Origin: Escherichia coli | GTDB taxonomy: Bacteria; Pseudomonadota; Gammaproteobacteria; Enterobacterales; Enterobacteriaceae | DNA: 64,000 bases | Strand: one strand, 5' to 3' | Assembly (NCBI RefSeq): GCF_009931435.1 | Contig: NZ_CP043414.1 | In this document: positions 1 to 64,000 of the stretch, piece after piece | How positions within the stretch are numbered: position 1 is the first letter of the stretch | How the letters are laid out: each line of letters begins with the position of its first letter | The notes under the pieces: model-generated | Databases searched by the model: none | Seen by the model: the letters and a program-made list of their open reading frames with translations, nothing else | What the model was told of the DNA's origin: nothing | Made by a program: the position numbers and the translations under genes

Positions 1-1
1 C

Positions 2-433
2 AGTGAAGGCATCATTAGCGAACCGGTCGGACAAATGGAATGGGATTTTGTCGTCAGCCCACTCCACCCACTGGCAGCGAAGCGGCATCCATTAGAAAAC
101 AGTGAATTGCGTCATTATCCAGCGGTTTGTATCCGCGATACCTCCGTTAACTTCCCCCCGATGCAAGCCTGGCTGTTGGAAGGACAAAAACCGATTTTTG
201 TTCCTGACTTCGCTACGGCAATCGCCTTAATAGAACAAAACGTCGGTATTGGTTATATTCCACATCATCTGGCATTGCCGTTATTGAACAGCGGTAAATT
301 GCTTAAAAAGCCAATGCGCGAACATAAACACGCCACCAAGTTATTTCTTGCCGCTCGTTCCGATGGTATGGGCAAAGCCTGTCAGTGGTGCATAGAATAT
401 TTAAGAAATCCGCAATTAATTTTCTGTTCCTGA
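2..433 (+). CDS. LysR-family transcriptional regulator, C-terminal effector-binding part (5' end lies outside window)
   Basis: Frame is open from window start (SEGIISEPVGQ precedes the listed M at 35). Translation has LysR substrate-binding-domain character (GIGYIPHHLALPLL). Identity of the regulator not recognised. Confidence 0.55.
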   Translation, partial: SEGIISEPVGQMEWDFVVSPLHPLAAKRHPLENSELRHYPAVCIRDTSVNFPPMQAWLLEGQKPIFVPDFATAIALIEQNVGIGYIPHHLALPLLNSGKLLKKPMREHKHATKLFLAARSDGMGKACQWCIEYLRNPQLIFCS

Positions 434-526
434 AGATCCACATCATACCTGGCATACATAGCAAAATGGCTTCCGGTGTTGGAAGCCATTATTGTGCTGC
501 AATTTACAATGACTCGTTAATACTCA

Positions 527-2788
527 TCATCCCCGACGCAAATTCTGCGCCGCCTGCACCATGTTCGCCAGTGCCGCGCGGGTTTCTGGCCAGCCGCGCG
601 TTTTCAAACCACAGTCCGGGTTAACCCACAGACGCTCTGCCGGAATGCGTTTTGCCGCTTTCTTCAGCAGGGACTCAATCCATTCCACGCTCGGTACGTT
701 TGGCGAGTGAATGTCATAGACGCCTGGACCAATTTCATTTGGATAATCAAACTCTTCAAACGACTCCAGCAACTCCATGTCGGAACGCGAGGTTTCGATT
801 GTGATGACGTCAGCATCCAGCGCCGCAATCGAATCCATGATGTCGTTGAACTCGCAGTAACACATGTGAGTGTGGATTTGCGTGTCATCTTTCGCTACGG
901 CAGCGTTGATACGGAAAGCCTCCACGCCCCACTGGAGATAGGCATCCCAGTCGCTGCGACGCAGTGGTAAACCTTCGCGCAATGCCGGTTCGTCAATCTG
1001 AATGATGCCAATTCCAGCGGCTTCCAGATCGGCCACTTCATCACGCAGCGCCAGCGCAATTTGTTTGGCGATGGTTTCACGGCTGACATCTTCACGCGGG
1101 AACGACCAGCAGAGAATGGTCACCGGGCCAGTCAGCATCCCTTTCACCGGTTTGTCGGTCAGCGATTGCGCATACTTTGCCCACTCCACGGTAATCGGTG
1201 CCGGGCGGCTAACGTCACCAATGACAATCGGCGGTTTCACGCAGCGGGAACCGTAGCTCTGTACCCAACCGTTTTGTGTAAAGACAAAACCGTCGAGGTG
1301 CTCACCAAAGTATTCCACCATGTCATTACGCTCGGCCTCACCATGCACCAGCACATCCAGACCCAGACGTTCCTGCTCAACAATGGCCTGCTTGATATGT
1401 TCTGCAATGCCCGTACGATAGTTGTTGGCGTCGAGATTACCCTTTTTGAAATCCAGACGCAGGGTACGGATTTCTGTGGTTTGCGGGAAAGAGCCAATCG
1501 TGGTGGTCGGCCACGCGGGCAGTTTAAAACGCGCACGCTGGGCTTCAGCACGCACTTCATAGACATTCGCACGCTGACTGTCCTGGGCGGTGATCGCCGC
1601 CAGACGCTTTTCTACTGCCGGATTATGTACACGAGTAGAGTGACGACGCGCCTGAATCGGTGCACTCCACTCTGCCAGAGCTGCCGTGTCACCACTGTTC
1701 AGCGCATCGCGCAGCAATGCCAGTTCATGGCATTTTTGCAGGGCGAAGGCAAACCAGCTTTTCACTTCTGCATCAAGACGCGTTTCCACGCTCAGGTCGA
1801 TAGGGCTGTGCAGCAATGAGCAGGAAGATGCCACCCACAAATCACGTTTGCCGACAATGTCCTTAATTTGCGCATATTTCTCGGTAAGATCGGCGCGCCA
1901 GACGTTACGACCATTGATAAGACCAGCAGATAGCAGCCAGTCAGAAGGCAGACGCTTGTGCAGTTCAGCAACGTCATCTTTACCATGTACGAGATCGACA
2001 TGCAGACCCTGAACAGGCAGCGCAGTAATGGTGTCGAGGTTTGGCGTTACGCCTTCAAAATAGGTAGTCAGCAGCAGTTTCACCTGGCCCTGGAGCGCGT
2101 CGTAAGCGGGTTTATAGGCGTCCAGCCACGCCTGCGGCAGTTCCAGCACCAGCGCGGGTTCGTCGATCTGTACCCACTCAATGCCACGTTTTGCCAGTTC
2201 TGCCAACACTTGCTGATAAACCGGCAGAATGTCGCTCAGCAGGCTCAGGCGATCAAACTGTTCACCTTTCACTTTACCCAGCCACAGGTAGGTAACCGGT
2301 CCCAGCAGCACGGGCTTGACCTTGTGGCCCAGCGCCAGCGCCTCGTCCACTTCCTCCAGCAGCTGCGTCCAGGTCAGTTTGAACTGTTGGCCTTTAACGA
2401 ACTCCGGCACCATGTAGTGATAGTTGGTGTTAAACCATTTGGTCATTTCCGCTGCCGCCGCAGGTTCGCCAGTCGGTGCACGTCCACGACCAATACGGAA
2501 CAGAGTGTCGATATCTACCGAACCATCTTTGTTCTGGTGACGCGCCGGAACGTTACCCAGCAGCAGACTGGTGGTCAGTACATGATCGTACCAGGCAAAA
2601 TCGCCCACCGGCAGCAGGTCGATACCCGCTTGCTTTTGTTGATCCCAGTGACGAGCACGCAGTTCACGCCCTACCGCCAGCAGTTCTTCACGCGTGGAGT
2701 TCCCCGCCCAATAACTCTCTTGCGCTTTTTTCAGCTCGCGACGCAGGCCAACGCGAGGGAAACCGAGGGTGTGATTCAATATTGTCAT
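527..2788 (-). CDS. metE: cobalamin-independent methionine synthase
   Basis: 753 aa ORF, N-terminus [23 protein letters not shown] matches MetE; ATG at 2788, TGA stop at 527. Confidence 0.97.
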
Positions 2789-3023
2789 TTTTCTTCCTCT
2801 AATTATATGTAAATCCTATGGATTTTGAATTTAGGGAAGGCGGCAAGTTTATTCATCCCCGGGAGCTTACTGAAGTAAGTGACCGGGGTGAAGAAACGCA
2901 GCCAACGCACCATAAATTTAAAAGACGAAGGATTTTAGCCGTCCAGATGTTTACACATCCATAATTGGCGGTTACTGTATATTCCTCAAGCGCAAATTAT
3001 TCATGCCGAAGTGAAGGACTTTC
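2789..3023. promoter_or_regulatory. metE-metR divergent control region (MetR and MetJ operator sites expected here)
   Basis: 235 bp between divergent metE and metR starts; contains ccgtccagatgtttacacatcc, resembling tandem met-box-like octamers. Site assignment is from known biology, not exact consensus matching. Confidence 0.5.
2830..2915. repeat. ERIC / IRU intergenic repeat element
   Basis: gggaaggcggcaag ... gggagcttactgaagtaagtgaccggggtgaag ... cgcagccaacgca matches the remembered ERIC core (AAGTAAGTGACTGGGGTGAGCG region and central palindrome). A second copy is near 54125-54192. Confidence 0.6.
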
Positions 3024-3977
3024 ATGATCGAAGTAAAACACCTGAAAACGCTACAAGCGTTGCGGAACTGCGGCTCACTCGCAGCCGCTGCGGCGACGTT
3101 GCATCAAACGCAATCCGCCCTGTCTCACCAGTTTAGCGATCTGGAACAACGCCTTGGCTTCCGGCTATTTGTGCGTAAAAGCCAGCCGCTTCGGTTTACA
3201 CCGCAGGGAGAAATCCTGTTGCAACTGGCGAATCAGGTGCTGCCGCAAATCAGCCAGGCACTGCAAGCCTGCAATGAACCGCAGCAGACGCGCCTGCGCA
3301 TTGCCATTGAGTGCCATAGCTGTATTCAGTGGCTGACGCCCGCGTTAGAAAATTTCCATAAGAACTGGCCGCAGGTGGAGATGGATTTTAAATCGGGCGT
3401 GACGTTTGACCCGCAGCCCGCGTTGCAGCAGGGTGAGCTGGATCTGGTGATGACCTCCGATATTCTGCCACGCAGTGGCCTGCATTATTCGCCGATGTTC
3501 GATTATGAAGTGCGTCTGGTGTTGGCACCTGACCATCCACTGGCGACAAAAACGCGAATCACGCCGGAAGATCTCGCCAGCGAGACGCTGTTAATTTATC
3601 CGGTGCAGCGTAGCCGACTGGATGTCTGGCGGCATTTTCTTCAGCCCGCAGGCGTTAGCCCGTCACTGAAAAGCGTCGATAACACCTTGTTGTTGATTCA
3701 GATGGTTGCCGCACGGATGGGCATCGCTGCGCTACCGCACTGGGTGGTGGAGAGTTTTGAACGCCAGGGTCTGGTGGTCACCAAAACCCTGGGCGAAGGC
3801 TTGTGGAGCCGACTGTACGCCGCCGTGCGCGATGGCGAGCAGCGTCAGCCGATTACAGAAGCGTTTATTCGCTCAGCGCGCAATCACGCCTGCGATCATC
3901 TGCCGTTTGTGAAGAGCGCGGAGCGACCCACTTACGATGCACCCACAGTGAGGCCAGGATCACCAGCGCGCCTGTAA
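3024..3977 (+). CDS. metR: LysR-family regulator of methionine biosynthesis
   Basis: 317 aa, N-terminus [36 protein letters not shown] (HTH of MetR); ATG at 3024. Confidence 0.95.
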
Positions 3978-4764
3978 TAAACGTTGGCCAGTGCGGCTGT
4001 TGGTGCCAGATAGCCAGGTTAACCAACAGCCCTGCCGGAACGTGCATATTATTCATAATGCCCAGCGTTCCGGCGTCCACCTGAGTCGCGCCGTAGTTCC
4101 ACATAAAGTAGCCAATCCCGGAGGCCACCACGCCAAGAAACACCAGAATGCCCCATTGCAGCGTGGTTTGCGGCATTTTCTGCGCATTTCCCAGCAAAAA
4201 CCATGCAATCACTGCCACCAGAAACGCGCCAAGATAGAACCACGCAAAGGCGTTATGCTGTGGCATCGGACGAGTTTCCATCAGGCGTTTGTAACCCACC
4301 ATGCCGATAGCAAAAGTGATATTGGAGAGTTGCACCAGCAGCAGGCCAGTCCAGAAGTGGTCGGTGACCTGATCATAGCGAATAATTCCGGCACCAATCA
4401 CCGCCAACAAGGCGCTAAAAGCATAGCCCCAGCGCAGACGGCGCTTACTCATGATGTCATAAATCAGCGTGATGTAGAGCGGCGTCAGTACGGTGAACAG
4501 CAACAGCTCGGAGACCGTCAGGTAGAGATAGGCGCGAAAACTCAGCATATACATCACGCCAAGCTGCATCGCGCCCACCAGCATATACAGACCGACCGTT
4601 TTCAGGCTATTGCCACGGGTACGCAGAAACGGCAGAAACACGAGTGCCGCCAGGCCAACGCGCACCAGCACTGCAAAATAGCTATCGACGTGCCCCGCAA
4701 GGTACTCGCCATAAAAGCTAAAGGAGAAGGCCCACAGAATCGTGGTGATGATAAGTAGCGCCAC
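3865..4764 (-). CDS. yigM: EamA/DMT-family inner membrane transporter (biotin transporter YigM/BioP)
   Basis: Highly hydrophobic ORF. Start trimmed to GTG at 4764 giving 299 aa beginning [15 protein letters not shown], which fits the remembered K-12 length. The 3' end overlaps the metR 3' end convergently. Confidence 0.85.
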
Positions 4765-4839
4765 AATGGAAAACTCTTTGATTAACGAGTATCCATTGTA
4801 GCGAAGTATCAGGTTGACAACTGGCCAAATAAAGAACAA

Positions 4840-5640
4840 TTACGATAAATAGAGTTTACGCAGATAATGCGGCACCGCATCGTCGGCATTAGTACCAATC
4901 ACTTCCAGCTCCGGATGCAGATCTTTCAGACGCTGGTGCGCACTGCCCATAATGCAGCCTTTACCTGCCATCGACAGCATTTCGGCGTCGTTCATCCCGT
5001 CACCAAAGGCAATACAATCTTTCAGACTGTAGCCCAGTTTCTTCGCCACCGCTTCCAGGGCATGGCCTTTTGAAACGCCGCCCGCCATCACTTCCAGACA
5101 AGTTAGGGTAGAGAAGCTGACGTTGACGCGATCGCCCCAACGAGCGTTGATTGCCTGTTCCAGCGGCAGCAGTTGTTCATGAGAATCACAGGTGAAGAAC
5201 ACTTTGCTGACGCCTTCCGGATCCAGTAATCCTGGCTCATACAGCGCATATTTGAACACCGCTTCTTTAAAAAAGCGCATCTCTTCCGGGCGGTGGCGAT
5301 TCATAAACCATTCGTCGTCGCGATAAACGTTAGTAATGATGTCCGGGTTGTCGTTGACCACGCCAAACAGATCGCTGGCAATGTCGCGATCCAGGTTATG
5401 AGCAAAAATCAGATTGCCATCCAGATCATGAACGCGCGCGCCATTGGAGGTAATCATGTAAGACTTAATCTCCAGATTATCGCGAATTTGCCCCACATCA
5501 ACGTGGTGGCGACCGGTCGCAAACACAAAGTTAATGCCGCGCGCGGTGAGGAGCTTCAGAGTTTCTTTGGCGTAAGGGGATAACGTATGGTCGGGAGAAA
5601 GTAACGTGCCATCTAAATCAGACGCAACAACCTGGTACAT
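4840..5640 (-). CDS. yigL: HAD-family sugar/pyridoxal phosphate phosphatase
   Basis: Start trimmed to ATG at 5640 (MYQVVASDLDGTLL, HAD motif DxDGT); 266 aa. The longer ORF upstream would run into pldB. Confidence 0.9.
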   Translation of the reverse strand: MYQVVASDLDGTLLSPDHTLSPYAKETLKLLTARGINFVFATGRHHVDVGQIRDNLEIKSYMITSNGARVHDLDGNLIFAHNLDRDIASDLFGVVNDNPDIITNVYRDDEWFMNRHRPEEMRFFKEAVFKYALYEPGLLDPEGVSKVFFTCDSHEQLLPLEQAINARWGDRVNVSFSTLTCLEVMAGGVSKGHALEAVAKKLGYSLKDCIAFGDGMNDAEMLSMAGKGCIMGSAHQRLKDLHPELEVIGTNADDAVPHYLRKLYLS

Positions 5641-5647
5641 AAGAAAT

Positions 5648-6670
5648 TTAAACCTCTGTAGAGCGGTTTCCGCTGGGTGAGTTATGCCTGTTGAAAAAAT
5701 CAACAATGGCGTGGAGCGCGACTGAGCGCATTGCGTCCTTTTCAAAAAGGATCTCATGGTACGCACCTTTAATTACCAGCGGTCGTCCCCCTTCGACAGG
5801 ATGGCCCGCAGCGGTGCGGAGTTCACAAAAACGGTCGTGCATGCGGTTATCCACCACGCGTTCCTCTTCAGCCTGCAAGAGAAGCGTTGGCGTGGCGTCA
5901 TCACCCGCACCGGCTAACACCTGTTCGCCAGCCAGAATACTTTCGCGTACCCAATGGTAGGTCGGCCCACCGACGCGAATCGTTGGGTCATCAGCATAGA
6001 AGCGTAAGTTACGTCGATATCGCTGTCTGCTGTGGGTCAGTACGTTGATAGCAAACGGCAACGCGCGCCAGCGCCCGGTGCCTATTGCATAGCCATCACG
6101 GAAACGTGGATGTGCTTCGGCCCAGTTAAGGAGCTGCCGCGCCATAAATGACGGCATACGAATCACGATCCCAAACATTGGCGCAGTTAGCGCAATGGCG
6201 TCACATACACCTGGATGGCGTTGCAGAAATAACGTGGAGATCGCACCGCCCATCGAATGTGCCAGTATATAGCGCTTACGCCACGGACCGGGCTGGACCT
6301 CCTGTTGCCAGAATGCCGCCAGATCATCAACATAATCATTAAAGCGATTAACATGCCCAAGATGCGGATCGGCTAACAGGCGACCGGAACGTCCCTGCCC
6401 GCGATGGTCGATGATTAAGACATCAAACCCCAAATGGAACAGGTCGTAGGCCAGTTCCGCATATTTTACGTAGCTCTCAATACGCCCCGGGCAGATGACT
6501 ATCACCCGGTCATGGTGCTGTGCGCGAAAACGGACAAAGCGCACCGGAATGTCATCTACACCAGTAAACTCTGCTTCATCACGCTGACGCCAGAAATCAG
6601 TCAGCGGTCCCATGGTAAAAGCAGCAAACGCGTTTTCTCTTGTTTCCCAGTCTTTTTGCTGCTGAAACAT
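5648..6670 (-). CDS. pldB: lysophospholipase L2
   Basis: 340 aa alpha/beta hydrolase with HSMGG nucleophile elbow; conserved position upstream of yigL. Confidence 0.93.
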   Translation of the reverse strand: MFQQQKDWETRENAFAAFTMGPLTDFWRQRDEAEFTGVDDIPVRFVRFRAQHHDRVIVICPGRIESYVKYAELAYDLFHLGFDVLIIDHRGQGRSGRLLADPHLGHVNRFNDYVDDLAAFWQQEVQPGPWRKRYILAHSMGGAISTLFLQRHPGVCDAIALTAPMFGIVIRMPSFMARQLLNWAEAHPRFRDGYAIGTGRWRALPFAINVLTHSRQRYRRNLRFYADDPTIRVGGPTYHWVRESILAGEQVLAGAGDDATPTLLLQAEEERVVDNRMHDRFCELRTAAGHPVEGGRPLVIKGAYHEILFEKDAMRSVALHAIVDFFNRHNSPSGNRSTEV

Positions 6671-6780
6671 CGGGTAATCTGCCTCTTAAACCACGTAAAA
6701 TCGTTTTTTTAAGCGTGTCTGACACAACGCTGCGACAGTAGCGTATTGTGGCACAAAAATAGACACACCGGGAGTTCATC

Positions 6781-7401
6781 ATGACCTTAGAATGGTGGTT
6801 TGCCTACCTGCTAACATCAATCATTTTAAGCCTGTCGCCAGGCTCTGGTGCAATCAACACCATGACCACCTCGCTCAACCACGGTTATCGTGGTGCGATG
6901 GCGTCTATTGCTGGGCTTCAGACCGGACTGGCGATTCATATTGTGCTGGTTGGTGTGGGGTTGGGTACGCTATTTTCCCGCTCAGTGATTGCGTTTGAAG
7001 TGTTGAAGTGGGCAGGAGCAGCTTATTTGATTTGGCTGGGTATCCAGCAGTGGCGTGCTGCTGGCGCAATTGATCTTAAATCGCTGGCCTCAACCCAATC
7101 GCGCCGACATTTGTTCCAACGCGCAGTGTTTGTGAATCTCACCAATCCCAAAAGTATTGTGTTTCTGGCAGCACTTTTTCCACAATTCATCATGCCGCAA
7201 CAGCCGCAAGTTATGCAGTATGTAGTGCTCGGCGTCACCACCATTGTGGTCGATATTATTGTGATGATCGGTTACGCCACCCTCGCCCAACGGATCGCGT
7301 TATGGATAAAAGGGCCGAAACAGATGAAGGCATTGAATAAGATTTTCGGCTCGTTGTTTATGCTGGTGGGAGCGCTGTTAGCATCGGCGAGACATGCGTG
7401 A
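6781..7401 (+). CDS. rhtB: LysE/RhtB-family homoserine/homoserine lactone exporter
   Basis: 206 aa membrane protein, N-terminus [28 protein letters not shown]. Confidence 0.93.
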
Positions 7402-7408
7402 AAAATAA

Positions 7409-7440
7409 TGTCGGATGCGGCGTAAACGCCTTATCCGACT
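7409..7440. repeat. REP (repetitive extragenic palindrome) unit
   Basis: tgtcggatgcggcgtaaacgccttatccgact between the convergent rhtB and rhtC genes. Confidence 0.6.
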
Positions 7441-7462
7441 TACTCTGATGACGCGTCTGGCA

Positions 7463-8083
7463 TCAACGCGAAATAATCAAATGAATACCAAATCCGGCAA
7501 ATAACGCCCCGGCAAAACCATCAATCCACTTCGCCAGACGTTGATAACCACGGCGCATTTGCGGCAGGGCAAACAGGCTGGCAACGACGGTAAACCACGC
7601 CAGTGTTTCGATAATAATCAACGCGAAAATGCCCCAGCGCTCAGTAGTGCCGACGTTATCGCCGACAAACAGCGAGAATACCGAACCAAAGTAGATAATC
7701 GCTTTCGGATTGGCGAGATTGGTCAGTAAGCCTTTCAGGAAACTGCGCCCGCTTTTTGCCAGTTCTACCTGTGGCGCAGGCGCAGAAACGACCTCTTTTT
7801 TCAGTGCGCTACGCAGCATCTGATAACCCATCCAGCAGAGATACAGGCCACCGCCCACCATAATCAGCGTATGCAGCCAGGCCATTTTTTCGATAATCAA
7901 ATGCAGGCCAAGCAACGCGATCCCTGCCCAGACCATTACGCCGCAGGTAATGCCCAGCACGCCCATCATCGCTTCTTTGCGCGAACGGCTAACGGCAGTC
8001 TGGGAGACAAAAAAGAAATCGGGACCGGGGCTCATAAGCGCCACAATGTGCACCATGGCGACGGTGAGGAATAACATCAACAT
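7463..8083 (-). CDS. rhtC: LysE/RhtB-family threonine exporter
   Basis: 206 aa paralog of RhtB, N-terminus MLMLFLTVAMVHIVALMSPGPDFFFV. Confidence 0.93.
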   Translation of the reverse strand: MLMLFLTVAMVHIVALMSPGPDFFFVSQTAVSRSRKEAMMGVLGITCGVMVWAGIALLGLHLIIEKMAWLHTLIMVGGGLYLCWMGYQMLRSALKKEVVSAPAPQVELAKSGRSFLKGLLTNLANPKAIIYFGSVFSLFVGDNVGTTERWGIFALIIIETLAWFTVVASLFALPQMRRGYQRLAKWIDGFAGALFAGFGIHLIISR

Positions 8084-8146
8084 ACAATTGACTCGCGGGG
8101 AAATCGTTTACGGAGTCTTCATCCTGGCACTTTTTTATGCTGCTGA

Positions 8147-9976
8147 CTACTCTTCGTCATCGCCATCGACATGCGCACGAATCAGCGCCATAAACGGTTT
8201 GCCAAAGCGTTCCAGCTTGCGCATCCCAACGCCGTTAACGCTGAGCATTTCGCTGGCGGTGATTGGCATCTGTTCCGCCATCTCAATCAAGGTCGCGTCG
8301 TTAAACACCACGTACGGCGGGACATTGCTTTCATCGGCAATCGATTTACGCAGTTTGCGTAATTTGGCGAACAGTTTGCGATCGTAATTGCCACCGAACG
8401 ATTTCTGCATCGCTTTCGGTTTGAGCGCCACAATACGCGGCACGGCAAGTTGTAAAGAGGATTCGCCGCGCAACACCGGGCGTGCGGCTTCTGTCAGTTG
8501 TAATGCCGAATGCTGGGCGATGTTTTGCGTCACCAGACCGAGATGAATCAACTGGCGGATTACGCTCACCCAGTGCTCATGACTTTTATCGCGGCCCATG
8601 CCGTAGACTTTCAGTTTGTCATGACCATAGTCGCGGATTCGCTGGTTATTCGCACCGCGAATCACTTCCACTACATAGCCCATACCAAAACGCTGATTCA
8701 CACGACCAATGGTGGAAAGCGCAATCTGCGCATCGGTTGAACCATCGTACTGTTTTGGCGGATCGAGACAGATATCGCAGTTCCCGCACGGCTCCTGCCG
8801 CCCTTCGCCAAAGTAATTCAGCAGCACCAGACGACGACAGGTTTGCGCCTCAGCAAACGCGCCCATCGCATTGAGTTTATGACGTTCGATATCCTGCAAC
8901 TGCCCCTGCGGTTTTTCTTCCAGGCAACGGCGCAGCCACGCCATATCGGCCGGATCGTAAAACAGCATCGCTTCCGCGGGCAGGCCATCACGCCCGGCGC
9001 GACCGGTTTCCTGATAATAGGATTCGATATTGCGTGGAATATCAAAGTGAACCACGAAGCGGACGTTAGGCTTGTTGATGCCCATGCCGAACGCTACCGT
9101 CGCCACCACAATTTGCAGGTCATCGCGCTGGAATTTTTCCTGCACGTCCGCACGGACATCGTTTTCAAGCCCGGCGTGATAAGCCGCTGCGCTGATACCC
9201 TTGCTTTGCAGACGCGCGGCGGTGTCTTCTACTTTCGCACGACTATTACAGTAAATAATCCCCGACTTACCGCGTTGTTCCTGCACGTAGCGCATCAGCT
9301 GATCGAGAGGTTTGAACTTCTCCATCAGCATGTAGCGAATATTCGGACGGTCAAAACTGCTGATTTGAATCAGCGGATCGTTCAGCCCCAGCAGGCGCAC
9401 GATATCCTGCCGCGTGGTGTCGTCGGCGGTGGCAGTCAGCGCCATAAACGGCAGCGTCGGAAAACGCTGACGCAGCTGACCGAGGGCAGCGTATTCCGGG
9501 CGGAAATCGTGGCCCCATTGGGAGATACAGTGCGCTTCATCAACGGCTAATAACACCGGATTCCAGTGCGCCAGATGCTCAAGGAAGTTATCCAGCATCA
9601 GGCGTTCCGGCGCGATATACAGCAGGCGGATTTGCCCGGTGCGGCAGCCTGTCATTACTTCAAGCTGCTGCTCGCGGGTTTGCGTCGAGTTAAGGCACGC
9701 CGCCGCCACGCCGTTGGCCTGTAGCTGATCCACCTGATCTTTCATCAACGAAATCAGTGGTGAAACAACCACGGTAAGACCGTTTAGCAGTAAGGCAGGA
9801 ATTTGATAGCAAAGGGATTTTCCGCCACCAGTGGGCATGACGACCAGGCAATCGCGACCGGAAAGTACGGTGTCGATAATCTCTTCCTGGCCGGGGCGAA
9901 ACTGTTGGTAGCCAAAGGTTTCTTGTAAAACCTGTTTAGCCCCGGACTCCAGATTCAACACTTCCGCCTGCGCCAC
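8147..9976 (-). CDS. recQ: ATP-dependent DNA helicase RecQ
   Basis: 609 aa; Walker [13 protein letters not shown] box ([15 protein letters not shown]), zinc-binding Cys cluster, HRDC C-terminus. Confidence 0.96.
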
Positions 9977-9995
9977 ATTAACCCCGATTGCCTGA

Positions 9996-10026
9996 AATAA
10001 AAACAGGCGCTATTTTCAGCGCCTGC
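9996..10026 (-). terminator. rho-independent terminator downstream of pldA
   Basis: Inverted repeat caggcgct/agcgcctg with 6-nt loop; on the minus strand the stem is followed by a T-run (A-run aaataaaaa on plus strand). Confidence 0.55.
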
Positions 10027-10107
10027 GCGAGAAACTGCAATGCTTTTAGTCTCTGAGAGGGTAATCCTGGATGCTGGATTCCAGTTTTGCCTTTCAATCA
10101 ACTCACA

Positions 10108-10977
10108 TTAGAACAAGTCGTTCAGCATAACCCCCACACCCACACGGGTCTGGTTAAAGTTATAGTCGATGAGCGATTCGCCATAACCGCTGTAAACCTG
10201 GGTATAAAGGCGCACATGCCTGGTGATCGGGTAACTTAAGCCTAACTCCGCACCACCGTAACCGGTGTTCCAGTTGTACTGTCCTTTCGCACTCAGCACC
10301 GCATCACCCAGGTGATAGCCGATTTTAAGCTGGTAGTAACCCATATATTTGGTGATATCTGGGTTATCGTCAGTATTCCCCACCACATACCACGGCTTCA
10401 CCTCTACCAGCCAGTTACCGTTTTCTGCCATCAGACGGGTATAAAGGCGGTTCCAGCTGCGGGAAGTCGGGTCTGAACGCCCGTTAGAGTCGTGGTTATA
10501 ACCCATCTCCACATCGCGCAGCGTCCAGCCAGCAAAGCGGTAATCTGTGGCAAAACCAAGGAACAATTGCGGTTCGTAGTTGGTTTCACGAAACGGTGAA
10601 GACTCTTCGCTATTGGACAGTTGCCACCAGGATTTTTGCGTGTAAGAAGCCCCCAACACCGAATTTGGCCCCAAGATTCCGCGCCACAGCGGAAATGCCA
10701 GGCTCAACTGGAATTTCACTTCATCCTTACGCGCGTTTTCCGCCCAGTCATAACTGGCAATCGCTTCTTTATTCAGATCGCTGGTTTGGGTGTAGATGAG
10801 GTAGTTGGTGTCATAAGGATAGAGCGTGAAAGGATTGTCATGCTCCTGCAGCATATTCGCAATAATACTGCCACGCACCGCAGGCGCGTCATGCACCTCT
10901 TTTACCGTTGCCTCTTGCGCATACACTGCCATTGGCAACATAAACACCGGCAACAACCAGCCCTGCAGAGTCCGCAT
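10108..10977 (-). CDS. pldA: outer membrane phospholipase A
   Basis: 289 aa, signal peptide MRTLQGWLLPVFMLPMAVYA then beta-barrel-like sequence typical of OMPLA. Confidence 0.95.
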   Translation of the reverse strand: MRTLQGWLLPVFMLPMAVYAQEATVKEVHDAPAVRGSIIANMLQEHDNPFTLYPYDTNYLIYTQTSDLNKEAIASYDWAENARKDEVKFQLSLAFPLWRGILGPNSVLGASYTQKSWWQLSNSEESSPFRETNYEPQLFLGFATDYRFAGWTLRDVEMGYNHDSNGRSDPTSRSWNRLYTRLMAENGNWLVEVKPWYVVGNTDDNPDITKYMGYYQLKIGYHLGDAVLSAKGQYNWNTGYGGAELGLSYPITRHVRLYTQVYSGYGESLIDYNFNQTRVGVGVMLNDLF

Positions 10978-11141
10978 CGGTCGTGTTCTCCGTAACGAAT
11001 TATTGATTAGATGAATATTTTTCTGCGGGCTATTTTACATACTTAACTCCTTTGCCGTTAGTTATCCCTTCCTAAAGTAGAAACCAACAAAAAAGAAGCA
11101 TAAAATCAACATTTCATTAACTAATGAAGTGTAAGGATGAT

Positions 11142-11609
11142 ATGTCTGCCGTACTGACCGCTGAACAAGCCCTGAAATTAGTGGGTGAGATGTTTGTTTA
11201 TCACATGCCATTTAACCGCGCATTGGGGATGGAACTGGAGCGTTACGAAAAAGAGTTCGCACAGCTGGCCTTTAAAAATCAGCCAATGATGGTGGGTAAC
11301 TGGGCGCAAAGCATTTTGCACGGCGGGGTCATTGCGTCGGCGCTGGATGTCGCCGCCGGTCTGGTGTGCGTGGGAAGTACCTTAACCCGCCACGAAACCA
11401 TCAGTGAAGATGAACTACGCCAGCGGCTATCGCGAATGGGGACCATTGATCTTCGCGTCGATTATCTGCGCCCAGGCAGGGGTGAGCGTTTTACTGCTAC
11501 CAGTAGTCTGTTGCGTGCGGGCAATAAAGTCGCCGTCGCCCGCGTTGAATTACACAATGAAGAACAGCTTTATATAGCCAGTGCCACCGCCACCTATATG
11601 GTAGGTTGA
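11142..11609 (+). CDS. yigI: PaaI/YigI-family acyl-CoA thioesterase
   Basis: Start trimmed to ATG at 11142 ([18 protein letters not shown]), which has an aaggatga SD upstream; hot-dog fold-like sequence. Confidence 0.85.
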
Positions 11610-11660
11610 TAACGTAAAAGCAGGTAAACTGCTTTTACCCATAAAAAATGAGTTTTGCCA

Positions 11661-12551
11661 ATGGACACCAAACAAACGCGGCAGGGCGTATTACTCGCTC
11701 TTGCCGCTTATTTTATTTGGGGTATTGCGCCAGCGTACTTCAAGCTGATTTACTACGTGCCCGCCGATGAGATCCTGACGCATCGCGTGATCTGGTCGTT
11801 TTTCTTTATGGTGGTGCTGATGAGCATTTGCCGCCAGTGGTCCTATTTAAAAACGCTGATTCAGACACCAAAGAAAATCTTCATGCTGGCCGTCTCTGCC
11901 GTGCTGATTGGTGGCAACTGGCTACTGTTTATCTGGGCGGTGAACAATCACCATATGCTGGAAGCGAGCCTTGGTTACTTTATTAACCCGCTGGTGAACA
12001 TTGTGCTGGGGATGATTTTCCTCGGCGAGCGATTCCGCCGGATGCAATGGCTGGCGGTGATTCTGGCGATATGTGGTGTATTGGTCCAGCTCTGGACTTT
12101 TGGTTCGCTGCCAATCATCGCGCTGGGGCTGGCGTTTAGTTTTGCCTTCTACGGCCTGGTACGCAAGAAAATTGCCGTTGAAGCGCAAACCGGCATGTTA
12201 ATCGAAACCATGTGGCTGCTGCCCGTGGCGGCGATTTACCTGTTTGCTATTGCCGACAGCTCAACCAGCCATATGGGGCAAAACCCGATGTCGCTGAATT
12301 TACTGCTGATCGCCGCCGGTATTGTCACCACCGTGCCACTGTTATGTTTTACCGCAGCAGCTACACGCTTACGACTCTCAACATTAGGCTTTTTCCAGTA
12401 CATTGGGCCGACGCTAATGTTCCTGTTGGCAGTGACGTTTTATGGTGAAAAACCGGGAGCCGATAAGATGGTGACTTTCGCCTTTATTTGGGTAGCGCTG
12501 GCAATTTTTGTGATGGATGCGATTTATACGCAGCGTAGAACGTCCAAATAA
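11661..12551 (+). CDS. rarD: EamA/DMT-family transporter RarD
   Basis: Start trimmed to ATG at 11661 (MDTKQTRQGVLLALAAYFIWG); about 10 predicted TM segments. Confidence 0.9.
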   Translation: MDTKQTRQGVLLALAAYFIWGIAPAYFKLIYYVPADEILTHRVIWSFFFMVVLMSICRQWSYLKTLIQTPKKIFMLAVSAVLIGGNWLLFIWAVNNHHMLEASLGYFINPLVNIVLGMIFLGERFRRMQWLAVILAICGVLVQLWTFGSLPIIALGLAFSFAFYGLVRKKIAVEAQTGMLIETMWLLPVAAIYLFAIADSSTSHMGQNPMSLNLLLIAAGIVTTVPLLCFTAAATRLRLSTLGFFQYIGPTLMFLLAVTFYGEKPGADKMVTFAFIWVALAIFVMDAIYTQRRTSK

Positions 12552-12854
12552 ATATATTCTGAAAAAATATGCCTGCTCTTGCATGAGAGTGGGCATATTG
12601 TCATGCTGACAGGATACTCACATAAGGAAAGGCAGAATTTCCAGACGTCGTTGTATATTTTCATTTGCTTTAATAAATTCCATTTTTGGTAAATTCAGCA
12701 TTATGTTATTAGCGATGAGCAAGACCAATCATTAACCAAGTTCTCTTCAGAATGTAATGAAAAATGTGAAGTGCATTTCTTTTTTAAAAATTTTTTACCC
12801 TATTATTTCTTATCAAATTAACATTGCCCTTAATTATAAGAAAGGAGAATATAA

Positions 12855-13703
12855 ATGAACAACATATTAGGCTCATCAATTAATATGCCCTGTACACTTT
12901 TCGAAACTATTACTTTATTCGATGATTTCTCTGCTGATGATATGCAGTATGGGGATATGGAAGAACAAGATTTTCTCTCACTCGGCTTAAGCGACATCTC
13001 TGCAAAAGTTGATCCTTACCGCCTCATTAAATACCATTTTCCTGGGCCGAATTCTACTTATGGTGCTTTTAGTATTCCAACTTCTGGAACAAAAATATCA
13101 CAAAGTGAATGTATTGATATTTTATTTGCAGAAATGAAAGATCTGGCAAAAATGTTTTCCTTTTTTGGACAATACAAAACACTCATCCAGGATCTGATTG
13201 ATCATTTTAGATATGGAAATGGCAACAGTTTCCATAGCCAGGAATTGAACTTATCTTTTCATGAACGAATAAACAAATATGATTATAATAGCCCAATACG
13301 TGTAATCAAAGAATGTATCGAAAATGATATTTCTTCAACACCTACGATAGGATACCGGCCTCTTCTCCTACAAAAGATTAAGACCGAATTACTTTCATCA
13401 AGACTAAATAAATTCAATGATTTTAAAGATAATTTTAATGGCCTGGGAATCAGCATTCATGATATCTCAGCTCAAAAAATATCTCTTTTAAATTTTCAAA
13501 AATATCCTATGGGCTGGAGCGCTACCATTCATTTCATAGCACAAGACCACTTTGGTTTGGATGTGACTGATATAAAAAACAAGATTTACAACAAGTATAG
13601 ATTTTTTCGCATATGGTTCTTTTTACAACGGCATAAAGACTTTGCTTTCAAACCTTTTTTTACCAATTTTAACACTATCGAAAGAATCGAAAATTATCTA
13701 TGA
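12855..13703 (+). CDS. hypothetical protein (282 aa), accessory; no family recognised
   Basis: Strong SD aaggag 7 nt upstream of ATG; no signal peptide; acidic N-terminal region; AT-rich codon usage (about 35-38 % GC in sampled 60-mers versus about 50 % in flanking core genes); stop overlaps the next gene's ATG (ATGA). Confidence 0.65.
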   Translation: MNNILGSSINMPCTLFETITLFDDFSADDMQYGDMEEQDFLSLGLSDISAKVDPYRLIKYHFPGPNSTYGAFSIPTSGTKISQSECIDILFAEMKDLAKMFSFFGQYKTLIQDLIDHFRYGNGNSFHSQELNLSFHERINKYDYNSPIRVIKECIENDISSTPTIGYRPLLLQKIKTELLSSRLNKFNDFKDNFNGLGISIHDISAQKISLLNFQKYPMGWSATIHFIAQDHFGLDVTDIKNKIYNKYRFFRIWFFLQRHKDFAFKPFFTNFNTIERIENYL

Positions 13704-14197
13704 AAAGCAAACTCCAGAAAATTATATTATATTTATTTCTTCTATGCTGCATCTATAATTTATGGACATTGCGTCCTGTACAGATTTTGTATACATACTC
13801 TGATGCTGGCAATTCAGTCTTTCTGGTCGTTGATCATCTGCCATGGACTGATAGCGATAAAATAAATTGGTATCTGAAGCATCAGGATGAAATTAAAAGT
13901 CAAAATCCCCTACCAGAAGGTAGTTGGCATACCTGGTATGTTATTGATATCGGTAATGGCTTCACTGACTATAAAAAATATATCGAAGGGCCGTATGAAG
14001 ATCTCTACTGTTTCCCGACGATTAAGAGCAATGATAATTGCATCGTAAAAAACTATTTAATGGTTATTAATGAATATCCTTACCGTAATACTCATTTTTT
14101 TATTGCTGATAACAATGAGTATCAACTAACCCAGGAAAATAAGATAGAGCGAGTGTTCAACCCGCATGACTTTGAAAAAGACAATTTTCAGCAATAA
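13700..14197 (+). CDS. hypothetical membrane-anchored protein (165 aa), accessory
   Basis: ATG overlaps upstream stop (translational coupling). N-terminus MKSKLQKIILYLFLLCCIYNLWTL is a basic N-region plus one hydrophobic helix (signal peptide or signal anchor); the rest is a Trp/Tyr-rich soluble domain; AT-rich. Confidence 0.6.
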   Translation: MKSKLQKIILYLFLLCCIYNLWTLRPVQILYTYSDAGNSVFLVVDHLPWTDSDKINWYLKHQDEIKSQNPLPEGSWHTWYVIDIGNGFTDYKKYIEGPYEDLYCFPTIKSNDNCIVKNYLMVINEYPYRNTHFFIADNNEYQLTQENKIERVFNPHDFEKDNFQQ

Positions 14198-14232
14198 GCC
14201 GGATAAAGAACAATCTTTACCCGGCATTTATA

Positions 14233-15183
14233 TTACAACCAGTTCTTCCGCTTAAAGTACAGATACGGTGCCAGGCCCGCGAGGATCATAAAGATAATCG
14301 CGCCTGGGTAGCCGAAGCTCCACTTCAGTTCCGGCATAAACTCAAAGTTCATCCCGTAGCTGGAAGCGACCAGCGTCGGTGGCAGGAACACCACGGATAC
14401 CACCGAGAAGATTTTGATGATGCGGTTCTGCTCGATATTGATAAAGCCCATCGCCGCCTGCATCAGGAAGTTCACCTTCTGGAACAGGGATTCGTTATGC
14501 GGCAGCAGGGATTCGATATCTCGCAGGATTTCACGCGCCTGTTCCAGTTGTCCACCCGGTAAACGCGCTTTACGCACCAGGAAATTGAGCGCACGCTGGG
14601 TATCCATAAGACACAGGCGAACTTTCCAGCCGATATCTTCCAGCTCCGCCAGTGTGGAGAGTGCTTCGTCGTACTCATCGCCCTGATGCCCTTCCATAAT
14701 TACCCGGCTCAACTGCTCCAGGTCGCTGTAGATATTTTCAATTTCATCTGCCAACTGTTCGATTTTGGTTTCGAACAGATCCAGCAGCAGCTCGTAGGCG
14801 TTACCGTCCACCATTGACTGGCTACGGGCACGCATACGATACAGACGAAAAGCGGGTAGCTCGCGCTCACGCAGGGTAAACAGGCGACCGTCGCGGATGG
14901 TAAATGCCACAGTGGAGTTACCGGCGTGATCTTCCGCATCTTCAAAGAAGAAGAAGGAGTGAATATGCAGGCCGTCATCGTCTTCAAAGAAACGCGCCGA
15001 TGCTTCGATGTCTTCCAGTTCTGGGCGTGTTGCCAGGCTCTGCCCAAGTTCAGATTGTACGCGCAGTCGCTCGTCGTCATCCGGTTCGACAAGATCAATC
15101 CATACTGCATTTACAAGGGGTTGTGACTCTTCGACTTCCAGCCGGGTCAGTCGGTTATTTTCCAGTTGAAATGCGCTCAGCAT
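14233..15183 (-). CDS. corA: Mg2+/Co2+ transport protein CorA
   Basis: Start trimmed to ATG at 15183 ([19 protein letters not shown]); C-terminal TM helices with YGMNF signature motif. Confidence 0.95.
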
Positions 15184-15552
15184 GACCGGGACTCCCAATG
15201 CTTAAAATATCGGACAGTTCGGTGGGCACACAGAAACAAATTGGGTTTCAGACCATTAAACAGCCTGACTCAGCGCGACGGGAAAAATTGAGGTCGCTGA
15301 CAACCGCTAAGGCTATCAGCAAAAAGGGATAGCCTTAGGAGTTGATCCTGGATGACAGGATAATGAGCCAGTATCTACTGGGTGTGTCCAAGGCGAATGT
15401 CCTCTTAGAGTGATCGTGCGCGCATGTTACGCCAGCAAAATTTTGCCGTCAACACGCAACAGAACACCACAGAACAATAGTTGAACTTCGCGCTTTTTGG
15501 TACTCGTCAAGGTCGCTAACAGGATAAAAAAATCCCACATCCAGGACCTATA

Positions 15553-16317
15553 ATGGCGCATCGGCTACTCATTGGTAAAGGAATGATCACCTTGAATCTC
15601 AAACGGATTTTTCTCGCCCTCACCTTACTTCCCTTGTTTGCTGTTGCCGCTGATGATTGCGCATTATCAGATCCGACACTGACCGTACAGGCGTATACCG
15701 TTAATCCTCAAACAGAGCGGGTGAAAATGTACTGGCAAAAAGCCAATGGCGAAGCGTGGGAAACGTTACATGCGCTGCTGACGGATATTAATAGTCAGGG
15801 TCAGGTGCAAATGGCGATGAACGGCAGCATATATGATGAAAGCTATGCGCCGCTCGGTTTGTACATCGAAAACGGTCAGCAGAAGGTGGCGTTAAATCTC
15901 GCTTCAGGTGAAGGGAATTTCTTTATCCGTCCTGGCGGTGTGTTTTATGTCGCGGGAGATAAAGTCGGCATCGTTCGTCTGGATGCCTTTAAAACCAGTA
16001 AAGAGATTCAGTTCGCGGTGCAGTCAGGGCCAATGTTGATGGAAAACGGCGTCATTAATCCGCGTATTCATCCCAACGTCGCCTCACGCAAAATTCGTAA
16101 CGGTGTTGGGATTAATAAACAAGGGAACGCCGTGTTTTTGTTGAGCCAGCAGGTGACAAATTTTTATGATTTTGCCTGTTATGCCAAAACGAAACTGAAC
16201 GTTGAGCAACTGCTTTATCTTGATGGCACGATTTCACATATGTATGTGAAAGGCGGGGCAATCCCGTGGCAACGCTATCCTTTTGTTACCATGATTTCCG
16301 TCGAGCAGAAAAGTTAA
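15553..16317 (+). CDS. yigE: secreted hypothetical protein (K-12 YigE-like; DUF2233 from memory)
   Basis: 254 aa with N-terminal signal peptide (LALTLLPLFAVAA); conserved position between corA and uvrD. Confidence 0.85.
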   Translation: MAHRLLIGKGMITLNLKRIFLALTLLPLFAVAADDCALSDPTLTVQAYTVNPQTERVKMYWQKANGEAWETLHALLTDINSQGQVQMAMNGSIYDESYAPLGLYIENGQQKVALNLASGEGNFFIRPGGVFYVAGDKVGIVRLDAFKTSKEIQFAVQSGPMLMENGVINPRIHPNVASRKIRNGVGINKQGNAVFLLSQQVTNFYDFACYAKTKLNVEQLLYLDGTISHMYVKGGAIPWQRYPFVTMISVEQKS

Positions 16318-16351
16318 AACAACCGTTTTGTGTCACTGAATATGGTGCAGA

Positions 16352-16456
16352 TGCCGGATGCGGCGCAAACGCCTTACCCGGCCTACATGACATTGCAATT
16401 TATTGAATCTACATGATTTTGTAGGCCGGATAAGGTGCGCAGCACCGCATCCGGCA
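16352..16456. repeat. BIME (two inverted REP units)
   Basis: gatgccggatgcggcgcaaacgccttacccggcctaca and its inverted partner tgtaggccggataaggtgcgcagcaccgcatccggc between the convergent yigE and uvrD genes. Confidence 0.6.
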
Positions 16457-16459
16457 ACG

Positions 16460-18622
16460 TTATACCGTCTCCAGCCGGGCGTAAGCCGCCACCAGCCATT
16501 TAATACCCTGGCCCTGAAATGCCACCTGCAAACGACTATGTTCGCCGCTGCCTTCCATATTGACGATGGTGCCTTCACCAAACTTGGCGTGGCGTACGCG
16601 CTGGCCGAGCTTGTAGCCGCTGTCGTTCTCGACCATCGGCGTACCCATCCGTTGATGGCTGACCGGGCGGCTTACCGTAGCGCGTAAACGCACCTCTTCC
16701 ACACACTCTTCCGGCAACTCGCCAATAAAACGCGACGGGCGATGGTAAACCTCTTTGCCATACAGACGCCGGGTTTCCGCGTAGGTCAGCGTCAGTTTCT
16801 GCATCGCGCGGGTTACGCCAACGTAGGCCAGACGGCGTTCTTCTTCCAGACGCCCGCCTTCATCCAGCGACATCTGGCTTGGGAACATCCCCTCTTCCAT
16901 ACCGACAATAAACACCTGCGGGAACTCCAGACCTTTCGCCGAGTGCAGCGTCATCAACTGCACCGCGTCCTGCCAGGTGTCCGCCTGTCCTTCACCCGCT
17001 TCCAGCGCGGCATGAGACAGAAACGCCTGTAACGGCATTAAATCTTCGTCTTCTTCGTTGTACGCAAACTGGCGCGTCGCCGTCACCAGTTCGTCTAAGT
17101 TTTCGATTCGCGTCTGGCCTTTTTCGCCCTTCTCTTGCTCGTACATGGTGCGCAGGCCGGAGTCTTTAATTACCCGATCAGTCTGTACATGCAGCGGCAT
17201 ATCGGCAGTTTCTTGCGCTAAGGCGTCGATCAGTTCCATAAACCGTTGCAAAGCGCTGGCAGCACGCCCGGCGAGCGCTTTTTCCTGCAATAATTCGCGG
17301 CACGCCTGCCAGAGTGTTAACTGGCGATCGCGCGATGTCTGACGTACCACGTCCAGCGTCCGGTCACCAATACCCCGCGTTGGCGTATTCACCACGCGCT
17401 CAAAGGCCGCGTCGTCGTTACGGTTGGCAATCAGGCGCAGATACGAGAGCGCATCTTTGATTTCCTGGCGTTCGAAGAAGCGCATCCCGCCATAAATACG
17501 GTACGGCATACTGGCTTGTAATAACGCCTCTTCCAGTACACGCGACTGGGCATTGCTACGATAGAGAATGGCGCACTCGGCGAGCGCCCCGCCGTTGTCC
17601 TGCCAGGTCTTGATGCGGTTAACCACAAAACGCGCTTCGTCGAGTTCGTTAAAAGCGCAATAGAGGGAAATCGGCTCACCGTCCGCGCCATCGGTCCACA
17701 ACTTTTTACCCAAACGCCCGTTGTTGTTTTCAATCAGGGCGTTCGCGGCGCTCAGGATATTGCTGGTAGAGCGGTAGTTCTGCTCCAGACGGATAGTTTC
17801 GGCACCGGGAAAATCATTGAGGAAACGCTGAATGTTCTCGACCTGCGCCCCGCGCCAGCCGTAGATTGACTGGTCGTCATCGCCAACGATCATCACTTTG
17901 CCAGTATCGCCTGCCAGCAGTCGTATCCACGCGTACTGAATGTTGTTGGTATCCTGGAATTCGTCCACCAGGATATTGGTAAAACGTTCGCGGTAGTGTT
18001 GCAGAATATGCGGCTTGTTAAGCCACAACTCGTGAGCGCGCAGCAGCAGCTCGGCGAAGTCCACCAGGCCCGCGCGGTCACACGCTTCCTGATACGCCTG
18101 ATACACCTTCTGCCAGGTCTGCTCCACCGGGTTACCGTAGCTTTGAATATGATGCGGACGCAGCCCTTCATCTTTCTGGCTGTTGATGTACCACATTGCC
18201 TGGCGCGGTGGCCACTGCTTCTCGTCGAGGTTCATAGCTTTGATCAGACGCTTAAGCAGGCGCAGCTGGTCTTCGCTGTCGAGGATCTGGAAATCCTGCG
18301 GCAGGTTGGCGTCCATATGGTGCGCACGCAGCAGACGGTGTGCCAGCCCGTGGAAAGTGCCGACCCACATACCGCCCTGGCTGGTGCCCATCAGTTGCCC
18401 GATACGATGACGCATTTCCGCCGCCGCTTTGTTGGTAAACGTCACCGCCATAATCGAGTACGGCGAGCAGTTTTCCACACTCATCAGCCAGGCGATACGA
18501 TGCACCAGTACGCGCGTCTTACCACTGCCCGCGCCCGCCAGCACCAGAAGGTTGCTGCGTGGCGCGGCCACCGCTTCGCGCTGTTTGTCATTAAGGCTGT
18601 CGAGCAGGTAAGAAACGTCCAT
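16460..18622 (-). CDS. uvrD: DNA helicase II (UvrD)
   Basis: Start trimmed to the ATG giving MDVSYLLDSLNDKQREAVAAP (720 aa); the longer 782 aa ORF starts from a TTG inside yigB. Walker A AGAGSGKT, UvrD/Rep helicase motifs. Start coordinate has +/-1 uncertainty from hand indexing. Confidence 0.95.
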   Translation of the reverse strand: MDVSYLLDSLNDKQREAVAAPRSNLLVLAGAGSGKTRVLVHRIAWLMSVENCSPYSIMAVTFTNKAAAEMRHRIGQLMGTSQGGMWVGTFHGLAHRLLRAHHMDANLPQDFQILDSEDQLRLLKRLIKAMNLDEKQWPPRQAMWYINSQKDEGLRPHHIQSYGNPVEQTWQKVYQAYQEACDRAGLVDFAELLLRAHELWLNKPHILQHYRERFTNILVDEFQDTNNIQYAWIRLLAGDTGKVMIVGDDDQSIYGWRGAQVENIQRFLNDFPGAETIRLEQNYRSTSNILSAANALIENNNGRLGKKLWTDGADGEPISLYCAFNELDEARFVVNRIKTWQDNGGALAECAILYRSNAQSRVLEEALLQASMPYRIYGGMRFFERQEIKDALSYLRLIANRNDDAAFERVVNTPTRGIGDRTLDVVRQTSRDRQLTLWQACRELLQEKALAGRAASALQRFMELIDALAQETADMPLHVQTDRVIKDSGLRTMYEQEKGEKGQTRIENLDELVTATRQFAYNEEDEDLMPLQAFLSHAALEAGEGQADTWQDAVQLMTLHSAKGLEFPQVFIVGMEEGMFPSQMSLDEGGRLEEERRLAYVGVTRAMQKLTLTYAETRRLYGKEVYHRPSRFIGELPEECVEEVRLRATVSRPVSHQRMGTPMVENDSGYKLGQRVRHAKFGEGTIVNMEGSGEHSRLQVAFQGQGIKWLVAAYARLETV

Positions 18623-18680
18623 TGGCACCGCCGCGTAAAAATAGGTTGGGCGGAGAAGCGCAACGCCCTCCGCCAAAAAG

Positions 18681-18696
18681 CTGGGTATATATACAG
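18681..18696 (-). promoter_or_regulatory. LexA (SOS) box of the uvrD promoter
   Basis: Minus strand reads CTGTATATATACCCAG, a CTGT-N8-ACAG-type SOS box, about 60 bp upstream of the uvrD start and inside the yigB 3' coding end. Confidence 0.5.
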
Positions 18697-18705
18697 ATTT
18701 GCTGA

Positions 18706-19422
18706 TTATATCAGCGAGGTCAGAGATGCCAACCGGGAAATTTCCAGATGCGGCAGTAAACGGCTGTCCCAGGTTTGCATCAGATCGCCATTTTCCGGTC
18801 TGATCCAACAGGCCTGCATTCCGCTGCGAATTGCCCCACCCACGTCAGTGGTGAGATCGTCCCCGACATGTAAGATCTCGCCGATCGGCACGTTGAGTTT
18901 TTCCGCCGCCAGGAAGTACATATCGCTGAACGGTTTTGAGCGCCCGTGCGGGCCAGCGCGCAACACAAACTCAAAATAATCCCCCAAACCAAACAGCTCC
19001 GGCTGGGCGTTACCGTTGGTGATCGCCACCAGCGGCCATTTCTTCGCCAGCTGTTTTAAGGTGTCGTGCGTTTGCTGCGGAACGTCGATCCGGCTACGCC
19101 ATTTGGCAAAGTTGATCATTGCCGCGTGTGCGCCTGCACTGGCTTCTTCTGCGCTCAGCCCGGCGTCGAGCATCGCTTGTTCTATTGAGCGAAAACGCCA
19201 GCGCGTCACATCATGATAAATCTCGGGTTCCGCTTCCCGTACCGCCTGACGCAGACGTTGCAGATCTTCATTCTGGAAGCTGCGCAGCGCCGGATGGTAA
19301 TTTTGCACAAAGGTAAGCGCCTCCTGCTCAGTGCGCAAAATCACCGGACGGTTATCGTAAAGGGTATCATCCAGGTCAAAGGTGAGCGCCGAGATGCGCC
19401 CCAAAGGCCGGTAAAAACGCAT
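18706..19422 (-). CDS. yigB: HAD-family FMN/5-amino-6-(5-phospho-D-ribitylamino)uracil phosphatase
   Basis: 238 aa, HAD motif [12 protein letters not shown] near the N-terminus; stop verified at 18706. Confidence 0.9.
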
Positions 19423-20318
19423 TATTTCCCCCGTTTGGCGCGTGGATGCGCCGCATCGTACACCGAGGCAAGGTGTTGAAAATCAAGATGAGTATAGATT
19501 TGCGTGGTAGAGAGATTGGCATGACCCAGCAGCTCCTGCACACCACGAAGATCACCGCTCGACTCCAGCATATGCGTAGCGAACGAGTGACGTAATTTAT
19601 GCGGGTGAACGTGATTATTCAGCCCTTGTTTTATGCCCCATTCGGCAAAGCGTTTCTGCACATTACGCGCGGAGATACGCTTGCCCAGTTTCGACAGAAA
19701 AAGCGCGTCGTCTTCGCTGCCAAACAGGTCGCGCAAATCAAGCCAGTGCTCAATCCACGCTACAGCGTTGCGACCAATCGGCAGGCGACGCTCTTTGCTG
19801 CCTTTCCCCATCACCCACACTTCACCGGACTCCAGGTCGAGGTGTTTGATATCGAGCCCCACCAGTTCGGAAAGACGCAGACCCGCGCCGTACATCACTT
19901 CCAGCATTGCCCGATCGCGCACGGCAAGGGGATCGTTGATATCAATATCCAGCAGCCGATTTATATCATCGACGTCGATATTTTTCGGCAGATGACGCGG
20001 CGCTTTCGGTGCCGAAACACCTTTCGCCGGGTTGGCTTTAAGTTCGTTCTGGCTGACCAACCAGTCAAAAAAGCTACGTAGCGCAGAGAGGCGTAATGCG
20101 AGGCTTGCCGCGCCCAGCCCTTTACGGCGACTGCGTACAGCGAAATTGCGCACCATCGCCGCATCACATTGCTGCCAGCTTTGCAGGCCGTTTTCGCTGG
20201 CAAAATTGATGATCGCCTCAAGTTGGCGCTGGTAGTTAAGCAGGGTTATCGGGCTAAGCTGACGCTCCACGCTCAGATAACGTAGGTAGCGTTCTACATC
20301 GGTGTGTAAATCGGTCAT
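19422..20318 (-). CDS. xerC: tyrosine site-specific recombinase XerC (chromosome dimer resolution)
   Basis: 298 aa; catalytic R..HxxR..Y residues near the C-terminus ([10 protein letters not shown] ... TQIYTHL); sits in the dapF-yigA-xerC-yigB operon with short gene overlaps. Confidence 0.95.
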
Positions 20319-21022
20319 ACGCGTTCAATCCAACGCTCCAGAAGCTCCGGCAACATCAGCGCAATTTCATGAAGTAACTCCGTTCCCTGCCCTTGTTGAT
20401 AGTGACTGGCATCGCGGCTGGTGAACAGCACGACACCCAAATCAGCATCGCTTCCCAGCATCGACATCGCCACCGATCCCACCGCTTTCGCTTCCGGTAG
20501 CACCACCAGCAGCTCCGGTCCGTTAAGCGGCCCAAGATAGTGCTGTTCCTGCCCCAGACGCTGAATACGCAGCGGTTCGAAAGACTGACGGCTTAATGCG
20601 AGATGAGTGTGGTTCGACGGCGCACCTAAGCGCCAGCGATCCGGAAACAGGCGCAGACTCGCACCTGCCAGACCGAGATCGCGCGCCCAGCGGTGAAAAC
20701 GCATCAGCATATCGTCGAGACTGCTGGCGGCGGTGAGACTACGCTGCAGGTAAAGTAAGCGATAGAACAAGCCTTCGTTGGCGATAGCCTGTTCCATCAA
20801 CAGCGCCATGTTCTCTTCCAGAACATGAATATGATGACGTGCGCGGGCCATGTGCCACTCGACCAACGAAACGGTGCCGCGTACCGGATGCGGCACACGT
20901 ATCGCTTCTACTGCGCGCGCATTGCGGATAAAAAACTCAGGATTTTTAATCAGATAATCGACAACCGCCCGGTCATCTAGCTCCGTGAGTGTTTCCTGTA
21001 GTTCTTCCCCTGGTTGCTTCAT
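20315..21022 (-). CDS. yigA: DUF484-family protein YigA
   Basis: 235 aa; 4-nt overlaps with dapF upstream and xerC downstream. Confidence 0.88.
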
Positions 21023-21843
21023 AGATGAATAAATCCGTCGTAGACATGTACCGCCGGCCCCGTCATATATAAGGGGTGACCCGGACCTTTCCAGGCGATA
21101 TCAAGACGACCGCCGGGGAGTTCCACGCGTACTTCTTCGGCCAGCAAACCTTGCTGAATCCCTACCGCCACCGCCGCACACGCGCCGCTGCCGCAGGCCT
21201 GGGTTTCTCCTGCCCCACGCTCATAAACGCGTAAACGAATATGCTCGCGCTTAACCACTTGCATAAAACCGATATTAGCGCGCTCCGGAAAACGTTCGTG
21301 GCTTTCCAGAACAGGACCAAGCGTTTCTACCGCTGCAGTATCGACATCATCAACCTGAATCACGCAGTGCGGATTTCCCATCGACACCACGCCGCATAAG
21401 ATTGTCTGCTCGGCGGCGCGCATAATATAGGTCTTTTCCGCTTTGTTAGCGCGAAATGGCACGGCAGAAGGTTCGAAGTTGGGTTCGCCCATATTGACGC
21501 GCACCAGATCGTCATCGGTGACGGTCAGAACCATCCGCCCGTTGGCAGTACTGACGCGGATATCGCGCTTATTGGTCAGCCCTTTCAGACGCACAAAACG
21601 GGCAAAGCAGCGTGCGCCGTTGCCGCACTGCGCCACTTCACTGCCATCAGCATTGAAAATGCGATAGTGAAAATCCAGTTCCGGATCATACGGTGGCTCA
21701 ACCACCAGCAGTTGGTCAAACCCTATCCCCAGGTGCCGATCCGCCAGGCGACGAATCAGTTCTGGTGAAAAAAAGACATTCTGCGTTACCGCGTCGACGA
21801 CCATAAAATCGTTGCCAAGGCCATGCATTTTCGAGAACTGCAT
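21019..21843 (-). CDS. dapF: diaminopimelate epimerase
   Basis: Start at the second ATG ([17 protein letters not shown]), 274 aa; active-site Cys motifs (GNGARC, CGSGACA). Confidence 0.95.
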
Positions 21844-21879
21844 CATTTACTCCAATCACGCGGGTACAGAAACTGACTT

Positions 21880-22083
21880 TTAGTAATTCACCTGGGATGG
21901 GCCATCGCCAGTGGCGCGGTCGTTTTTATCCGGCACCGTGGATTGCGTTTGCGTCTCTACCGGTTTGGTCGGTGGCGGTGCGTTTTTATCTGCAGGCGGG
22001 AAATAGAGCGGACCTTTCAGACCGCAGCCCGTCAGGCTGAAGAGAGTAAGTAATACAGTGAGTGCCTTAAACACGTTTTTCAT
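21880..22083 (-). CDS. lptM: small lipoprotein LptM (YifL)
   Basis: 67 aa; lipobox LTGC in MKNVFKALTVLLTLFSLTGC, followed by a Pro-rich tail. Confidence 0.85.
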   Translation of the reverse strand: MKNVFKALTVLLTLFSLTGCGLKGPLYFPPADKNAPPPTKPVETQTQSTVPDKNDRATGDGPSQVNY

Positions 22084-22271
22084 TATGGATTGCCTGTAAA
22101 GTTCATCGCTTTCTGCTTTCTATCATCGCAGGAGAAGACGTAAAAGCAAGCGTTTAGCGACTCTTTATGAAGTCTGAAAAATGAGGAATTGCTGCGAGTA
22201 TAACGCTTACACGTGGGGATTTATGTTTTGCTGATAGTTTCGTGATCGGCACCTCGCGCCAGGATGGCTTT

Positions 22272-24299
22272 ATGCACTATCGCAATGTGGTTTGTTTGTT
22301 GTCTTTTTTAGTTCCGTCAGCGTGGGGATGCTCGCTCGGTGAACCTGATCATAATATTTACCAGAAACAGGGAAAAGGCGTGGTATACCTGCGCCCTAAT
22401 GAAGAGACAAATCTTTCGTTACCGGAAGTAAATTACCAGCGACTGCGTCGTTTACCTGATTTATTCATTGTTCCTGACACCCAGGACGATGGGGAAAAAG
22501 AACCGCCGTTAAACGACCTTACCACCGATTATATTGATCAGGGCGCATGGGCCTGGTATCCAAATTATGCTTACTTTAGCGATGGCCGTTTTGTTATTTA
22601 TGCGGGCAAGATTGTACAAAATCCATCTGGTTATCCACCGGTCGATGTAGCCTCGTTCCATTCATGGGGCGATTTTGCCGTCGATAAAAACAGCATTTAT
22701 TACAAAGGCCAACGGACAGATGAAAATGGCGGCAAGCAACGCGTCGATGAAAAAACGCTGCGCAAAGTAGGATTAGGTAGCCGTTGGATGCCTGATCGGC
22801 TGGGATTGGTGCTACGTGACGCGCATTTTCTTTATATCGATGGGCACCGTTTTGATAACCCAGAGAGTTTTTCCGTGATCGCGCAAAAATCCTGGGGTCA
22901 ACAAGGGAAATTCGCTTCAACGTTTTTTCCCTGCATTGCCTACCCCTTTGGCCCGTGGGATATGCTTACCCGCACACGAACAAAGTTGCTGATCAATGGA
23001 GAGCAACTGGATGCAGATCCGGACAATTTTTCTGTCGTTCGCTGGATGCCCGGCACCCTGTTTAGCTGGCGTGATAAACACGGCGAGCATCGTAAAGTCA
23101 TTGATCAGGTTCGTTTGGCAAGGAATGAAGATATATCCCGGCAATGTGACAACTTTACGCTGTTAGAAAAAAAGGTGTTCTGGCGCAAGGGGCCAGATTG
23201 TGAGCAGGAAGAATTACCCAGTCTCGACCCGGAGCAGTTTCACCCGATCAGTGACATCGTGGCGCAGTATCAGGACAAGTTGTATGCAATCAGTAAGACC
23301 CCCTTCGGTGAAAATCAGTTGGAGATCATCACCCTGGATAACCCGAATCTGATCATCAATAAACGTTTTAATGCCGGAAGGCATCATGGCTATTTAATCA
23401 CCCGATCAACAAATTGGGACGGACATGAGAAAGACGGTTTACAGGTGTTTGAATCCGTTGGCCCACTGATACTGCTGGACTACCGTGTGCCGAATGAAGC
23501 AGATGCACACCGTGGCAATAACCCGCATTACAAAAAATGGTTTGCTCGCGACGATCGTTACGTTTATGCATTCGATGGTGCGCAGCTTTGGCGTTACCCT
23601 ACGCAATATCCCAAAGCGGCACGTATCAAAGCCGCTAAAGACGACTGGCTGAACGTCAGCCTTAGCCAATTGGACGGTGAGATAATGAAAGATGGCTCAT
23701 TTACTCCCACTGGCATCAAGCACACATCCTCTTTAAAACCCGCCAAGGCATACGAAGATGGGGACAATGAATCTTCATTTATCGTAAATAAATCGGGAGT
23801 AGGCTGGCGAAAAGCGCTTTCACCCGACCTGCAATGGAGTGAGTGGCATTACCTGGAAGGCATTTATCCAAAAAAGTTACATCTGATTACCGAACGTATT
23901 GCACAGTACAAAAACCAACTCTACGTCGTCAGGCGCTCGCATTTTGGAGAAGATCGGCTAGAAATCATAGAGTTGGAGTCATCTTTGCCCATCAAAAATA
24001 AACCGATAAATACGGGCAAGGAGCGTCATTACTTTCTGCAAAGTACCCGACAAAAACAGGATGTGCAGGTATTCACCAGCAGCGGTGCGCTGATAGCAAC
24101 GGAGCGCTTTGCTTATGACGATAGCTATGTCTACACCTGGATTGACGATCAGCTTTATCGCACACCCTCCCCCTGCCCAGCGAAAACATACGTCAGAGAA
24201 AAGAATGTCCGTGAAATTCATAACAGCGACATTATTATTCCGGTGACGGAGGAATCGTGCCGGAACGCAGCAGCAGACGGGCAAACTTTGAAGCCCTGA
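22272..24299 (+). CDS. hypothetical exported repeat protein, DKNYY-like motifs (accessory)
   Basis: Longest ORF starts at GTG 22242; ATG at 22272 has an AGGA SD about 8 nt upstream and gives signal peptide MHYRNVVCLLSFLVPSAWG followed by Cys. Internal duplication (QYQDKLYAISKTPFGENQLEIITLD versus QYKNQLYVVRRSHFGEDRLEIIELE). Motif DKNSIYYKG. Start choice is uncertain. Confidence 0.65.
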   Translation: MHYRNVVCLLSFLVPSAWGCSLGEPDHNIYQKQGKGVVYLRPNEETNLSLPEVNYQRLRRLPDLFIVPDTQDDGEKEPPLNDLTTDYIDQGAWAWYPNYAYFSDGRFVIYAGKIVQNPSGYPPVDVASFHSWGDFAVDKNSIYYKGQRTDENGGKQRVDEKTLRKVGLGSRWMPDRLGLVLRDAHFLYIDGHRFDNPESFSVIAQKSWGQQGKFASTFFPCIAYPFGPWDMLTRTRTKLLINGEQLDADPDNFSVVRWMPGTLFSWRDKHGEHRKVIDQVRLARNEDISRQCDNFTLLEKKVFWRKGPDCEQEELPSLDPEQFHPISDIVAQYQDKLYAISKTPFGENQLEIITLDNPNLIINKRFNAGRHHGYLITRSTNWDGHEKDGLQVFESVGPLILLDYRVPNEADAHRGNNPHYKKWFARDDRYVYAFDGAQLWRYPTQYPKAARIKAAKDDWLNVSLSQLDGEIMKDGSFTPTGIKHTSSLKPAKAYEDGDNESSFIVNKSGVGWRKALSPDLQWSEWHYLEGIYPKKLHLITERIAQYKNQLYVVRRSHFGEDRLEIIELESSLPIKNKPINTGKERHYFLQSTRQKQDVQVFTSSGALIATERFAYDDSYVYTWIDDQLYRTPSPCPAKTYVREKNVREIHNSDIIIPVTEESCRNAAADGQTLKP

Positions 24300-24346
24300 C
24301 ACCATGCCGCTATACTGCCGCCATCACCTAAAAACAGGAAACAACA

Positions 24347-24667
24347 ATGAACGACAGTGAATTTCATCGCCTGGCCGATACCCTGTGGCTGACCATTGAA
24401 GAACGTCTGGACGACTGGGATGGCGACAGCGATATCGACTGCGAAATCAACGGCGGTGTGCTGACCATTACCTTTGAAAATGGCAGCAAAATCATTATCA
24501 ACCGTCAGGAACCGCTGCACCAGGTGTGGCTGGCAACCAAACAGGGTGGCTACCATTTTGACCTGAAAGGCGACGAATGGATTTGCGACCGTAGCGGCGA
24601 AACCTTCTGGGATTTGCTGGAACAGGCGGCAACGCAGCAAGCGGGTGAAACAGTCAGTTTCCGCTAA
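24347..24667 (+). CDS. cyaY: frataxin homolog CyaY (iron-sulfur cluster assembly)
   Basis: 106 aa, [33 protein letters not shown] matches CyaY. Confidence 0.95.
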
Positions 24668-24706
24668 GATTGCATGCCGGATAAGCCTCGCTTTCCGGCA
24701 CGTTCA

Positions 24707-27253
24707 TCACGAAAAATACTGCTGTAATAGCGGCGTGTCGTGATCCTGATTGGCAGGCGGCATGTTGCCGATAGATTTGGTGCGGAACGGAATCACCTGT
24801 TCACGACCATCAACCTTCACAATCTGATAGAACTGCGGCAGGTTGAAGTTGATGAAGCTTGAGCCGTAGGTAAAACGGTCGTGCGATGACGAGTAGAAGC
24901 GACTGACGTCACGCACCAGCTCCTCTTTGCTGCCTTCGCAGTGGTGATACACCTCAACCCGGTTGCTTTCGTCGAGAATGTAGATATTAAAGCCATTCTC
25001 GTCTTGCGTTTCTTCGAAGAAGAACTGGATGATCCCTTCGCTGGCAAAGCCGTCCACCACCGCCGGTAATTTGACGTGATTGGTTTCAACCTGCACTGAC
25101 AGGCCGTGCAGTTTGTTATGCGAAATAGCGCCATAAAACTCAATGGCATTTTCCAGTTTCTGTACCGATACATTCAGCCGTTCGAAGAACAACCCCCAGG
25201 TTTGACCAGAAACGCGCAGCGCCTTGAAGCGCCCTGTTTCCTGACGGGTGCTGGACAGACGCAGTTCAATACACTCAGAAACCAGTTGCTGCACGCGAGT
25301 ACGGATTAAGCCGCGCAGATGCTGGCTGTAGCAGAAGACTTCCACGCTATCTGGCGGTGCGGCGTCCTGATGCATTTTACCGAGAATAGTTTTCAGGGCT
25401 TCGATCATCGACTGCTCGCCGTTGAAGTGCAGCGTACGCACTTCGTTCCACGAGTTGCGGTACAGCAGGTCCACGCTACCTACCAGGCAATTTTGGTTTT
25501 CGCCAAAGCTGAAGACGTCCAGCTTACGGAAATCAAAATGCACCACCTGATTGCGGAACGCAGCTGTCGGGTCATATTCCAGGTTAACGATAATCGCCAG
25601 ATGGCGAATTTCACACGGGCTGTAGAGCGCTTTTGGCGTCGGTGCAGGCAGGCGCAGCGGGAAATGGTGCGACACATCGGCGACCATCTCCTGCAACTTA
25701 GGCAAATCGACAATGCCGTTGCCTTTAATATACAAGCGGGTGCGCGAGGTCAGCAGGCCGTTAAACCATGCCCACGCCACCAGTTTATTCAGGTAACGGT
25801 TATATTCCAGCGGCTGATGGCTGATGATCGACTCAATATTTGGCGCGCGGTTATACAGATACCAACCTGAACGGTTAGCCCGGCCCGGCGGCACATAAAT
25901 AAAGGTCAGATTCGGTTCCGAGAGATCGGGCGAAATCTGCGGGTTTACCAGCGTCACTTTACCTGGCAATGCTTCAAACGCGGCGTACAGTTTACGCGTC
26001 AGAACACCGATATCCTGTGGGCTGGCGGAGACGCTAAGGTTATTGCGACGCGCAAAGCGGATCAGATTACGGTAGCTCTGCATCATTGCATCGAGCAGCT
26101 CGTTGTGCGCCTCACGCACCTGATCAATCTTCCAGTTAGCGCGGTTATCGAGCATTGCAAGACGACCATCGTCCCATTCCCACTCTTTCACTAACTGGGT
26201 TAGCACTTCACGACGCCAGCCTACACAGGCGCGTTCACGGCTGAGTTTTTCGCACACTTTTAAATAGAAGCAGCGACGCACTAAATCCAGACGGGTGAAA
26301 TCTTCAATCGCCGTCAGGTATTCAGTAACACGCTCCAGCATCATGCAGTACGGATCGAGACCAAACGATACAATCTCGCCATCGTGCAAACGCTGTTTGA
26401 TATCTTTCGCCAGCAGACGTGGGTTCGGGTATTCCCAGGAATAGGCTTCCAGCAGCAGTGTTTTCAGCACCGCTTTGTATGGGGAATCGATACTCTTATA
26501 GAGCTGCCAAAGGCTGGCACCAAAGTACTCTTCGGCAGAAAGTGAGCTTAAGCCGCCGAGATCCAGCCATTCATTAGGAGTAAGCACGCCCTGCGCGTAA
26601 AGCGTCATCACATAGTCGTCGTAATGCTCTTCTTCGTCACACGGCACCATATTCCACAGAATACGCTTACCCGCGAGACGCACGGCAGTGCGATAAAATT
26701 CGTCAAGCAGCAGTATATGCTGGGTGGAGCCACAATCTTCGCCCCCCAGGCTGCCGCTTTCATTATGACGGAAGCGATTTTCATCAATCAGGAAGAAGCT
26801 AACTTCCACGCCCAGCGAGGCGGCCCAGCTTTCCAGCAGGCTGCATTTACGTTGTAGTAACTGGCGCTCTTCGCTATCAAGCCAGGATTGATGACAGACC
26901 CAGATATCCAGGTCAGAGGAACAACTTTGCCCTACGGACGAGGTGCTGCCCATGGTGTATACACCAGTAATTGGAAGCTCACCTTTCGGCGGATCCTGTA
27001 CTGACATTCCACGATACAGTTCAAGCTCGTTCAGGTAGTGGCGTTGAGTTTCATCAGGCGTGTAAAGGCAAATGCCTTTGGGAACGTTACCATCAAGGTA
27101 ACCCGGCATTAGCGGATGGTGATAGTGCAACAATGTCGGCAGTAGACTGTAGACCTGTTGGAATGCAGGCCCCATAGCAGCAAGCGCGCGATCCACACGC
27201 AATTGATTTATGGCATCCAGTCTCTGTTTCAGAGTCTCAATATAGAGGTACAA
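24707..27253 (-). CDS. cyaA: adenylate cyclase (class I)
   Basis: 848 aa, [37 protein letters not shown]; non-ATG start as known for cyaA. Confidence 0.96.
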
Positions 27254-27639
27254 GACGTATCGCCTGATTTGCTACCCGTCATGACTGTGATTCCGCCAAC
27301 ATCAACGGTAACACGCGGCATTCGGGATATTTCGTATGTCAAAGGTAACCGTTACCACTTTTCGCGCCTGGTTTTTTTAGTTTCACGACGAAAAAATGGT
27401 CTAAAACGTGATCAATTTAACACCTTGCTGATTGACCGTAAAGAAAGATGCGCTACATACAAGTGTAGCACCGTTTATTCTCTGTAAATTCCTTATTACG
27501 ACGGCGTGAAACGCCTGTCAGGATCCACTGCCAGACCTCATTTTACGGTTTGCGCAGGCGTCTACGTTTCACCACAACACTGACATCGCTCTGGCAAGGA
27601 TGTTAGGATGGACCACGGATGATAATGACGGTAACAAGC

Positions 27640-28581
27640 ATGTTAGACAATGTTTTAAGAATTGCCACACGCCAAAGCCCACTTGCACTCTGGCAGGCAC
27701 ACTATGTCAAAGACAAGTTGATGGCGAGCCATCCGGGCCTGGTCGTTGAACTGGTACCGATGGTGACGCGCGGCGATGTGATTCTTGATACGCCGCTGGC
27801 GAAAGTAGGCGGAAAAGGCTTATTTGTAAAAGAGCTGGAAGTCGCGCTCCTCGAAAATCGCGCCGATATCGCCGTACATTCAATGAAAGATGTGCCGGTT
27901 GAATTCCCGCAAGGTCTGGGGCTGGTCACCATTTGCGAGCGTGAAGATCCTCGCGATGCCTTTGTGTCCAATAACTATGACAGTCTGGATGCGTTACCTG
28001 CAGGCAGTATCGTCGGGACGTCCAGTTTACGTCGCCAGTGCCAACTGGCTGAACGCCGCCCGGATCTGATTATCCGCTCCCTGCGCGGCAACGTCGGCAC
28101 TCGCCTGAGCAAACTGGATAACGGCGAATACGATGCCATCATTCTTGCCGTAGCCGGACTAAAACGTTTAGGTCTGGAGTCACGCATTCGCGCCGCGTTG
28201 CCACCCGAGATTTCTCTTCCGGCGGTAGGACAAGGTGCGGTCGGTATTGAATGCCGCCTTAATGATACTCGCACTCGCGAGCTGCTTGCCGCGCTGAATC
28301 ACCACGAAACTGCACTGCGTGTTACCGCAGAACGCGCCATGAATACCCGTCTCGAAGGCGGATGTCAGGTGCCAATTGGTAGCTACGCCGAGCTTATTGA
28401 TGGCGAAATCTGGCTGCGTGCGCTGGTCGGCGCGCCGGACGGTTCGCAGATTATTCGCGGTGAACGCCGCGGTGCGCCGCAAGATGCCGAACAAATGGGG
28501 ATTTCGCTGGCAGAAGAGCTACTGAATAACGGCGCGCGCGAGATCCTTGCTGAAGTCTATAACGGAGACGCCCCGGCATGA
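27640..28581 (+). CDS. hemC: porphobilinogen deaminase (hydroxymethylbilane synthase)
   Basis: Start trimmed to ATG at 27640 ([23 protein letters not shown]); 313 aa. Confidence 0.95.
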
Positions 28582-29318
28582 GTATCTTGGTCACCCGCCC
28601 GTCTCCCGCTGGAGAAGAGTTAGTGAGCCGTCTGCGCACACTGGGGCAGGTGGCCTGGCATTTTCCGCTGATTGAGTTTTCTCCGGGTCGACAATTACCG
28701 CAACTTGCTGATCAACTGGCAGCGCTGGGGGAGAGGGATCTGTTGTTTGCCCTCTCGCAACACGCGGTTGCTTTTGCCCAATCACAGCTGCATCAGCAAG
28801 ATCGTAAATGGCCCCGACTACCTGATTATTTTGCCATTGGACGGACCACCGCACTGGCGCTACATACCGTAAGCGGACAGAAGATTCTCTACCCGCAGGA
28901 TCGGGAAATCAGCGAAGTCTTGCTACAATTACCTGAATTACAAAATATTGCGGGCAAACGTGCGCTGATATTACGTGGCAATGGCGGTCGTGAGCTAATT
29001 GGGGATACCCTGACGGCGCGCGGTGCTGAGGTCACTTTTTGTGAATGTTATCAACGATGCGCAATCCATTACGATGGCGCAGAAGAAGCGATGCGCTGGC
29101 AATCCCGCGAGGTGACGACGGTCGTTGTTACCAGCGGTGAAATGTTGCAGCAACTCTGGTCGCTGATCCCACAATGGTATCGTGAGCACTGGTTACTACG
29201 CTGTCGACTATTGGTCGTCAGTGAGCGTTTGGCGAAACTCGCCCGGGAACTGGGCTGGCAAGACATTAAGGTCGCCGATAACGCTGACAACGATGCGCTT
29301 TTACGGGCATTACAATAA
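28578..29318 (+). CDS. hemD: uroporphyrinogen-III synthase
   Basis: 246 aa; 4-nt overlap with the hemC stop; conserved hemCDXY order. Confidence 0.93.
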
Positions 29319-29339
29319 CTCTCATAACAGGAAGCCATA

Positions 29340-30545
29340 ATGACGGAACAAGAAAAAACCTCCGCCGTGGTTGAAGAGACCAGGGAGGCCGTGGACACCA
29401 CGTCACAACCTGTCGCAACAGAAAAAAAGAGCAAGAACAACACCGCATTGATTCTCAGCGCGGTGGCTATCGCTATTGCTCTGGCGGCGGGCGTCGGTTT
29501 GTATGGCTGGGGTAAACAACAGGCCGTCAATCAGACTGCCACCAGCGATGCCCTGGCTAACCAACTTACGGCACTGCAAAAAGCCCAGGAGAGCCAAAAA
29601 GCCGAGCTGGAAGGCATTATCAAGCAACAAGCTGTACAGCTTGAGCAAGCGAATCGTCAGCAAGAAACGCTGGCAAAACAGCTGGATGAAGTCCAACAAA
29701 AGGTCGCGACTATTTCCGGCAGCGATGCTAAAACCTGGCTGCTGGCTCAGGCTGATTTCCTGGTGAAACTCGCCGGAAGGAAGCTGTGGAGCGATCAGGA
29801 CGTCACGACCGCTGCAGCGTTGCTGAAAAGTGCAGATGCCAGCCTGGCGGATATGAATGACCCGAGTCTGATTACCGTTCGTCGGGCAATTACCGATGAT
29901 ATCGCCAGCCTTTCTGCGGTATCGCAGGTGGATTATGACGGCATCATCCTTAAGCTGAACCAGCTTTCTAATCAGGTAGATAACCTGCGTCTGGCCGATA
30001 ATGACAGCGATGGTTCACCGATGGATTCCGACGGTGAAGAGCTTTCCAGTTCCCTCAGCGAATGGCGTATCAATCTACAAAAAAGCTGGCAGAACTTTAT
30101 GGACAACTTCATTACGATTCGCCGTCGTGATGACACCGCCGTACCACTGTTAGCACCGAATCAGGATATCTATCTGCGCGAAAATATTCGCTCCCGCCTG
30201 CTGGTCGCGGCACAAGCCGTACCGCGTCATCAGGAAGAGACTTACCGCCAGGCGCTGGAGAACGTCTCCACCTGGGTTCGTGCTTATTACGATACTGATG
30301 ATGCCACCACCAAAGCGTTCCTCGACGAGGTGGATCAGCTAAGTCAGCAAAATATCTCGATGGATCTCCCGGAAACCCTGCAAAGCCAGGCGATGCTGGA
30401 AAAACTGATGCAGACTCGCGTGCGTAACCTGCTGGCACAACCGGCAGCGGGGACAACGGAAGCTAAACCTGCACCTGCACCTGCACCTGCACCTGCACCT
30501 GCACCGCAAGCTGATACTCCGGCAGCCGCGCCGCAAGGAGAATAA
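29340..30545 (+). CDS. hemX: HemX (putative uroporphyrinogen-III C-methyltransferase-like membrane protein)
   Basis: 401 aa; N-terminal TM segment, coiled-coil-like Q/A/E-rich region, C-terminal (PA)n repeat. Confidence 0.9.
30468..30497. repeat. hexanucleotide tandem repeat (CCTGCA)x5 inside hemX, encoding (Pro-Ala)n
   Basis: cctgcacctgcacctgcacctgcacctgca read directly; in-frame so copy-number change keeps the frame. Confidence 0.8.
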
Positions 30546-30547
30546 CC

Positions 30548-31744
30548 ATGCTAAAAGTGTTGTTGCTCTTTGTTTTGCTGATTGCGGGGATAGTGGTTGG
30601 CCCGATGATTGCCGGTCATCAGGGTTACGTATTGATTCAGACCGACAACTACAATATCGAAACCAGCGTCACTGGCCTGGCGATTATTTTGATTCTGGCG
30701 ATGGTAGTGCTGTTTGCCATTGAGTGGCTACTGCGGCGGATCTTCCGCACAGGCGCACACACCCGTGGGTGGTTTGTCGGACGTAAGCGTCGCCGTGCCC
30801 GTAAGCAGACCGAACAGGCGCTGCTGAAACTAGCGGAAGGCGATTATCAGCAAGTTGAAAAGCTGATGGCGAAAAATGCCGATCACGCTGAACAACCGGT
30901 GGTGAACTATCTGCTGGCTGCCGAAGCCGCGCAACAACGCGGTGATGAAGCACGCGCCAACCAACATCTGGAACGCGCAGCGGAGCTGGCCGGCAACGAC
31001 ACAATTCCGGTAGAAATCACCCGTGTACGTCTGCAACTGGCCCGTAATGAAAACCATGCAGCACGTCACGGCGTTGATAAGCTGCTGGAAGTTACGCCAC
31101 GCCATCCGGAAGTATTACGTCTGGCGGAACAGGCGTATATCCGCACTGGTGCATGGAGTTCGCTGCTGGATATCATCCCATCAATGGCAAAAGCCCACGT
31201 TGGCGATGAAGAGCATCGTGCAATGCTGGAACAACAGGCATGGATTGGCCTGATGGATCAGGCGCGTGCCGATAACGGTAGCGAAGGTTTGCGTAACTGG
31301 TGGAAAAACCAAAGCCGGAAAACGCGTCATCAGGTGGCGTTACAGGTGGCAATGGCGGAACATCTTATTGAATGTGACGATCATGATACTGCCCAGCAAA
31401 TTATCATCGACGGCCTGAAACGCCAGTATGACGATCGCCTGCTGCTGCCGATCCCGCGTCTGAAAACCAATAACCCGGAACAGCTGGAAAAAGTGCTGCG
31501 CCAACAGATCAAAAACGTGGGCGATCGCCCGTTGTTGTGGAGCACACTGGGTCAGTCGCTGATGAAGCACGGCGAATGGCAGGAAGCATCGCTCGCCTTC
31601 CGCGCGGCGCTGAAACAACGTCCGGACGCCTACGATTACGCATGGCTTGCCGACGCGCTGGACAGACTGCACAAGCCGGAAGAAGCCGCAGCGATGCGTC
31701 GCGATGGCTTGATGCTAACGTTGCAGAACAACCCGCCACAGTAG
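30548..31744 (+). CDS. hemY: HemY (TPR-containing inner membrane protein, heme biosynthesis-associated)
   Basis: 398 aa; two N-terminal TM segments then TPR-like repeats; starts 2 nt after the hemX stop. Confidence 0.93.
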   Translation: MLKVLLLFVLLIAGIVVGPMIAGHQGYVLIQTDNYNIETSVTGLAIILILAMVVLFAIEWLLRRIFRTGAHTRGWFVGRKRRRARKQTEQALLKLAEGDYQQVEKLMAKNADHAEQPVVNYLLAAEAAQQRGDEARANQHLERAAELAGNDTIPVEITRVRLQLARNENHAARHGVDKLLEVTPRHPEVLRLAEQAYIRTGAWSSLLDIIPSMAKAHVGDEEHRAMLEQQAWIGLMDQARADNGSEGLRNWWKNQSRKTRHQVALQVAMAEHLIECDDHDTAQQIIIDGLKRQYDDRLLLPIPRLKTNNPEQLEKVLRQQIKNVGDRPLLWSTLGQSLMKHGEWQEASLAFRAALKQRPDAYDYAWLADALDRLHKPEEAAAMRRDGLMLTLQNNPPQ

Positions 31745-31789
31745 CTCTTTCTCACCCGGAGGCAAGCACCTCCGGGGCCTTTCTGATAT

Positions 31790-31998
31790 ATAAAAAAACG
31801 CCTGCTCTTATTACGGAGCAGGCGTTAAAACAGGTCTGTATGACAACAAGTGGGTGCTTCACTCAACGTTGTGTCCATGGTGTCTGATGAGGCATAAGCG
31901 ACATCTGTCAGTGGACGATAAGCACCGTAAACGGCTCTGCGTCATTCCGGAGTTTATGAGGCACTAAGGCGAACATAAGAGATGGAATGAGCATCTAC
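31790..31998 (-). ncRNA. glmZ: GlmZ small regulatory RNA
   Basis: Minus strand reads GUAGAUGCUCAUUCCAUCUCUUAUGUUCGCCUUAGUGCC ... ending in hairpin AAGAGCAGGCGUUUUUUU, matching the remembered GlmZ sequence; located between hemY and aslA as in K-12. Confidence 0.8.
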
Positions 31999-32422
31999 TC
32001 GTTTATTATGCCACAGAGAACCGGGAAATAACATCCCTTAACACTTGTTATGAGATAATTCTGTAATCCTCTTTGCTTCCTGAGTAATAACTTCCTGAGT
32101 GAATATTTCTCCTGCGCACGATTCTACACATATATATAATGAATAATAAAAGTCATTCAATTAATAACATATATATTAATTGCTGTTAAAACTAAAAACA
32201 GCATCAATAATCAACGCGATATAACATCACCGCCTTACATATCACCTGCGCCAGAGGTAGGATTGAAAACGCTCTCCTGATTTTCCAATTCATTATCTGG
32301 ATAAATAAATAATTTATTTTCATCACTATTATTTATGCAATCATCCTGTCAGGGAGAGGGATCTCAATTATCAATGCTTAATTACGTCAACATTTTGACG
32401 ACATGAAACCGGAGCATTTTGC

Positions 32423-34078
32423 ATGGAATTTTCGTTTTCACCCAAACTTCTTGTTGTGGCTGTCGCCGCCGCTCTTCCACTCATGGCCAGCGCAGCAGAT
32501 ACCCCGTCAACCGCCACCGCACGCAAAGGCTTTGCCGGATACGATCACCCAAACCAGTATCTGGTTAAACCGGCGACCACTATTGCCGACAACATGATGC
32601 CGGTGATGCAGCATCCTGCACAAGACAAAGAAACCCAGCAGAAACTGGCGGAACTTGAGAAAAAAACCGGTAAGAAACCGAACGTGGTTGTTTTCTTGCT
32701 GGATGATGTGGGCTGGATGGACGTTGGCTTTAACGGCGGCGGCGTGGCGGTGGGTAACCCTACACCAGATATCGACGCCGTTGCCAGCCAGGGGCTGATT
32801 TTAACTTCGGCGTATTCTCAACCGAGTTCTTCCCCAACCCGCGCCACGATTCTCACCGGACAATACTCCATCCACCACGGCATTCTGATGCCGCCAATGT
32901 ACGGGCAACCGGGCGGTCTGCAAGGGTTAACCACGCTGCCACAGTTGCTGCACGATCAGGGCTACGTCACCCAGGCTATCGGGAAATGGCATATGGGGGA
33001 AAACAAAGAGTCGCAGCCGCAGAACGTTGGCTTTGATGATTTCCGCGGCTTTAACTCGGTATCTGATATGTATACCGAATGGCGTGATGTTCATGTCAAC
33101 CCGGAAGTCGCCCTGAGCCCGGATCGTTCTGAATACATCCAAAAACTGCCGTTCAGCAAAGATGACGTTCATGCCGTGCGCGGCGGTGAACAGGAAGCCA
33201 TTGCCGACATTACGCCGAAATATATGGAAGATCTGGATCAACGCTGGATGGAATATGGCGTTAAGTTCCTCGACAAGATGGCGAAGAGCGATAAGCCTTT
33301 CTTCCTCTATTACGGCACTCGCGGCTGTCACTTCGATAACTACCCGAACGCCAAATATGCGGGTAGCTCTCCGGCGCGCACCTCTTACGGCGACTGCATG
33401 GTGGAGATGAACGATATCTTCGCCAATCTGTATAAAGCACTGGAGAAAAACGGTCAGCTTGATAACACGCTGATTGTGTTCACCTCTGATAACGGTCCGG
33501 AAGCTGAAGTTCCGCCGCACGGTCGCACACCGTTCCGCGGTGCGAAAGGTTCTACATGGGAAGGCGGCGTTCGTGTGCCAACCTTCGTTTACTGGAAAGG
33601 CATGATCCAACCGCGTAAATCTGATGGTATTGTCGATCTGGCGGATCTCTTCCCTACGGCGCTGGATCTGGCAGGACATCCTGGAGCGAAAGTGGCGAAT
33701 TTAGTGCCGAAAACCACCTTTATTGATGGTGTGGACCAGACATCTTTCTTCCTGGGAACAAATGGTCAGTCTAACCGTAAGGCCGAGCACTACTTCCTCA
33801 ACGGCAAACTTTCTGCTGTGCGTATGGATGAGTTCAAGTATCACGTCCTGATCCAGCAACCGTACGCGTATACCCAGAGCGGGTATCAGGGTGGATTCAC
33901 CGGCACAGTAATGCAAACGGCGGGATCGTCGGTGTTTAACCTGTACACCGATCCGCAGGAAAGCGACTCTATCGGCGTGCGCCATATCCCAATGGGTGTA
34001 CCGCTACAGACCGAAATGCATGCGTATATGGAGATCCTGAAAAAATATCCACCACGCGCGCAGATTAAATCTGATTAA
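32423..34078 (+). CDS. aslA: arylsulfatase-family sulfatase
   Basis: 551 aa; signal peptide; sulfatase signature with the Cys/Ser target motif [11 protein letters not shown]. Confidence 0.93.
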
Positions 34079-34111
34079 GCCGGCGCTATCGCTACATCGG
34101 GCCACACTGAC

Positions 34112-34220
34112 CTTGCCGGATGCGGCGTGAACGCCTTATCCGGCCTACAAGCCTTGCAAATTCAATAAATTGCAGCGTCCTGTAGGCCGGATAAGATGCG
34201 TCAGCATCGCATCCGGCAAT
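34112..34220. repeat. BIME (REP units in inverted orientation)
   Basis: ttgccggatgcggcgtgaacgccttatccggcctaca ... tgtaggccggataagatgcgtcagcatcgcatccggca between the convergent aslA and aslB genes. Confidence 0.6.
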
Positions 34221-34252
34221 CAACCGCAGGCGGCCACAAAATGGCTGCTTTT

Positions 34253-35485
34253 TTACTTATTCACCACCATCAAATGCGCCTGCATAATGTCGCTGGCCGG
34301 GCGACCGTGCGCCAGCAAATCAGCCATTGCTTTAAGATATGGCGGTAGATAGCGGAAATAACGCTGATACCCGGCACACAAATAATTCAGCCCCGGCTTA
34401 CCGCTGGCATCGAGCATAAAGCGGTGTTTCGGGCAGCCTCCCCAACATGCTTTTAACACGTTACAACTGCGACACTGCGCCGGTAACTGCTTAAATTTAT
34501 CTTCTCCAAACACCTGCTGCTGCGGGGAATCTACCATTTCTGCAATTGTTTGCTGAAGCATATTCCCCAGTCGATATTGCGGATAAACATAGTGATCGCA
34601 GGCGTAAACGTCGCCGTTGTGTTCGACAATCACCGAGCGTCCACAAGTCGGCTGATGATGGCAAACCGCACCCGGCGCACCGACAAAATTGGCAAACGCC
34701 CATTCGATATTCATCACGAAAATCTTGCCGACGTCACGTTTGATCCAGTGGTCAAAAATTGCCACCAGAAACTCACCGAACTCATCGGGGCGCACCGACC
34801 ATTCTGTCAGTTCCCCCTGAATATCACCAGGCGCATGTAATTTCAGTCCATTGCGGGCAGCTGTTTCATCAGCCAGGCGCTCCACCACCGGAATAAACTG
34901 GATGAACTCCACGCCTGCATCACGCAAAAACGCATATACCTGCAACGGTTGCTGCGCGCTGGTGCGGTTGACGCAGGTCAGCACGTTATAGTCGACATGA
35001 TGTTTTTGCAGGAGCGTCAGGGCACGCATCACCAGCTTATGCGTGGGTCTGCCACCTTTGGTCACGCGATATTGATTGTGGATCTCAGCCGGACCGTCCA
35101 GCGATAACCCAACAAGAAAATGATTTTCTGCCAGAAATGCACACCATTCATCATCAAGCAGCACACCGTTAGTCTGAAAGCTGTTACTTATCTTCCTGCC
35201 AGCACCATATTTCGCCTGTAGCGCCACGGCACGGCGGTAAAAATCCAGCCCGAGTAACGTTGGTTCGCCGCCCTGCCAGGTAAAAGCCACTTCGTTTTGG
35301 GGTTCGCTGGCAGCGATATAGTGACGGACATACGCTTCCAGCGTGTCATCGTCCATATGCGCAACTGGCTTTTCGCGGTAAAGGGATTGTTTTTCGAGAT
35401 AAAAACAGTAGTCACAGTTCAGATTACAATCGGAACCGCTTGGTTTCGCCATCACATGAAAAGCACGCGTTGGAACCTGTAGCAT
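34253..35485 (-). CDS. aslB: anaerobic sulfatase-maturating enzyme homolog (radical SAM)
   Basis: Start trimmed to ATG at 35485 (MLQVPTRAFHVMAKPSGSDCNLNCDYCFY, CxxxCxxC radical-SAM motif); about 410 aa. Confidence 0.9.
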   Translation of the reverse strand: MLQVPTRAFHVMAKPSGSDCNLNCDYCFYLEKQSLYREKPVAHMDDDTLEAYVRHYIAASEPQNEVAFTWQGGEPTLLGLDFYRRAVALQAKYGAGRKISNSFQTNGVLLDDEWCAFLAENHFLVGLSLDGPAEIHNQYRVTKGGRPTHKLVMRALTLLQKHHVDYNVLTCVNRTSAQQPLQVYAFLRDAGVEFIQFIPVVERLADETAARNGLKLHAPGDIQGELTEWSVRPDEFGEFLVAIFDHWIKRDVGKIFVMNIEWAFANFVGAPGAVCHHQPTCGRSVIVEHNGDVYACDHYVYPQYRLGNMLQQTIAEMVDSPQQQVFGEDKFKQLPAQCRSCNVLKACWGGCPKHRFMLDASGKPGLNYLCAGYQRYFRYLPPYLKAMADLLAHGRPASDIMQAHLMVVNK

Positions 35486-35599
35486 GGTCGCTCCTTGCCT
35501 GAAGTCATCCTTCAATACGTTAAGGGCGAAATCATACCGTGTAGCAATGAGTGACTACGGGCGTTTCTTGCGAAGGGAGAGTGATGAAATGCACAGAAA

Positions 35600-35626
35600 A
35601 CAAAAAACCCCGCCGAAGCGGGGTTC
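35600..35626 (-). terminator. rho-independent terminator of the tRNA operon
   Basis: aaccccgccgaagcggggtt hairpin; on the minus strand it is followed by a T-run (plus strand caaaaaa), immediately 3' of tRNA-Pro. Confidence 0.6.
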
Positions 35627-35631
35627 AAAAT

Positions 35632-35708
35632 TGGTCGGCGAGAGAGGATTCGAACCTCCGACCCACTGGTCCCAAACCAGTTGCGCTACCAAGCTGCGCT
35701 ACTCGCCG
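35632..35708 (-). tRNA. proM: tRNA-Pro (anticodon UGG)
   Basis: Reverse complement gives CGGCGAGUAGCGCAGCUUGG...GGUCGGAGGUUCGAAUCCUCUCUCGCCGACCA with cloverleaf and CCA end. Confidence 0.9.
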
Positions 35709-35750
35709 AAATACTGCTTTTTGAATTTTTAGTTCAATTCTTTAAAGTCG

Positions 35751-35837
35751 TGGTGCGAGGGGGGGGACTTGAACCCCCACGTCCGTAAGGACACTAACAC
35801 CTGAAGCTAGCGCGTCTACCAATTCCGCCACCTTCGC
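35751..35837 (-). tRNA. leuT: tRNA-Leu (anticodon CAG)
   Basis: 87-nt class II tRNA; reverse complement begins GCGAAGGUGGCGGAAUUGGUAGACGCG and ends ...CCUCGCACCA. Confidence 0.9.
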
Positions 35838-35857
35838 ATTGTCACAACTTCTAATAA

Positions 35858-35934
35858 TGGGGTGGCTAATGGGATTCGAACCCACGACAACTGGAATCAC
35901 AATCCAGGGCTCTACCAACTGAGCTATAGCCACC
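35858..35934 (-). tRNA. hisR: tRNA-His (anticodon GUG)
   Basis: Reverse complement GGUGGCUAUAGCUCAGUUGGUAGAGCCCUGGAUUGUGAUUCC...GCCACCCCA, with the extra 5' G typical of tRNA-His. Confidence 0.9.
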
Positions 35935-35991
35935 ACTACAAATCTTGTTACGCGGTATTACTACCACCGCAGCTCAAGCGCCGGGACTAAA

Positions 35992-36068
<77 letters not shown>

Positions 36069-36170
36069 TTAGCGCCGTTGCGGGGGTGGATAATACGGAC
36101 TTCCCACCCCTCTGTCTAGTCCCTTTTTAAATAAATTGCGCGTTTGGTTACGGTTTGTGCGTTTTGCTGC

Positions 36171-37556
36171 TTATTCCTCCAGTTTATGCGCTTTACCGTG
36201 GCGATTAAGCCCAAAAACTTTATAAATTGCCGTCACCGCCAGCATAAAGATGATGCCGACAAACAGCGACATACGCGTATCTTCATTAAAGTACATGCCG
36301 ATCAAAACGCAAATCAGGAATGCCATTGTTACGTAGTTGGCCCACGGGAACAGGATTGAGCGGAACGGATGGCTGGCAATCGCCGCTTTGTGCGCTCGAC
36401 GAAAACGCAACTGGCTAATCAAAATCACAAACCATGGCACCATCCCCGGAAGCACGCTGGCACTGTAGACATAGACAAACACACGCTGTGGATTGGGAAT
36501 GATGTAGTTCAGGCATGAGCCAATTAACAGAATAGCAATTGATACCGCCACGCCTGCAACCGGAACACCTTGACGGGAAACTTTCGCCATTGCCGCCGGT
36601 AACTGACGGTTTTTCGCCAGTGCGTAGAGCATACGTCCACAACTGTACATGCCGCTGTTACAGCCAGAGAGCGCAGCCGTCAGTACCACAAAGTTGATAA
36701 TACCCGCCGCTGCGGTAATGCCGATTTTGGCGAAAGTCAGTACGAACGGGCTGCCGTTGCTGCCAATGTCATTCCACGGGAAGATGGTGACAATAACGAA
36801 AATCGCACCTACGTAGAAAATCAGGATTCGCCACAGCACTTTGCCAACGGCACTGCGCAGTGTCACCTGCGGATTCTTCGCTTCACCGGCCGTAATGCCA
36901 ATCAGCTCCACGCCCTGGTAAGACGCCACCACGATACACAATGCGGTCAGGAACCCTTTCCAGCCACCCGCAAAGAAACCGCCATGCTCTGTGAGATTGC
37001 TAAAACCAATCGACTGCCCGCCATTGCCAAAGCCAAAGAAAATCACGCCCAGGCCAATGACAATCATCACTATAATCGTGGTGACTTTGATCATCGCGAA
37101 CCAGAATTCGATTTCACCGTACAACCGCACCGCCGCCAGATTCGCCAGTGCCACCAGCGCCACCGCGATCAATGCCGGTATCCATTGCGCCATCTCCGGG
37201 AACCAGAACTGGACATAAACGCCAATGGCGGTGATTTCTGAGATCCCCACCGCCATCCACATAAACCAATAAGACCAGGCGGTGAGATAGCCAAAGAACG
37301 GGCTCATATAACGGTGCGCGTAAACGGCGAACGAACCGGTAACCGGTTCGAGGAACAACATTTCGCCCATTGAACGCATGATGAAAAAGACGAACAGCCC
37401 GGCGATGATATAGGCCAACAATACGGATGGCCCGGCCCATTTCAGGGTACTGGCGGCCCCCATAAACAGGCCGACGCCAATGGTGCCCCCCAGGGCGATG
37501 AGTTCGATATGTCGAGCTTCCAGCCCACGCTGTAGCTCTGGTTTGTTATCTGCCAT
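36171..37556 (-). CDS. yifK: APC-family amino acid permease
   Basis: 461 aa, [33 protein letters not shown]; 12-TM permease signature. Confidence 0.93.
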
Positions 37557-37746
37557 AAATCCTCGTGTTGTGTTTGCATGCTTTCCGGTGTTACCGGTTA
37601 TCGTTATGGGTACATCGAGTGTTGCGAATGTTTTCGTAATTCAGGAGAAATGGCAAATAAAGCATTAAAAATTTGAATGCTTTGTGTAATAAAAAGACAG
37701 GCAGGCGACGAAGTGACCACTCCGTCGCTTTACAGAGAGAGGAAAA

Positions 37747-38487
37747 TCAGAGGTTGCCGGTGTAATGCCAGCGTAAATAACGCAGCAAACGAAGCTGACG
37801 CTTAATGCGGCTCGGCTGCGAAAGCAGGCGGTAGAGCCACTCCAGCCCCAGCGTTTGCCAGATTTTCGGTGCGCGTTTCACGTGACCGGTGAAAACATCG
37901 TAAGTCCCGCCAACGCCCATATACAGCGCATCCGGATGCACCAGACGGCAGTCGCGCATGAAGATCTCCTGCTTTGGCGATCCCATCGCAACGGTGACGA
38001 TTTGCGCTCCGCTGGCATGAATGCGTTCAAACAGCGCCTGACGCTGCTCGGGTTTAAAATAACCATCCTGACTGCCAACGATATTCACATTCCACTGATT
38101 GCGCAGTTTAGCTTCAGTTTGCGCCAGCACTTCAGGTTTACCGCCCACAAGAAATACCGGCGTCCCTTCTTTGCCTGCGCGCGCCATCAGCTCTTCCCAG
38201 AGATCGGCCCCGGCAACGCGGGAAACCTGCGCCTGCGGGTACTTTTTACGTACTGAACGTACAACGCTGATGCCATCAGCATATTTAAATTCGGCAGCAT
38301 TAATTAACTCCCTGACCTCGGCGTTATCTTCAATGGTCAGCATTTTTTCGGCATTAATGGCAACCAGCGTTCCTTGCTTAAGCTGCCCGTCAGCAAACAG
38401 ATAATCGAGGGCGTGCTGCATATCACGCCAACCGATTAACTGTAAGCCACGCAACGTATATGTCGGTGCCGTGGTATTGTTATTCAT
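37747..38487 (-). CDS. wecG: UDP-N-acetyl-D-mannosaminuronic acid transferase (ECA biosynthesis)
   Basis: 246 aa, last gene of the ECA cluster; WecB/TagA/CpsF glycosyltransferase-like sequence. Confidence 0.93.
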
Positions 38488-38489
38488 TG

Positions 38490-39842
38490 TTATCCTTCAA
38501 CCTGCGTCCGGAGCGATGATTTTGTACGTTTATGAATGAGTCCGGCGCTTTCAAAAAGCCAGTACAACAGTTTTGCGATCATCAGACATGCGCCGAAGAC
38601 CACGATAAAAAAGACCACACGTGAGACAAACGAATCCAGCCCTTCACGCGCCAGTACGATCATATTGAAGATCGCCCCGAAGCAGAAACTGTGCAATATC
38701 GCAGCCTTATAGCGATTAGTTTCGCGATTGCCCAGTTCATACAGCCAGTCGAACCATTTGATGATCAGTCCAACCACAATCGCCCCGAGCGGGATGAACA
38801 ACGCGCCGCCCATAACAACCAGTGAGCCTATAAGCGTAGGCGAGATCGCCAGCCCGGAGTGGTTATTCAGCACTTCCCAGGTAAAGTAGTTGGCGGAGTT
38901 CAGTACCATACTCGGGCGACCCGGCCACAGCCAGGAAGGGATAAAGACATAGAAATCGCGGACAATGGGAGCCAGGCCCTGGAAGTCGATGTTGTCGTAG
39001 TTCTGCAACAGCAATGCCAGATTCTCCCACGGCGAAAAGGTATCGCGGGTGAGATAGAGAAACGTATAGAACGCTTCATCGCCGCTCACATTCATTCCAT
39101 AGCGTTTTAGCGCCAGCCAGAACATGCCCACAATCCCCAGCACGCCCGCCGCCGCCAGCATCCACAACGAAATCCAGCCGCGAATAATGCCAATAAACAG
39201 GAAGATAGCAAATGCGATGATAATATTGGCGCGAGTGCCGCCGACAATCATGTAAGTCAGCAAGCCAAAGGCGACCGTGCTGGCGAGGAAAAACAGCCAC
39301 GCTTTGCTGTCCTGGCGCAGAAAGTAGACCACCAGCATCGCCGGGATGAAAAAGTAAAAGAAACGTTTTAACGCCACGCCGGAGACTTCACTGGAGAAGA
39401 TCTGACTGTAGGAGTTAAGACGGAACAGCAAAAAACCGTTGTGCATGAAGAAGATGCCGACGCTTACCAACGCAATGCCCATCAGGATCACCCACGTGAG
39501 ATTGGTCTCCACGCGGTTCATGGTAAACAGCGGACGGCGCGGTACATCAGCAACGCGTTTGCGTAGGCGGGTTTTGTAGGTGACATAGTAAACCGCGTAG
39601 AAGCAGCCCGCAGAAAGCAACGCCTGCAACAAGATTTCTGGCGGCGCAACACCAACATCAAAGCGAAATACCAGCACGCTGGTCAGCGGGAAGCCGAAGA
39701 AAAAGGTGAGCAAAAACAGCAATGAAAAGAAGACATTGAAGTTAAAGCGCACACGGCGAAACTCAAACCAGGTCAGCGTGGCAATAAACAGCGTGCAGAG
39801 CAGCCAGACAACAAACAGGCCACTGAATTGCAGCAGACTCAT
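38490..39842 (-). CDS. wzyE: ECA polysaccharide polymerase
   Basis: 450 aa polytopic membrane protein at the conserved position between wecG and wecF. Confidence 0.93.
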
Positions 39843-40918
39843 GCGACCTCCCCGGCGGCAATCGCCAACGCCCGCTGCCAGCCTTGTAGAAAGTTAGGGC
39901 TAAAGAAGGCAATGGTGTTTTTATCCACCGACGCCAGCTGGCGCTGTGCTTCACGCACAATATCCTCGTTGAGATCGTCGGTAGTAAACAGCACCGGCAA
40001 ATGCTGTTCCGTCATATCCTGCCAGAACGGATTTTCCCGGTTAAGCACACAAGGAATGCCCGCCTGAATCAGCAAGCACAGCGTACCAATGCCCTGCTGG
40101 CGGGCAAAAATAAAGTAACCGAGATCGCACTGACGAAGTAGCGCCAGATAGGCATCAAATTCCAGTTTTTCGCTCAGAACTTGCAGATTTTCTTCGCTGA
40201 ATAACGCCAGCCCCGCCTGGCGAACTTCATTGATATATGCATCGTTATTGGGTGGATATCCCATCGGCACCACGACTTTTACCGTATTGCCAAATTGCTG
40301 ATGAACGGCGCGTAAGGCGGCGACATGCTCATTGCTGCGGTCACCGGAGTTCCCCACCAGAATGGTCATTTTCCCTTCACGTTGGCGATCGTTCGCCATC
40401 GTATTGAGAGAAGGGTCCATCCGCGTCGGGAAGTACAGCAGTTCGCCCCGCACCTTTGGATGCGTTTTGGCAAAAAAACTCAAATCACCGCGGGTGGCAA
40501 ATACACAGCCGACTCGCTTTTGCGCCAGACGGCGCAGCGGATAAAAAAGCTTATATCTCAAGCCACTGGAAAGCTCATACAGGTCTGCCCCCCAGATATG
40601 CCAGTAAAACTGGCTGGGCTTAATGCCACCACTCAGCAGAGCTAGCCACAGTTTGGGATTGAACTGACCGTGGAAGAAAAATCGCTGCTGACGGTTAGCT
40701 TTTGCTTTCGCGATGACCGCTTCCGCCAGCGATTTTTTCCCAGGGAAAAATTGCACAGAAAGCGCCGGACAGCTATCACTTAAGCCGTCGTCCTTGCCAA
40801 CAACCATAAACTCGCGCGCGTGCTCGCTCGTCGCGGCCAGCGCGTCGTTGAAAAACCGCAGAACGGTTCGGTTATGGTGAGGGATATCCGATCCCAGTAC
40901 GTGAATCAGTACAGTCAT
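39839..40918 (-). CDS. wecF: TDP-N-acetylfucosamine:lipid II N-acetylfucosaminyltransferase
   Basis: 359 aa; 4-nt overlaps with both wzxE and wzyE. Confidence 0.93.
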
Positions 40919-42165
40919 GCCCGCCTACGCCAGAGTAAAAATACGCCACAACAAAGAGAAAAATAGACGATATAGGTTGCCATGTAGGCCTGCGCCGCGC
41001 CCAGTGCGCCATGCGCAGGGATTAGCCAGTGGGCAAATACCATCAATAAAGTGAACTGGCTGACTTCCGCCAGAATATAAAACCGCAGTGACGCTTTGGC
41101 GATCACCAGATAACCAAAGACATAAGCGCCCACTTTTAATACATCGCCCACCAACTGCCAGGCAAAGAGATCGCGCATAGCGGTAAATTTATTCGACAAC
41201 AGCAGCCAGATAGCAAAATCACGCAGCAACCAGACGGTAAAACTCGCCACAGCTACCGCCGGTAAGACGAATTTCAACGATTTAACCACTTCCCGGGTGA
41301 TATCGCGCTTTTCCGTTAGCCGCGACAACGTGGGCAGTAAATATACGCTGAACGATGCCGTAATAAATTGCAGGTAGGCATCGGAAATACTGCTCACCCC
41401 TTGCCAGATACCCACTTCATCCCAGCTATAATGCGCCGCCAACAGTTTACGCATCATAATGTACGCAACGGGCAAGGTCACCGACGTAATCAACGCCATG
41501 AGCGTAAATTTGCTCAACTGCCCTGCCAGGCCGTTATCCCAACTGGGTTTCAGATAGCTTAACGGGATGGCACCACGTTTGATCAACATGATGACGGCAG
41601 GAATCACCACCAACGCCGGAATCAGCGCCAGCCCCAGCAATGCCCCTTCATAACCACCCAAACGGTAACTGACATAATAAGCGATAACGCCAATCAAGCT
41701 GCCGACAATCAGCGATAACGCATTACCAGCGGCATCGCGAAAGCCTTTCATCAACGCCAGTAACAGGTTGCCCCAGGCGATCCCCATTTGCACCAGCGCC
41801 ACTAAACGCACCAGCCCCACATAGTCGGTATTACCAAACAATCCCTGGCTAATTGGCGCTGCCGCCAGCACAAAAACCAGCGCCATCAGCGTAGAGAAAC
41901 CAAGCACCATCGCTGATGAAGTGCCGACCACGCGGCGCAGCTGCTGCGGATTATCATGGTACTGGGCAACGTATTTGGTTACGCCATTAAAGATGCCCGC
42001 CCCGGCAAGCACGCCGAGCACGGTAATCAACTGGCGGAAATTTGCCGCCAGCCCAAGCCCCGCCGGACCAAATGACACCGCCAGCAACTTACCGACCAGT
42101 AACCCTGCACCAATCTTGACCAGTGTACTGGCCGCCGTCCATAAGGACGCTTTTGCCAACGACAT
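40915..42165 (-). CDS. wzxE: ECA lipid III flippase
   Basis: 416 aa polytopic membrane protein (Wzx-type). Confidence 0.93.
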
Positions 42166-42166
42166 A

Positions 42167-43297
42167 TCAGGAGAAGTAATTCAACAAGGTCGCAATTACC
42201 GTACGCTGATTGACGGGCGACAGGTTGTAGAACAGCGGCAGGCGCAGCAGGCGCTCGCTCTCTTTGGTGGTGTAGCGATCTTCACCGTGGAACTCACCAA
42301 AGCGTTCCCCCGCAGGGCAACCGTGCAGCGGAATGTAATGGAACACCGCCATGATTTCCGCTTCTTTCAGAAAGTTAATCAACGCGCTCCGGTCATCAAT
42401 ATCCCGCAGTTTAATGTAGAACATATGCGCGTTCTGCACGCAGCCATCGGGAATCGACGGCAGCTCGATACGCCCGGCTTTCGCCAGAGGTGCTAACGCA
42501 TCGTAGTAGTTTTGCCACAGCGCCAGACGTTGCTGATTGATACGATCCGCTGCTTCCAGTTGCGCCCACAGGTACGCAGCTTGCAGATCGGACATCAAAT
42601 AGCTGGAGCCAATATCGCGCCAGGTATATTTATCGACCTGACCACGGAAGAACTGGCTGCGGTTAGTCCCTTTTTCACGGATGATCTCGGCTCGTTCGAT
42701 TAACGCTTTATCGTTAATCAGCGTCGCGCCGCCTTCACCGCCCGCCGTGTAGTTTTTGGTTTCATGGAAGCTAAAGCAGCCAATATGACCAATGGTTCCC
42801 AGCGCACGCCCTTTATAAGTGGACATCACGCCCTGAGCGGCATCTTCCACCACAAACAGATTATGCTTTTTCGCCAACGCCATAATGGTGTCCATTTCGC
42901 AGGCCACACCCGCGTAATGAACCGGCACGATAACGCGCGTTTTGTCGGTGATCGCCGCTTCAATCAACGTTTCGTCGATGTTCATGGTGTCCGGGCGAAC
43001 ATCCACAAAGACGATTTTCGCGCCACGCAGCACAAAGGCATTGGCGGTGGAGACAAAGGTGTAGCTCGGCATGATCACTTCATCGCCAGGCTGGATATCG
43101 AGCAGCAGCGCCGCCATCTCCAGCGAAGCGGTGCAGGATGGTGTCAGTAACACTTTGGCGCTGCCAAAACGTTGCTCCAGCCATTGCTGGCAGCGACGGG
43201 TAAAACCGCCATCGCCACACAGTTTGCCGCTACCCATTGCCGACTGCATATAGTCGAGTTCGGTTCCCACCACCGGCGGTGCGTTAAATGGAATCAT
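42167..43297 (-). CDS. wecE: dTDP-4-amino-4,6-dideoxygalactose transaminase (PLP-dependent)
   Basis: 376 aa DegT/DnrJ/EryC1-type aminotransferase; MIPFNAPPVVGTELDYMQSAM. Confidence 0.95.
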   Translation of the reverse strand: MIPFNAPPVVGTELDYMQSAMGSGKLCGDGGFTRRCQQWLEQRFGSAKVLLTPSCTASLEMAALLLDIQPGDEVIMPSYTFVSTANAFVLRGAKIVFVDVRPDTMNIDETLIEAAITDKTRVIVPVHYAGVACEMDTIMALAKKHNLFVVEDAAQGVMSTYKGRALGTIGHIGCFSFHETKNYTAGGEGGATLINDKALIERAEIIREKGTNRSQFFRGQVDKYTWRDIGSSYLMSDLQAAYLWAQLEAADRINQQRLALWQNYYDALAPLAKAGRIELPSIPDGCVQNAHMFYIKLRDIDDRSALINFLKEAEIMAVFHYIPLHGCPAGERFGEFHGEDRYTTKESERLLRLPLFYNLSPVNQRTVIATLLNYFS

Positions 43298-43301
43298 GTG
43301 A

Positions 43302-43976
43302 TCACCTGTATAACCAGTACGCGGTGCTTTCTACATTCGCACCACTTTGTATGTATCGTTTAAGCGCGGCGGTGTTGCCCATCTGGGTCGCCACCCGCAA
43401 AGTTGTTTTACCGCGAGCATACGCCCAGTTTAGCGCTGTTTGCATCAGCTCAGCACCTGCACCGCGTCCAGCCAGCAGGCCAATTCGCGCATCTGTCGCA
43501 TTGAGTTCCCGTAAAGAGACATAGCCGCGAATATCGCCGGACGCCGAACGTAAAATGAGGCATTGATGATCAAAGGTGCCGCGCACGGCATTTTCAATCC
43601 ACTGCGCATAAAAGCGACCGCTGGCGTCAGGCGCATACCATGGCGCACGAAAACGGCTTTGCGCAAATGCGGCGCTGGCTAACTGACGTAATGCGGGAAT
43701 ATCTGTCTCTTGTGCCACTTCTGCGCCGCTATCACTGACATTGTTCACGGGTAGCGCCAAATCAACTTCACCTTCAACCAGGCAGAATCCCAGCTGTTGC
43801 AAGGCATCCAGCTCAACAGTATTTGATGCAGTAATTTTGGCCTGTACTCGTGACCACGTCGCTAAAGCGTCTGGCGTCAGGAGTGGCGCATCAGGAGTGA
43901 GATGCACGATAGCGCTGTTAACGCCAAAGAAGGCATTTTCCCAGGCTAGTGGTTCAATACTGGCGCGGACGGGCAC
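43302..43976 (-). CDS. wecD: dTDP-fucosamine acetyltransferase
   Basis: 224 aa GNAT-like sequence; its start overlaps the rffH 3' end. Confidence 0.9.
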
Positions 43977-44835
43977 GGAGTAACTCCAGCAGATATTGGC
44001 CGTAGCCAGTTTTCGCTAATGAACTGGCAGCACGCTTCACACCTTCGTCATCGAGCCAGCCGTTACGCCAGGCAATCTCTTCCAGGCAGGCAATCTTAAA
44101 GCCCTGGCGTTTTTCCACCGTCTGTACAAAGGTACTGGCTTCAATCAGGCTGTCGTGTGTGCCGGTGTCCAACCAGGCAAATCCGCGCCCGAGCAGTTCA
44201 ACGGTCAGGTTGCCTGCCTCGAGGTACATCTGGTTGATGGAGGTAATCTCCAGTTCACCACGCTCCGACGGCTTCACCTGCTTTGCGTACTCCACAACTT
44301 TACTGTCGTAGAAATAAAGCCCGGTCACCGCCCAGTTTGATTTTGGCTGTTTTGGCTTTTCTTCCAGAGAGATAGCGCGGAAATTGTCGTCAAACTCCAC
44401 GACGCCAAAGCGTTCTGGATCCATTACCTGATAGCCAAATACCGTCGCCCCTTGCGTGCGCGCCGCAACATGACGCAGCTTCGGACTGAAGCCCTGGCCG
44501 AAGAAGATGTTATCGCCCAGCACCAGACAAGATGGTTCACCATTAAGGAAGGTTTCACCGATGATAAATGCCTGCGCAAGACCGTCCGGGCTGGGCTGTT
44601 CGGCATATTCCAGCTGGATACCGAACTCACTACCATCGCCCAGCAGGCGCTGGAAATAACCTTTATCTTCCGGCGTGGTGATGATGAGAATTTCGCGGAT
44701 ACCGGCCAGCATCAGCACCGACAGCGGATAGTAAATCATTGGCTTATCGTAAATCGGCAACAATTGCTTCGATACGCCGCGCGTAATCGGATGCAATCGG
44801 GTGCCGGAACCGCCCGCCAGGATAATACCTTTCAT
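43954..44835 (-). CDS. rffH: glucose-1-phosphate thymidylyltransferase
   Basis: 293 aa, [39 protein letters not shown] (RmlA-type). Confidence 0.95.
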
Positions 44836-44853
44836 GTTTGCCTCCGCTGAGAA

Positions 44854-45921
44854 TTAGCCGTTCAGACCTAAACGCTCACCCTGATAGCTGCCGTCCTGCA
44901 CCTGCTTCCACCAGCTTTCATTAGCCAGATACCACTGCACTGTTTTACGCATTCCACTTTCAAAGGTTTCCTGCGGCAGCCAGCCAAGTTCACGGGCAAT
45001 TTTCGAAGCATCAATGGCATAGCGTAGGTCATGCCCTGGACGGTCAGCGACAAAGGTAATCAGATCGCGATAGTGCGCCACACCGTACGGTTTATTCGGG
45101 GCCAGTTCTTCCAGCAGCTCGCAGATGGTTTCCACAACCTCGAGATTCTTACGCTCGTTGTGACCACCAATATTATAGGTTTCACCGACTTTCCCGGTGG
45201 TCACCACGCAATACAGCGCGCGGGCATGATCTTCAACATATAACCAGTCACGGATTTGCTGCCCATTGCCATATACCGGCAGCGGTTTACCCGCCAGCGC
45301 GTTGAGGATCATCAGCGGGATCAGTTTTTCCGGAAAGTGGTAAGGACCGTAGTTATTAGAGCAGTTGGTGATTAACGTCGGCAGGCCGTAGGTCCGCAAC
45401 CAGGCGCGCACCAGATGGTCGCTGCTTGCTTTTGAAGCAGAATAAGGGCTGCTCGGCGAATACGGCGTGGTTTCGGTGAAGAAATCATCTGTGGAATGCA
45501 GGTCACCGTATACTTCGTCGGTGGAGATATGATGAAAACGGAACGCCGATTTTTTGTCTTCTGCCAGCGTATTCCAGTAAGCCCGCGCCGCTTCAAGCAG
45601 TGTATAAGTCCCGACAATGTTGGTTTCGATAAACGCTGCCGGGCCGTCAATAGAACGGTCAACATGGCTTTCAGCTGCCAGATGCATGACGCAGTCTGGC
45701 TGATGTTCTGTGAAAACACGCGCCAGTTCTGCCCGATCGCAGATATCAACTTTCTCAAAGGCAAAGCGATCGCTTTGCGCAACCGGTGCCAGCGACATCA
45801 GGTTTCCGGCGTAGGTCAGCTTATCGACCACCACCACCGCATCGCTCGTTTCGTTGATGATATAACGCACCAGCGCCGAGCCAATAAACCCGGCACCGCC
45901 TGTTATCAGAATCTTTCTCAT
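44854..45921 (-). CDS. rffG: dTDP-glucose 4,6-dehydratase
   Basis: 355 aa, [22 protein letters not shown] Rossmann motif and YxxxK (RmlB-type). Confidence 0.95.
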
Positions 45922-47183
45922 TAGCGCCAGACTCCTTTGGCATCGACGACATACTGCTGATGGACGTTGTCGCCATTGATAACTTTGAACTGACTATGAT
46001 CGACCAACATCACCAGCACATCTGCCGTTGCCAGCGCCTCGTCAAGCTGCGCCAGAGTACAAAGCCCATTCAGTTTGTTCGGCAACTGGTGAATGTTAGG
46101 CTCAACAACCAGCGTTTCGCCGCTGTGCCACTGAGCGATCAATTCAGCGATTTCCATCGCCGGACTTTCGCGCAGGTCATCAATATTCGGTTTAAACGCC
46201 AGACCAAAACAGGCAATTTTCAGCTCACTGGCGCGTTTATCGGTAGCGGCCAGGCAGTCGGCAACCGCCGCTTTGACCTGATCAATCACCCAGAACGGTT
46301 TGTGATCGTTCACTTCACGCGCGGTACGGATAAGCCGCGCCTGCTGCGGATTCTGTGCCACGATAAACCACGGATCAACAGCGATGCAGTGGCCGCCCAC
46401 GCCTGGGCCAGGCTGAAGAATATTGACGCGTGGGTGGCGATTCGCCAGGCGAATCAGTTCCCAGACGTTAATCCCCTGATCGGCACAAATCAGCGACAAT
46501 TCATTAGCAAAAGCGATATTCACATCGCGGAAGCTGTTTTCGGTGAGCTTACACATTTCCGCCGTTCGCGAGTTAGTGACGACACACTCACCTTCGAGGA
46601 AAATTTTGTACAGTTCGCTGGCACGGGCCGAACAAACCGGCGTCATACCACCAATCACGCGATCGTTTTTAATCAGCTCGACCATAACCTGGCCCGGTAA
46701 CACGCGTTCCGGGCAGTAAGCAATGTTGACGTCCGCCTGCTCGCCCACCTGCTGTGGGAAAGTCAGGTCCGGACGCATCTCTGCTAACCATTCTGCCATC
46801 TTCTCGGTTGACCCCACCGGCGAGGTGGATTCAAGGATCACCAGCGCGCCTTTTTTCAGCACTGGCGCAATGGAGCGAGCAGCCGATTCAACGTAAGCCA
46901 TATCAGGCTCATGATCGCCTTTAAACGGCGTGGGTACAGCAATCAGCCAGGCATCCGCTTCAACCGGCGTCGTGCTCGCTCGTAAAAAACCGCCTTCTAC
47001 GGCAGTTTTTACTACGCTCGCCAAATCAGGCTCGACGATATGGATTTCGCCACGATTGATGGTATCAACCGCGTGTTGGTTGATATCAACACCAATCACC
47101 TGTTTTTGCCGGGAGGCAAACGCTGCCGCCGTTGGCAGTCCAATGTAACCCAGTCCAATGACAGAAATGGTCGCAAAACTCAT
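45921..47183 (-). CDS. wecC: UDP-N-acetyl-D-mannosamine dehydrogenase
   Basis: 420 aa, [23 protein letters not shown] (UDP-sugar dehydrogenase NAD-binding motif). Confidence 0.95.
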
Positions 47184-48310
47184 AGTGATATCCGATTATT
47201 TTTTAACGCTTCCAGAATGCGAGAGCATGCCTGACCATCACCATACGGGTTATGGGCGCGGCTCATGGTTTGATATTCGTTTTCGTCTTTTAAAAGACGC
47301 GTCACTTCCTCGACGATTCGCTGCTTATCCGTGCCGACCAGACGTACCGTACCCGCCTTCACTGCTTCCGGACGTTCAGTGGTTTCACGCATCACCAGCA
47401 CTGGTTTCCCCAGCGAAGGCGCTTCCTCCTGAATGCCACCTGAATCGGTCAAAATCAGCCAGGCGTGGTTCATCAGCCAGACAAACGGTAAATACTCCTG
47501 GGGATCGATCAGAATGACATTTTTCACGTGCCCCAGAATGCGATTGACCGGCTCTCTGACATTCGGGTTGAGATGCACCGGATAGACAATCTGAATGTCC
47601 TGGTGAGTGGTGGCGATGTCTGCCAGCGCATGGCAGATTTCTTCAAAGCCACGACCAAAACTCTCACGTCTGTGACCGGTCACCAGAATCATTTTTTTAT
47701 CAGGGTCGATAAACGGATAATTTGCCGCCAGTTCTGAACGCAGCGTATCGCTGCTCATCACCTGGTCACGCACCCATAACAGTGCATCAATAACGGTATT
47801 ACCGGTAATGAAGATTCGGCTGTCAGCAACGTTTTCACGCAGCAAGTTTTGCCGGGACGTTTCGGTTGGAGAGAAGTGATACATCGCCAGATGCCCGGTC
47901 AATGTACGATTTGCCTCTTCCGGCCACGGCGAATAGAGATCGCCCGTGCGCAGACCAGCCTCAACGTGACCAACAGGAATACGCTGATAAAACGCCGCCA
48001 GACTGGTTGCCAGCGTCGTCGTCGTATCGCCGTGAACCAGCACGACGTCTGGTTTGAACTCGGCAAGAATAGGTTTTAGCCCTTCCAGAATCCGACAGGT
48101 TATCTCTGTCAGACCCTGTCCTGGCTGCATTATGTTGAGATCGTAGTCAGGTACAATGGAAAAGAGTTTCAGCACCTGATCGAGCATCTCCCGATGCTGC
48201 GCAGTGACGCAAACTTTAGCCTCAAAAAAAGGATCTTTTGCCAACGCATGCACCAACGGCGCCATCTTGATGGCTTCCGGGCGCGTACCAAATACAGTCA
48301 GTACTTTCAC
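47180..48310 (-). CDS. wecB: UDP-N-acetylglucosamine 2-epimerase
   Basis: Start trimmed to GTG at 48310 ([20 protein letters not shown]), 376 aa as recalled for K-12; the longer ATG-started ORF adds 14 residues. Confidence 0.9.
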
Positions 48311-48365
48311 ATCGATTCTCTTCGAATAAGCGGCGAGCGCCTTTGCGCTCACCGCAGCAGTGTTG

Positions 48366-49412
48366 CTATTTCGAGCAACGGCGGGTTAATGCGACACCAG
48401 CCCCGATCAGCCCCCCGACAATGCCCCACATAATCATCAGGAAGGCACGACGTGGGCTATCGCGTTTTACCGGTTCTTCCGGCGTACGCAAATAGCGATA
48501 GGTCTGAAAACGCGGATCCAGGGTTGGACCAACATTCAGGGTGTTTAACATGGCCCGATTCTGATCATAGTCGAGATCAAAGGCCGGACCGACGGCCTGT
48601 AAATTTTCCAGTCGCGCCTGGAGCATTGGACGCCCAAGCAGGAACATTTCTGAATCAGGTAGTTCCTCGGCAGGTACATCTGTCGCACTGCGCGAAATAT
48701 TATGCTGCTCAGCAATTTTCAGCGCCTGTTCAATGCTGTTCATCCGGCGGTCGTAGATGGCTTTCGCCACTTCTTCCTGACGCTTCACCTGAGCTTTCAT
48801 CTGGATGGTACGCGCCGCCCATGCGCCTTTCAGCTCATCATTCAGATGGCTGGCAGCTCGTTGGCTGGCAAACGCAACATACTGACGTAACAGGTTATTA
48901 GCGTCAGGCGCGGTTTCGGCAATCAGCTTAACGCTATCATTGACCGCACGCGTGAAGTCACCGGGAATAAACACGATGTTGTTAATCATTTCATCCAGCA
49001 ACGCCGCATCGGCTTTGCTGTTCCCGACCATCCGCTGTTTATAATAGTCTGTCTGCAACCAGAAATCGCGGCGGGTATCCCACGAGGCCAGTTGCATAAC
49101 AAACTCTTTATAGGCTTCATCCATGACCGATGGTTGGTCGGCAGAAGCCATGTTCGAACGGACGTCCAGGTTACGCAAAAATTGCTGCTGCGAGTAGTAT
49201 CCTCCCAGCATATTCACTGTTGGACGATCGGTAATCGCCGTCGAGCTCCACTCCTGACGAGCAAAAAAAGTATACGCCAGCGCGATTAACGCAAACGCCA
49301 GCCCCATGCCAATAATCCACAGCTTCCCAGCCCACAAGGTACGAAACAACCCACGAATATCCAGTTCATTTTCAGCGTCTTCGGCCGGTTTCCCAGGCAT
49401 TGGTTGTGTCAT
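48366..49412 (-). CDS. wzzE: ECA polysaccharide chain-length modulation protein
   Basis: Start at the second Met ([14 protein letters not shown]), 348 aa; Wzz-type with TM helices at both ends. Confidence 0.93.
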
Positions 49413-49423
49413 CACATCCTCAT

Positions 49424-50527
49424 TTATTTGGTTAAATTGGGGCTGCCACCACGATTTCTACGCAGTCTGCGTTTTACGCGCTTAATAAAGCGAGCAACTT
49501 TCCAGGCACGCTTAATGCAATATCCATAGAGGAAGAATGCTAGCAAAAAGAGCACCAGCATGACCCATTCCGGGACAAAATGAGAGTATTCTGCCAGCAC
49601 GCCAATTGAGGCGAGCAGTGCTGCGGCAAGGGTAATCAGCACAAACGCCTGGCGGGAAGTAAACCCGGCACGCATGATCAAATGGTGAATATGCTGACGG
49701 TCAGGAGAGAATGGGCTCATGCCTTTACGCAGGCGACGGTACATAATTGCCACCATATCCATTAGCGGAATGGCGATAATCCATAATGCAGTAACCGGGC
49801 TTATTGGGTGCGTTTTTCCCTGAGTCGTTTCGAGCAGGATCCAGATAACGGTAAAACCAATCAGCGTACTGCCCGCATCACCCATAAAGACTTTGTAGCG
49901 GCGACCCAGGATACCAAGGTTGAGCATGATATAGGGCAGGATGGCGGCGATCATCGCAAAGCACCAGATAGCGAGGCTGGTTTGCCCGTCGAACCACAAA
50001 ATCATACCGATTGCTGCAAACGAGACGCAGGACAACCCGCCCAGCAAGCCATCAATGCCATCAACCATGTTGAAAGCATTAATTGCCGCCCAGACGGCAA
50101 ATAGCGTCAGGAAGTAGCCAAACGGTCCGAGCACCATCTCCCAGGAGCCAAAGATATAACCCAGGCTACTGAGATAAAGTTTGCCGAACACCATCATAAC
50201 AATGCCAACAGCGGCCTGTATGGTGGCACGGATTTTTACGCTGATATCAAAACGGTCATCCAGCGCACCGATGAACACAAGCACACCGGCACAAGCAAGA
50301 TAGAGAGATGCATGCGGAATATAATAATCGACAATTCCGAACGTGAAGCAAATCCCTGCGTAAACCGAAATACCCCCAACGAGAGGTATCAATCCCTGGT
50401 GACGTTTGCGGAAGTTAGGTTTATCCACTAAACCGACTTTTTTTGCTACCTTTCGGGCAAAAAACAGAAACAGTGTCGTGAATAAAAAAATACTGATGAG
50501 ATCAGTACTCACTGTCAGTAAATTCAC
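49424..50527 (-). CDS. wecA: UDP-GlcNAc:undecaprenyl-phosphate GlcNAc-1-phosphate transferase
   Basis: 367 aa polytopic membrane protein, MraY/WecA family; first gene of the ECA cluster, downstream of rho. Confidence 0.95.
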   Translation of the reverse strand: MNLLTVSTDLISIFLFTTLFLFFARKVAKKVGLVDKPNFRKRHQGLIPLVGGISVYAGICFTFGIVDYYIPHASLYLACAGVLVFIGALDDRFDISVKIRATIQAAVGIVMMVFGKLYLSSLGYIFGSWEMVLGPFGYFLTLFAVWAAINAFNMVDGIDGLLGGLSCVSFAAIGMILWFDGQTSLAIWCFAMIAAILPYIMLNLGILGRRYKVFMGDAGSTLIGFTVIWILLETTQGKTHPISPVTALWIIAIPLMDMVAIMYRRLRKGMSPFSPDRQHIHHLIMRAGFTSRQAFVLITLAAALLASIGVLAEYSHFVPEWVMLVLFLLAFFLYGYCIKRAWKVARFIKRVKRRLRRNRGGSPNLTK

Positions 50528-50725
50528 AATGCATGCTCTCAGAGAAAATTATTAGCAGAAGTATAACCACGAAGACCTTTATTCAGAAGGGAAAGTCCGT
50601 TCCGAACCCACCAGCCCTGTGCAAAAATTAATCATTCGATATGCAAATTGCATAACACACGAGCAAAACCCAGGAATTTTCCTAACATTGCCAGTGCGGC
50701 AATAAGATTACAGATATAAAAGCAA

Positions 50726-50749
50726 AACGCCACGTAAACACGTGGCGTT
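50726..50749 (-). terminator. hairpin terminator downstream of rho
   Basis: aacgccacgt-aaac-acgtggcgtt perfect inverted repeat flanked by A/T runs on both sides, about 20 bp 3' of the rho stop. Confidence 0.5.
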
Positions 50750-50766
50750 TTTGGCATAAGACAAAT

Positions 50767-52026
50767 TTATGAGCGCTTCATCATTTCGAAGAAATCGTCA
50801 TTGGTCTTGGTCATCGCCAGTTTATTAATGAGGAACTCCATGGCATCGATTTCGCCCATCGGGTGAATGATTTTGCGCAGGATCCACATTTTCTGCAGCT
50901 CTTCCTGAGTAGTGAGCAGCTCTTCTTTACGGGTACCGGAACGGTTGTAGTCGATTGCCGGGAAGACGCGTTTTTCAGCGATCTTACGAGAGAGGTGCAG
51001 TTCCATGTTGCCTGTACCTTTAAACTCTTCGTAGATAACTTCGTCCATCTTGGAACCGGTATCGATAAGCGCGGTAGCGATAATGGTCAGGCTGCCACCC
51101 TCTTCCACGTTACGCGCCGCACCGAAGAAGCGTTTCGGACGATGCAGGGCGTTGGCATCCACACCACCAGTCAGCACTTTACCTGACGCCGGAACAACGG
51201 TGTTGTAAGCGCGCGCCAAACGAGTGATGGAGTCGAGCAGAATGATAACGTCTTTCTTGTGCTCAACCAGGCGTTTCGCCTTCTCGATCACCATTTCCGC
51301 AACCTGAACGTGGCGAGATGCGGGTTCGTCAAAGGTAGAAGCAACAACTTCACCTTTTACCAGTCGCTGCATCTCGGTTACTTCTTCCGGACGTTCGTCG
51401 ATCAGCAGAACCATCAGCACACAATCCGGGTGGTTGTAAGCAATGCTCTGAGCAATGTTCTGCAGCAGCATGGTTTTACCGGCTTTCGGCGGTGCCACAA
51501 TCAGACCACGCTGACCACGACCGATAGGTGATGCCAGATCCAGTACGCGAGCGGTTAAATCTTCAGTAGAACCGTTACCACGTTCCATGCGCAGACGAGA
51601 GTTTGCGTGCAGCGGGGTTAAGTTCTCAAAGAGGATTTTGTTGCGGGCGTTTTCAGGTTTGTCGAAGTTAACTTCGTTAACTTTCAGCAGCGCAAAATAG
51701 CGTTCACCTTCTTTCGGCGGGCGAATCTTACCAGAGATGGTATCACCAGTGCGGAGGTTGAAACGGCGGATTTGGCTAGGAGAAACGTAGATGTCATCAG
51801 GACCGGCGAGGTAGGAGCTGTCTGCGGAACGGAGGAAACCAAATCCATCCTGCAATATCTCCAGTACGCCATCACCAAAGATATCTTCGCCACTCTTTGC
51901 GTGCTGCTTCAGGATGGCAAAAATAATGTCCTGCTTACGCATACGAGCCAGGTTTTCCAGCCCCATATTTTCGCCGAGAGTGATCAGCTCAGAAACCGGC
52001 GTATTCTTTAATTCGGTAAGATTCAT
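50767..52026 (-). CDS. rho: transcription termination factor Rho
   Basis: Start trimmed to ATG at 52026 ([40 protein letters not shown]), 419 aa; the longer 443 aa ORF is an upstream in-frame extension. Confidence 0.97.
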
Positions 52027-52110
52027 AGTGGTGTGAGTTCTTAAACTTGGGGTAAATCTCGAACTTAATGTTGTGAATGGTATGGCAGGATCATCCATGC
52101 CTGTTTACGG

Positions 52111-52212
52111 TCATCGACTCATGTCTTTTCGCTGCCTGGTCACAGGAGAGTACGCAGAACTGAAACGACAAGACGGATTGAGTGACGAGCCAGAAATCTG
52201 TTCACTTCGCAT
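52111..52212 (-). CDS. rhoL: rho operon leader peptide
   Basis: Minus strand translates to MRSEQISGSSLNPSCRFSSAYSPVTRQRKDMSR, the remembered 33 aa RhoL, just upstream of rho. Confidence 0.75.
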   Translation of the reverse strand: MRSEQISGSSLNPSCRFSSAYSPVTRQRKDMSR

Positions 52213-52352
52213 TTAAGATAAAACGGGAAGCGTTGGAAATTACAAGATTCAAACTTAATAAGGTATGTTTAATACGAAGTCAACACTAAGTTAGCATGAC
52301 TCACGCCGGGCGTCCAGTTTTTAGCGACAGGGCACCCGAACATGAAATTCCC

Positions 52353-52682
52353 TTACGCCAGGTTAGCGTCGAGGAACTCTTTCAACTGACCTTTAGACAG
52401 TGCGCCCACTTTGGTTGCCGCCACTTCACCGTTTTTGAACAGCAGCAGAGTCGGGATACCACGGATGCCATATTTCGGCGCAGTGCCAGGGTTTTGATCG
52501 ATGTTCAGTTTTGCAACGGTCAGTTTGCCCTGATATTCGTCAGCGATTTCATCCAGAATCGGGGCGATCATTTTGCACGGACCGCACCACTCTGCCCAGA
52601 AATCAACGAGGATCGCCCCGTCCGCTTTGAGTACATCCGTGTCAAAACTGTCGTCAGTCAGGTGAATAATTTTATCGCTCAT
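52353..52682 (-). CDS. trxA: thioredoxin 1
   Basis: Start trimmed to ATG at 52682 ([39 protein letters not shown]), 109 aa with WCGPC active site. Confidence 0.97.
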
Positions 52683-52812
52683 ATATAACTCCACAGGAAT
52701 AAGCCTGGCGTGTTGGTTTCGTTGTTGGTGTAACATTAACCAACTAAAGGTTGACTTTATTTCACCGGATACGCTTTCGTAAAGCAATAGTAAGCTGATA
52801 TTCTACCACACT

Positions 52813-54078
52813 ATGAGCAAAACACATTTAACAGAACAGAAGTTTTCCGACTTCGCCCTGCATCCGAAGGTTGTAGAAGCCCTTGAAAAAAAAGGGTTTC
52901 ATAACTGTACGCCCATTCAGGCACTGGCCCTTCCGCTGACGCTGGCGGGTCGTGACGTAGCCGGGCAGGCGCAAACCGGTACCGGGAAAACGATGGCGTT
53001 TCTTACGTCAACGTTTCATTATCTTCTCTCTCATCCCGCGATTGCCGATCGCAAGGTGAATCAGCCGCGTGCCTTAATTATGGCACCGACGCGTGAACTT
53101 GCCGTGCAGATCCACGCCGATGCGGAGCCACTGGCGCAAGCTACCGGCCTGAAGCTGGGTCTGGCTTACGGTGGTGATGGCTACGACAAACAGCTGAAAG
53201 TGCTGGAAAGCGGCGTTGACATACTGATTGGCACCACGGGTCGTTTAATTGACTACGCCAAGCAGAACCACATTAACCTCGGTGCCATTCAGGTGGTGGT
53301 ACTGGACGAAGCCGATCGCATGTACGATCTGGGCTTTATTAAAGATATACGCTGGCTGTTCCGCCGTATGCCGCCTGCAAACCAGCGCCTCAACATGCTG
53401 TTCTCCGCCACGCTTTCGTACCGGGTACGCGAACTGGCATTCGAGCAGATGAACAATGCCGAATATATTGAAGTGGAACCGGAACAGAAAACGGGCCACC
53501 GTATAAAAGAAGAGCTTTTCTACCCTTCTAACGAAGAAAAAATGCGTTTGCTGCAAACGCTGATTGAAGAAGAATGGCCAGACCGAGCGATTATTTTCGC
53601 CAACACCAAACATCGTTGTGAAGAGATCTGGGGCCACCTGGCGGCAGATGGTCATCGTGTCGGTTTGTTGACAGGCGATGTCGCGCAGAAAAAACGTCTG
53701 CGTATTCTTGATGAATTTACCCGTGGCGATCTGGATATTCTGGTTGCCACCGACGTTGCCGCGCGTGGTTTGCATATTCCGGCAGTGACGCACGTCTTTA
53801 ACTACGATTTACCCGATGACTGTGAAGATTACGTTCACCGTATTGGTCGTACAGGTCGCGCAGGCGCAAGCGGTCACTCTATCAGCCTGGCCTGTGAAGA
53901 GTATGCATTGAATTTGCCTGCTATTGAGACCTATATTGGTCACTCAATTCCGGTAAGCAAATACAATCCGGACGCATTGATGACCGATCTGCCAAAACCG
54001 CTGCGCCTCACACGCCCGCGTACAGGTAATGGTCCGCGTCGTACTGGCGCTCCGCGTAATCGTCGTCGTTCAGGTTAA
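52813..54078 (+). CDS. rhlB: ATP-dependent RNA helicase RhlB (degradosome component)
   Basis: 421 aa DEAD-box helicase: Q motif, [12 protein letters not shown] box (VLDEADRM), [13 protein letters not shown]. Confidence 0.96.
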
Positions 54079-54124
54079 ATAAAAAATGTCATACTCAAAA
54101 TCATTCAAACTGTATCAAGATGGC

Positions 54125-54192
54125 AAGAGAATTAATCCCAATGAGCTTACTGTAGTAAGTGATTCGGATGAAAGAACGCAGCCAACGCAGAG
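54125..54192. repeat. ERIC / IRU intergenic repeat element (second copy)
   Basis: atcccaatgagcttactgtagtaagtgattcggatgaaagaacgcagccaacgcag, roughly 85 % identical over about 55 nt to the copy at 2855-2910 and in the same orientation. Confidence 0.55.
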
Positions 54193-54213
54193 ACAGATTG
54201 AAGGATGAAGAGT

Positions 54214-55698
54214 ATGGGTTCCACCTCGTCATTATATGCAGCCATTGATCTCGGTTCGAATAGTTTTCATATGCTGGTTGTGCGCGAGGTGGCTGGAAGC
54301 ATCCAGACGCTGACGCGAATTAAACGCAAAGTGCGTCTGGCTGCTGGCCTGAACAGCGAAAATGCCCTGTCTAATGAAGCAATGGAGCGCGGTTGGCAAT
54401 GTTTGCGCCTGTTTGCTGAACGTCTGCAAGATATCCCTCCCTCACAAATTCGCGTTGTCGCTACGGCGACGTTACGCCTTGCCGTCAATGCCGGTGATTT
54501 TATTGCCAAAGCGCAGGAAATCCTCGGTTGTCCGGTACAAGTGATCAGCGGTGAAGAAGAAGCCCGCCTGATTTATCAGGGTGTTGCTCACACCACTGGC
54601 GGTGCCGATCAGCGCCTGGTGGTAGATATCGGCGGTGCCAGTACTGAACTGGTAACCGGTACTGGCGCACAAACCACCTCGTTGTTCAGCCTGTCGATGG
54701 GCTGCGTCACCTGGCTGGAACGCTATTTTGCCGATCGTAATCTGGGGCAGGAAAATTTTGATGCCGCAGAAAAAGCGGCACGCGAAGTGTTACGTCCGGT
54801 TGCCGATGAATTGCGGTATCACGGCTGGAAAGTATGCGTTGGTGCTTCCGGCACTGTGCAGGCCTTACAAGAAATCATGATGGCACAGGGGATGGATGAA
54901 CGGATTACCCTGGAAAAGTTGCAGCAACTGAAACAACGCGCCATTCATTGTGGTCGACTGGAGGAACTGGAGATCGACGGACTGACGCTGGAACGTGCGT
55001 TAGTGTTCCCGAGTGGTCTGGCGATCCTGATAGCCATTTTTACCGAACTGAATATTCAGTGTATGACCCTGGCTGGCGGTGCACTGCGTGAAGGCCTGGT
55101 CTACGGCATGTTGCATCTGGCCGTCGAGCAGGATATTCGCAGCCGTACACTGCGTAATATTCAACGCCGCTTTATGATCGATATTGATCAGGCTCAGCGA
55201 GTAGCCAAAGTTGCGGCTAACTTCTTCGATCAGGTGGAAAACGAATGGCATCTTGAAGCGATTAGCCGTGATTTGCTCATCAGCGCCTGTCAGCTTCATG
55301 AAATCGGTCTGAGCGTTGATTTCAAACAAGCGCCGCAACATGCTGCTTATCTGGTGCGTAATCTGGATCTTCCCGGTTTTACGCCTGCACAGAAAAAATT
55401 ACTGGCGACGCTACTACTCAACCAGACGAACCCAATAGATCTCTCCTCGTTGCATCAACAAAATGCCGTACCGCCACGCGTCGCAGAACAACTCTGCCGT
55501 TTACTACGCCTGGCCATCATTTTTGCCAGCCGTCGCCGTGACGATCTCGTGCCAGAGATGACATTAAAGGCCAACCATGAACTGTTGACCTTGACGCTTC
55601 CGCAAGGTTGGCTAACCCAACATCCGCTGGGTAAAGAGATTATTGATCAGGAAAGCCAGTGGCAAAGCTATGTTCACTGGCCGTTGGAAGTACATTAA
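54214..55698 (+). CDS. gppA: guanosine pentaphosphate phosphohydrolase / exopolyphosphatase
   Basis: Start trimmed to ATG at 54214 ([23 protein letters not shown]), Ppx/GppA family; 494 aa. Confidence 0.93.
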
Positions 55699-55706
55699 AG
55701 AATAAT

Positions 55707-55742
55707 ATGCCGGATGCGATGCTCGCGCATCTTACCCGGCCT
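55707..55742. repeat. REP-like palindromic unit
   Basis: atgccggatgcgatgctcgcgcatcttacccggcct between the convergent gppA and rep genes. Confidence 0.5.
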
Positions 55743-55745
55743 TGA

Positions 55746-57767
55746 TTATTTCCCTCGTTTTGCTGCCATCATCGCCTTCAGATTTGCCAGATGGTTTTGG
55801 CCTTTCTGCATTCGTTCTTCGGCGCTGACAACTTTGCGCTCCTGTTCCCAAACCAAATCATCCTGCGGCAGCTCCAGCAGGAAGCGACTCGGCTCCGGGC
55901 GCACCAGTTCGCCGTACTGACGGCGTTCTTTACACAGCGTAAAGGTCAATTCCTTCTGGGCGCGGGTGATGCCAACATAGGCCAGCCGACGCTCCTCATC
56001 GATATTGTCTTCATCGATGCTGCTCTGGTGGGGCAAAAATCCTTCTTCCATACCGACCATGTAGACATAGGGAAACTCCAGCCCTTTTGACGCGTGCAGA
56101 GTCATCAGTTGTACCTGATCCAGCTCTTCCTCGCTCTCGCCGCGCTCCATCATGTCTCGCAGAGTAAAGCGCGTCACCACCTGAGTGAGCGTCATCGGCT
56201 CATCCAGTTCACTGCCTTCCAGCATCTCCGTCATCCAGCTAAACAGTTGGTTGACGTTCTTCATGCGCATTTCGGCAGCTTTCGGGCTGGGCGATGTTTC
56301 ATACAGCCAGGATTCATAATCCATGCCGTGGATCAGATCGCGTACTGCGGCAATCGGCTCCCGCTCCGCCAGGCGCTGGATTTCCGCCAGCCAGTGAGTG
56401 AAGCGGGTCAATGCTTCATAACCACGTCCACTAAGCGTCTGACTCAGGCCCATATCAAAACTGGCGGTAAACATACTTTTATTGCGCGTCATCGCCCACT
56501 CGCCCAGCTTTTTCAGCGTCGCCGGACCAATCTCTCTCTTCGGCGTGTTAACGATACGCAGGAACGCACTATCATCGTCCGGGTTAGTCAGCACACGCAG
56601 ATAAGCCAGCAAATCCTTGATTTCCGGGCGAGAGAAGAATGAAGTACCGCCAGATATTTTGTACGGGATGCGGTTTTGCATCAGGAATTTTTCAAACACC
56701 CGCGACTGATGGTTACCACGATAAAGAATGGCGTAATCTTTGTACTGCGTTTTATTGACGAAGTGATGGGCGATCAATTCACCGGTGACGCGCTCGGCCT
56801 CATGTTCCTCGTTATTCGCGCTTAAAACTTTTAGCTCTGTGCCGTAACCCAGTTCAGAAAAAAGACGCTTTTCAAAGACGTGCGGGTTATTGGCGATAAG
56901 GATGTTCGCCGCTTTCAGAATACGCCCGGAAGAGCGATAGTTCTGTTCGAGTTTAATCACCTTCAGCGCCGGAAAATCCTGGCTCAACAGCACCAGGTTT
57001 TGCGGACGTGCGCCGCGCCAGGAGTAGATCGACTGGTCGTCATCGCCAACTACGGTAAAGCGCGCGCGGCTGCCCACCAGCAGTTTCACCAGTTCATACT
57101 GGCTGGTGTTGGTGTCCTGATACTCATCCACCAGCAGGTAGCGAATTTTGTTCTGCCAGCGCTCGCGGACTTCTTCATTGCGTTGCAGCAGTAACGTCGG
57201 CAATAAAATCAGATCGTCGAAGTCGAGAACGTTGCACGCTTTCAGGTGTGAATCATACAGCCCATAACAATGGGCAAAAATACGGTCCCGCTCGCCCTTT
57301 GCTTCTGCCGCCGCCTGCGCCGGTGTTTTGAGATCGTTCTTCCAATTGGAGATGGTCGAAATCAGCTGTTGCAGAAGAACTTTGTCATCTTCAATCAGCC
57401 CCTCGGTCAGTTCTTTGAGCAACGCCAGTTGATCGGTATCGTCAAACAGTGAAAAGTTCGCTTTCATCCCAAGCGCCGCATACTCCCGTTTGATGATATC
57501 CAGCCCTAATGTATGGAAGGTGGAGATCATCAGCCCGCGCGCCTCTTTACGCCCCAGCGTCTGCCCGACACGCTCTTTCATCTCGCGCGCCGCCTTATTG
57601 GTAAAGGTCACCGCCGCGATATGTCGCGCCTGATAACCGCAACCGCGGATCAGATGGGCGATTTTATTGGTGATAACACGAGTTTTACCGGAACCCGCGC
57701 CCGCCAGCACCAGGCAGGGGCCGGTAACGAATTCGACAGCTTGTTGTTGGCCGGGGTTTAGACGCAT
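55746..57767 (-). CDS. rep: ATP-dependent DNA helicase Rep
   Basis: Start trimmed to ATG at 57767 ([33 protein letters not shown]), 673 aa. Confidence 0.96.
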
Positions 57768-57983
57768 AGGTGTATTGCTCAATCTTCGAACGGGGGGAGG
57801 ATTGTAGCAGAATCGCATTTGAATGTGACCGAGTGAAAACCGCTAACCGGATGGCTGCGGATGTTTAAATCAGAGAGGGAAGGCCGAAACCAGAGTTCAT
57901 CATGAATCCATTAGACTTAGAAAATATCGGGTCGTAACGTTGTGTTATTACTTTTTCAGAGTTTACTAAGGAGAGGTTTACTC

Positions 57984-58433
57984 GTGGCGATTAATTTCAG
58001 CCCTAAGGTTGGTGAAATACTGGAATGCAACTTTGGTAACTATTCTGTTAGCCAGAATGGACAGTTCAGCACGACGTATTACGATGGCCGCATTCCACCT
58101 GAGATGATAAAAAATAGGTTGGTTGTCGTGCTCAACGGAAAAATTAATGGCAACGCATGTATCGTCATTCCATTATCAACCACTCGCGACCATGACAAGT
58201 TAAATCGTGGAATGCATGTTGAAATAGCCAGTAATGTTATCAATGACCTGCAATTCTTTGATCAGCAGATACGTTGGGCTAAAGCCGACCTGGTACAACA
58301 AGTCAGTCGAAACCGATTAAACAGAGCAAGGACTTATCGGGGGTATCTTAATCAATGTTTGCCACATGAGTTGGTTGCAGACATACAGAGGGCAGTCATC
58401 AAGTCAATCAATGCCATATCGCTCATAAATTGA
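57984..58433 (+). CDS. MazF/PemK-fold toxin-like protein (probably the K-12 yifN locus equivalent)
   Basis: GTG at 57984 with aaggag SD 10 nt upstream. Translation aligns by eye to MazF/Kid motif order: KVGEILECNF (GDLIWVDF), KNRLVVVLN (RPAVVLS), ACIVIPLSTT (MCLCVPCTT), C-terminal LPHELVADIQRAVIKSINAISLI (APEELQLIKAKINVLIG). No antitoxin-sized ORF adjacent. Confidence 0.7.
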   Translation: MAINFSPKVGEILECNFGNYSVSQNGQFSTTYYDGRIPPEMIKNRLVVVLNGKINGNACIVIPLSTTRDHDKLNRGMHVEIASNVINDLQFFDQQIRWAKADLVQQVSRNRLNRARTYRGYLNQCLPHELVADIQRAVIKSINAISLIN

Positions 58434-58561
58434 CAATAAAATCACCATCCCCGATAATGACTCTGTAGCCCATAGAGGCCCTAAGTTTTCTCCCCCTTGA
58501 GGGACCTGCGAAGCCCGGATTTTCCGGGCTTTTGCCATATATGTCCCCCCTCCCTGACTGA

Positions 58562-58867
<306 letters not shown>

Positions 58868-58871
58868 CAGC

Positions 58872-58896
58872 AAGGCCTTCTCCGGGAGAAGGCCTT
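58872..58896. terminator. bidirectional hairpin terminator between convergent ppiC and ilvC
   Basis: Perfect inverted repeat aaggccttctcc-g-ggagaaggcctt (12-bp stem) placed 4 bp after the ppiC stop and 16 bp after the ilvC stop. Confidence 0.6.
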
Positions 58897-58912
58897 GAAC
58901 TCTGAATCGCTA

Positions 58913-60388
58913 TTAACCCGCAACAGCAATGCGTTTCATATCTGTCATATAGCCGCGCAGTTTCTTACCAACCTGCTCAATTGCATGGCTGCGAATTGCT
59001 TCATTTACATCACGCAGCTGCGCGTTATCTACCGCACCTTCCGGAATAGCTTTACCTAAGTCGCCCGGTTGCAGCTCTGCCATAAACGGTTTCAGCAACG
59101 GCACACAAGCGTAAGAGAACAGGTAGTTACCGTACTCGGCGGTATCAGAGATAACCACGTTCATTTCGTACAGACGCTTACGGGCGATGGTGTTGGCAAT
59201 CAGCGGCAGTTCGTGCAGTGATTCATAGTAAGCAGACTCTTCGATGATGCCGGAATCAACCATGGTTTCGAATGCCAGCTCAACGCCTGCTTTTACCATC
59301 GCGATCATCAGTACGCCTTTATCGAAGTACTCCTGCTCGCCGATTTTGCCTTCATACTGCGGCGCGGTTTCGAACGCGGTTTTGCCGGTCTCTTCACGCC
59401 AGGTCAGCAGTTTCTTATCGTCGTTGGCCCAGTCAGCCATCATGCCGGAAGAGAATTCGCCGGAGATGATGTCATCCATATGTTTCTGGAACAGCGGTGC
59501 CATAATCTCTTTCAGCTGTTCTGACAGCGCATAAGCACGCAGTTTCGCCGGGTTAGAGAGACGGTCCATCATCAGGGTGATGCCGCCCTGCTTCAGGGCT
59601 TCGGTGATGGTTTCCCAACCGAACTGAATCAGTTTTTCTGCATATGCCGGGTCGGTGCCTTCTTCCACCAGCTTGTCGAAGCACAGCAGAGAGCCAGCCT
59701 GCAACATACCGCACAGAATGGTTTGCTCGCCCATCAGGTCAGATTTCACTTCCGCAACAAAGGACGATTCCAGCACGCCAGCACGGTGACCACCAGTTGC
59801 TGCCGCCCATGCTTTAGCGATCGCCATGCCTTCGCCTTTCGGATCGTTTTCCGGGTGAACGGCAATCAGCGTCGGTACGCCAAACCCACGTTTGTACTCT
59901 TCACGCACTTCAGTGCCAGGGCATTTCGGCGCAACCATTACTACGGTGATGTCTTTACGGATCTGCTCGCCCACTTCGACGATGTTGAAACCATGTGAGT
60001 AACCCAGCGCCGCGCCGTCTTTCATCAGTGGCTGTACGGTGCGCACCACGTCGGAGTGCTGTTTGTCTGGCGTCAGGTTAACCACCAGATCTGCCTGCGG
60101 GATCAGCTCTTCGTAAGTACCCACTTTAAAACCGTTTTCGGTCGCTTTACGCCAGGATGCGCGCTTCTCAGCGATAGCTTCTTTACGCAGGGCATAAGAG
60201 ATATCCAGACCAGAATCACGCATGTTCAGGCCCTGGTTCAGACCCTGCGCACCACAACCGACGATGACCACTTTTTTACCCTGAAGGTAGCTCGCGCCAT
60301 CGGCGAATTCGTCGCGGCCCATAAAGCGACATTTGCCCAGCTGTGCCAGCTGCTGGCGCAGGTTCAGTGTATTAAAGTAGTTAGCCAT
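58913..60388 (-). CDS. ilvC: ketol-acid reductoisomerase (NADP+)
   Basis: Start trimmed to ATG at 60388 ([23 protein letters not shown]), 491 aa; the longer ORF extends across the ilvY promoter. Confidence 0.97.
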
Positions 60389-60499
60389 GGTGATTCCTCG
60401 TGATGTTGTGCTTCTTATTGTTCGGTTCGCGTTTGCGAGATTGAATTCACTATATGACAGGAAATTTATTGCGGAAATTGATATATTCACAACGTCACA

Positions 60500-60514
60500 T
60501 TGCAATTTTTGCAA
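60500..60514. promoter_or_regulatory. candidate IlvY operator (LysR-type T-N11-A palindrome) in the ilvY-ilvC divergent region
   Basis: ttgcaatttttgcaa, a perfect TTGCA-N5-TGCAA dyad between the divergent ilvC and ilvY starts. Confidence 0.5.
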
Positions 60515-60537
60515 CATCAACATTGAGGGCTGCGCCA

Positions 60538-61428
60538 TTGGATTTACGCGATCTGAAAACCTTCCTGCATCTGGCGGAAAGCCGCCATTTTGGCCGCAGC
60601 GCGCGGGCGATGCACGTTAGTCCATCCACGCTTTCCCGACAGATTCAGCGCCTGGAAGAAGATCTCGGTCAGCCGCTGTTTGTGCGCGATAACCGTACGG
60701 TGACGCTGACCGAAGCGGGCGAAGAACTGCGCGTTTTCGCCCAGCAAACACTGTTGCAGTATCAGCAATTGCGCCACACCATCGACCAGCAAGGACCGTC
60801 GCTCTCTGGCGAATTACATATCTTCTGCTCGGTGACCGCTGCCTACAGCCATCTGCCGCCGATTCTTGACAGATTCCGCGCGGAACACCCGTCAGTGGAG
60901 ATCAAACTCACTACCGGTGATGCGGCGGATGCGATGGAAAAAGTGGTGACAGGGGAAGCGGATCTGGCGATTGCCGGGAAGCCGGAGACGCTGCCCGGTG
61001 CGGTGGCGTTTTCGATGCTGGAGAATCTGGCAGTGGTGCTGATCGCGCCTGCCCTACCGTGCCCGGTGCGTAATCAGGTTTCGGTAGAGAAGCCGGACTG
61101 GTCTACAGTGCCGTTTATCATGGCAGATCAGGGGCCGGTGCGCCGCCGCATTGAGTTGTGGTTCCGACGCAATAAAATCAGTAACCCGATGATTTACGCC
61201 ACGGTTGGCGGGCATGAAGCGATGGTTTCGATGGTGGCGCTCGGCTGCGGCGTGGCATTGTTGCCGGAAGTGGTGCTGGAAAACAGCCCGGAACCGGTGC
61301 GTAACCGCGTGATGATTCTGGAGCGTAGCGATGAGAAAACGCCGTTTGAGCTGGGCGTTTGTGCACAAAAAAAGCGGCTGCATGAGCCGCTGATTGAGGC
61401 TTTCTGGAAGATTTTACCGAACCATTAA
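60538..61428 (+). CDS. ilvY: LysR-family activator of ilvC
   Basis: HTH region [40 protein letters not shown]. Start placed at TTG 60538 to give about 296 aa; the longest ORF's ATG at 60454 would crowd the ilvC promoter. Start is uncertain. Confidence 0.88.
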
Positions 61429-62969
61429 CCCGCCAAAAAGAACCTGAACGCCGGGTTATGGGTTTCGTCGTGGCAATCGTAGCCCAGCTCATTCAGCCGG
61501 GTTTCGAAATCCGGTTCGTGGTCGCCAAGCTCGAACGCCGCCAGTACGCGCCCGTAGTCGGTGCCGTGGCTGCGATAATGGAAAAGCGAAATGTTCCAGT
61601 GGGTACCTAGCGTGTTGAGGAAGCGCAGCAGCGCACCCGGTGATTCCGGGAATTCGAAGCTGTAGAGACGTTCCTGCAACGGATGCGATGGACGCCCGCC
61701 AACCATATAGCGCACGTGTAGCTTCGCCATTTCGTCGTCGGAGAGATCAACCACGCTGTAGCCGCCATCGTTGAGCATCTGCAAAATTTCTCTTCGCTCT
61801 TCGAGCCCGCGGCTTAAGCGCACGCCGACGAAAATGCAGGCGTTTTTCGCATCGGCAAAGCGGTAGTTGAACTCGGTGACCGAACGCCCGCCAAGCAACT
61901 GGCAGAACTTCAGGAAGCTGCCCTTCTCTTCCGGGATGGTCACCGCCAGCAGCGCTTCACGTTGTTCGCCCAGTTCGCAGCGTTCCGAGACGTAGCGCAG
62001 GCCGTGGAAGTTCACGTTAGCACCGGAAAGAATATGCGCCAGCCGTTCACCGCGAATGTTGTGCTGAGCGATATATTTTTTCATCCCTGCCAGCGCCAGC
62101 GCGCCGGAAGGTTCCGCCACTGCGCGCACATCTTCGAATAAATCCTTCATCGCCGCACAGATCGCATCACTATCGACGGTGATGATGTCGTCGAGATACT
62201 CCTGGCATAAACGGAATGTTTCGTCGCCAATGCGTTTTACCGCTACGCCTTCAGCAAATAGCCCCACGCGCGGCAGATCAACCGGATGACCCGCATCCAG
62301 CGCCGCTTTCAGGCAGGCGGAGTCTTCCGCTTCAACGGCGATCACTTTGATTTGCGGCATCAGCTGTTTGATCAGCACCGCCACACCCGCCGCCAGGCCG
62401 CCGCCGCCGACCGGCACAAATACGCGATCGAGATGAGCGTCCTGCTGGAGCAGCTCCAGCGCCAGCGTGCCTTGCCCAGCGATCACCATCGGGTGGTCGA
62501 ACGGTGGCACCCAGGTGAAGCCCTGCTGCTGTGACAGTTCGATCGCTTTCGCTTTTGCTTCGTCAAAGTTCGCGCCATGAAGCAACACTTCGCCGCCAAA
62601 GCCGCGTACCGCATCAACTTTGATATCGGCGGTGGCGGTTGGCATGACGATCAGCGCCTTCACGCCTAACCGTGCGGAAGAAAACGCGACGCCCTGCGCG
62701 TGATTACCCGCCGAGGCAGTGATCACGCCATGCGCTTTTTGTTCTTCCGTCAGGCCCGCCATCATGGCGTATGCACCGCGCAGCTTAAAGCTGTGTACCG
62801 GCTGGCGATCTTCGCGCTTCACCAGAATCACGTTATCAAGACGCGACGAGAGCTTTTCCATTTTTTGTAGCGGCGTGACCTGCGCCGCCTCGTAAACCGG
62901 TGCACGTAGCACCGCTCTTAAATATTCGGCGCCTTCCGGAGCACCAGACAGGGGTTGTGAGTCTGCCAT
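61425..62969 (-). CDS. ilvA: threonine dehydratase, biosynthetic
   Basis: Start at the second ATG (MADSQPLSGAPEGAEYLRAVLRAPVYEAAQVTPLQKM), 514 aa; PLP-lysine motif SFKLRGA; start region overlaps the ilvD stop (TAATGATG). Confidence 0.96.
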   Translation of the reverse strand: MADSQPLSGAPEGAEYLRAVLRAPVYEAAQVTPLQKMEKLSSRLDNVILVKREDRQPVHSFKLRGAYAMMAGLTEEQKAHGVITASAGNHAQGVAFSSARLGVKALIVMPTATADIKVDAVRGFGGEVLLHGANFDEAKAKAIELSQQQGFTWVPPFDHPMVIAGQGTLALELLQQDAHLDRVFVPVGGGGLAAGVAVLIKQLMPQIKVIAVEAEDSACLKAALDAGHPVDLPRVGLFAEGVAVKRIGDETFRLCQEYLDDIITVDSDAICAAMKDLFEDVRAVAEPSGALALAGMKKYIAQHNIRGERLAHILSGANVNFHGLRYVSERCELGEQREALLAVTIPEEKGSFLKFCQLLGGRSVTEFNYRFADAKNACIFVGVRLSRGLEERREILQMLNDGGYSVVDLSDDEMAKLHVRYMVGGRPSHPLQERLYSFEFPESPGALLRFLNTLGTHWNISLFHYRSHGTDYGRVLAAFELGDHEPDFETRLNELGYDCHDETHNPAFRFFLAG

Positions 62970-62971
62970 CA

Positions 62972-64000
62972 TTAACCCCCCAGTTTCGATTTATCGCGCA
63001 CCGCGCCTTTGTCGGCGCTGGTTGCCAGGCTGGCGTAGGCGCGCAGGGCAAAGGAAACCTGACGTTCACGGTTTTTCGGCGTCCAGGCTTTGTCGCCACG
63101 GGCTTCCTGCGCTTCACGACGGGCCGCCAGTTCGGCATCGCTTACCTGTAACTGAATGCCACGGTTCGGAATGTCGATAGCGATCAGGTCACCATCTTCA
63201 ATCAGGCCAATGCTGCCGCCGCTTGCCGCTTCCGGCGAGACGTGGCCGATGGAAAGACCAGAGGTGCCGCCGGAGAAGCGTCCATCGGTGATCAGCGCAC
63301 AGGCTTTGCCGAGCCCCATTGATTTCAGGAAGCTGGTTGGGTAGAGCATTTCCTGCATGCCAGGGCCGCCTTTCGGGCCTTCATAGCGGATCACCACCAC
63401 ATCGCCCGCGACAACTTTACCACCGAGGATCGCGTCTACCGCGTCGTCCTGGCTTTCGTACACTTTCGCCGGGCCGGTGAATTTTAGGATGCTGTCATCG
63501 ACGCCTGCGGTTTTAACGATGCAGCCGTTTTCTGCGAAATTACCGTAGAGCACCGCCAGACCGCCGTCTTTGCTGTAGGCGTGTTCCAGCGAGCGGATAC
63601 AGCCATTGGAGCGATCGTCGTCCAGCGTATCCCAGCGGCAATCCTGCGAGAATGCCTGTGTAGTACGAATGCCCGCAGGGCCAGCGCGGAACATATTTTT
63701 TACCGCATCATCCTGGGTCACGACGATGTCGTATTGCTCAAGGGTTTGCGGCAACGTCAGGCCAAGTACGTTTTTCACATCACGGTTCAGTAACCCCGCG
63801 CGATCCAGTTCGCCGAGAATACCGATAACACCACCAGCACGGTGAACATCTTCCATATGGTATTTCTGGGTGCTCGGCGCGACTTTACACAGCTGCGGTA
63901 CTTTGCGGGAGAGCTTATCGATATCACTCATGGTGAAGTCGATTTCCGCTTCCTGTGCCGCCGCCAGCAGGTGAAGTACGGTGTTAGTCGATCCGCCCAT
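62972..64000 (-). CDS. ilvD: dihydroxy-acid dehydratase, C-terminal part (5' end outside window)
   Basis: ORF runs to the window edge; C-terminal sequence ...[11 protein letters not shown] is IlvD-like; stop at 62972. Confidence 0.95.

Follow-up and report, generated by a model that had tools for sequence, protein, structure and literature searches.

The DNA helicase II gene uvrD is a textbook SOS gene with a 2- to 5-fold induction. Going by the titles of their papers, its regulation by LexA within the SOS response was reportedly described in 1983 both by Easton & Kushner and by Pang & Walker. The uvrD SOS box is already known, having been described since 1983, and the Escherichia coli strain analyzed here carries it unchanged from K-12.

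The uvrD box has been assigned a heterology index (HI) of 8.5 (Courcelle et al. 2001, tabulated in PMC11228462), and uvrD is listed among the confirmed SOS genes (PMC6590174). Induction was about 2-fold under AZT-type replication stress (PMC11228462), and after ciprofloxacin it reached log2 2.2 for the mRNA and log2 1.4 for the protein (PMC11002266). In GFP reporter assays, the uvrD promoter was UV-inducible and behaved as an 'early' SOS promoter (PMC5999292). In Salmonella, a published study gives LexA-dependent regulation of uvrD by reference and in a table, and describes heterogeneity in basal uvrD expression that is independent of LexA.

We compared this locus with the K-12 uvrD promoter, as the earlier note on this DNA had proposed. 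The window, meaning the whole stretch of 64,000 nt that was analyzed, contains a 191-nt segment (18590-18780) that was found to be 100% identical to both K-12 MG1655 and ATCC 11775. This segment includes the -35 and -10 hexamers, the box, the leader hairpin and the start codon, and the flanking genes and the spacer are alike as well. The comparison revealed no difference within the element, and what sets the strain apart from K-12 is confined to other parts of the window, such as an extra 685-aa open reading frame (ORF) between lptM and cyaY. Given the identity over 191 nt, the published K-12 findings apply directly to this strain. The element is also nearly invariant in the species: a 126-nt segment was at least 99% identical in 5,401 of 5,425 complete E. 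coli genomes, and the 40 nt over the -10 hexamer and the LexA box were identical in 5,412 of them.

Like other gammaproteobacterial LexA operators (TACTG(TA)5CAGTA; recA, uvrA, uvrB, lexA), the uvrD operator has the form CTG-N10-CAG with an A/T-rich spacer and is located beside or over a sigma-70 promoter. It differs from them in being located downstream of the -10 hexamer, rather than over the -35 or the -10, and in being paired with a near-consensus extended -10 promoter. It is also weaker than the tight operators of umuDC, sulA, and recN.

The LexA operator in the yigB-uvrD spacer

Read directly, positions 18681-18696 are CTGGGTATATATACAG on the plus strand and, from 18696 to 18681, CTGTATATATACCCAG on the minus strand, as the earlier note had stated. 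The identification of this sequence as the uvrD SOS box was also correct, as it is the same as the K-12 uvrD box printed in PMC3009722. The core has the invariant trinucleotides CTG-N10-CAG and an A/T-rich, (TA)n-like spacer. Its left half-site is perfect, its right half-site has two mismatches, and the flanks are poor. The description of the site as near-consensus thus holds for the 16-mer core, while the operator as a whole scores as only middling in strength.

Table 1 Features of the yigB-uvrD region (window coordinates).
Feature	Position	Strand	Basis
uvrD, DNA helicase II, 720 aa	16460..18622	-	NCBIfam NF008743, 1422 bits, full length; RefSeq
Putative Shine-Dalgarno GGCGG, 5 nt before the uvrD ATG, in a conserved GGCGGTGCCAATG block	18628..18632	-	sequence and cross-species conservation; inferred
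Leader stem-loop GGCGGAGGGCG...CGCTTCTCCGCC, REP-like	18649..18674	-	fold; RNA form GGCGGAGGGCG...CGCUUCUCCGCC
20-nt LexA operator ATCTGTATATATACCCAGCT	18679..18698	-	heterology-index scoring
LexA (SOS) box core CTGTATATATACCCAG	18681..18696	-	read directly; same as the K-12 uvrD box of PMC3009722 and MG1655 DNA
Extended -10 TGATATAAT	18705..18713	-	promoter scan, 11/12 plus TG
yigB stop TAA, within the uvrD -10 hexamer	18706..18708	-	ORF, profile, RefSeq
-35 hexamer TTGGCA	18727..18732	-	yigB codons Leu(-8)-Ala(-7), context CGG-TTG-GCA-TCT; promoter scan
yigB, HAD phosphatase, 238 aa	18706..19422	-	NCBIfam NF008018 equivalog, 495.6 bits, residues 1-238 of 238; RefSeq

The uvrD ATG (18622) is 58 nt downstream of the end of the box, close to the 'about 60 bp' given earlier. 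On the other side, the 16-mer starts 9 nt past the final base of the yigB stop codon, with TCAGCAAAT in between, and is located wholly within the 83-nt intergenic spacer. The earlier note had instead placed the box inside yigB codons, which would make it an operator shaped by both coding and LexA-binding constraints. An uninterrupted ORF in the uvrD frame (16460..18808) in the mechanical ORF list does span the box, and the uvrD promoter is truly inside yigB, which makes promoter and box easy to conflate. However, the yigB reading frame ends with CTG ATA TAA, the stop codon at 18708-18706 comes 9 nt before the box, and the match to the YigB profile extends from end to end (1-238 of 238). The RefSeq annotations of ATCC 11775 and K-12 MG1655 have the same yigB and uvrD ends and the same 83-nt spacer, and the 16-mer core begins beyond the stop codon in all 64 species with uvrD downstream of yigB that are described below. 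A box embedded in yigB codons was ruled out by the reading frame, and we regard an operator under such double constraint as extremely improbable. As the operator is outside the yigB coding sequence, no coding constraint acts on it.

We scored LexA sites with the heterology index of Berg-von Hippel/Lewis, using a matrix built from 18 K-12 LexA boxes (PMC3009722 Table 4). The uvrD box was scored leave-one-out, with a matrix made from the 17 other validated K-12 boxes. The 20-mer operator had an HI of 7.82, which ranked 11 of 18 when each validated box was scored leave-one-out. The heterology-index check suggested in the earlier note thus placed the site inside the range of validated sites. This was the top LexA-type site on both strands of the 64-kb window (runner-up 10.87), and its score was matched in 0 of 100 Markov-1 random 64-kb sequences, whose best was 8.06 and whose median was 11.76. 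A looser search for CTGT-N8-ACAG with one mismatch found no enrichment in the window (20 found, 17.3 expected). This loose count was uninformative, and the position-specific index was therefore used instead.

We then compared the region across species by scanning for YigB in one genome per species. This yielded 80 loci, from Escherichia to Vibrio, with Salmonella not among them. The uvrD gene directly follows yigB in 64 of the 80 loci (Enterobacterales plus Gilliamella and Zophobihabitans) and does not in the 16 Vibrionaceae loci. The best LexA-type site from the yigB 3' end to the uvrD start had an HI of 12.5 or lower in 61 of the 64 species (median 8.98), compared with only 4 of 256 upstream control segments of the same size (median 19.16). 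An exact CTG-N10-CAG starting no more than about 25 nt past the stop codon was present in 55 of 64 species, compared with none of the 16 Vibrionaceae loci. These counts indicate a LexA box at the same place in about 60 species of Enterobacterales and Orbales. The core starts 1-15 nt past the yigB stop codon in nearly all of the 64 species and inside codons in none. The distance from the box to the uvrD ATG ranged from 11 to 181 nt, while the distance to the -10 hexamer and stop codon was nearly fixed. This suggests that the box is tied to the promoter and not to the start codon. The Salmonella uvrD box has been published as being 105 bp from the ATG with an HI of 11.48, a position not reconciled with the layout in the other genera.

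The box could in principle be a functionless chance palindrome in an A/T-rich spacer, in line with CTGT-N8-ACAG with one mismatch being just as common in shuffled sequences. However, the box has the best HI in the window, equalled in none of 100 random sequences. It is invariant in E. coli and is kept in about 60 species, compared with 4 of 256 control segments, and SOS induction of uvrD has been published (PMC11228462, PMC11002266, PMC5999292). We therefore give a chance origin practically no weight. Taken together, the 100% identity with K-12, the HI, the conservation and the literature identify the site, with a probability of about 93%, as the canonical LexA operator of the uvrD promoter. 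The middling strength of the operator and the LexA-independent basal heterogeneity in Salmonella speak against this reading.

The runner-up among the LexA-type sites of the window (HI 10.87) is TACTGTATATTCCTCAAGCG at 2973-2992 on the plus strand, where only the left half-site is perfect. This site precedes the metR ATG by about 30-50 nt in the spacer between the divergent genes metE and metR, and is probably a chance match.

The uvrD promoter and the 3' end of yigB

We scanned positions 18400-19000 for sigma-70-type promoters. This search uncovered one site, on the minus strand, composed of TTGGCA, a 16-nt spacer and TATAAT, with 11 of 12 matches plus the TG of an extended -10; the expectation from shuffles was 0.2 sites. 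In the -10 hexamer (18710-18705), TA comes from ATA, the last yigB codon, TAA is the stop codon and the final T is the first intergenic base; the LexA core begins 8 nt past the hexamer. The overlap with the end of yigB involves the uvrD promoter and not the LexA operator. The superimposed coding and regulatory constraint that the earlier note had proposed thus fails for the operator, which is intergenic, and stands for the promoter, which is located in the last 9 yigB codons and has the yigB stop codon in its -10. A literature search on the yigB-uvrD promoter found nothing about this overlap. At the usual distance of 7 nt after the -10, transcription of uvrD is predicted to start at an A near 18698, about 3,997,907 in K-12. 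This would place the LexA 20-mer at about +1 to +20 and give a leader of about 76 nt.

Other promoters are located in the 3' end of a co-directional upstream gene, and the uvrD promoter resembles them in having its -35 and -10 in yigB codons and the stop codon, with conservation at synonymous sites. It differs from them in that its -10 hexamer contains the stop codon, which forces a rare NTA last codon. A TATAAT straddling the yigB stop codon was found in 59 of the 64 species with uvrD downstream and in none of the 16 without it, and 56 of the 64 have a -35-like hexamer at 16-nt spacing. In 62 of the 64 species, from two orders, yigB ends with the stop codon TAA preceded by an NTA codon (ATA 36, TTA 12, CTA 10, GTA 4). 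All four codons are rare, and they encode different residues (Ile, Leu, Val). The 16 loci without uvrD downstream have mixed stop codons (TAA 6, TAG 6, TGA 4) and diverse last codons.

We next analyzed codon-level entropy in 57 aligned yigB tails. Ordinary four-fold sites had a third-position entropy of about 1.7-1.9 bits. The value fell to 0.13 bits at Leu(-8), encoded by TTG in 56 of 57 tails while the other leucines of the tail mix CTG, TTG, and TTA. It was 0.95 bits at Ala(-7), where only GCA or GCT occurs, and 0 bits both at Leu(-2), which carries the invariant G of the extended -10, and at the last codon. The promoter hexamers thus leave a clear and deeply conserved codon-level footprint in yigB. 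The overlap imposes not only the rare last codons but also a fixed TTG leucine across two bacterial orders. Here the codons used by one gene are shaped by the promoter of the next, which we find neat rather than surprising. It also has a practical side, as synonymous edits or deletions at the 3' end of yigB would disturb uvrD expression, and recoding or deleting yigB calls for caution.

A tract just upstream of the -35, GAAATTT (18738-18744, minus strand; yigB codons Glu(-12)-Ile(-11)), is frozen as well. ATT encodes Ile(-11) in 56 of 57 species, and the tract is located at about -46 to -40 from the predicted start. It may serve the uvrD promoter as an A/T-rich, UP-element-like sequence.

Two species depart from the common layout. 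In Serratia oryzae (L036, ~3200-3410), an insertion of about 110 nt, ERIC/MITE-like by eye only, has its site precisely at the TA that belongs to the -10 hexamer and stop codon; the insertion lengthens YigB, which now ends at TGA after 243 aa, and its far end recreates GGGTATAAT just before the LexA box. In Proteus penneri (L061, ~3300-3360), yigB ends with GTT TAA and has no TATAAT. The LexA box is located 101 nt further downstream, 28 nt from the uvrD ATG, and apparently overlaps a -10-like TATATA of its own; promoter and operator have apparently been relocated together. As both displaced boxes are beside new promoter-like sequence near uvrD, the primary partner of the box would be the uvrD promoter.

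These features are consistent with the following mechanism. The near-consensus sigma-70 promoter in the last yigB codons would drive uvrD from a start near 18698. A LexA dimer bound at about +1 to +20 would hinder open-complex formation or promoter escape, and after DNA damage RecA-stimulated cleavage of LexA would relieve the repression. A strong promoter with a middling operator downstream of its -10 would be expected to give high basal uvrD expression and few-fold SOS induction; the strength and placement of the operator, together with the strong promoter, fit a high basal level and a low induction ratio.

Transcription from the dapF-yigA-xerC-yigB operon

The yigB gene is the last gene of a co-directional dapF-yigA-xerC-yigB cluster, and the genes further upstream on the minus strand are xerC, yigA, dapF, and lptM. 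The earlier note had pointed out that read-through from this operon into uvrD would pass through the LexA site. The geometry bears this out, as the cluster and uvrD point in the same direction and a scan of that strand showed nothing resembling a terminator between the yigB stop codon and the box. Polymerases arriving from upstream would therefore have to cross the embedded promoter and the operator.

This raises the question of whether LexA at the box acts mainly or additionally as a roadblock to read-through from dapF-yigA-xerC-yigB, in which case DNA damage would open both the promoter and the read-through path. The shared direction of the genes and the lack of a terminator-like site before the box are consistent with this, as is the position of the first hairpin, which comes only after the box. 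However, in Serratia oryzae and Proteus penneri the box follows the uvrD promoter and not the end of the operon. We consider a roadblock unlikely, though it is compatible with the box being the canonical operator of the uvrD promoter. To a similarly low degree, LexA may gate two inputs into uvrD at once, its own promoter and dapF-xerC-yigB read-through. If LexA gates the read-through too, expression downstream of the XerC recombinase operon would be coupled to the SOS state.

At the dapF/yigA, yigA/xerC and xerC/yigB junctions, 1-4 nt are shared between the stop codon of one gene and the start codon of the next (19422, 20315-20318 and 21019-21022, minus strand). This suggests translational coupling along an operon running into the uvrD promoter. 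Further upstream, the 685-aa ORF between lptM and cyaY (22242-24299, plus strand) has no Pfam match. The lptM-cyaY interval is only about 460 nt in K-12 and holds a DKNYY-family pseudogene and a hypothetical gene in ATCC 11775; from this comparison it looks to be a strain-variable islet.

The stem-loop of the uvrD leader

The predicted uvrD leader resembles leader attenuators, intrinsic terminators and REP elements in having a G+C-rich stem-loop followed by a T-run and in its similarity to REP sequence. It differs from leader attenuators and intrinsic terminators in the position of the T-run: TTTTT (18641-18637) starts 7 nt past the stem, no T-run follows the stem directly, and the scanner called no canonical intrinsic terminator on the minus strand of the leader. 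The E. coli leader did not fold more stably than shuffled sequences (whole-leader z = -0.11). An Rfam scan of 16000-23000 found no family in the uvrD leader, and neither a leader peptide nor a known riboswitch family was found there.

Across species, most of those with leaders of at least 40 nt have a stem-loop in the corresponding position. These stem-loops are unrelated in sequence and often include the final bases of the box in their pairing; species with very short leaders have no hairpin. The folds showed a modest trend towards stability, with a median z of -1.12 and 20 of 57 leaders below -1.5.

We also compared the stem-loop with REP sequences. Its tail CTTCTCCGCCCAAC has 3 mismatches to the REP tail CTTATCCGGCCTAC, and its best local alignment with the REP units of the window scored 12, a value reached by 4 of 500 shuffles. 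The K-12 annotation has no repeat feature in the yigB-uvrD spacer. Clearer REP-like sequences were found at the same place in Citrobacter, Pluralibacter, and Pseudocitrobacter (loci L005, L013, L014, L023). On this evidence, the stem-loop looks like a decayed REP unit.

By sequence, the stem-loop is a candidate attenuator of uvrD transcripts, a candidate terminator of yigB read-through, or both. It might also be only a decayed REP unit and/or the terminator at which the yigB operon ends, and play no part in the regulation of uvrD. Such a passive role would agree with the resemblance to REP units in the window and in related genera, with a fold no better than that of shuffles and with the hairpin-free species with short leaders. 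Against it stands the recurrence of stem-loops of unrelated sequence right after the box in most genera. A further argument against it comes from the 1983 paper by Easton & Kushner (Nucleic Acids Res 11:8625), which, by its title, is said to attribute uvrD control to regulation 'by attenuation'. We hold a passive role to be possible but doubtful. The likeliest role of the stem-loop appears to be partial termination, both of transcripts from the uvrD promoter and of yigB read-through, and a partial terminator agrees with what that title reportedly states. The stem-loop of the 76-nt leader, with its displaced T-run, would then probably stop a part of both kinds of transcripts.

In the available text of the Term-seq supplements of PMC7815308, no entry for uvrD or yigB was found. 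A genomic-SELEX peak of PdhR has been reported in the K-12 yigB-uvrD spacer, without a recognisable PdhR motif (PMC7660256). This peak (K-12 3,997,946) corresponds to about position 18659 of the window, on the leader hairpin.

At the other end of uvrD, yigE (phosphodiester glycosidase family; 15553-16460) directly adjoins the gene, as in K-12. ATCC 11775 has an extra gene of the SAM hydroxide adenosyltransferase family between yigE and uvrD, despite its identical uvrD-yigB region. A cluster of genuine REP units is located between the uvrD stop codon and yigE (16332-16497), with sub-threshold matches to the REP-derived Rfam family naRNA4 on both strands.

Follow-up and report, generated by a model that had tools for sequence, protein, structure and literature searches.

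The 3' end of the hemX gene of this Escherichia coli strain carries an in-frame tandem array of six perfect CCTGCA hexanucleotides, a VNTR that is identical to the MLVA locus known as CVN014 and EHC-1 and is thus already known and already used. The number of units ranges from 2 to 14 among E. coli genomes; very probably it changes by replication slippage, and the resulting differences in the length of the HemX tail would be tolerated as near-neutral variation. In the following, the window indicates the whole stretch of 64,000 nucleotides that was analysed (64 kb).

hemX lies on the plus strand at positions 29340-30545 of the window and, according to the list of open reading frames and to Pfam, encodes a 401-aa inner-membrane protein of the HemX family (PF04375); the matching gene is annotated hemX in RefSeq genomes. 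The sequence contains six perfect CCTGCA units (30468-30503), after which it continues with CC, and Tandem Repeats Finder detects a periodicity at 30467-30505, with period 6, 6.5 copies, 100% matches and a score of 78. The array begins, at 30468, with the first base of a codon of the 401-codon reading frame, and a codon-by-codon print from 30465 gives AAA, then CCT GCA six times, then CCG CAA. The array encodes (Pro-Ala)6, corresponding to HemX residues 377-388 in the context K(PA)6PQ, and it ends 12 residues before the C-terminus of the protein. An earlier note on this DNA had described a perfect in-frame CCTGCA array in hemX; its existence, its start and its frame hold, but the count of five units, ending at 30497 and encoding (PA)5, is one unit short. 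No other tandem array with more than 2.3 copies is found across the 64-kb window, and thus the hemX array is not a chance occurrence.

A 221-bp query around the array was searched against 5,426 complete E. coli genomes and matched 5,425 of them; in 5,424 genomes the match covered at least 80% of the query length. The locus has the organization of a VNTR, with short units arranged head-to-tail, as detected by Tandem Repeats Finder, between unique flanks conserved in 5,424 of the 5,426 genomes. The allele distribution was obtained from a rank-spread sample of 60 of the 5,425 matched genomes, rather than from a full census: in this sample match lengths are 197, 203 and so on up to 269 bp, always in steps of 6 bp, and alleles from 2 to 14 units occur 9, 2, 5, 8, 9, 6, 6, 5, 3, 2, 2, 1 and 1 times, respectively, with a median of 6 units and a Nei D of 0.89. 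Fourteen loci were fetched, one for each length class together with an additional 6-unit O157:H7 example; they contain uninterrupted CCTGCA arrays of 2 to 14 units, while their flanks are otherwise conserved. These counts provide the comparison of hemX alleles that the earlier note had proposed, and they reveal neither a uniform repeat number nor a length difference placed elsewhere in the protein. Indeed, its reading of 401 versus about 393 aa in K-12 as repeat-number variation proved exact, since hemX of K-12 MG1655 (b3803) is 1182 bp long, encodes 393 aa and has 2 units instead of 6; alignment of the window HemX with a K-12-type HemX (L001, 393 aa, 2 units) shows a single 8-residue gap within the Pro-Ala run and no other indel.

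Variation is also evident at short evolutionary distances. Strains labelled O157:H7 carry 5, 6, 7 and 12 units, and both flanking haplotypes, with either GCT or GGT after the array, cover wide allele ranges; the spread within O157:H7, a very young clone, and the wide ranges of both haplotypes indicate frequent and recurrent change. A state lacking the array occurs as well: in strain NCTC11023 (NZ_LS483297.1, 4601240-4601709) an in-frame deletion has removed the complete array together with the next five codons (PQADT), and hemX is 1155 bp long.

Assembly errors are known to arise in short tandem repeats, and an odd internal duplication is present in P0001 (485 aa), a metagenomic HemX variant described below; the variation in length could then have been produced by faulty sequencing or assembly in a region of low complexity. 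However, the length classes are all exact multiples of 6, they are made of perfect units and they come from finished genomes produced by many laboratories, PCR fragment sizing in several MLVA studies independently gave the same allele range, and the array does not exceed 84 bp, well inside a single read. An artefactual origin is hardly credible.

Replication slippage, or slipped-strand mispairing, would instead change the number of units in 6-bp steps, each step leading to the gain or loss of one Pro-Ala dipeptide and leaving the reading frame, the HemX stop codon and the hemY ribosome-binding site intact. As the tail is predicted to be unstructured, is poorly conserved and lies beyond the folded HemX domain, changes in its length would be tolerated, being neutral or nearly so, and they would accumulate quickly; this combination would explain why the locus discriminates closely related strains. 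The presence of perfect units in all alleles and the continuous allele spectrum argue for slippage and tolerance, and tolerance is further suggested by the viable array-less state of NCTC11023, by the repeat-free gene of Salmonella and by the lack of conservation of the tail. The mutation rate of VNTRs depends on copy number, and the overrepresentation of 2-unit alleles is in keeping with the general rule that slippage is rare in short arrays. For other 6-bp loci of O157, measured rates are about 4e-5 to 2e-3 (PMC3777172). A promotion of slippage by hairpins finds little basis in the single-stranded DNA fold of the array, which is weak and no better than that of shuffled sequences (-7.4 kcal/mol, z = -1.3); slippage does not require a hairpin, and no clear contribution of secondary structure to it is apparent.

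The position of the array close to hemY raises the alternative that the unit number has a regulatory effect. At the hemX-hemY junction, read on the plus strand at 30535-30550, the Shine-Dalgarno-like hexamer AAGGAG of hemY (30535-30540) sits within the last hemX codons, CAA GGA GAA (Q-G-E), and is followed by the hemX stop codon TAA (30543-30545) and, 2 nt downstream, by the hemY ATG (30548-30550). From the end of the array there are about 30 bp to the hexamer and 45 bp to the ATG, and the proximity of the hemX stop to the hemY start makes translational coupling plausible; the array could accordingly act in phase variation, as a contingency locus, or regulate hemY, with a number of units that alters how strongly hemX or the coupled hemY is expressed, for instance by means of the run of the less-used proline codon CCT shortly before the hemY start. 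This reading is highly improbable. The 6-bp unit produces no frameshift in any allele, so that no on/off state is possible, and 14 of the 14 fetched alleles share both the stop codon and the junction sequence, the latter being present in Citrobacter and Salmonella too; because changes come in multiples of 6 bp, the frame, the stop codon and the spacing between Shine-Dalgarno hexamer and ATG are untouched by the unit number. An effect of the CCT codons on hemY is pure speculation. The contingency loci of Haemophilus, Neisseria and Campylobacter have in common with the hemX array the probable mutational mechanism, slipped-strand mispairing in a short tandem repeat located in or close to a gene; however, the hemX unit is a multiple of three and is not placed in a promoter, so that no on/off switching can result. 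Assignment to phase-variable contingency loci, which act as frame or promoter-spacing switches, was thus rejected, as the 6-bp changes are in frame and the stop codon and the hemY junction are kept.

The gene order in the window is hemC-hemD-hemX-hemY-(GlmZ)-aslA. A full-length gene for the GlmZ (SraJ) sRNA is located between hemY and aslA (31792-31998, minus strand, 218 bits), and a tRNA cluster, Arg-His-Leu-Pro, is found at 35632-36068 on the minus strand; the placement of both corresponds to ordinary E. coli synteny. When the 6-kb hem region (27000-33000) is compared with complete E. coli genomes, the best ones are at most 99.2% identical and only 5 genomes reach 99%; finished E. coli genomes include few members of the lineage, or of the Shigella/Escherichia relative, to which the window belongs. 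Elsewhere in the window, a 685-aa open reading frame (22242-24299, plus strand), which starts like a lipoprotein (...SAWGC) and is clearly duplicated internally, is flanked by a yifL/lptM-like reading frame (21880-22083, minus strand) and by cyaY (24347-24667, plus strand). It gave no match in Pfam. Near-identical full-length copies occur in only 5 of the 5,426 complete E. coli genomes, and partial variants with 75-77% identity are found in some others; homologues from E. albertii and Salmonella, with 54-87% identity, are named hypothetical or "DKNYY family" (PF13644). This pattern suggests an accessory gene that diverges rapidly and occupies a variable site.

The identity of the hemX array with known typing loci derives from the primer sites. 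The site of primer CVN014-R (GCAGCRGGGACAACGGAAGC) is found at 30444-30463 on the plus strand and that of CVN014-F (TCCCCGCAATCAGCAAMACAAAGA) at 30567-30590 on the minus strand, within the 5' end of hemY, both as exact matches to the primers listed in Table 1 of PMC8143711. The same paper provides the formula for allele calling, (PS-111)/6; the amplicon in the window, 30444-30590, is 147 bp long and gives (147-111)/6, that is allele 6. CVN014 belongs to the generic E. coli MLVA schemes GECM-7 and GECM-10 (Lindstedt et al. 2007, Lobersli et al. 2012), and nothing distinguishes it from the array described here: the 6-bp unit is shared, both primers match exactly and the 111-bp offset yields an integer allele, 6. 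The earlier note had proposed the array as a candidate VNTR marker; the locus is indeed variable, but the proposal understated its status, since it is already an established marker. CVN014 has been called "the most variable locus" of the generic scheme (PMC3877011); published data report 9 alleles in the range 4-15, with D = 0.83 (PMC3519732), values of 2-11 within ST131 (PMC3407997) and allele frequencies for the locus (PMC5217547, Table 3). Published allele range and frequency spectrum match the complete-genome data, and the 60-genome spread sample resembles the frequencies of that Table 3. As for NCTC11023, this strain also has a SNP in the CVN014-R primer site, and it would probably be scored as null by CVN014 PCR.

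EHC-1, from the MLVA scheme for EHEC O157, O26 and O111 used by Japanese public institutes (Izumiya et al. 2010), is the same locus, amplified with another primer pair that gives a shorter product than CVN014. The forward (GTGCGTAACCTGCTGGCACA) and reverse (CGCGGCTGCCGGAGTATC) primer sites are exact matches to the sequences in S5 Table of PMC10062581 and are located at 30420-30439 on the plus strand and at 30513-30530 on the minus strand, respectively. EHC-1 is outside the CDC PulseNet O157 scheme (PMC10062581). Its published values in O157 clades, about 4-13, are in line with the 5-12 units counted in O157:H7 genomes. A further 6-bp in-frame VNTR with similar allele numbers, O157-19/TR7/VNTR-19, was first suspected to be the hemX array because of its allele 6 in EDL933 (PMC3777172), but it is a separate locus and was rejected: its forward primer (sequence from PMC10062581 S5) has no match in the window and falls in rcnA in O157 genomes. 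In the open-access MLVA literature that was searched, no paper on E. coli identifies hemX as the gene of the locus. The match for Salmonella was limited to an unrelated SNP in hemX.

Concerning the protein, Pfam identifies the HemX family (PF04375) at aa 130-363, with E = 3.5e-108 and 361 bits against a gathering cut-off of 25.9. In every genome checked PGAP names the protein "uroporphyrinogen-III C-methyltransferase", whereas the MG1655 record reads "PF04375 family protein HemX"; the Pfam scan of HemX detected no methyltransferase family and, besides PF04375, gave only weak sub-threshold matches. Judging from its sequence, the methyltransferase name appears to be a legacy label, a misnomer that has been propagated. 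[quoted passage not shown]

An AlphaFold2 model of HemX, built on 118 homologues (mean pLDDT 80.3), displays a long N-terminal helix and a confident helical domain ending at residue 366; the last helix spans residues 348-366 and is followed by coil up to residue 401, with pLDDT decreasing from about 61 to 46. The region after the Pfam domain, aa 364-401, is encoded at 30429-30542 on the plus strand; it is of low complexity, rich in Pro and Ala, and contains the array. The earlier note had regarded the repeat as a flexible linker. However, only 12 residues follow it, the Pfam domain (aa 130-363) ends at residue 363 and the model has no secondary structure after residue 366; this geometry rejects an interdomain linker, that is a segment between two folded domains, and the repeat is predicted to be part of a disordered C-terminal tail that links nothing. 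A single N-terminal transmembrane helix would place this tail in the periplasm. Across 134 diverse homologues, the stretch beyond the domain differs in length, with a median of about 20 aa and a maximum of about 100, and is of low complexity, with PK or QP dipeptide repeats in a few distant members; as the projection of the domain end was misplaced in a few distant homologues, only this general trend of variable, low-complexity tails was used.

Other genera give indications on the age of the repeat. In both Citrobacter gillenii and C. rodentium the orthologous codons comprise four GCACCT units, that is the same hexamer in another register, and its presence at the orthologous Citrobacter site implies that the microsatellite predates E. 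coli. In C. sedlakii the 3' end of hemX (L019, 1390-1440) contains three copies of a 9-bp unit, GCACCTGCC, which encode (APA)3; here the microsatellite has changed its period. The orthologous site of Salmonella has one CCT GCC and no repeat. On the basis of these sequences the array appears to have expanded, contracted or changed period independently in separate lineages, while the very end of the tail, PAAAPQGE or APQGE, is conserved across genera. A further variant, P0001, comes from an ENA metagenome contig; in this HemX of 485 aa the C-terminal part of the domain is present as an 84-residue internal tandem duplication, and its repeat is interrupted (PAPAPAPTPAPAPAP). It may represent a real duplication or an assembly chimera of two alleles.

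The conserved end of the protein speaks against near-neutrality, as it might indicate a function. The Pro-Ala run could serve as a periplasmic spacer of tunable length, in analogy with the Pro-rich segments of TonB or the hinge of OmpA, and set the reach of this conserved end; its copy number would then be adaptive and selected. The recurrence of Pro/Ala-rich tails in both Escherichia and Citrobacter, with the last residues PAAAPQGE conserved, is consistent with this reading, as are the Pro-rich tails, some with PK or QP repeats, of many distant HemX homologues and the typical EHC-1 alleles, whose medians in published typing values differ between O157 clades. HemX also has conserved two-hybrid interactions with the envelope protein YhcB (PMC8163987). 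Nevertheless, such a spacer is very unlikely. Alleles are continuous from 2 to 14 units, with no favoured length; a natural isolate lacks the array and Salmonella lacks the repeat; length and composition of the tail are not conserved across the family, and nothing structured follows the repeat in the AlphaFold2 model. Conservation of APQGE is confounded, since these codons contain the hemY Shine-Dalgarno sequence, and the overlapping ribosome-binding site accounts for the conserved QGE. The differences in EHC-1 medians between O157 clades could be due to drift or to selection.

The hinge of OmpA, the Pro-rich spacer of TonB and the linkers between the lipoyl domains of E2p are flexible, Pro/Ala-rich segments of low complexity that join two folded or functional parts. 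Like them, the HemX run is of low complexity, has alternating prolines and is expected to be extended and unstructured; differently from them, it is followed by just 12 residues and by no domain. To our knowledge, none of these segments is encoded by a perfect microsatellite and none varies in length between strains to such an extent. The three rival explanations, a spacer, an effect on hemY and an artefact, have no positive support beyond plausibility, and slippage in a tail that tolerates changes in length accounts best for the variation of the hemX array.

Use of the locus as a marker dates back to 2007-2010 and includes the subtyping of E. coli in general, of ESBL clones such as ST131 and of EHEC. 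What is added here is that CVN014 and EHC-1 are both assigned to the Pro-Ala tail of HemX as a single, precisely located feature, and that the unit count in the window is corrected to allele 6. Beyond such bookkeeping the significance is small, the mapping of CVN014 to the HemX tail being a clarification only. It is very unlikely that the length of the HemX tail is non-neutral, in which case it would be an evolvable spacer on the predicted periplasmic side of this Mic60-related, YhcB-interacting protein, and selection, acting on envelope function or on the coupled expression of hemY, would account for lineage-typical unit numbers such as the EHC-1 medians that differ between O157 clades. For genome annotation, the finding means that the differences in HemX length between strains, from 384 to 417 aa, are microsatellite alleles and not errors.

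Follow-up and report, generated by a model that had tools for sequence, protein, structure and literature searches.

The AT-rich spacer between glmZ and aslA in Escherichia coli: a divergent control region with a candidate aslA promoter

The small RNA gene glmZ is under sigma54 control in Salmonella and Citrobacter, whereas the E. coli gene is transcribed from one constitutive promoter of the sigma70 type (Gopel et al. 2010, PMC3045617). In that study the region from -424 to +32 was fused to lacZ, and the single-promoter status was shown by deletion and point mutation, with the DNA upstream of -40 being dispensable for glmZ. Sigma54, GlrR and IHF elements are absent there, and the E. coli region could not be aligned with sigma54-type promoters. 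Shimada et al. 2014 (PMC3946193, Table 1) also list the spacer that separates glmZ from the divergent gene aslA, as a type-A spacer with an RpoD-holoenzyme SELEX peak and as the location of an H-NS site in K-12, identified by genomic SELEX, an in vitro method. As regards H-NS in general, long bound regions (>1 kb) cover gene bodies and silence low-GC, horizontally acquired genes, while short regions upstream of operons act as mild modulators with mild repression (Kahramanoglou et al. 2011, PMC3064808). The aslA gene itself is labelled a 'latent' arylsulfatase in a supplement table. In a K1 strain, LL-37 raised its expression about 3-fold, and it depended indirectly on RpoE. The spacer routinely serves as a neutral integration site.

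Here we examined this locus in a 64,000-nucleotide stretch of E. coli DNA, referred to as the window, for which a sequence-only reading had described GlmZ followed by an unusually AT-rich aslA promoter region of the kind bound by H-NS and Fis.

The hemY-glmZ-aslA locus, the glmZ promoter and a candidate aslA promoter

The interval belongs to the hemY-glmZ-aslA locus of E. coli. An 801-base segment around the feature matched 5425 of the 5426 complete E. coli genomes, with strain 2013C-4282 as the best match (99.6%) and K-12 at 95.5%. Following the RefSeq annotation of the matching genomes, the order is hemC-hemD-hemX-hemY on the plus strand, aslA (plus), aslB (minus) and then four tRNA genes. 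The hemY stop is at 31744 (plus) and the 3′ end of glmZ at 31792 (minus), making the two genes a convergent pair with the hemCDXY synteny in place. An intrinsic hemY terminator was read from the sequence at 31755..31784 (plus), with the hairpin CCCGGAGG-caagca-CCTCCGGG and then a T-rich tail; the Term-seq 3′ end assigned to hemY in K-12, 3986647(-), corresponds to about 31783 of the window (Adams 2021 supplement).

GlmZ is encoded on the minus strand (31998->31792) at its full length of 207 nt. The RF00083 covariance model of Rfam was matched from position 1 to 214 of 214, with 218.4 bits, where the gathering score is 60 (E = 3e-56), and the 207 nt are 100% identical to those of strain 2013C-4282 and to K-12 glmZ (GlmZ = SraJ, b4456) in all columns, including the glmS-pairing region and the terminator. 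The sequence-only reading was thus right about the gene, its strand and its coordinates. The terminator scan placed the GlmZ terminator hairpin at 31826->31797 (minus), and the RNase E/RapZ processing site, converted from the internal 3′ end 3986582/3 of K-12 (Term-seq), falls at about 31847 (minus). Given the identity to K-12, the window's GlmZ would be expected to activate glmS translation, to base-pair and to be processed by RapZ/RNase E as it does there. An FNR ChIP peak described as '5′ of glmZ/hemY' (Myers 2013), called by 1 of 4 algorithms, is located inside glmZ and outside the AT-rich spacer, and was set aside for spacer regulation on account of that location.

On the other side, the aslA ATG is at 32423, so that glmZ and aslA are divergent. 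The aslA ORF (32423..34078, plus) encodes an arylsulfatase-family protein of 551 aa in the RefSeq annotation of the matching genomes, and its sulfatase matches in NCBIfam were all below threshold. It is convergent with aslB (35488->34253, minus), which encodes an anaerobic sulfatase maturase scoring 518 bits against TIGR03942 (NCBIfam).

The spacer at 31999-32422 is a divergent control region of both glmZ and aslA and not the upstream region of aslA alone. Its description as the aslA promoter region holds insofar as it lies upstream of aslA, yet the 36 bp proximal to glmZ are the experimentally defined glmZ promoter. This sigma70 promoter (32034->32005, minus) consists of a -35 element ATGTTA (32034->32029), 15 nt, and an extended -10 element tggCATAAT (32013->32005). 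ATGTTA-N15-tggCATAAT matches the published and mutated promoter exactly, with the -10 hexamer at -12..-7 relative to the GlmZ +1, and only one base between the two elements differs from K-12 (C in the window, T in K-12). The -10 element with its TGnG was invariant in 13 sequences from five genera, and the window promoter falls into group III of Gopel et al., the E. coli type with a single sigma70 glmZ promoter. No GlrR site (TGTC-N10-GACA, at most 1 mismatch) was found in the spacer of the window, and neither the window nor the aslA-linked loci of other genera have a -24 TGGCAC / -12 TTGCW element (at most 2 mismatches) close to glmZ. A natural IS1-associated deletion in strain PSS-16 has left glmZ with just the first 50 bp of its spacer, followed by IS1 and then by aslA lacking its N-terminus, which is consistent with a small and self-contained glmZ promoter.

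Back to back with the glmZ promoter, a distal promoter-like site toward aslA was identified at 32038..32067 (plus), TTAACA-18-TGTAAT, which is the best-match motif that Shimada et al. 2014 (PMC3946193) give for aslA in their Table 1. The conservation of this site is limited to Escherichia. A second candidate, at 32234..32263 (plus), has the -35 element CTTACA, an 18-nt spacer and the -10 element TAGGAT, each with 4 of 6 consensus positions. Its motif, TTACA-N18-TAnnAT, was drawn from the alignment first and tested on the loci afterwards; each of the 15 glmZ-linked aslA loci (five genera) has exactly one copy of it, located 130-188 bp ahead of the ATG, and only about 1% of the shuffles of each spacer contain it. 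TTACA and TA..AT are invariant columns of the cross-genus alignment, and a similar TTACA-N16-TATAGT lies 193 bp upstream of aslA in S. arizonae. Since the motif is conserved in 15 of 15 loci, we propose 32234-32263 as the aslA promoter. A general sigma70 and terminator scan of the spacer showed no enrichment of promoter-like sites. From the position of the candidate, transcription of aslA is predicted to start at about 32270 (K-12 about 3,986,160, minus strand), with a leader of about 150 nt; our literature search for a mapped aslA transcription start found none.

The putative leader (32264..32422, plus) contains a 10-nt inverted repeat (GCTCTCCTGA at 32271-32280 and TCAGGGAGAG at 32349-32358) around an AT block (32299-32338), a 24-nt block that is invariant in the Escherichia alignment (32363-32386), and a Shine-Dalgarno GGAG (32411-32414), which, with the ATG, is invariant in all genera. 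We considered a structured RNA element in this leader and rejected it, as the predicted fold was no more stable than those of shuffled sequences (z = -0.98). At E<=10, Rfam gave nothing credible besides GlmZ over 31700-32600. The Term-seq tables report 3′ ends only for GlmZ processing, for the hemY terminator and for a site within aslA, with none in the leader. Small ORFs in the spacer were likewise rejected: the leader ATG at 32335 reads ATG TAA in K-12, and the minus-strand ORFs lie largely in poorly conserved sequence.

Composition and conservation of the spacer

The spacer is 424 bp long with a GC of 0.337, whereas the window as a whole has 0.519; a GC that low is reached by only 1.8% of the 424-bp windows of the stretch. 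In the GC profile, proposed as a check by the sequence-only reading, 200-bp windows drop to 0.305-0.355, and the AT string that had been quoted as an example lies at 32130-32181 with 9.6% GC. To judge how unusual this is, the annotated genes of the closest genome were mapped onto the window by BLAST and the true intergenic regions were defined from them. Those of 100 bp or more, 21 in all, had a mean GC of 0.44 (sd 0.058); among them the glmZ/aslA spacer ranks first in length and has the second lowest GC, about 1.8 sd under the mean, and the pldA/yigI region (GC 0.335) is as low. Thus an AT-rich upstream region was correctly seen, while 'unusually' overstated it. The AT-richness is moderate and within what is normal for promoter regions of E. 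coli; GC is lowest in another part of the window, a 1.6-kb segment at 12.6-14.2 kb.

Much the same holds for the A/T tracts. A-tracts numbered 15, compared with 10.7 +/- 2.7 in composition-matched shuffles, and TpA steps 42, compared with 46 +/- 5; the latter reach 9.9 per 100 bp in the spacer vs 4.3. Both counts are about what composition alone predicts, so that of the many tracts that had been claimed, the quoted AT string stands and the tract count is at expectation. The suggested curvature prediction, made with a rough wedge model, gave an average result: the mean curvature of the spacer ranked at the 67th percentile within the window, local peaks being located at 32181-32201 and 32407-32422, and no 10-11-bp A-tract phasing (AA/TT periodicity) was found in it. 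Within the limits of that rough model, no strong intrinsic bend was seen.

The window carries a minority allele class of the spacer, with about 1,940 genomes at least 95% identical to it and 3,481 in the K-12/O157 class; the spacer is present in 5423 of the 5426 complete E. coli genomes. Compared with the K-12 aslA-glmZ spacer (Fig. 5 of Gopel et al. 2010), it has the same 424-bp length, the same gene arrangement and 94% identity. The first 110 bp beyond the glmZ promoter are nearly identical, and the roughly 26 substitutions are clustered at 32109-32240. The glmZ promoter motif, the candidate aslA promoter, the Shine-Dalgarno sequence and a tandem 15-nt direct repeat are identical in both. 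This repeat (32076..32105), found by a repeat search, reads CTTCCTGAGTAATAA / CTTCCTGAGTGAATA, and only its second copy is partly retained in other Escherichia species. The most AT-rich and fastest-evolving part is a core at 32109..32190, which contains the quoted AT string; it has 32% invariant columns vs 57% for the whole spacer (7 Escherichia sequences) and cannot be aligned between genera. Just downstream of the core and of the first curvature peak, the block AAAAACAGCATCAATAATCAAC (32194..32215, plus), which contains ATCAA-TA-ATCAA, is shared by Escherichia and Pseudocitrobacter and precedes the candidate aslA -35 element by 20-40 bp. The 94% identity of the spacer to K-12, vs 83% at aslA third codon positions, indicates some constraint on it within E. 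coli, where the whole spacer changes at about one third of the rate of aslA synonymous sites.

With AslA orthologues taken from reference genomes, the order glmZ-aslA-aslB-tRNA was found to be kept in five genera, which include several Escherichia species, Pseudocitrobacter, Kluyvera and Superficieibacter, together with a further enterobacterium. The glmZ-linked spacers (14 loci) measure 303-496 bp with a GC of 0.30-0.36, and the GC upstream of aslA is about 0.28-0.36 vs 0.50-0.54 for aslA itself (14 enterobacterial loci). In S. enterica arizonae and in a Citrobacter, aslA-aslB lies between maeB and eutP, and the 450 bp upstream of aslA have a GC of 0.31-0.32; this second chromosomal site indicates that the module moved at some time. 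As the upstream GC is low in every genus even though the sequences are mostly unalignable, low GC is a conserved compositional property. Islands that are invariant across genera are few, namely the glmZ -10 element with TGnG, the GGAG with the ATG, and TTACA ... TA..AT.

Every aslA-linked glmZ locus examined in the five genera has a TGnG-CATAAT promoter of the sigma70 type, without sigma54 and GlrR elements, whereas the sampled Salmonella and Citrobacter members, the genera in which Gopel et al. described sigma54 control of glmZ, carry aslAB away from glmZ. Perhaps, and we offer this tentatively, aslAB came to lie beside glmZ with its own AT-rich promoter region and displaced the ancestral sigma54/GlrR/IHF control region. 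Such a displacement would explain the constitutive glmZ in Escherichia and likewise in Kluyvera, Pseudocitrobacter and Superficieibacter, in which it is newly seen. The finding of the sigma70-only type at all aslA-linked glmZ loci extends the grouping of Gopel et al. and suggests a route by which GlrR/sigma54 control may have been lost.

H-NS and the competing explanations

Evidence for H-NS at the spacer comes from the SELEX study, the only one that surfaced (PMC3946193) when the full-text literature was searched for H-NS ChIP data in vivo or for aslA expression in hns mutants. The AT content is well above average, as in regions bound by H-NS. A single 8/10 match to the H-NS nucleation motif (TCGATAAATT-like) was found at 32298-32307, in the AT block of the putative aslA leader, with about 1.1 expected, and consensus scans of the spacer for GlrR, sigma54, IHF, FNR, CRP, ArcA, Fis, Lrp and H-NS were at or near shuffle expectation. 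H-NS binding, as proposed by the sequence-only reading, is thus backed by the K-12 SELEX site in a spacer to which the window's is 94% identical, and not by the nucleation motif; Fis binding found no specific support, with one Fis-like site at chance level. A patch of 424 bp with flanks of normal GC belongs at most to the short operon-upstream class of H-NS regions, the one tied to mild modulation, and not to the long silencing class. Because the glmZ promoter is constitutive and unaffected by removal of the AT-rich DNA, any H-NS effect would fall on aslA.

We consider it probable, with some reserve, that the spacer is a divergent control region that holds two promoters and a short H-NS patch keeping aslA low. 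The anatomy of the locus, with its promoters, AT-rich DNA and leader, is well supported, while the role of H-NS is one that we infer from a single in vitro dataset and from composition. At the glmZ edge, a constitutive extended -10 sigma70 promoter would drive glmZ, as shown in K-12. About 235 bp further, a weak sigma70-type promoter would face aslA, to judge from its conservation across genera, ahead of the leader of about 150 nt with its good Shine-Dalgarno sequence. Between the two promoters lie about 170 bp of very AT-rich DNA (32068-32233), in which the core at 32109-32190 is weakly constrained in sequence but keeps its low GC in every genus examined. The short H-NS patch, together with the poor match of the -35 and -10 elements to consensus, may hold aslA low until some signal acts, and the glmZ promoter at the edge of the spacer would stay active despite the patch.

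A serious rival, which we regard as possible but less probable, is that the composition is passive: AT drift together with the AT needs of promoters would have produced the spacer, and the H-NS binding seen in SELEX would be incidental, with no effect on aslA or glmZ. Several observations agree with this, as the GC is within about 1.8 sd of other intergenic regions and matched by pldA/yigI, the A-tract, TpA and motif counts are at shuffle or chance level, the AT-richest core is the least conserved part, upstream deletion had no effect on glmZ, and the spacer tolerates use for neutral integration. Drift accounts less easily for a low GC that is kept in every genus where the sequence is unalignable, and kept again at the second chromosomal site, or for a spacer whose evolution within E. 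coli is about threefold slower than that of aslA synonymous sites, and H-NS binding was in fact observed in vitro. The notion of aslA as a horizontally influenced gene leads to a different explanation, in which aslA-aslB was acquired and the AT-rich tract belongs to a foreign island silenced by long H-NS filaments. The maeB-eutP location that the pair has in S. enterica arizonae and a Citrobacter, and the scatter of AslA relatives at 55-70% identity over distant phyla, could be read in this way. Yet aslA shows neither the low-GC body nor the patchy presence of a horizontally acquired island: the GC of aslA (0.53) and aslB (0.51) is that of the host, the spacer is near-universal in E. coli as counted above (5423/5426), synteny extends over Escherichia, Kluyvera, Pseudocitrobacter and Superficieibacter, and the tract has 424 bp and not the >1 kb of the long silencing class, which covers low-GC gene bodies (PMC3064808). 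Composition and distribution therefore largely refute xenogeneic silencing, to which we give very little chance, and with it the horizontal origin that had been assumed.

Control of aslA by a hidden element in the spacer, such as an unannotated small protein, sRNA, riboswitch or attenuator, is hinted at by the leader of about 150 nt, with its invariant 24-nt block (32363-32386) and 10-nt inverted repeat, and by small ORFs of 26-40 aa. We regard it as highly unlikely, given that GlmZ is the only Rfam family at E<=10, that the leader fold has a z of -0.98, that Term-seq places no 3′ end in the leader and that the invariant arms yield no covariation evidence. As for the ORFs, the only ATG-initiated one in the leader (32335) is ATG TAA in K-12, and those of the minus strand (TTG/GTG/ATG starts) lie largely in sequence that is poorly conserved between genera. 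Least probable of all is that the AT-rich DNA is the relic of a decayed sigma54 promoter, with GlrR and IHF sites, of the kind that precedes glmZ in Salmonella or Yersinia. IHF-like matches with 1 mismatch were in excess (4 vs 1.2 expected), and a sigma54-like TGACAG-N5-TTGCA was detected on the glmZ strand (32351->32336); this motif, however, sits 353 bp upstream and is without the essential GG, and in K-12 it is degraded further. The absence of TGTC-N10-GACA (at most 1 mismatch) and of a -24/-12 element beside glmZ, and the failure of the E. coli region to align with sigma54-type promoters (Gopel et al. 2010, PMC3045617), also stand against a relic.

Comparison with known systems

This is an ordinary and already known locus, in which GlmZ and its promoter are textbook matter and H-NS binding to the spacer has already been tabulated, and it matters little beyond annotation. 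Two small additions can be made, a testable aslA promoter candidate (32234-32263) conserved in five genera and the sigma70-only promoter type of all the aslA-linked glmZ loci examined. If the tentative displacement of the sigma54 control region by aslAB is correct, the cross-genus promoter and its leader of about 150 nt would be a dedicated control region for the 'latent' sulfatase.

With K-12 GlmZ (RF00083) the locus shares the model match, the convergence with hemY, the sigma70 promoter and the terminator, and GlmZ itself shows no difference. Like the short operon-upstream regions bound by H-NS, the spacer is an AT-rich patch of less than 1 kb, confined to promoters and flanked by genes of normal GC; unlike them, it has no enrichment of the nucleation motif or of curvature, and H-NS binding here is known in vitro. 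The sigma54/GlrR/IHF promoters of glmY and glmZ (Yersinia and Salmonella, and glmY of E. coli) drive homologous sRNAs, and the CATAAT -10 element of glmZ resembles the sigma70 element that overlaps them, whereas their -24/-12 elements, GlrR sites and positioned IHF sites are absent from the window and from every aslA-linked glmZ locus examined.

Divergence around glmZ and short elements in the spacer

The hemX-hemY-aslA-aslB stretch of the window (29200-35000) was found to be 4-7% diverged from K-12 throughout, with aslA, a sulfatase-family gene, matching its K-12 counterpart at 93.8% overall and at 83% of third positions. Amid this divergence, the sRNA gene glmZ is 100% identical to that of K-12. 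The spacer between glmZ and aslA occurs in two allele classes among E. coli genomes, at which the first (about 1,940 genomes) shows at least 95% identity to the window, and the second (3,481 genomes, K-12 and O157 included) shows 90-95%.

Within the spacer, a tandem 15-nt direct repeat (CTTCCTGAGTAATAA / CTTCCTGAGTGAATA) was identified at 32076-32105, that is, 78-107 bp upstream of the glmZ +1. The K-12 copy of the repeat is identical, and other Escherichia species keep only half of it. The region of the repeat was previously reported as dispensable for glmZ expression (Gopel et al. 2010, PMC3045617).

On the minus strand, a sigma54-like motif, TGACAG-N5-TTGCA, with two mismatches and GA in place of GG, was detected at 32351-32336, inside the putative aslA leader and oriented to glmZ. 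It overlaps two sigma70-like matches (TTGAGA-16-GATGAT and CTGACA-16-AATAGT), and K-12 reads TTACA in place of its TTGCA. Probably, the match is due to chance or marks a spurious antisense promoter.

A weak FNR ChIP-seq peak, labelled "5' of glmZ/hemY", was reported at position 3984609 of K-12 U00096.2 (Myers et al. 2013); of four peak callers, one detected it, and its motif score is weak. This peak maps to about 31844 in the window, which places it within the glmZ gene and outside the AT-rich spacer.

An IS1A element was also observed at the end of the spacer match in E. coli PSS-16 (locus L003, 4001-5848). There the match runs only to base 50 upstream of glmZ, leaving glmZ and its core promoter intact beside the element, while the adjoining aslA lacks its N-terminus according to the annotation.

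AT-rich DNA between rarD and corA and other differences from strain 2013C-4282

The rarD-corA interval holds a 1.6-kb AT-rich segment (12629-14232, GC about 0.30-0.33). It is strain-variable, standing in place of yigG/yigF of strain 2013C-4282, the closest complete genome, and contains one ORF of 282 aa (12855-13703; Pfam DUF3289, 279 bits) and another of 165 aa (13700-14197; DUF943, 96 bits). The lowest GC of the window lies in this segment and not in the glmZ/aslA spacer; for acquired, H-NS-type DNA, it is the better candidate of the two.

Further indel differences from strain 2013C-4282 were found at 16318-16459, at 22272-24299 and around 61421-61425: a SAM-hydrolase-family gene is missing, the DKNYY-family gene pair in the lptM-cyaY interval is just 69-90% similar, and three hypothetical genes are missing in the ilvY-ilvA interval. 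Elsewhere, a TrxA 5' UTR thermometer (Rfam RF02773) was detected upstream of trxA (52653-52752, minus strand), its score of 78.8 bits exceeding the gathering score of 58.

A second chromosomal location of aslA-aslB

In S. enterica arizonae (locus L020, 1-7647) and Citrobacter sp. wls619 (L059), the convergent aslA-aslB pair adjoins maeB, encoding the NADP malic enzyme, and in S. enterica arizonae its other flank is eutP. No glmZ was found within 3 kb upstream of the pair in either locus. The maeB-side locus is a second chromosomal location for the aslA-aslB module, and the AT-richness upstream of aslA recurs there, with a GC of 0.31-0.32.

Follow-up and report, generated by a model that had tools for sequence, protein, structure and literature searches.

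The region analysed lies on a 64,000-nt stretch of Escherichia coli contig NZ_CP043414.1 (the window). Twelve consecutive open reading frames (ORFs) occupy positions 37747-50527 of this stretch exactly, in the order wecA-wzzE-wecB-wecC-rffG-rffH-wecD-wecE-wzxE-wecF-wzyE-wecG. A preceding sequence-only reading had called them a complete enterobacterial common antigen (ECA) cluster and gave no strand; all are on the minus strand. For each gene we report a specific family model, the score against the cut-off, and the amino-acid (aa) differences from the K-12 protein.

49424-50527, minus strand: wecA (rfe), UDP-GlcNAc:undecaprenyl-phosphate GlcNAc-1-P transferase, 367 aa, GTG start; TIGR02380, 575 bits (cut-off 326); 0 aa differences
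48366-49412, minus strand: wzzE, ECA chain-length co-polymerase, 348 aa; NF008645, 692 bits (332); 2 aa differences
47180-48310, minus strand: wecB (rffE), UDP-GlcNAc 2-epimerase, 376 aa, GTG start; TIGR00236, 619 bits (210); 4 aa differences
45921-47183, minus strand: wecC (rffD), UDP-ManNAc dehydrogenase, 420 aa; NF008286, 859 bits (459); 3 aa differences
44854-45921, minus strand: rffG, dTDP-glucose 4,6-dehydratase, 355 aa; NF007582, 827 bits (698); 9 aa differences
43954-44835, minus strand: rffH, glucose-1-phosphate thymidylyltransferase, 293 aa; TIGR01207, 535 bits (361); 1 aa difference
43302-43976, minus strand: wecD (rffC), dTDP-fucosamine acetyltransferase, 224 aa, GTG start; NF008212, 355 bits (219); 13 aa differences
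42167-43297, minus strand: wecE (rffA), dTDP-4-keto-6-deoxyglucose transaminase, 376 aa; TIGR02379, 737 bits (435); 1 aa difference
40915-42165, minus strand: wzxE, lipid III(ECA) flippase, 416 aa; NF011679, 806 bits (325); 6 aa differences
39839-40918, minus strand: wecF (rffT), Fuc4NAc transferase, 359 aa; NF002752, 849 bits (754); 11 aa differences
38490-39842, minus strand: wzyE, ECA polymerase, 450 aa; NF002820, 867 bits (510); 2 aa differences
37747-38487, minus strand: wecG (rffM), ManNAcA transferase, 246 aa; NF002980, 445 bits (323); 1 aa difference

We assessed the identity and intactness of the cluster gene by gene. All 12 products are matched along their entire length, and above the curated cut-offs, by specific NCBIfam models of equivalog or subfamily type, the smallest margin being that of WecF (849 versus 754 bits). 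With the PRK15480 RfbA model, the rffH product stays under the cut-off (444 versus 588 bits). The start of wzzE was set at ATG 49412 (348 aa, maximal ORF 349) and that of wecB at GTG 48310 (376 aa, maximal ORF 390), following the K-12/RefSeq annotation. Length, start codon and frame of all 12 genes equal those of K-12 MG1655 (b3784-b3794), and the ORF layout, the family models and these equal lengths bear out the completeness that the sequence-only reading had claimed. The per-gene alignment with K-12 that it had proposed as a check found internal stops, frameshifts or insertions in 0 of the 12 genes. Its further claim, that the cluster is free of insertion sequences and pseudogenes, agrees with the open frames, with a scan that found no repeats, IS-like elements or REP sequences of note in the cluster, and with gap-free alignments: here and in K-12 the block measures 12,781 nt, the two copies being 96.4% identical in an ungapped alignment, and the 13,210 nt that include the flanking intergenic regions are gap-free against eight E. 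coli genomes. Rfam models gave no match inside the cluster at the gathering score. The proteins differ from K-12 by 0 to 13 aa (53 in total), and dN/dS ranges from 0.00 to 0.15, with the maximum in wecD; values of ≤0.15 in each gene indicate continued purifying selection. The chromosomal neighbours are canonical, with rho upstream and thrP (yifK) and the argX-hisR-leuT-proM tRNA genes (Arg-His-Leu-Pro, 35632-36068) downstream. We therefore identify this region, with a probability of about 97%, as the chromosomal wec/rff ECA operon in its 12-gene Escherichia/Salmonella form, intact and under purifying selection. One further ORF, of 246 aa on the plus strand within wecC (45960-46700), was rejected as a by-product of codon usage: Escherichia coli, Salmonella and C. 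braakii keep it open, but its frame is broken in Klebsiella, Kluyvera, E. albertii and E. cloacae.

Both ends of the block carry candidate boundary elements.

50724-50751, minus strand: rho intrinsic terminator, upstream operon boundary; 12-bp stem followed by a T-run; fold z = -4.4; invariant relative to K-12
50528-50723, minus strand: wec leader/promoter region, bounded by the rho terminator and the GTG of wecA
37689-37728, minus strand: terminator-like hairpin with T-run, probable operon end, 19 nt past the wecG stop; 10-bp stem followed by CUGCCUGUCUUUUUAUU

Leader, spacer and tail of the cluster are all colinear with K-12, and the 239-nt rho-wecA spacer is 95% identical to it (12 mismatches). 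The rho terminator is the only strong terminator in our scan, which listed only weak hairpins within the ORFs. The fold of the hairpin after wecG is only slightly better than that of shuffled sequence (z = -1.4); K-12 retains the hairpin, with a single compensating G-U/G-C change. Transcription would run from the wecA promoter region just past the rho terminator to the hairpin beyond wecG. Four transcription start sites and binding sites for NsrR and PdeL have been mapped in the K-12 wec leader (PMC8669472). Our consensus scan found no sigma-70 match of ≥9/12 on the operon strand of the leader, and promoter-like matches in the sigma-70 scan were at or below shuffle expectation. A sigma-54 promoter near the wecA/wzzE junction, to which a gSELEX paper pointed (PMC8743547), was not supported: motif matches (39 versus 45 expected) show no excess over chance. 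Our literature search on internal transcription units of the ECA operon found nothing relevant, and only four regulatory inputs into ECA biosynthesis appear in a review of 2025, with PdeL as the sole experimentally confirmed transcriptional regulator (PMC12212991). The RfaH/JUMPStart-ops octamer GGCGGTAG has 0 matches in 50528-50766. The window holds six matches (1.3 expected), none of them in the wec leader, and the sole operon-strand match (41253-41260) arises from Pro-Ala-Val-Ala codons inside wzxE. This octamer is missing in 7/7 E. coli compared; we therefore rejected it as an ops element and regard it as a chance match.

The sequence-only reading had described short overlaps and gaps, with 4-nt overlaps at several junctions, and had concluded that the genes form a single translationally coupled operon. 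We measured three 4-nt ATGA overlaps (wecB/wecC, wzxE/wecF and wecF/wzyE), in keeping with that description, together with overlaps of 1 nt at wecC/rffG and 23 nt at rffH/wecD. The gaps are 11 nt at wecA/wzzE, 55 nt at wzzE/wecB, 18 nt at rffG/rffH, 4 nt at wecD/wecE, 1 nt at wecE/wzxE and 2 nt at wzyE/wecG. Eight of the 11 junctions (five overlaps and three gaps) are therefore overlapping or ≤4 nt apart, a geometry compatible with coupling, whereas the 11-, 18- and 55-nt spacers lie outside it. With junctions this tight, most gene pairs are likely to be translationally coupled. A single, co-transcribed and translationally coupled operon is plausible and accords with the K-12 literature. Purine-rich Shine-Dalgarno-like motifs are, on our reading, visible before the next start at the 11-, 18- and 55-nt junctions.

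The 55-nt wzzE-wecB spacer is the only large spacer of the operon; it is 100% identical to K-12 and contains a stem-loop.

48330-48355, minus strand: conserved stem-loop between the wzzE and wecB cistrons, in their 55-nt spacer, GCGGTGAGCGC-AAAG-GCGCTCGCCGC

The fold is strong (z = -4.1; -29.6 kcal/mol over 73 nt). Across 60 loci from Enterobacteriaceae genera, 9 of the 10 stem pairs show double compensatory changes, 89% of cells in the stem are paired versus 33-50% in slid controls, and 0 of 500 shuffles attain the observed value. Rfam covariance models gave no match for it in 48050-48700 at E-values up to 10, and our literature search found no paper describing the hairpin. The stem-loop is possibly a cis-acting RNA element not described before, either an attenuator or a 3'-end stabiliser, that would set the expression of wecA-wzzE relative to that of the genes downstream for enzymes, flippase and polymerase, an assignment that we make tentatively and at somewhat under even odds. 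On this basis the cluster could consist of two separately expressed modules, one of wecA-wzzE and one from wecB to wecG, rather than forming one uniformly coupled unit. Either a leaky terminator or a 3' end shielding the upstream mRNA from exonucleases could yield an excess of WzzE over, for example, WzyE. Besides the spacer, the fold and the covariation, this division gains support from the reported WzzE:WzyE stoichiometry of 8:1 (PMC12212991) and from the T-tracts 3' of the stem, which read TTTTTT in Buttiauxella and loci with the same sequence (e.g. L036, Cedecea colo, and L045) and TTTTT in E. albertii. An intrinsic terminator would have a GC-rich stem, as is present here, with a U-tract directly after it. 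Against the division, the tail in the window is TTATTCG (UUAUUCG in RNA), for which reason a simple terminator scan does not call the stem-loop; in Citrobacter and Enterobacter the T-tract is missing altogether; and the literature search was negative. We judge the two-module arrangement possible, though with a little less than half the weight of belief. It would refine the reading of the cluster as the ECA operon and would not replace it. If true, the role of the stem-loop would help to account for the supply of WzzE in excess over WzyE.

The same junction lies within a stretch identical to K-12. Positions 48114-48614 form a run of 501 nt without mismatch to K-12, against a chance expectation of about 6e-6 such runs. 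The stretch is ≥99% identical in 5,422 of 5,424 E. coli genomes, whereas the neighbouring 501-nt segments are 95-99% identical, and nucleotide diversity (pi) within E. coli is 0.005 compared with a mean of 0.016. These three observations would fit a functional element at the nucleotide level, for example an internal promoter or an RNA structure for wecB, instead of a product of recombination, and WecB has a role apart from ECA that concerns the receptor glycan of phage N4 (PMC8669472). However, conservation in the 501 nt is not raised relative to Salmonella or Enterobacter and only slightly so relative to Citrobacter, and the consensus scan found no promoter-like site in the stretch. Divergence along the cluster is a mosaic ranging from 0.003 to 0.10, as recombination between Escherichia lineages predicts. 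A second low patch, at the wecA/wzzE junction, also speaks against such an element: ordinary constraint on junctions contributes. We thus consider a functional element unlikely as the source of the 501-nt run.

For the intact ECA operon, the function of the encoded proteins can be laid out along the established pathway. WecA would transfer GlcNAc-1-P onto undecaprenyl phosphate to form lipid I; WecB and WecC would supply UDP-ManNAcA, which WecG would transfer to lipid I to give lipid II; and RffH, RffG, WecE and WecD would make dTDP-Fuc4NAc, from which WecF would form lipid III (PMC12212991). WzxE would then move lipid III to the periplasmic face, where WzyE would polymerise the repeat units to a chain length under the control of WzzE (PMC12212991). 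Genes intact in sequence might still encode a functionally impaired pathway, through missense changes or through defects outside the window: 13 residues of WecD and 11 of WecF differ from K-12, and the host is a divergent Escherichia lineage, with 96.4% identity to E. coli. Yet every gene has dN/dS ≤0.15, HMM scores lie well over the cut-offs, and most substitutions are shared with the closest relative, from which each protein differs by 0-5 aa. WecD is moreover the least conserved ECA protein across all genera (41-93% identity), so its variation is normal. Impairment is accordingly very improbable. The genes are presumably expressed, and production of ECA by the strain is expected.

An intact ECA operon is the known default in Escherichia, and its genes and pathway are textbook material. 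At least 80% of the block is present in one piece in 5,424 of 5,426 complete E. coli genomes, so that the cluster is ordinary and of little value as a discovery; its practical value is for annotation. WecA has the amino-acid sequence of K-12 WecA, which primes O-antigen synthesis as well. The wzzE-wecB stem-loop is a modestly useful by-product, as a concrete and cheap hypothesis of possible post-transcriptional tuning inside the operon.

We compared the cluster with known systems, of which the K-12 MG1655 wec/rff operon (b3784-b3794 plus b4481) is the closest. Gene set, order, strand logic, gene lengths, start codons and junction geometry are alike, as are the neighbours (rho; thrP-argX-hisR-leuT-proM) and the total of 12,781 nt; the two differ by 3.6% nucleotide divergence, 53 aa substitutions and the wecC stop codon (TAA against TGA), and there are no structural differences. 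The closest relative, like K-12, has the same 12 genes and the same neighbours, and gene order is identical in all 37 Enterobacterales loci from other species with all 12 genes. A 10-gene form lacking rffG and rffH (37 of 77 loci) occurs in Enterobacter, Buttiauxella, Kosakonia, Erwinia and some Citrobacter, whereas the window has the 12-gene form. The blocks wecA-wzzE-wecB-wecC and wecD-wecE-wzxE-wecF-wzyE-wecG are ordered there as here (30 of 30 complete loci colinear), with wecC adjoining wecD because the two rff genes are missing, and the Enterobacteriaceae members of this group also carry the wzzE-wecB stem-loop. RffG and RffH are reportedly in part redundant with RmlB and RmlA (PMC12212991). 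Wzx/Wzy-dependent O-antigen (rfb) clusters share the pathway logic of an Und-PP-linked repeat unit primed by WecA, with Wzx as flippase, Wzy as polymerase and Wzz as co-polymerase (PMC12212991). The rfb clusters are under RfaH/JUMPStart-ops control, whereas the ECA cluster, with a leader free of the ops octamer, is invariant and occupies a fixed locus beside rho.

The enterobacterial common antigen (ECA) cluster at 37747-50527 is intact, which confirms the sequence-only reading of this block and supports its interpretation. The block is filled exactly by 12 consecutive minus-strand ORFs in the ORF list. We used the RefSeq and K-12 start sites for wzzE (ATG at 49412) and wecB (GTG at 48310); the maximal ORFs start further 5′, by 3 nt (one codon) for wzzE and 42 nt (14 codons) for wecB. 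In the per-gene comparison all 12 genes have the length and start codon of their K-12 counterparts, and all 12 products matched specific NCBIfam models end to end, with scores over the curated cut-offs, which bears out the claim of a complete, full-length cluster. RffH scored above the cut-off of the general RmlA model and below that of the PRK15480 RfbA model. Per-gene alignment found no frameshift, and none of the 12 genes has an internal stop. The block measures 12,781 nt in both the window and K-12, and the two align without gaps at 96.4% identity. Over 13,210 nt (the block with its flanking intergenic regions) the alignment is also gap-free against K-12, the closest relative (strain 2020CK-00188) and six other diverse E. 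coli. The WecA protein is the same as that of K-12, and the remaining 11 proteins carry 1-13 residue differences; dN/dS per gene is 0.00-0.15 against K-12 (Nei-Gojobori). No IS-like or other repeats were found in the cluster, so that, together with the open frames and these dN/dS values, the described lack of insertion sequences and pseudogenisation stands. An intact ECA cluster is an already known, ordinary feature.

WecA makes lipid I; WecB and WecC provide UDP-ManNAcA, and WecG makes lipid II; RffH, RffG, WecE and WecD provide dTDP-Fuc4NAc, and WecF makes lipid III, which is flipped across the inner membrane by WzxE; the units are polymerised by WzyE under the control of WzzE (PMC12212991). 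The gene set of the window shows no departure from the scheme in that review. The 4-nt overlaps reported at several junctions were correctly read, since we counted three of them, all ATGA (wecB/wecC, wzxE/wecF and wecF/wzyE). Two other junctions overlap, wecC/rffG by 1 nt and rffH/wecD by 23 nt, and the rest are gaps of 1, 2, 4, 11, 18 and 55 nt. Judged from sequence, this anatomy would fit co-transcription and translational coupling. A 246-aa ORF antisense to wecC (45960-46700, plus strand) stays uninterrupted in Escherichia coli, Salmonella and C. braakii. In E. albertii, E. cloacae, Klebsiella and Kluyvera a stop breaks it, which makes it most likely spurious.

The following features lie at the two ends of the cluster and beyond them:

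50724-50751, predicted strong intrinsic terminator of rho (fold)
50642-50654, minus strand, perfect 6-1-6 palindrome ATGCAA-T-TTGCAT in the wec leader, unchanged in K-12 and the closest relative
37689-37728, hairpin with T-run 3′ of wecG, kept in K-12, its fold barely better than that of shuffled sequence
35632-36068, tRNA Arg-His-Leu-Pro genes (ARAGORN)
52653-52752, minus strand, TrxA 5′ UTR thermometer 5′ of trxA (Rfam match of 78.8 bits; gathering score 58)

The 239-nt spacer between rho and wecA is colinear with that of K-12, with 12 mismatches. In K-12 all 12 genes are reported to be expressed as one operon from the wecA promoter region, which has four transcription start sites and is bound by NsrR and PdeL (PMC8669472; reviewed in PMC12212991). 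The palindrome could be the NsrR site that PMC8669472 places in this promoter region. We found no ops octamer in the wec leader; one inside wzxE was not conserved, and a sigma-54 motif occurred at chance frequency.

The sole sizeable spacer of the cluster, 55 nt between wzzE and wecB (48311-48365), is 100% identical to K-12 and contains one further element:

48330-48355, minus strand, intercistronic stem-loop with an 11-bp stem (fold z = -4.1)

After the stem-loop comes the near-invariant ribosome-binding and start region of wecB, AAGAGAATCGAT-GTG. Among 60 aligned Enterobacteriaceae loci the sequence of the stem varies by genus, and double compensatory changes keep 9 of 10 pairs. Across these loci 89% of cells pair; sliding the partner by 1-3 columns lowers this to 33-50%, and the observed covariation was reached by none of 500 shuffles. 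The stem-loop had no Rfam match, even at E = 10, and we found no description of it in the literature searched. A T-tract follows the stem on its 3′ side in E. albertii, Buttiauxella and loci with Buttiauxella sequence (for example that of Cedecea colo); it is absent from the window (TTATTCG), Citrobacter and Enterobacter. Because the T-tract is missing, the stem-loop does not appear to be a canonical terminator in the window. We tentatively propose, at somewhat below even odds, that it acts as a leaky attenuator or 3′-end stabiliser, raising expression of wecA-wzzE over the downstream genes. Such a role would fit the reported WzzE:WzyE stoichiometry of 8:1 (PMC12212991). The stem-loop is a small, well-supported addition to a known operon, and is cheap to test.

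The spacer lies within the longest mismatch-free run against K-12, 501 nt at 48114-48614, which runs from the 3′ part of wzzE through the spacer into the 5′ part of wecB; about 6e-6 such runs are expected by chance. In 5,422 of 5,424 E. coli genomes this patch matches the window at ≥99% identity, and in 5,392 the adjoining 501 nt are 95-99% identical. Among seven E. coli genomes pi is 0.005 in the patch, against a mean of 0.016. Such conservation might, with lower probability, reflect a nucleotide-level element embedded in 48114-48614. Low divergence of the patch was seen against E. albertii too, but did not stand out clearly against Salmonella or Enterobacter. A second low-divergence patch lies at the wecA/wzzE junction (49321-49567, a 247-nt mismatch-free run against K-12), both patches border the highly divergent central part of wzzE (49266-48667, d = 0.06-0.075), and the rffH/wecD border (44066-43667) is unusually divergent, with d up to 0.10. 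The mosaic suggests recombination between Escherichia lineages together with ordinary constraint at gene junctions.

The source, which RefSeq labels E. coli, is a divergent Escherichia lineage, since its cluster is 96.2-96.4% identical to those of seven E. coli genomes, below the 97.6-99.9% found among those seven, and matches to window 1-25000 reach at most 99%. Taking the best place per matching record, 4,006 records match at 95-99% identity and 1,559 at 90-95%, with the few closest strains at 98.3-98.7%. Only a handful of RefSeq "E. coli" (2020CK-00188, N96, MFDS1022581 and MFDS1019527) are ~98.5-99% identical.

Several differences in content were seen elsewhere in the window, one of them beside an RNA gene:

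31792-31998, glmZ (Rfam GlmZ match)

Next to it, at 31743-31790, the closest relative (L089 6858-7496) is ~590 nt longer than the window; its extra DNA holds an annotated 591-nt hypothetical CDS, lacking in the window, between aslA/glmZ and hemY. Window 1-530 is unmatched in the closest relatives, where metE is followed by ysgA, and matches E. coli with extra tkt and ptsG annotations under the 1-25000 match, such as APEC E19035. A PemK/MazF-family toxin gene at ~57985-58434, plus strand, was placed by colinearity with the closest relative (L090 8212-8661), where it sits between ppiC and rep, as it does in the window by colinear alignment. Four of the six panel genomes have it (L083, L084, L086 and L088); L085 and L087 do not.

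By megablast the block was matched in 5,425 of 5,426 complete E. coli genomes, with ECA genes annotated under the match, and ≥80% of it was covered in one place in 5,424. K-12 MG1655 and 2020CK-00188 (99.0% identity) have the same 12 genes in the same order, and both annotated records show rho on one side and thrP with four tRNA genes on the other. The cluster of E. coli FXCREC035 (NZ_CM135826.1) appears interrupted, as the match breaks within wzzE beside an annotated hypothetical protein. This genome is one of very few E. coli with an apparently broken cluster, and shows how rare disruption of the operon is.

When each GTDB species, represented by one genome, was searched with WecB, ECA gene order was invariant among the 80 loci listed. 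We counted architectures in the 77 listed loci that span wecC through wecD. Both rffG and rffH are present, giving the 12-gene form, in 39; in 37 both are missing and wecC adjoins wecD (the 10-gene form). The one other locus, from Kluyvera genomosp. 1, has rffG alone, with no full-length rffH match. The window differs in having rffG and rffH from the 10-gene form of Enterobacter, Buttiauxella, Kosakonia, Erwinia and some Citrobacter, and shares the 12-gene form with Escherichia, Salmonella, Proteus, Photorhabdus and Serratia.

Follow-up and report, generated by a model that had tools for sequence, protein, structure and literature searches.

Overlapping bidirectional terminators between convergent genes were reportedly described by Ju, Li and Liu in 2019 using SEnd-seq. 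In such terminators, of which ynaJ-uspE is an example, a hairpin between two convergent genes pauses RNA polymerase and leads to collisions at a fixed place (Wang et al., bioRxiv 10.1101/2022.10.23.513370). Inefficient termination was reported for 276 of 370 convergent operons of E. coli (Conway et al., PMC4161252). Another type of transcript end was described by Dar and Sorek in 2018 (PMC6061677), who found that Rho-terminated E. coli mRNAs end directly after stable, U-less stem-loops that stop PNPase and RNase II. Rho-loading sequence lies just downstream of these stem-loops, which may be transition states from intrinsic terminators, and a U-less stem-loop followed by C-rich sequence is the described signature of Rho-terminated, exonuclease-trimmed mRNAs in this species (PMC6061677). 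Among the palindromic repeats, REP elements have been reported as both terminators and stabilisers (bioRxiv 10.64898/2026.03.23.713779).

The hairpin considered here lies between the convergent genes ppiC and ilvC in a 64,000-nt stretch of E. coli DNA (RefSeq assembly GCF_009931435.1, contig NZ_CP043414.1), the whole of which is referred to as the window. Described initially as a 'terminator', it is better read as a 3'-end-forming hairpin that is probably factor-dependent. In the window sequence the ppiC-ilvC spacer is 45 nt long (58868-58912) and is bounded exactly by two stop codons. The ppiC gene (58586-58867, + strand; ORF list and annotated E. coli record) encodes a parvulin-type peptidyl-prolyl isomerase of 93 aa and ends with TAA at 58865-58867. 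The ilvC gene (58913-60388, - strand; annotated E. coli record) encodes ketol-acid reductoisomerase (491 aa), with its stop read as TTA on the + strand at 58913-58915; in the ORF list its frame is extended in frame upstream to 60538 (- strand). The local gene order is rep (-), a yifN-like gene of the PemK/MazF family (+), ppiC (+), ilvC (-), ilvY (+) and ilvA (-). A 701-bp query around the hairpin matched strain RMDEC465 at 99.9% identity and most other E. coli at 95-99%.

Two features of the neighbouring genes were recorded. The yifN PemK/MazF-family toxin-like gene (57984-58433, + strand) is intact in the window and in the closest E. coli record, and is annotated as a pseudogene in K-12. The convergent frames of ilvY (+) and ilvA (-) overlap at their stops (61425-61428), leaving no spacer in that pair; overlapping transcription of ilvY and ilvA was published in 1989, according to a citation in PMC4161252.

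The ppiC-ilvC spacer reads, in context, ...TAA cag CAAGGCCTTCTCC g GGAGAAGGCCTTG aactctgaatcgcta TTA..., and holds 12-bp arms aaggccttctcc (58872-58883) and ggagaaggcctt (58885-58896) around g58884. An extra pair (c58871/g58897) extends these to perfect 13-bp arms, so that the element as a whole is a 27-base palindrome with one central base (CAAGGCCTTCTCC-g-GGAGAAGGCCTTG, 58871-58897), available on both strands as a 3'-end stem-loop common to the ppiC and ilvC mRNAs. An exhaustive search found it to be the longest perfect hairpin in the window. Stems of at least 12 bp had two centres in the window, the palindrome and the rho terminator, versus none in 30 Markov-1 random sequences. For either strand RNAfold gives a stem of 12 bp closed by 3 unpaired nt (CGG on the + strand, CCG on the - strand). 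The 27-mer folds at -19.6 kcal/mol and a 61-nt stretch containing it at -21 to -24 kcal/mol; the folding z-scores are -3.9 (+ strand) and -3.6 (- strand). The folding-energy calculation proposed in the initial annotation thus gives about -20 kcal/mol on either strand with z of -3.6 to -3.9, and the 12-bp perfect stem noted there is real and slightly understated, the arms reaching 13 bp. The 1-nt loop given with it is sterically impossible and describes the symmetry of the DNA only, and the hairpin, which had been placed exactly between the two stops, is off-centre, the gap to the stop codon being 3 nt on the ppiC side and 15 nt on the ilvC side.

The rho terminator is a 12-bp perfect hairpin at 50724-50751, flanked by A4 and T4-5 and of canonical-looking intrinsic type; it sits just downstream of rho (- strand, stop 50767), before wecA. 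Within the 64-kb window there was no further copy of the palindrome, and Rfam 15 covariance models gave no match in 58860-58920, either at the gathering threshold or at E values up to 10. Gathering-level Rfam matches in the window were all on the - strand (31792-31998, 52653-52752 and 35635-36068) and comprised GlmZ sRNA, the trxA 5' UTR thermometer and four tRNA genes.

The hairpin was found as a single-copy element in 5393 of 5426 complete E. coli genomes. With a 40-nt query the median number of matches in an E. coli genome was 2, these being the two strands of a single palindromic site. A REP/BIME, a dispersed repeat and a miniature mobile element were considered as identities for the palindrome and ruled out, there being one site per genome and no REP consensus. 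Among the sequences examined, variation fell at the central base (g in the window, a in K-12) and in the flanks, with none in the arms. Two spacer alleles are common. At least 2351 genomes carry the short allele, with the 45-nt spacer of the window; among them is the type strain ATCC 11775, which matched at 100% identity a 71-nt query across the spacer (58860-58930). The long allele, with an 86-nt spacer, was present in 2944 genomes including K-12. In the long allele a U-rich tail (GAGUGUUUUC) comes after the hairpin, and then a CCCTCTCCC...GGGAGAGGGTCGGGGTGAGGG repeat that forms a second hairpin; in K-12 this 56-nt segment (2447-2502 of locus L002, - strand) stands in place of window positions 58898-58912. 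We take the repeat of the K-12 spacer to resemble the 'box C' repeat. PMC5100583 lists it, between ilvC and ppiC, among the 'HPGQ' elements. No clear similarity was found between the 15-nt and 56-nt segments, and the short allele was not recognisable as a clean deletion of the K-12 repeat. Two E. coli records differ at the site itself: in NZ_OY754443.1 (L084) an IS1 element lies inside the left arm of the palindrome, replacing the ppiC-proximal sequence, and in NZ_OW967795.1 (L085) unrelated DNA with a different hairpin directly follows ppiC.

A GC-rich, stable stem-loop, as in an intrinsic terminator, is formed on both strands, and the tails that follow it do not form a U-tract in either direction. 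The ppiC-side tail (AACUCUGA) has 2 U in 8 positions, and the 15-nt spacer between the hairpin and the ilvC stop (AACTCTGAATCGCTA, 58898-58912, + strand) supplies no U-tract for ppiC transcripts. For transcripts in the ilvC direction there is a weak U-rich tail (CUGUUAGUUACGG, 58857-58870, - strand) complementary to the ppiC stop and last codons; the tail on this side as scored (CUGUUAGU) falls short of a U-tract and passes only a lenient terminator scan, whose single hit was on the - strand. The flanks of the window allele have 4 A of 8 upstream and 2 T of 8 downstream. A d'Aubenton-Carafa-style score, which is semi-quantitative only since modern folding energies were used in the old formula, was negative at every stem boundary tried, ranging from -41 to -16 in the ppiC direction (the best value with a trimmed stem) and from -37 to -8 in the ilvC direction, with -24 for the tail CUGUUAGU. 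The lack of a long U-tract on either side was thus correctly noted at the outset, and the hairpin of the window does not resemble a classical intrinsic terminator. With 3 nt between the ppiC stop and the hairpin, a ribosome terminating at that stop would, to judge by the known size of its footprint, cover the 5' arm.

Transcript ends at this site are available for K-12, which carries the same hairpin in the long allele, and all transcript data used here thus come from an allele with the U-rich tail GAGUGUUUUC and the second hairpin. Curated Term-seq 3' ends of K-12 MG1655 were taken from Adams et al. 2021 (PMC7815308, Supplementary file 1). The M63 0.4 sheet lists 3959499(-) as 'primary, ppiC' with 23,172 reads and 3959531(+), on the ilvC strand, with 5,802 reads (PMC7815308). 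Mapped on the K-12 sequence, the two ends read ...GGCCUUG-AGU and ...GGCCUUG-CUA, each lying 3 nt past the 13-bp stem, one per strand, and they overlap by 33 nt. They adjoin the stem more closely than usual intrinsic release sites; being steady-state ends, they are compatible both with termination at the hairpin and with trimming back to it. For LB (0.4 sheet), the end curated on the ppiC strand is 3959467(-) (PMC7815308), which directly follows the second hairpin, the one formed by the repeat; the first hairpin is therefore read through in LB. By analogy with the K-12 ends, the ppiC mRNA of the window is predicted to end near 58900 (+) and the ilvC mRNA near 58868 (-). The TERMITe and SMRT-Cappable-seq supplements contained no ppiC or ilvC entry, and a literature search for 3'-end data from a short-allele strain returned none.

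A separate element was seen at the 3' end of yifN. A near-consensus sigma-70-like promoter (TTGACA-17-GATAAT, 11 of 12 matches) lies within 58430-58545 (+), followed by a 9-bp GC hairpin with a TTTTGCC tail (58511-58531). At that site, 96 nt ahead of the ppiC start, K-12 Term-seq has a strong 'orphan' end (3959909-) with 39-63k reads, an intrinsic score of 5.26 and a Rho score of 0.55; no Rfam family matched there. The element could be the yifN terminator, or a leader or short RNA of ~70 nt ahead of ppiC.

Beyond the ppiC-ilvC hairpin, the K-12 data include two bicyclomycin-responsive Rho regions (PMC7815308). The one antisense to ilvC is at 3959177(-) and has a Rho score of 3.98 (p 2.4e-12), and the one antisense to ppiC is at 3959826(+) and has a score of 2.80 (p 4e-5). 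Both lie ~300 nt beyond the hairpin, one per direction of read-through, and the hairpin-proximal ends have no Rho score of their own. The regions fit with read-through past the hairpin, with the qualification that they were called from 800-nt windows on the long allele and may reflect antisense transcripts starting inside the genes. In the window, the RNA past the hairpin in the ppiC direction has a C/G ratio of 1.6 over the first 100-200 nt, which places it at the 96th percentile among all 100-nt windows of the 64 kb; this C-rich, G-poor read-through RNA, antisense to the ilvC 3' end (58898-59100, + strand), is a candidate Rho-loading region. In the ilvC direction the ratio is 1.0 (47th percentile), and the RNA is not C-rich.

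These observations bear on the initial proposal that the hairpin terminates transcription from both directions. A shared, two-directional role in forming 3' ends is supported, because in K-12 each strand has an end 3 nt past the stem. The proposal does not hold in the sense of intrinsic termination, against which stand the negative scores, the close-lying ends, the position of the hairpin 3 nt after the ppiC stop and the Rho regions downstream. In the published K-12 Term-seq data, which serve for the 3'-end mapping that had been suggested, both M63 ends are hairpin-proximal and the LB end of the ppiC strand is at the second hairpin. The caveat on missing U-tracts and possible factor dependence also holds up.

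The explanation that we prefer, and to which we assign slightly better than even probability, is that of a shared pause and exonuclease-barrier hairpin, with release of the polymerase relying on other factors. One stable stem-loop would form at the 3' end of both convergent mRNAs, where it would pause RNA polymerase and block 3'-to-5' exonucleases, and in the short allele it would not be a self-sufficient intrinsic terminator. The mature ppiC and ilvC 3' ends would be fixed by the stem-loop a few nt past the stem on both strands, and the transcripts would as a consequence overlap by ~33 nt. Release would be mainly the work of Rho, acting on the antisense, untranslated RNA made once the polymerase has passed the hairpin; the case is clearest for ppiC transcripts, whose downstream RNA is C-rich. 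In the ilvC direction, some termination may occur by the hairpin and the weak U-tract, in addition to Rho or collisions, and head-on collisions of converging polymerases may contribute. We infer that the short allele behaves like the K-12 allele, and likewise what shares of release fall to the Rho, weak intrinsic and collision routes.

The same slot was compared across Enterobacterales. Convergent ppiC and ilvC were found in at least 30 of 53 loci (by a pattern for the ilvC C-terminus, the remaining loci possibly including misses of the pattern). The same hairpin occurs in Enterobacter asburiae, in Enterobacteriaceae isolate RIT691 and in Siccibacter colletis. Double-sided compensatory changes in these genera (G-C to A-U and C-G to A-U) involve Watson-Crick pairs only, as expected if both strands must fold. 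A covariation test on 5 distinct homologous hairpins with 2 double-sided changes was underpowered, 63 of 500 shuffles doing as well, and we count it as weak support. In 13 of 28 convergent genomes the hairpin beside the ppiC stop is A/T-flanked and of the textbook two-way intrinsic type (11 counted directly, plus L012 and L029, in which the tracts are absorbed into the stem), and A/T-flanked hairpins in this slot in other genera reach +25 to +39 on the same semi-quantitative score. The Siccibacter hairpin, with A5 and T5 flanks, scores as a canonical two-way terminator, and E. albertii has a different hairpin together with REP elements. On this evidence it is a terminator slot with rapid turnover, and its E. 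coli version has lost the A and T tracts. REP-like elements and/or a different A/T-flanked hairpin were seen in the spacers of E. albertii and several Citrobacter, Enterobacter and Pluralibacter (L004, L005, L006, L010, L015, L019, L021 and L022), and paired HPGQ/box C-like repeats in those of Pseudocitrobacter (L007 and L008). The spacer is thus a hotspot of palindromic-element turnover.

The comparison bears directly on a first alternative, in which the hairpin is a true hairpin-driven, intrinsic-type bidirectional terminator whose 12-bp stem, perhaps with NusA or NusG, releases the polymerase a few nt past the stem in both directions despite poor U-tracts, Rho dealing with a minor leak only. 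In its favour, the A/T flanks in 13 of 28 related genomes make intrinsic termination the ancestral role of the slot, and the very hairpin of E. coli scores as canonical in Siccibacter with its A5/T5 flanks. The K-12 ends are also tight against the stem on both strands, and the lenient scan flags the - strand as terminator-like. For the window allele itself, however, scores are negative in both directions at every stem boundary and the ppiC-side tail has 2 U in 8, and a terminating ribosome would lie over the 5' arm of a hairpin that starts 3 nt after the ppiC stop. K-12 in addition has Rho-sensitive regions downstream on both strands, and its dominant LB ppiC-strand end, 3959467, is at the second hairpin, the first having been read through. 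We consider this alternative unlikely.

A second alternative is an 'overlapping bidirectional terminator', in which the hairpin only pauses the polymerases, and head-on and trailing collisions release them at a fixed place independently of Rho. Expression of ilvC is expected to be induced in minimal medium, and both hairpin-proximal K-12 ends were called in minimal medium. The layout agrees as well, the genes being convergent, the hairpin unlike a strong intrinsic terminator, and the K-12 ends flanking it with a 33-nt overlap. Rho independence is, however, part of the definition of the class, and K-12 has Rho regions past the hairpin in both directions; expression of ppiC and ilvC may also be too unequal for frequent collisions. 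A low probability is accordingly given to collisions as the means of release, and the pause-and-barrier hairpin with Rho as the main release factor remains our preferred account.

A further proposal concerns the two E. coli alleles, which might constitute a natural switch in termination mechanism. In the short allele, without the U-rich tail and second hairpin, formation of the ppiC 3' end would be wholly dependent on Rho or on collisions, and induction of ilvC would tune ppiC. If this were true, limitation for branched-chain amino acids would induce ilvC and, in short-allele strains, ppiC would be tuned by convergent transcription across the 33-nt shared hairpin. We regard such a switch as improbable.

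That the palindrome is instead a DNA-level site (for a dimeric protein, a cruciform or recombination) with an incidental RNA hairpin is very improbable, for although its 13+13 perfect symmetry around a single central base would also fit a dimer operator, it sits between two stops, where there is no promoter that it could regulate, occurs once in the genome, shows compensatory changes that keep pairing and not sequence, has RNA 3' ends mapping to it, and is replaced in related genomes by unrelated hairpins that keep only the stem-loop-plus-A/T-tract logic.

The ppiC/ilvC hairpin is an ordinary element, and the 3' ends beside it have already been mapped in K-12 by published Term-seq. It marks the boundary between two E. 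coli genes that have been studied in depth, and the value of the present description lies mainly in its correct annotation. It does provide a clean case of one symmetric, U-less hairpin common to two convergent genes, a class whose mechanism is debated (Rho and trimming versus polymerase collision). The existence of two common natural alleles, with and without a U-rich tail and second hairpin, offers a ready comparison for that debate and is the only mildly interesting angle.

Set beside the known systems, the locus shares features with several. Like REP/BIME and HPGQ (presumably box C-like) repeats, the palindrome is an element of a 3' untranslated spacer; unlike them, it is single-copy and has no REP consensus. 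An HPGQ repeat adjoins the hairpin in K-12 (PMC5100583), and the window allele is without one. With the canonical A-tract/GC hairpin/T-tract terminators of Citrobacter, Siccibacter, E. albertii, Mixta and others, it shares the ppiC-ilvC slot and the role of gene-pair boundary, and the hairpin sequence itself is shared with Siccibacter, Enterobacter asburiae and RIT691, whereas in the window allele A-tract and T-tract are both gone and the score is negative in either direction. The overlapping bidirectional terminators resemble it in the convergent pair, in a hairpin that fills a short 3'-end overlap and in weak intrinsic character; that class is Rho-independent and collision-driven, and the likeness of ppiC/ilvC to it rests on layout and on the K-12 3' ends. 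With the stem-loops of Dar and Sorek it has in common a stable stem-loop immediately 5' of the steady-state end, with no U-rich tail and no upstream A-tract, sequence richer in C than in G past the ppiC side, and bicyclomycin-sensitive regions downstream in K-12. It differs from them in that one palindrome serves two convergent genes and in that the RNA in the ilvC direction is not C-rich.

Follow-up and report, generated by a model that had tools for sequence, protein, structure and literature searches.

The stretch of Escherichia coli DNA analysed here (64 kb in total, referred to below as the window) carries near 60.4 kb, according to the list of its open reading frames, ppiC (plus strand), ilvC (minus), ilvY (plus), ilvA (minus) and ilvD (minus), which is the gene order of the K-12 ilv cluster in reverse orientation. 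Positions 60389–60537 are exactly the intergenic region between ilvC and the divergently oriented ilvY, and its length of 149 bp is also that of the corresponding region in MG1655 (3957821–3957969). The original prediction had described this interval as the ilvY-ilvC divergent control region, and the short region shared by the two genes, which characterizes the ilvYC regulatory region, is indeed what was found. Identities, coordinates, conservation, the onset of coding and the annotation were computed; PGAP annotation was taken from K-12 and from close relatives, among them the 99.8%-identical RMDEC465. The features of the region are collected in Table 1.

Table 1. Coordinates (window numbering) of genes and regulatory elements in and around the ilvC-ilvY intergenic region.
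Feature	Position	Strand	Remarks
ilvC CDS (ketol-acid reductoisomerase)	58913..60388	-	ATG 60388..60386; start in PGAP annotation of RMDEC465 and in K-12 maps to 60388
ilvC 5' UTR, about 54 nt (inferred)	60389..60442	-	highly conserved; contains CACAACAUCAC
ilvC -10 region, CATATAGT (putative)	60456..60449	-	TATAGT = 60454..60449; read from sequence
IlvY operator O2, 21-mer TTATTGCGGAAATTGATATAT (putative)	60466..60486	+	degenerate dyad overlapping the ilvC -35 region
ilvY transcription start (approximate)	60491	+	published offset
IlvY operator O1, 21-mer ACATTGCAATTTTTGCAACAT (putative)	60497..60517	+	core dyad TTGCAATTTTTGCAA at 60500-60514; matches published O1
Shine-Dalgarno GAGGG for ilvY (putative)	60525..60529	+	8 nt before start codon
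ilvY CDS, TTG start (predicted), 296 aa	60538..61428	+	PGAP start in close relatives

Downstream, ilvY and ilvA are convergent and their stop codons overlap on a common TTAA at 61425–61428 (ilvY TAA at 61426–61428, ilvA TAA on the minus strand at 61427–61425). In E. coli 2013C-4282 and 2017-02-2CC, a hypothetical-protein gene is annotated directly 3' of ilvY, at the place where the window has ilvA. Divergence of the window as a whole was sampled at 30000–33000 and 58900–61430. The hemX-hemY-aslA segment matched only one of 5426 complete E. coli genomes at an identity of at least 99%, and the ilvC-ilvY segment was 90–95% identical to 5404 of the 5426; these comparisons mark the window as belonging to a divergent lineage of E. 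coli. A few plasmid-labelled E. coli records also carry ilvY/ilvC (e.g. the 57.9-kb NZ_CP081793.1, with 87.8% identity), and these may be mis-assigned contigs or plasmid-captured chromosomal segments.

The longest open reading frames do not respect the intergenic region. As the original prediction had noted, the longest ilvY frame opens at an upstream ATG, at 60454, and is listed as 60454–61428 with 324 aa. The maximal ilvC frame (58913–60538 on the minus strand) has 541 aa and contains the annotated ilvC start in its interior; its opening ATG (60538..60536) exists because the ilvY start has the CA-TTG allele here. Both maximal frames span the entire intergenic region, and a longest-ORF rule would therefore mis-annotate ilvC (541 aa) as well as ilvY (324 aa).

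For localization of the ilvY start, 80 orthologous loci, one per species (GTDB species representatives), were aligned with the window and two further E. coli records (83 Enterobacteriaceae loci in total). The TTG at 60538–60540 is followed by GAT TTA CGC, giving M-D-L-R, and the codons after the TTG read D-L-R-D-L-K-T-F in all. The codon homologous to it is start-capable in every one of the 83 loci, other genera included (GTG in 66, ATG in 14, TTG in 3). From the ilvC start through O1 (60377–60515), most columns are at least 90% conserved; conservation then collapses over 60516–60537, where a GGAG/GAGG-type motif at the Shine-Dalgarno position is the only conserved element, and it returns at 60541. 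Mean column entropy by codon phase is 0.048/0.026/0.774 at +4 to +120 compared with 0.60/0.73/0.75 at -84 to -1, with the onset of third-codon-position variation exactly at 60541, a pattern which indicates that coding constraint starts at 60538.

The domain structure of the product points to the same codon. Pfam HTH_1 (PF00126) matches residues 3–62 of the 296-aa IlvY (E = 3e-23) and PF03466 (LysR_substrate) matches residues 89–293 (E = 4e-37), so that both domains of a LysR-type regulator are present, and with the NCBIfam equivalog model for IlvY, NF008722 (cut-off 246 bits), the protein scores 513 bits. Positions 1–292 of the 293 in this profile align with IlvY residues 1–295, the profile beginning at residue 1. 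Folding of the ilvY 5' UTR and start region is weaker than that of shuffled controls (z = +2.0), as would suit an initiation site open to ribosomes. RefSeq/PGAP annotation places the start at the position homologous to 60538 in 16 of 16 genomes inspected; the TRAINSPOTTER N-terminomics supplements were searched for ilvY and contain no entry for it.

Translation of ilvY wholly or partly from the ATG at 60454 would give the 324-aa protein, with an N-terminal extension of 28 residues. This ATG offers a canonical start codon and the longest frame, the frame is open in the window and in K-12 (for 93 nt upstream in both), and an uninterrupted ATG at -84 is kept in 16 of the 83 loci, but in no more than these. 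In 56 of the 83, in-frame stops at most 48 nt upstream of the ilvY start (commonest distance 18 nt) cut the extension; moreover, codon periodicity is absent upstream of 60538, and the 28 residues match no domain, the LysR helix-turn-helix normally beginning at residues 1–5. Relative to the ilvY transcription start derived from the literature as summarized in PMC5002191, the ATG is also about 37 bp upstream, and it has no usable Shine-Dalgarno sequence: the anti-SD duplex reaches -3.0 kcal/mol with pairing at least 13 nt away, as against -6.1 kcal/mol for 60538. On the plus strand, 60454–60456 is the complement of the CAT within the ilvC -10 region, and this accounts for the partial conservation of the ATG. 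Loss of frame between 60454 and the start was also considered as an argument against the ATG and was dropped: 76 of the 83 loci show a distance of 84 nt. Since the spacing between operator and start is conserved, the upstream frame is preserved for non-coding reasons, and frame conservation alone would be insufficient to exclude this codon. On the whole of the evidence, initiation at 60454 is considered very improbable.

Initiation at another nearby in-frame near-cognate codon was weighed in the same way, the example being TTG 60523 (-15), an in-frame codon that in this allele falls within the transcribed leader. It shows no Shine-Dalgarno pairing (+2.2 kcal/mol), however, and overlaps the Shine-Dalgarno sequence that serves 60538; K-12 has TCG at this position, the codon is missing in most loci, and conservation of 60516–60537 is low and non-periodic. 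Such a start is held to be just as improbable as one at 60454.

Translation of ilvY from TTG 60538 thus has strong indirect support from upstream stops, codon periodicity, the Shine-Dalgarno motif, domain boundaries and annotation. This agrees with the original prediction, which had preferred this TTG to the upstream ATG while advising verification; the uncertainty about the start that it raised is small. What it stated about the sequence itself was confirmed throughout; two details needed adjustment. The length of about 297 aa that it gave for IlvY is correct for K-12, which has one more lysine at the C-terminus, but the protein encoded here has 296 aa. Alignment with K-12 ilvY, proposed as a check, returned the same start position but GTG in place of TTG, the sequence reading ...CCCT GTG GAT... 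in K-12 and ...GCCA TTG GAT... in the window.

The start codon was analysed as an allele. Counting relied on exact 30-mers chosen so that the first base of this codon fell within every 28-nt seed. Of 5426 complete E. coli genomes, at least 3364 (about 62%) carry the TTG allele (CA-TTG) and at least 1854 (about 34%) the GTG allele (CT-GTG; K-12 and O157:H7). An estimate that the TTG allele is rare, which had been based on three genomes at least 99% identical over 401 bp, was overturned by these counts. Elsewhere in the genus, E. albertii has TTG and E. whittamii GTG; the 14 ATG loci among the 83 aligned belong mostly to other genera, including Kosakonia and Phytobacter. The ilvY start codon is thus polymorphic within E. 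coli, with TTG as the majority allele and GTG in the K-12 reference, which is a modest new observation.

Upstream of the start, the dyad TTGCAATTTTTGCAA includes a T-N11-A motif (T60501 to A60513), and TTGCAANNNTTGCAA has its sole perfect match in the 64-kb window at this site, the runner-up having two mismatches. Perfect 6+3+6 dyads of any sequence number 30 in the window, i.e. about 0.07 are expected per 149 bp; a chance occurrence is only mildly unlikely, and the palindrome by itself is weak evidence. That the dyad is real follows instead from its position-fixed conservation and from its identity to a footprinted operator. The published O1, ACgTTGCAAaaaTTGCAAtGT on the other strand, comes from the DNase footprints of Wek & Hatfield (1988) as summarized in PMC5002191, and the 21-mer found here is its reverse complement except for a G-to-A exchange at 60516 (20/21 identical to K-12). 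The footprint comparison that had been suggested as a check therefore places the dyad within the published O1, as far as that summary describes it, and by sequence the dyad is the core of this operator.

Conservation of the core was determined on 93 fetched loci from Escherichia, Citrobacter, Salmonella, Klebsiella, Enterobacter, Kosakonia and other genera. TTGCA-N5-TGCAA occurs exactly once in 88 of the 93; the distance from its first base to the ilvY start is 38 nt in nearly all of these 88 loci and 37 nt in five. Variation among loci at 60509, the innermost base pair of the 6-nt arms, makes the perfect 6+3+6 form lineage-specific and TTGCA-N5-TGCAA the family-wide element, one that has been published previously (PMC5002191). 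The proposal that the dyad at 60500–60514 is a LysR-type operator is borne out by both results. At 60516, in the flank of O1, the G-to-A exchange lowers the self-complementarity of the 21-mer from 16/21 to 14/21; the base is G in all 20 other Escherichia genomes inspected and A in about 10% of the 83 aligned loci.

A chance palindrome or a hairpin in the ilvY leader RNA, with no protein operator at the site, is the least credible of the readings considered and can practically be discarded: perfect dyads of this type are common enough in 64 kb, and this one lies within the transcript, where it can fold into a 6-bp hairpin, but its sequence is that of the DNase-footprinted O1 in the published summary, the leader folds worse than shuffled sequences, and the TTGCA/TGCAA arms show neither variation nor compensatory changes in 88 of 93 loci, which argues for sequence-specific recognition rather than structure. 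A search of 60250–60700 against Rfam gave no RNA family match.

The second operator and the promoters were assigned as follows. Read on the opposite strand, TTATTGCGGAAATTGATATAT gives the published O2, aTATatCaatttccGcaATAa, and it is the same as in K-12; it is self-complementary at 8 of 21 positions and highly conserved in the aligned loci. The summary in PMC5002191 puts the centre of O1 at +17 relative to the start of ilvY transcription, and the centres of three inverted repeats at -65, -43 and -34 relative to that of ilvC. In the window, the dyad is centred on 60507 and O2 on 60476; counted from these centres, -65 and -34 both lead to an ilvC transcription start at 60442, so that the offsets are self-consistent, and the O1 and O2 sequences sit at the published positions, as in an ilvYC regulatory region. 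The transcription starts derived in this way would lie at about 60442 for ilvC and about 60491 (± a few nt) for ilvY. CATATAGT on the minus strand is 7 nt upstream of the derived ilvC start, and TATAGT within it, a good match to a -10 element, is probably the ilvC -10 hexamer, an assignment made with the help of the published offsets. A simple scan for sigma-70 consensus promoters and terminators reported no site at its threshold. Reg-Seq combined with mass spectrometry has independently placed an IlvY site at the ilvC promoter, and in Reg-Seq ilvC was repressed without inducer.

The ilvC 5' UTR contains the C/A-rich CACAACAUCAC, the complement of 60400–60410, and ilvC is a reported target of GcvB (PMC9299463). 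An 11-nt inverted repeat is formed by GTGATGTTGTG and CACAACGTCAC at 60400–60410 and 60488–60498, with a match of 10/11 in the window and of 11/11 in E. albertii and E. whittamii; the C/A-rich CACAAC(A/G)UCAC thereby stands once in the ilvC 5' UTR and once at the ilvY transcription start, which this copy spans.

Taken together, the region is almost certainly the classical ilvY-ilvC divergent, overlapping promoter region, in which IlvY binds two tandem operators cooperatively and is itself translated from TTG 60538. Binding, offsets and mechanism are taken from the K-12 literature here, and the exact transcription starts and hexamers are deduced from it. By analogy with K-12, the LysR-type regulator IlvY would bind O1 and O2 cooperatively, with O1 as the high-affinity site. 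O1 would lie just downstream of the ilvY transcription start, so that its occupancy would repress ilvY independently of inducer. Acetolactate or acetohydroxybutyrate would then bind the IlvY-DNA complex and change its conformation, and RNA polymerase would be recruited to ilvC; in the K-12 literature, as far as it is summarized in the sources used, inducer binding reshapes the -35 region of ilvC, at O2, and raises RNA polymerase binding about 100-fold, and the back-to-back ilvY and ilvC promoters are described as coupled through local supercoiling. Initiation at TTG 60538 would be served by the GAGGG, and the in-frame ATG at 60454 would not act as a start codon.

The feature belongs to established knowledge and its annotation in public records is correct; beyond annotation hygiene its significance is small: it is a textbook LysR system, and the RefSeq ilvY start is right. 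The variation at the start codon could nevertheless be of use, as TTG, GTG and ATG form a natural allelic series at an autoregulated transcription factor with which autoregulatory buffering of translation-initiation strength could be tested. Such variation would presumably be buffered by negative autoregulation at O1. That the variation is functional rather than neutral, with initiation strengths setting IlvY levels, possibly together with the G-to-A exchange at 60516, is thought unlikely; if it were so, basal repression and inducibility of ilvC would shift between lineages, with negative autoregulation compensating only partly.

The closest known system is the pair of divergent-overlapping ilvY-ilvC promoters of K-12 (Wek & Hatfield 1986, 1988; Rhee et al. 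1998, 1999), which has the same gene order and the same 149 bp. Positions 60389–60515 are identical to K-12, and the O1 core, O2, ilvC leader and Shine-Dalgarno sequence are shared; the IlvY protein is identical over 296/296 residues (b3773), although the ilvC-ilvY DNA is about 6% divergent. The window differs from K-12 in its TTG start in place of GTG, in five substitutions between O1 and the start codon, in the G-to-A exchange at 60516 in the O1 flank, in the absence of the additional C-terminal lysine (K297) and in the absence of a REP-like insert of about 55 bp that K-12 carries between ilvY and ilvA. Generic divergent pairs with LysR-type regulators (OxyR-oxyS, CynR-cynT, MetR-metE) have in common a T-N11-A recognition site and an activation site near -35. 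The ilvYC region resembles this pattern: ilvY would be autorepressed at a high-affinity dyad, with T-N11-A contained in TTGCA-N5-TGCAA, centred at -65 of the ilvC promoter, and a weaker site at about -34/-43 adjoins the -35 region. In contrast to the generic pattern, the half-site TTGCA is specific to IlvY, and the ilvY and ilvC promoters overlap back to back and are, according to the literature, coupled by supercoiling.
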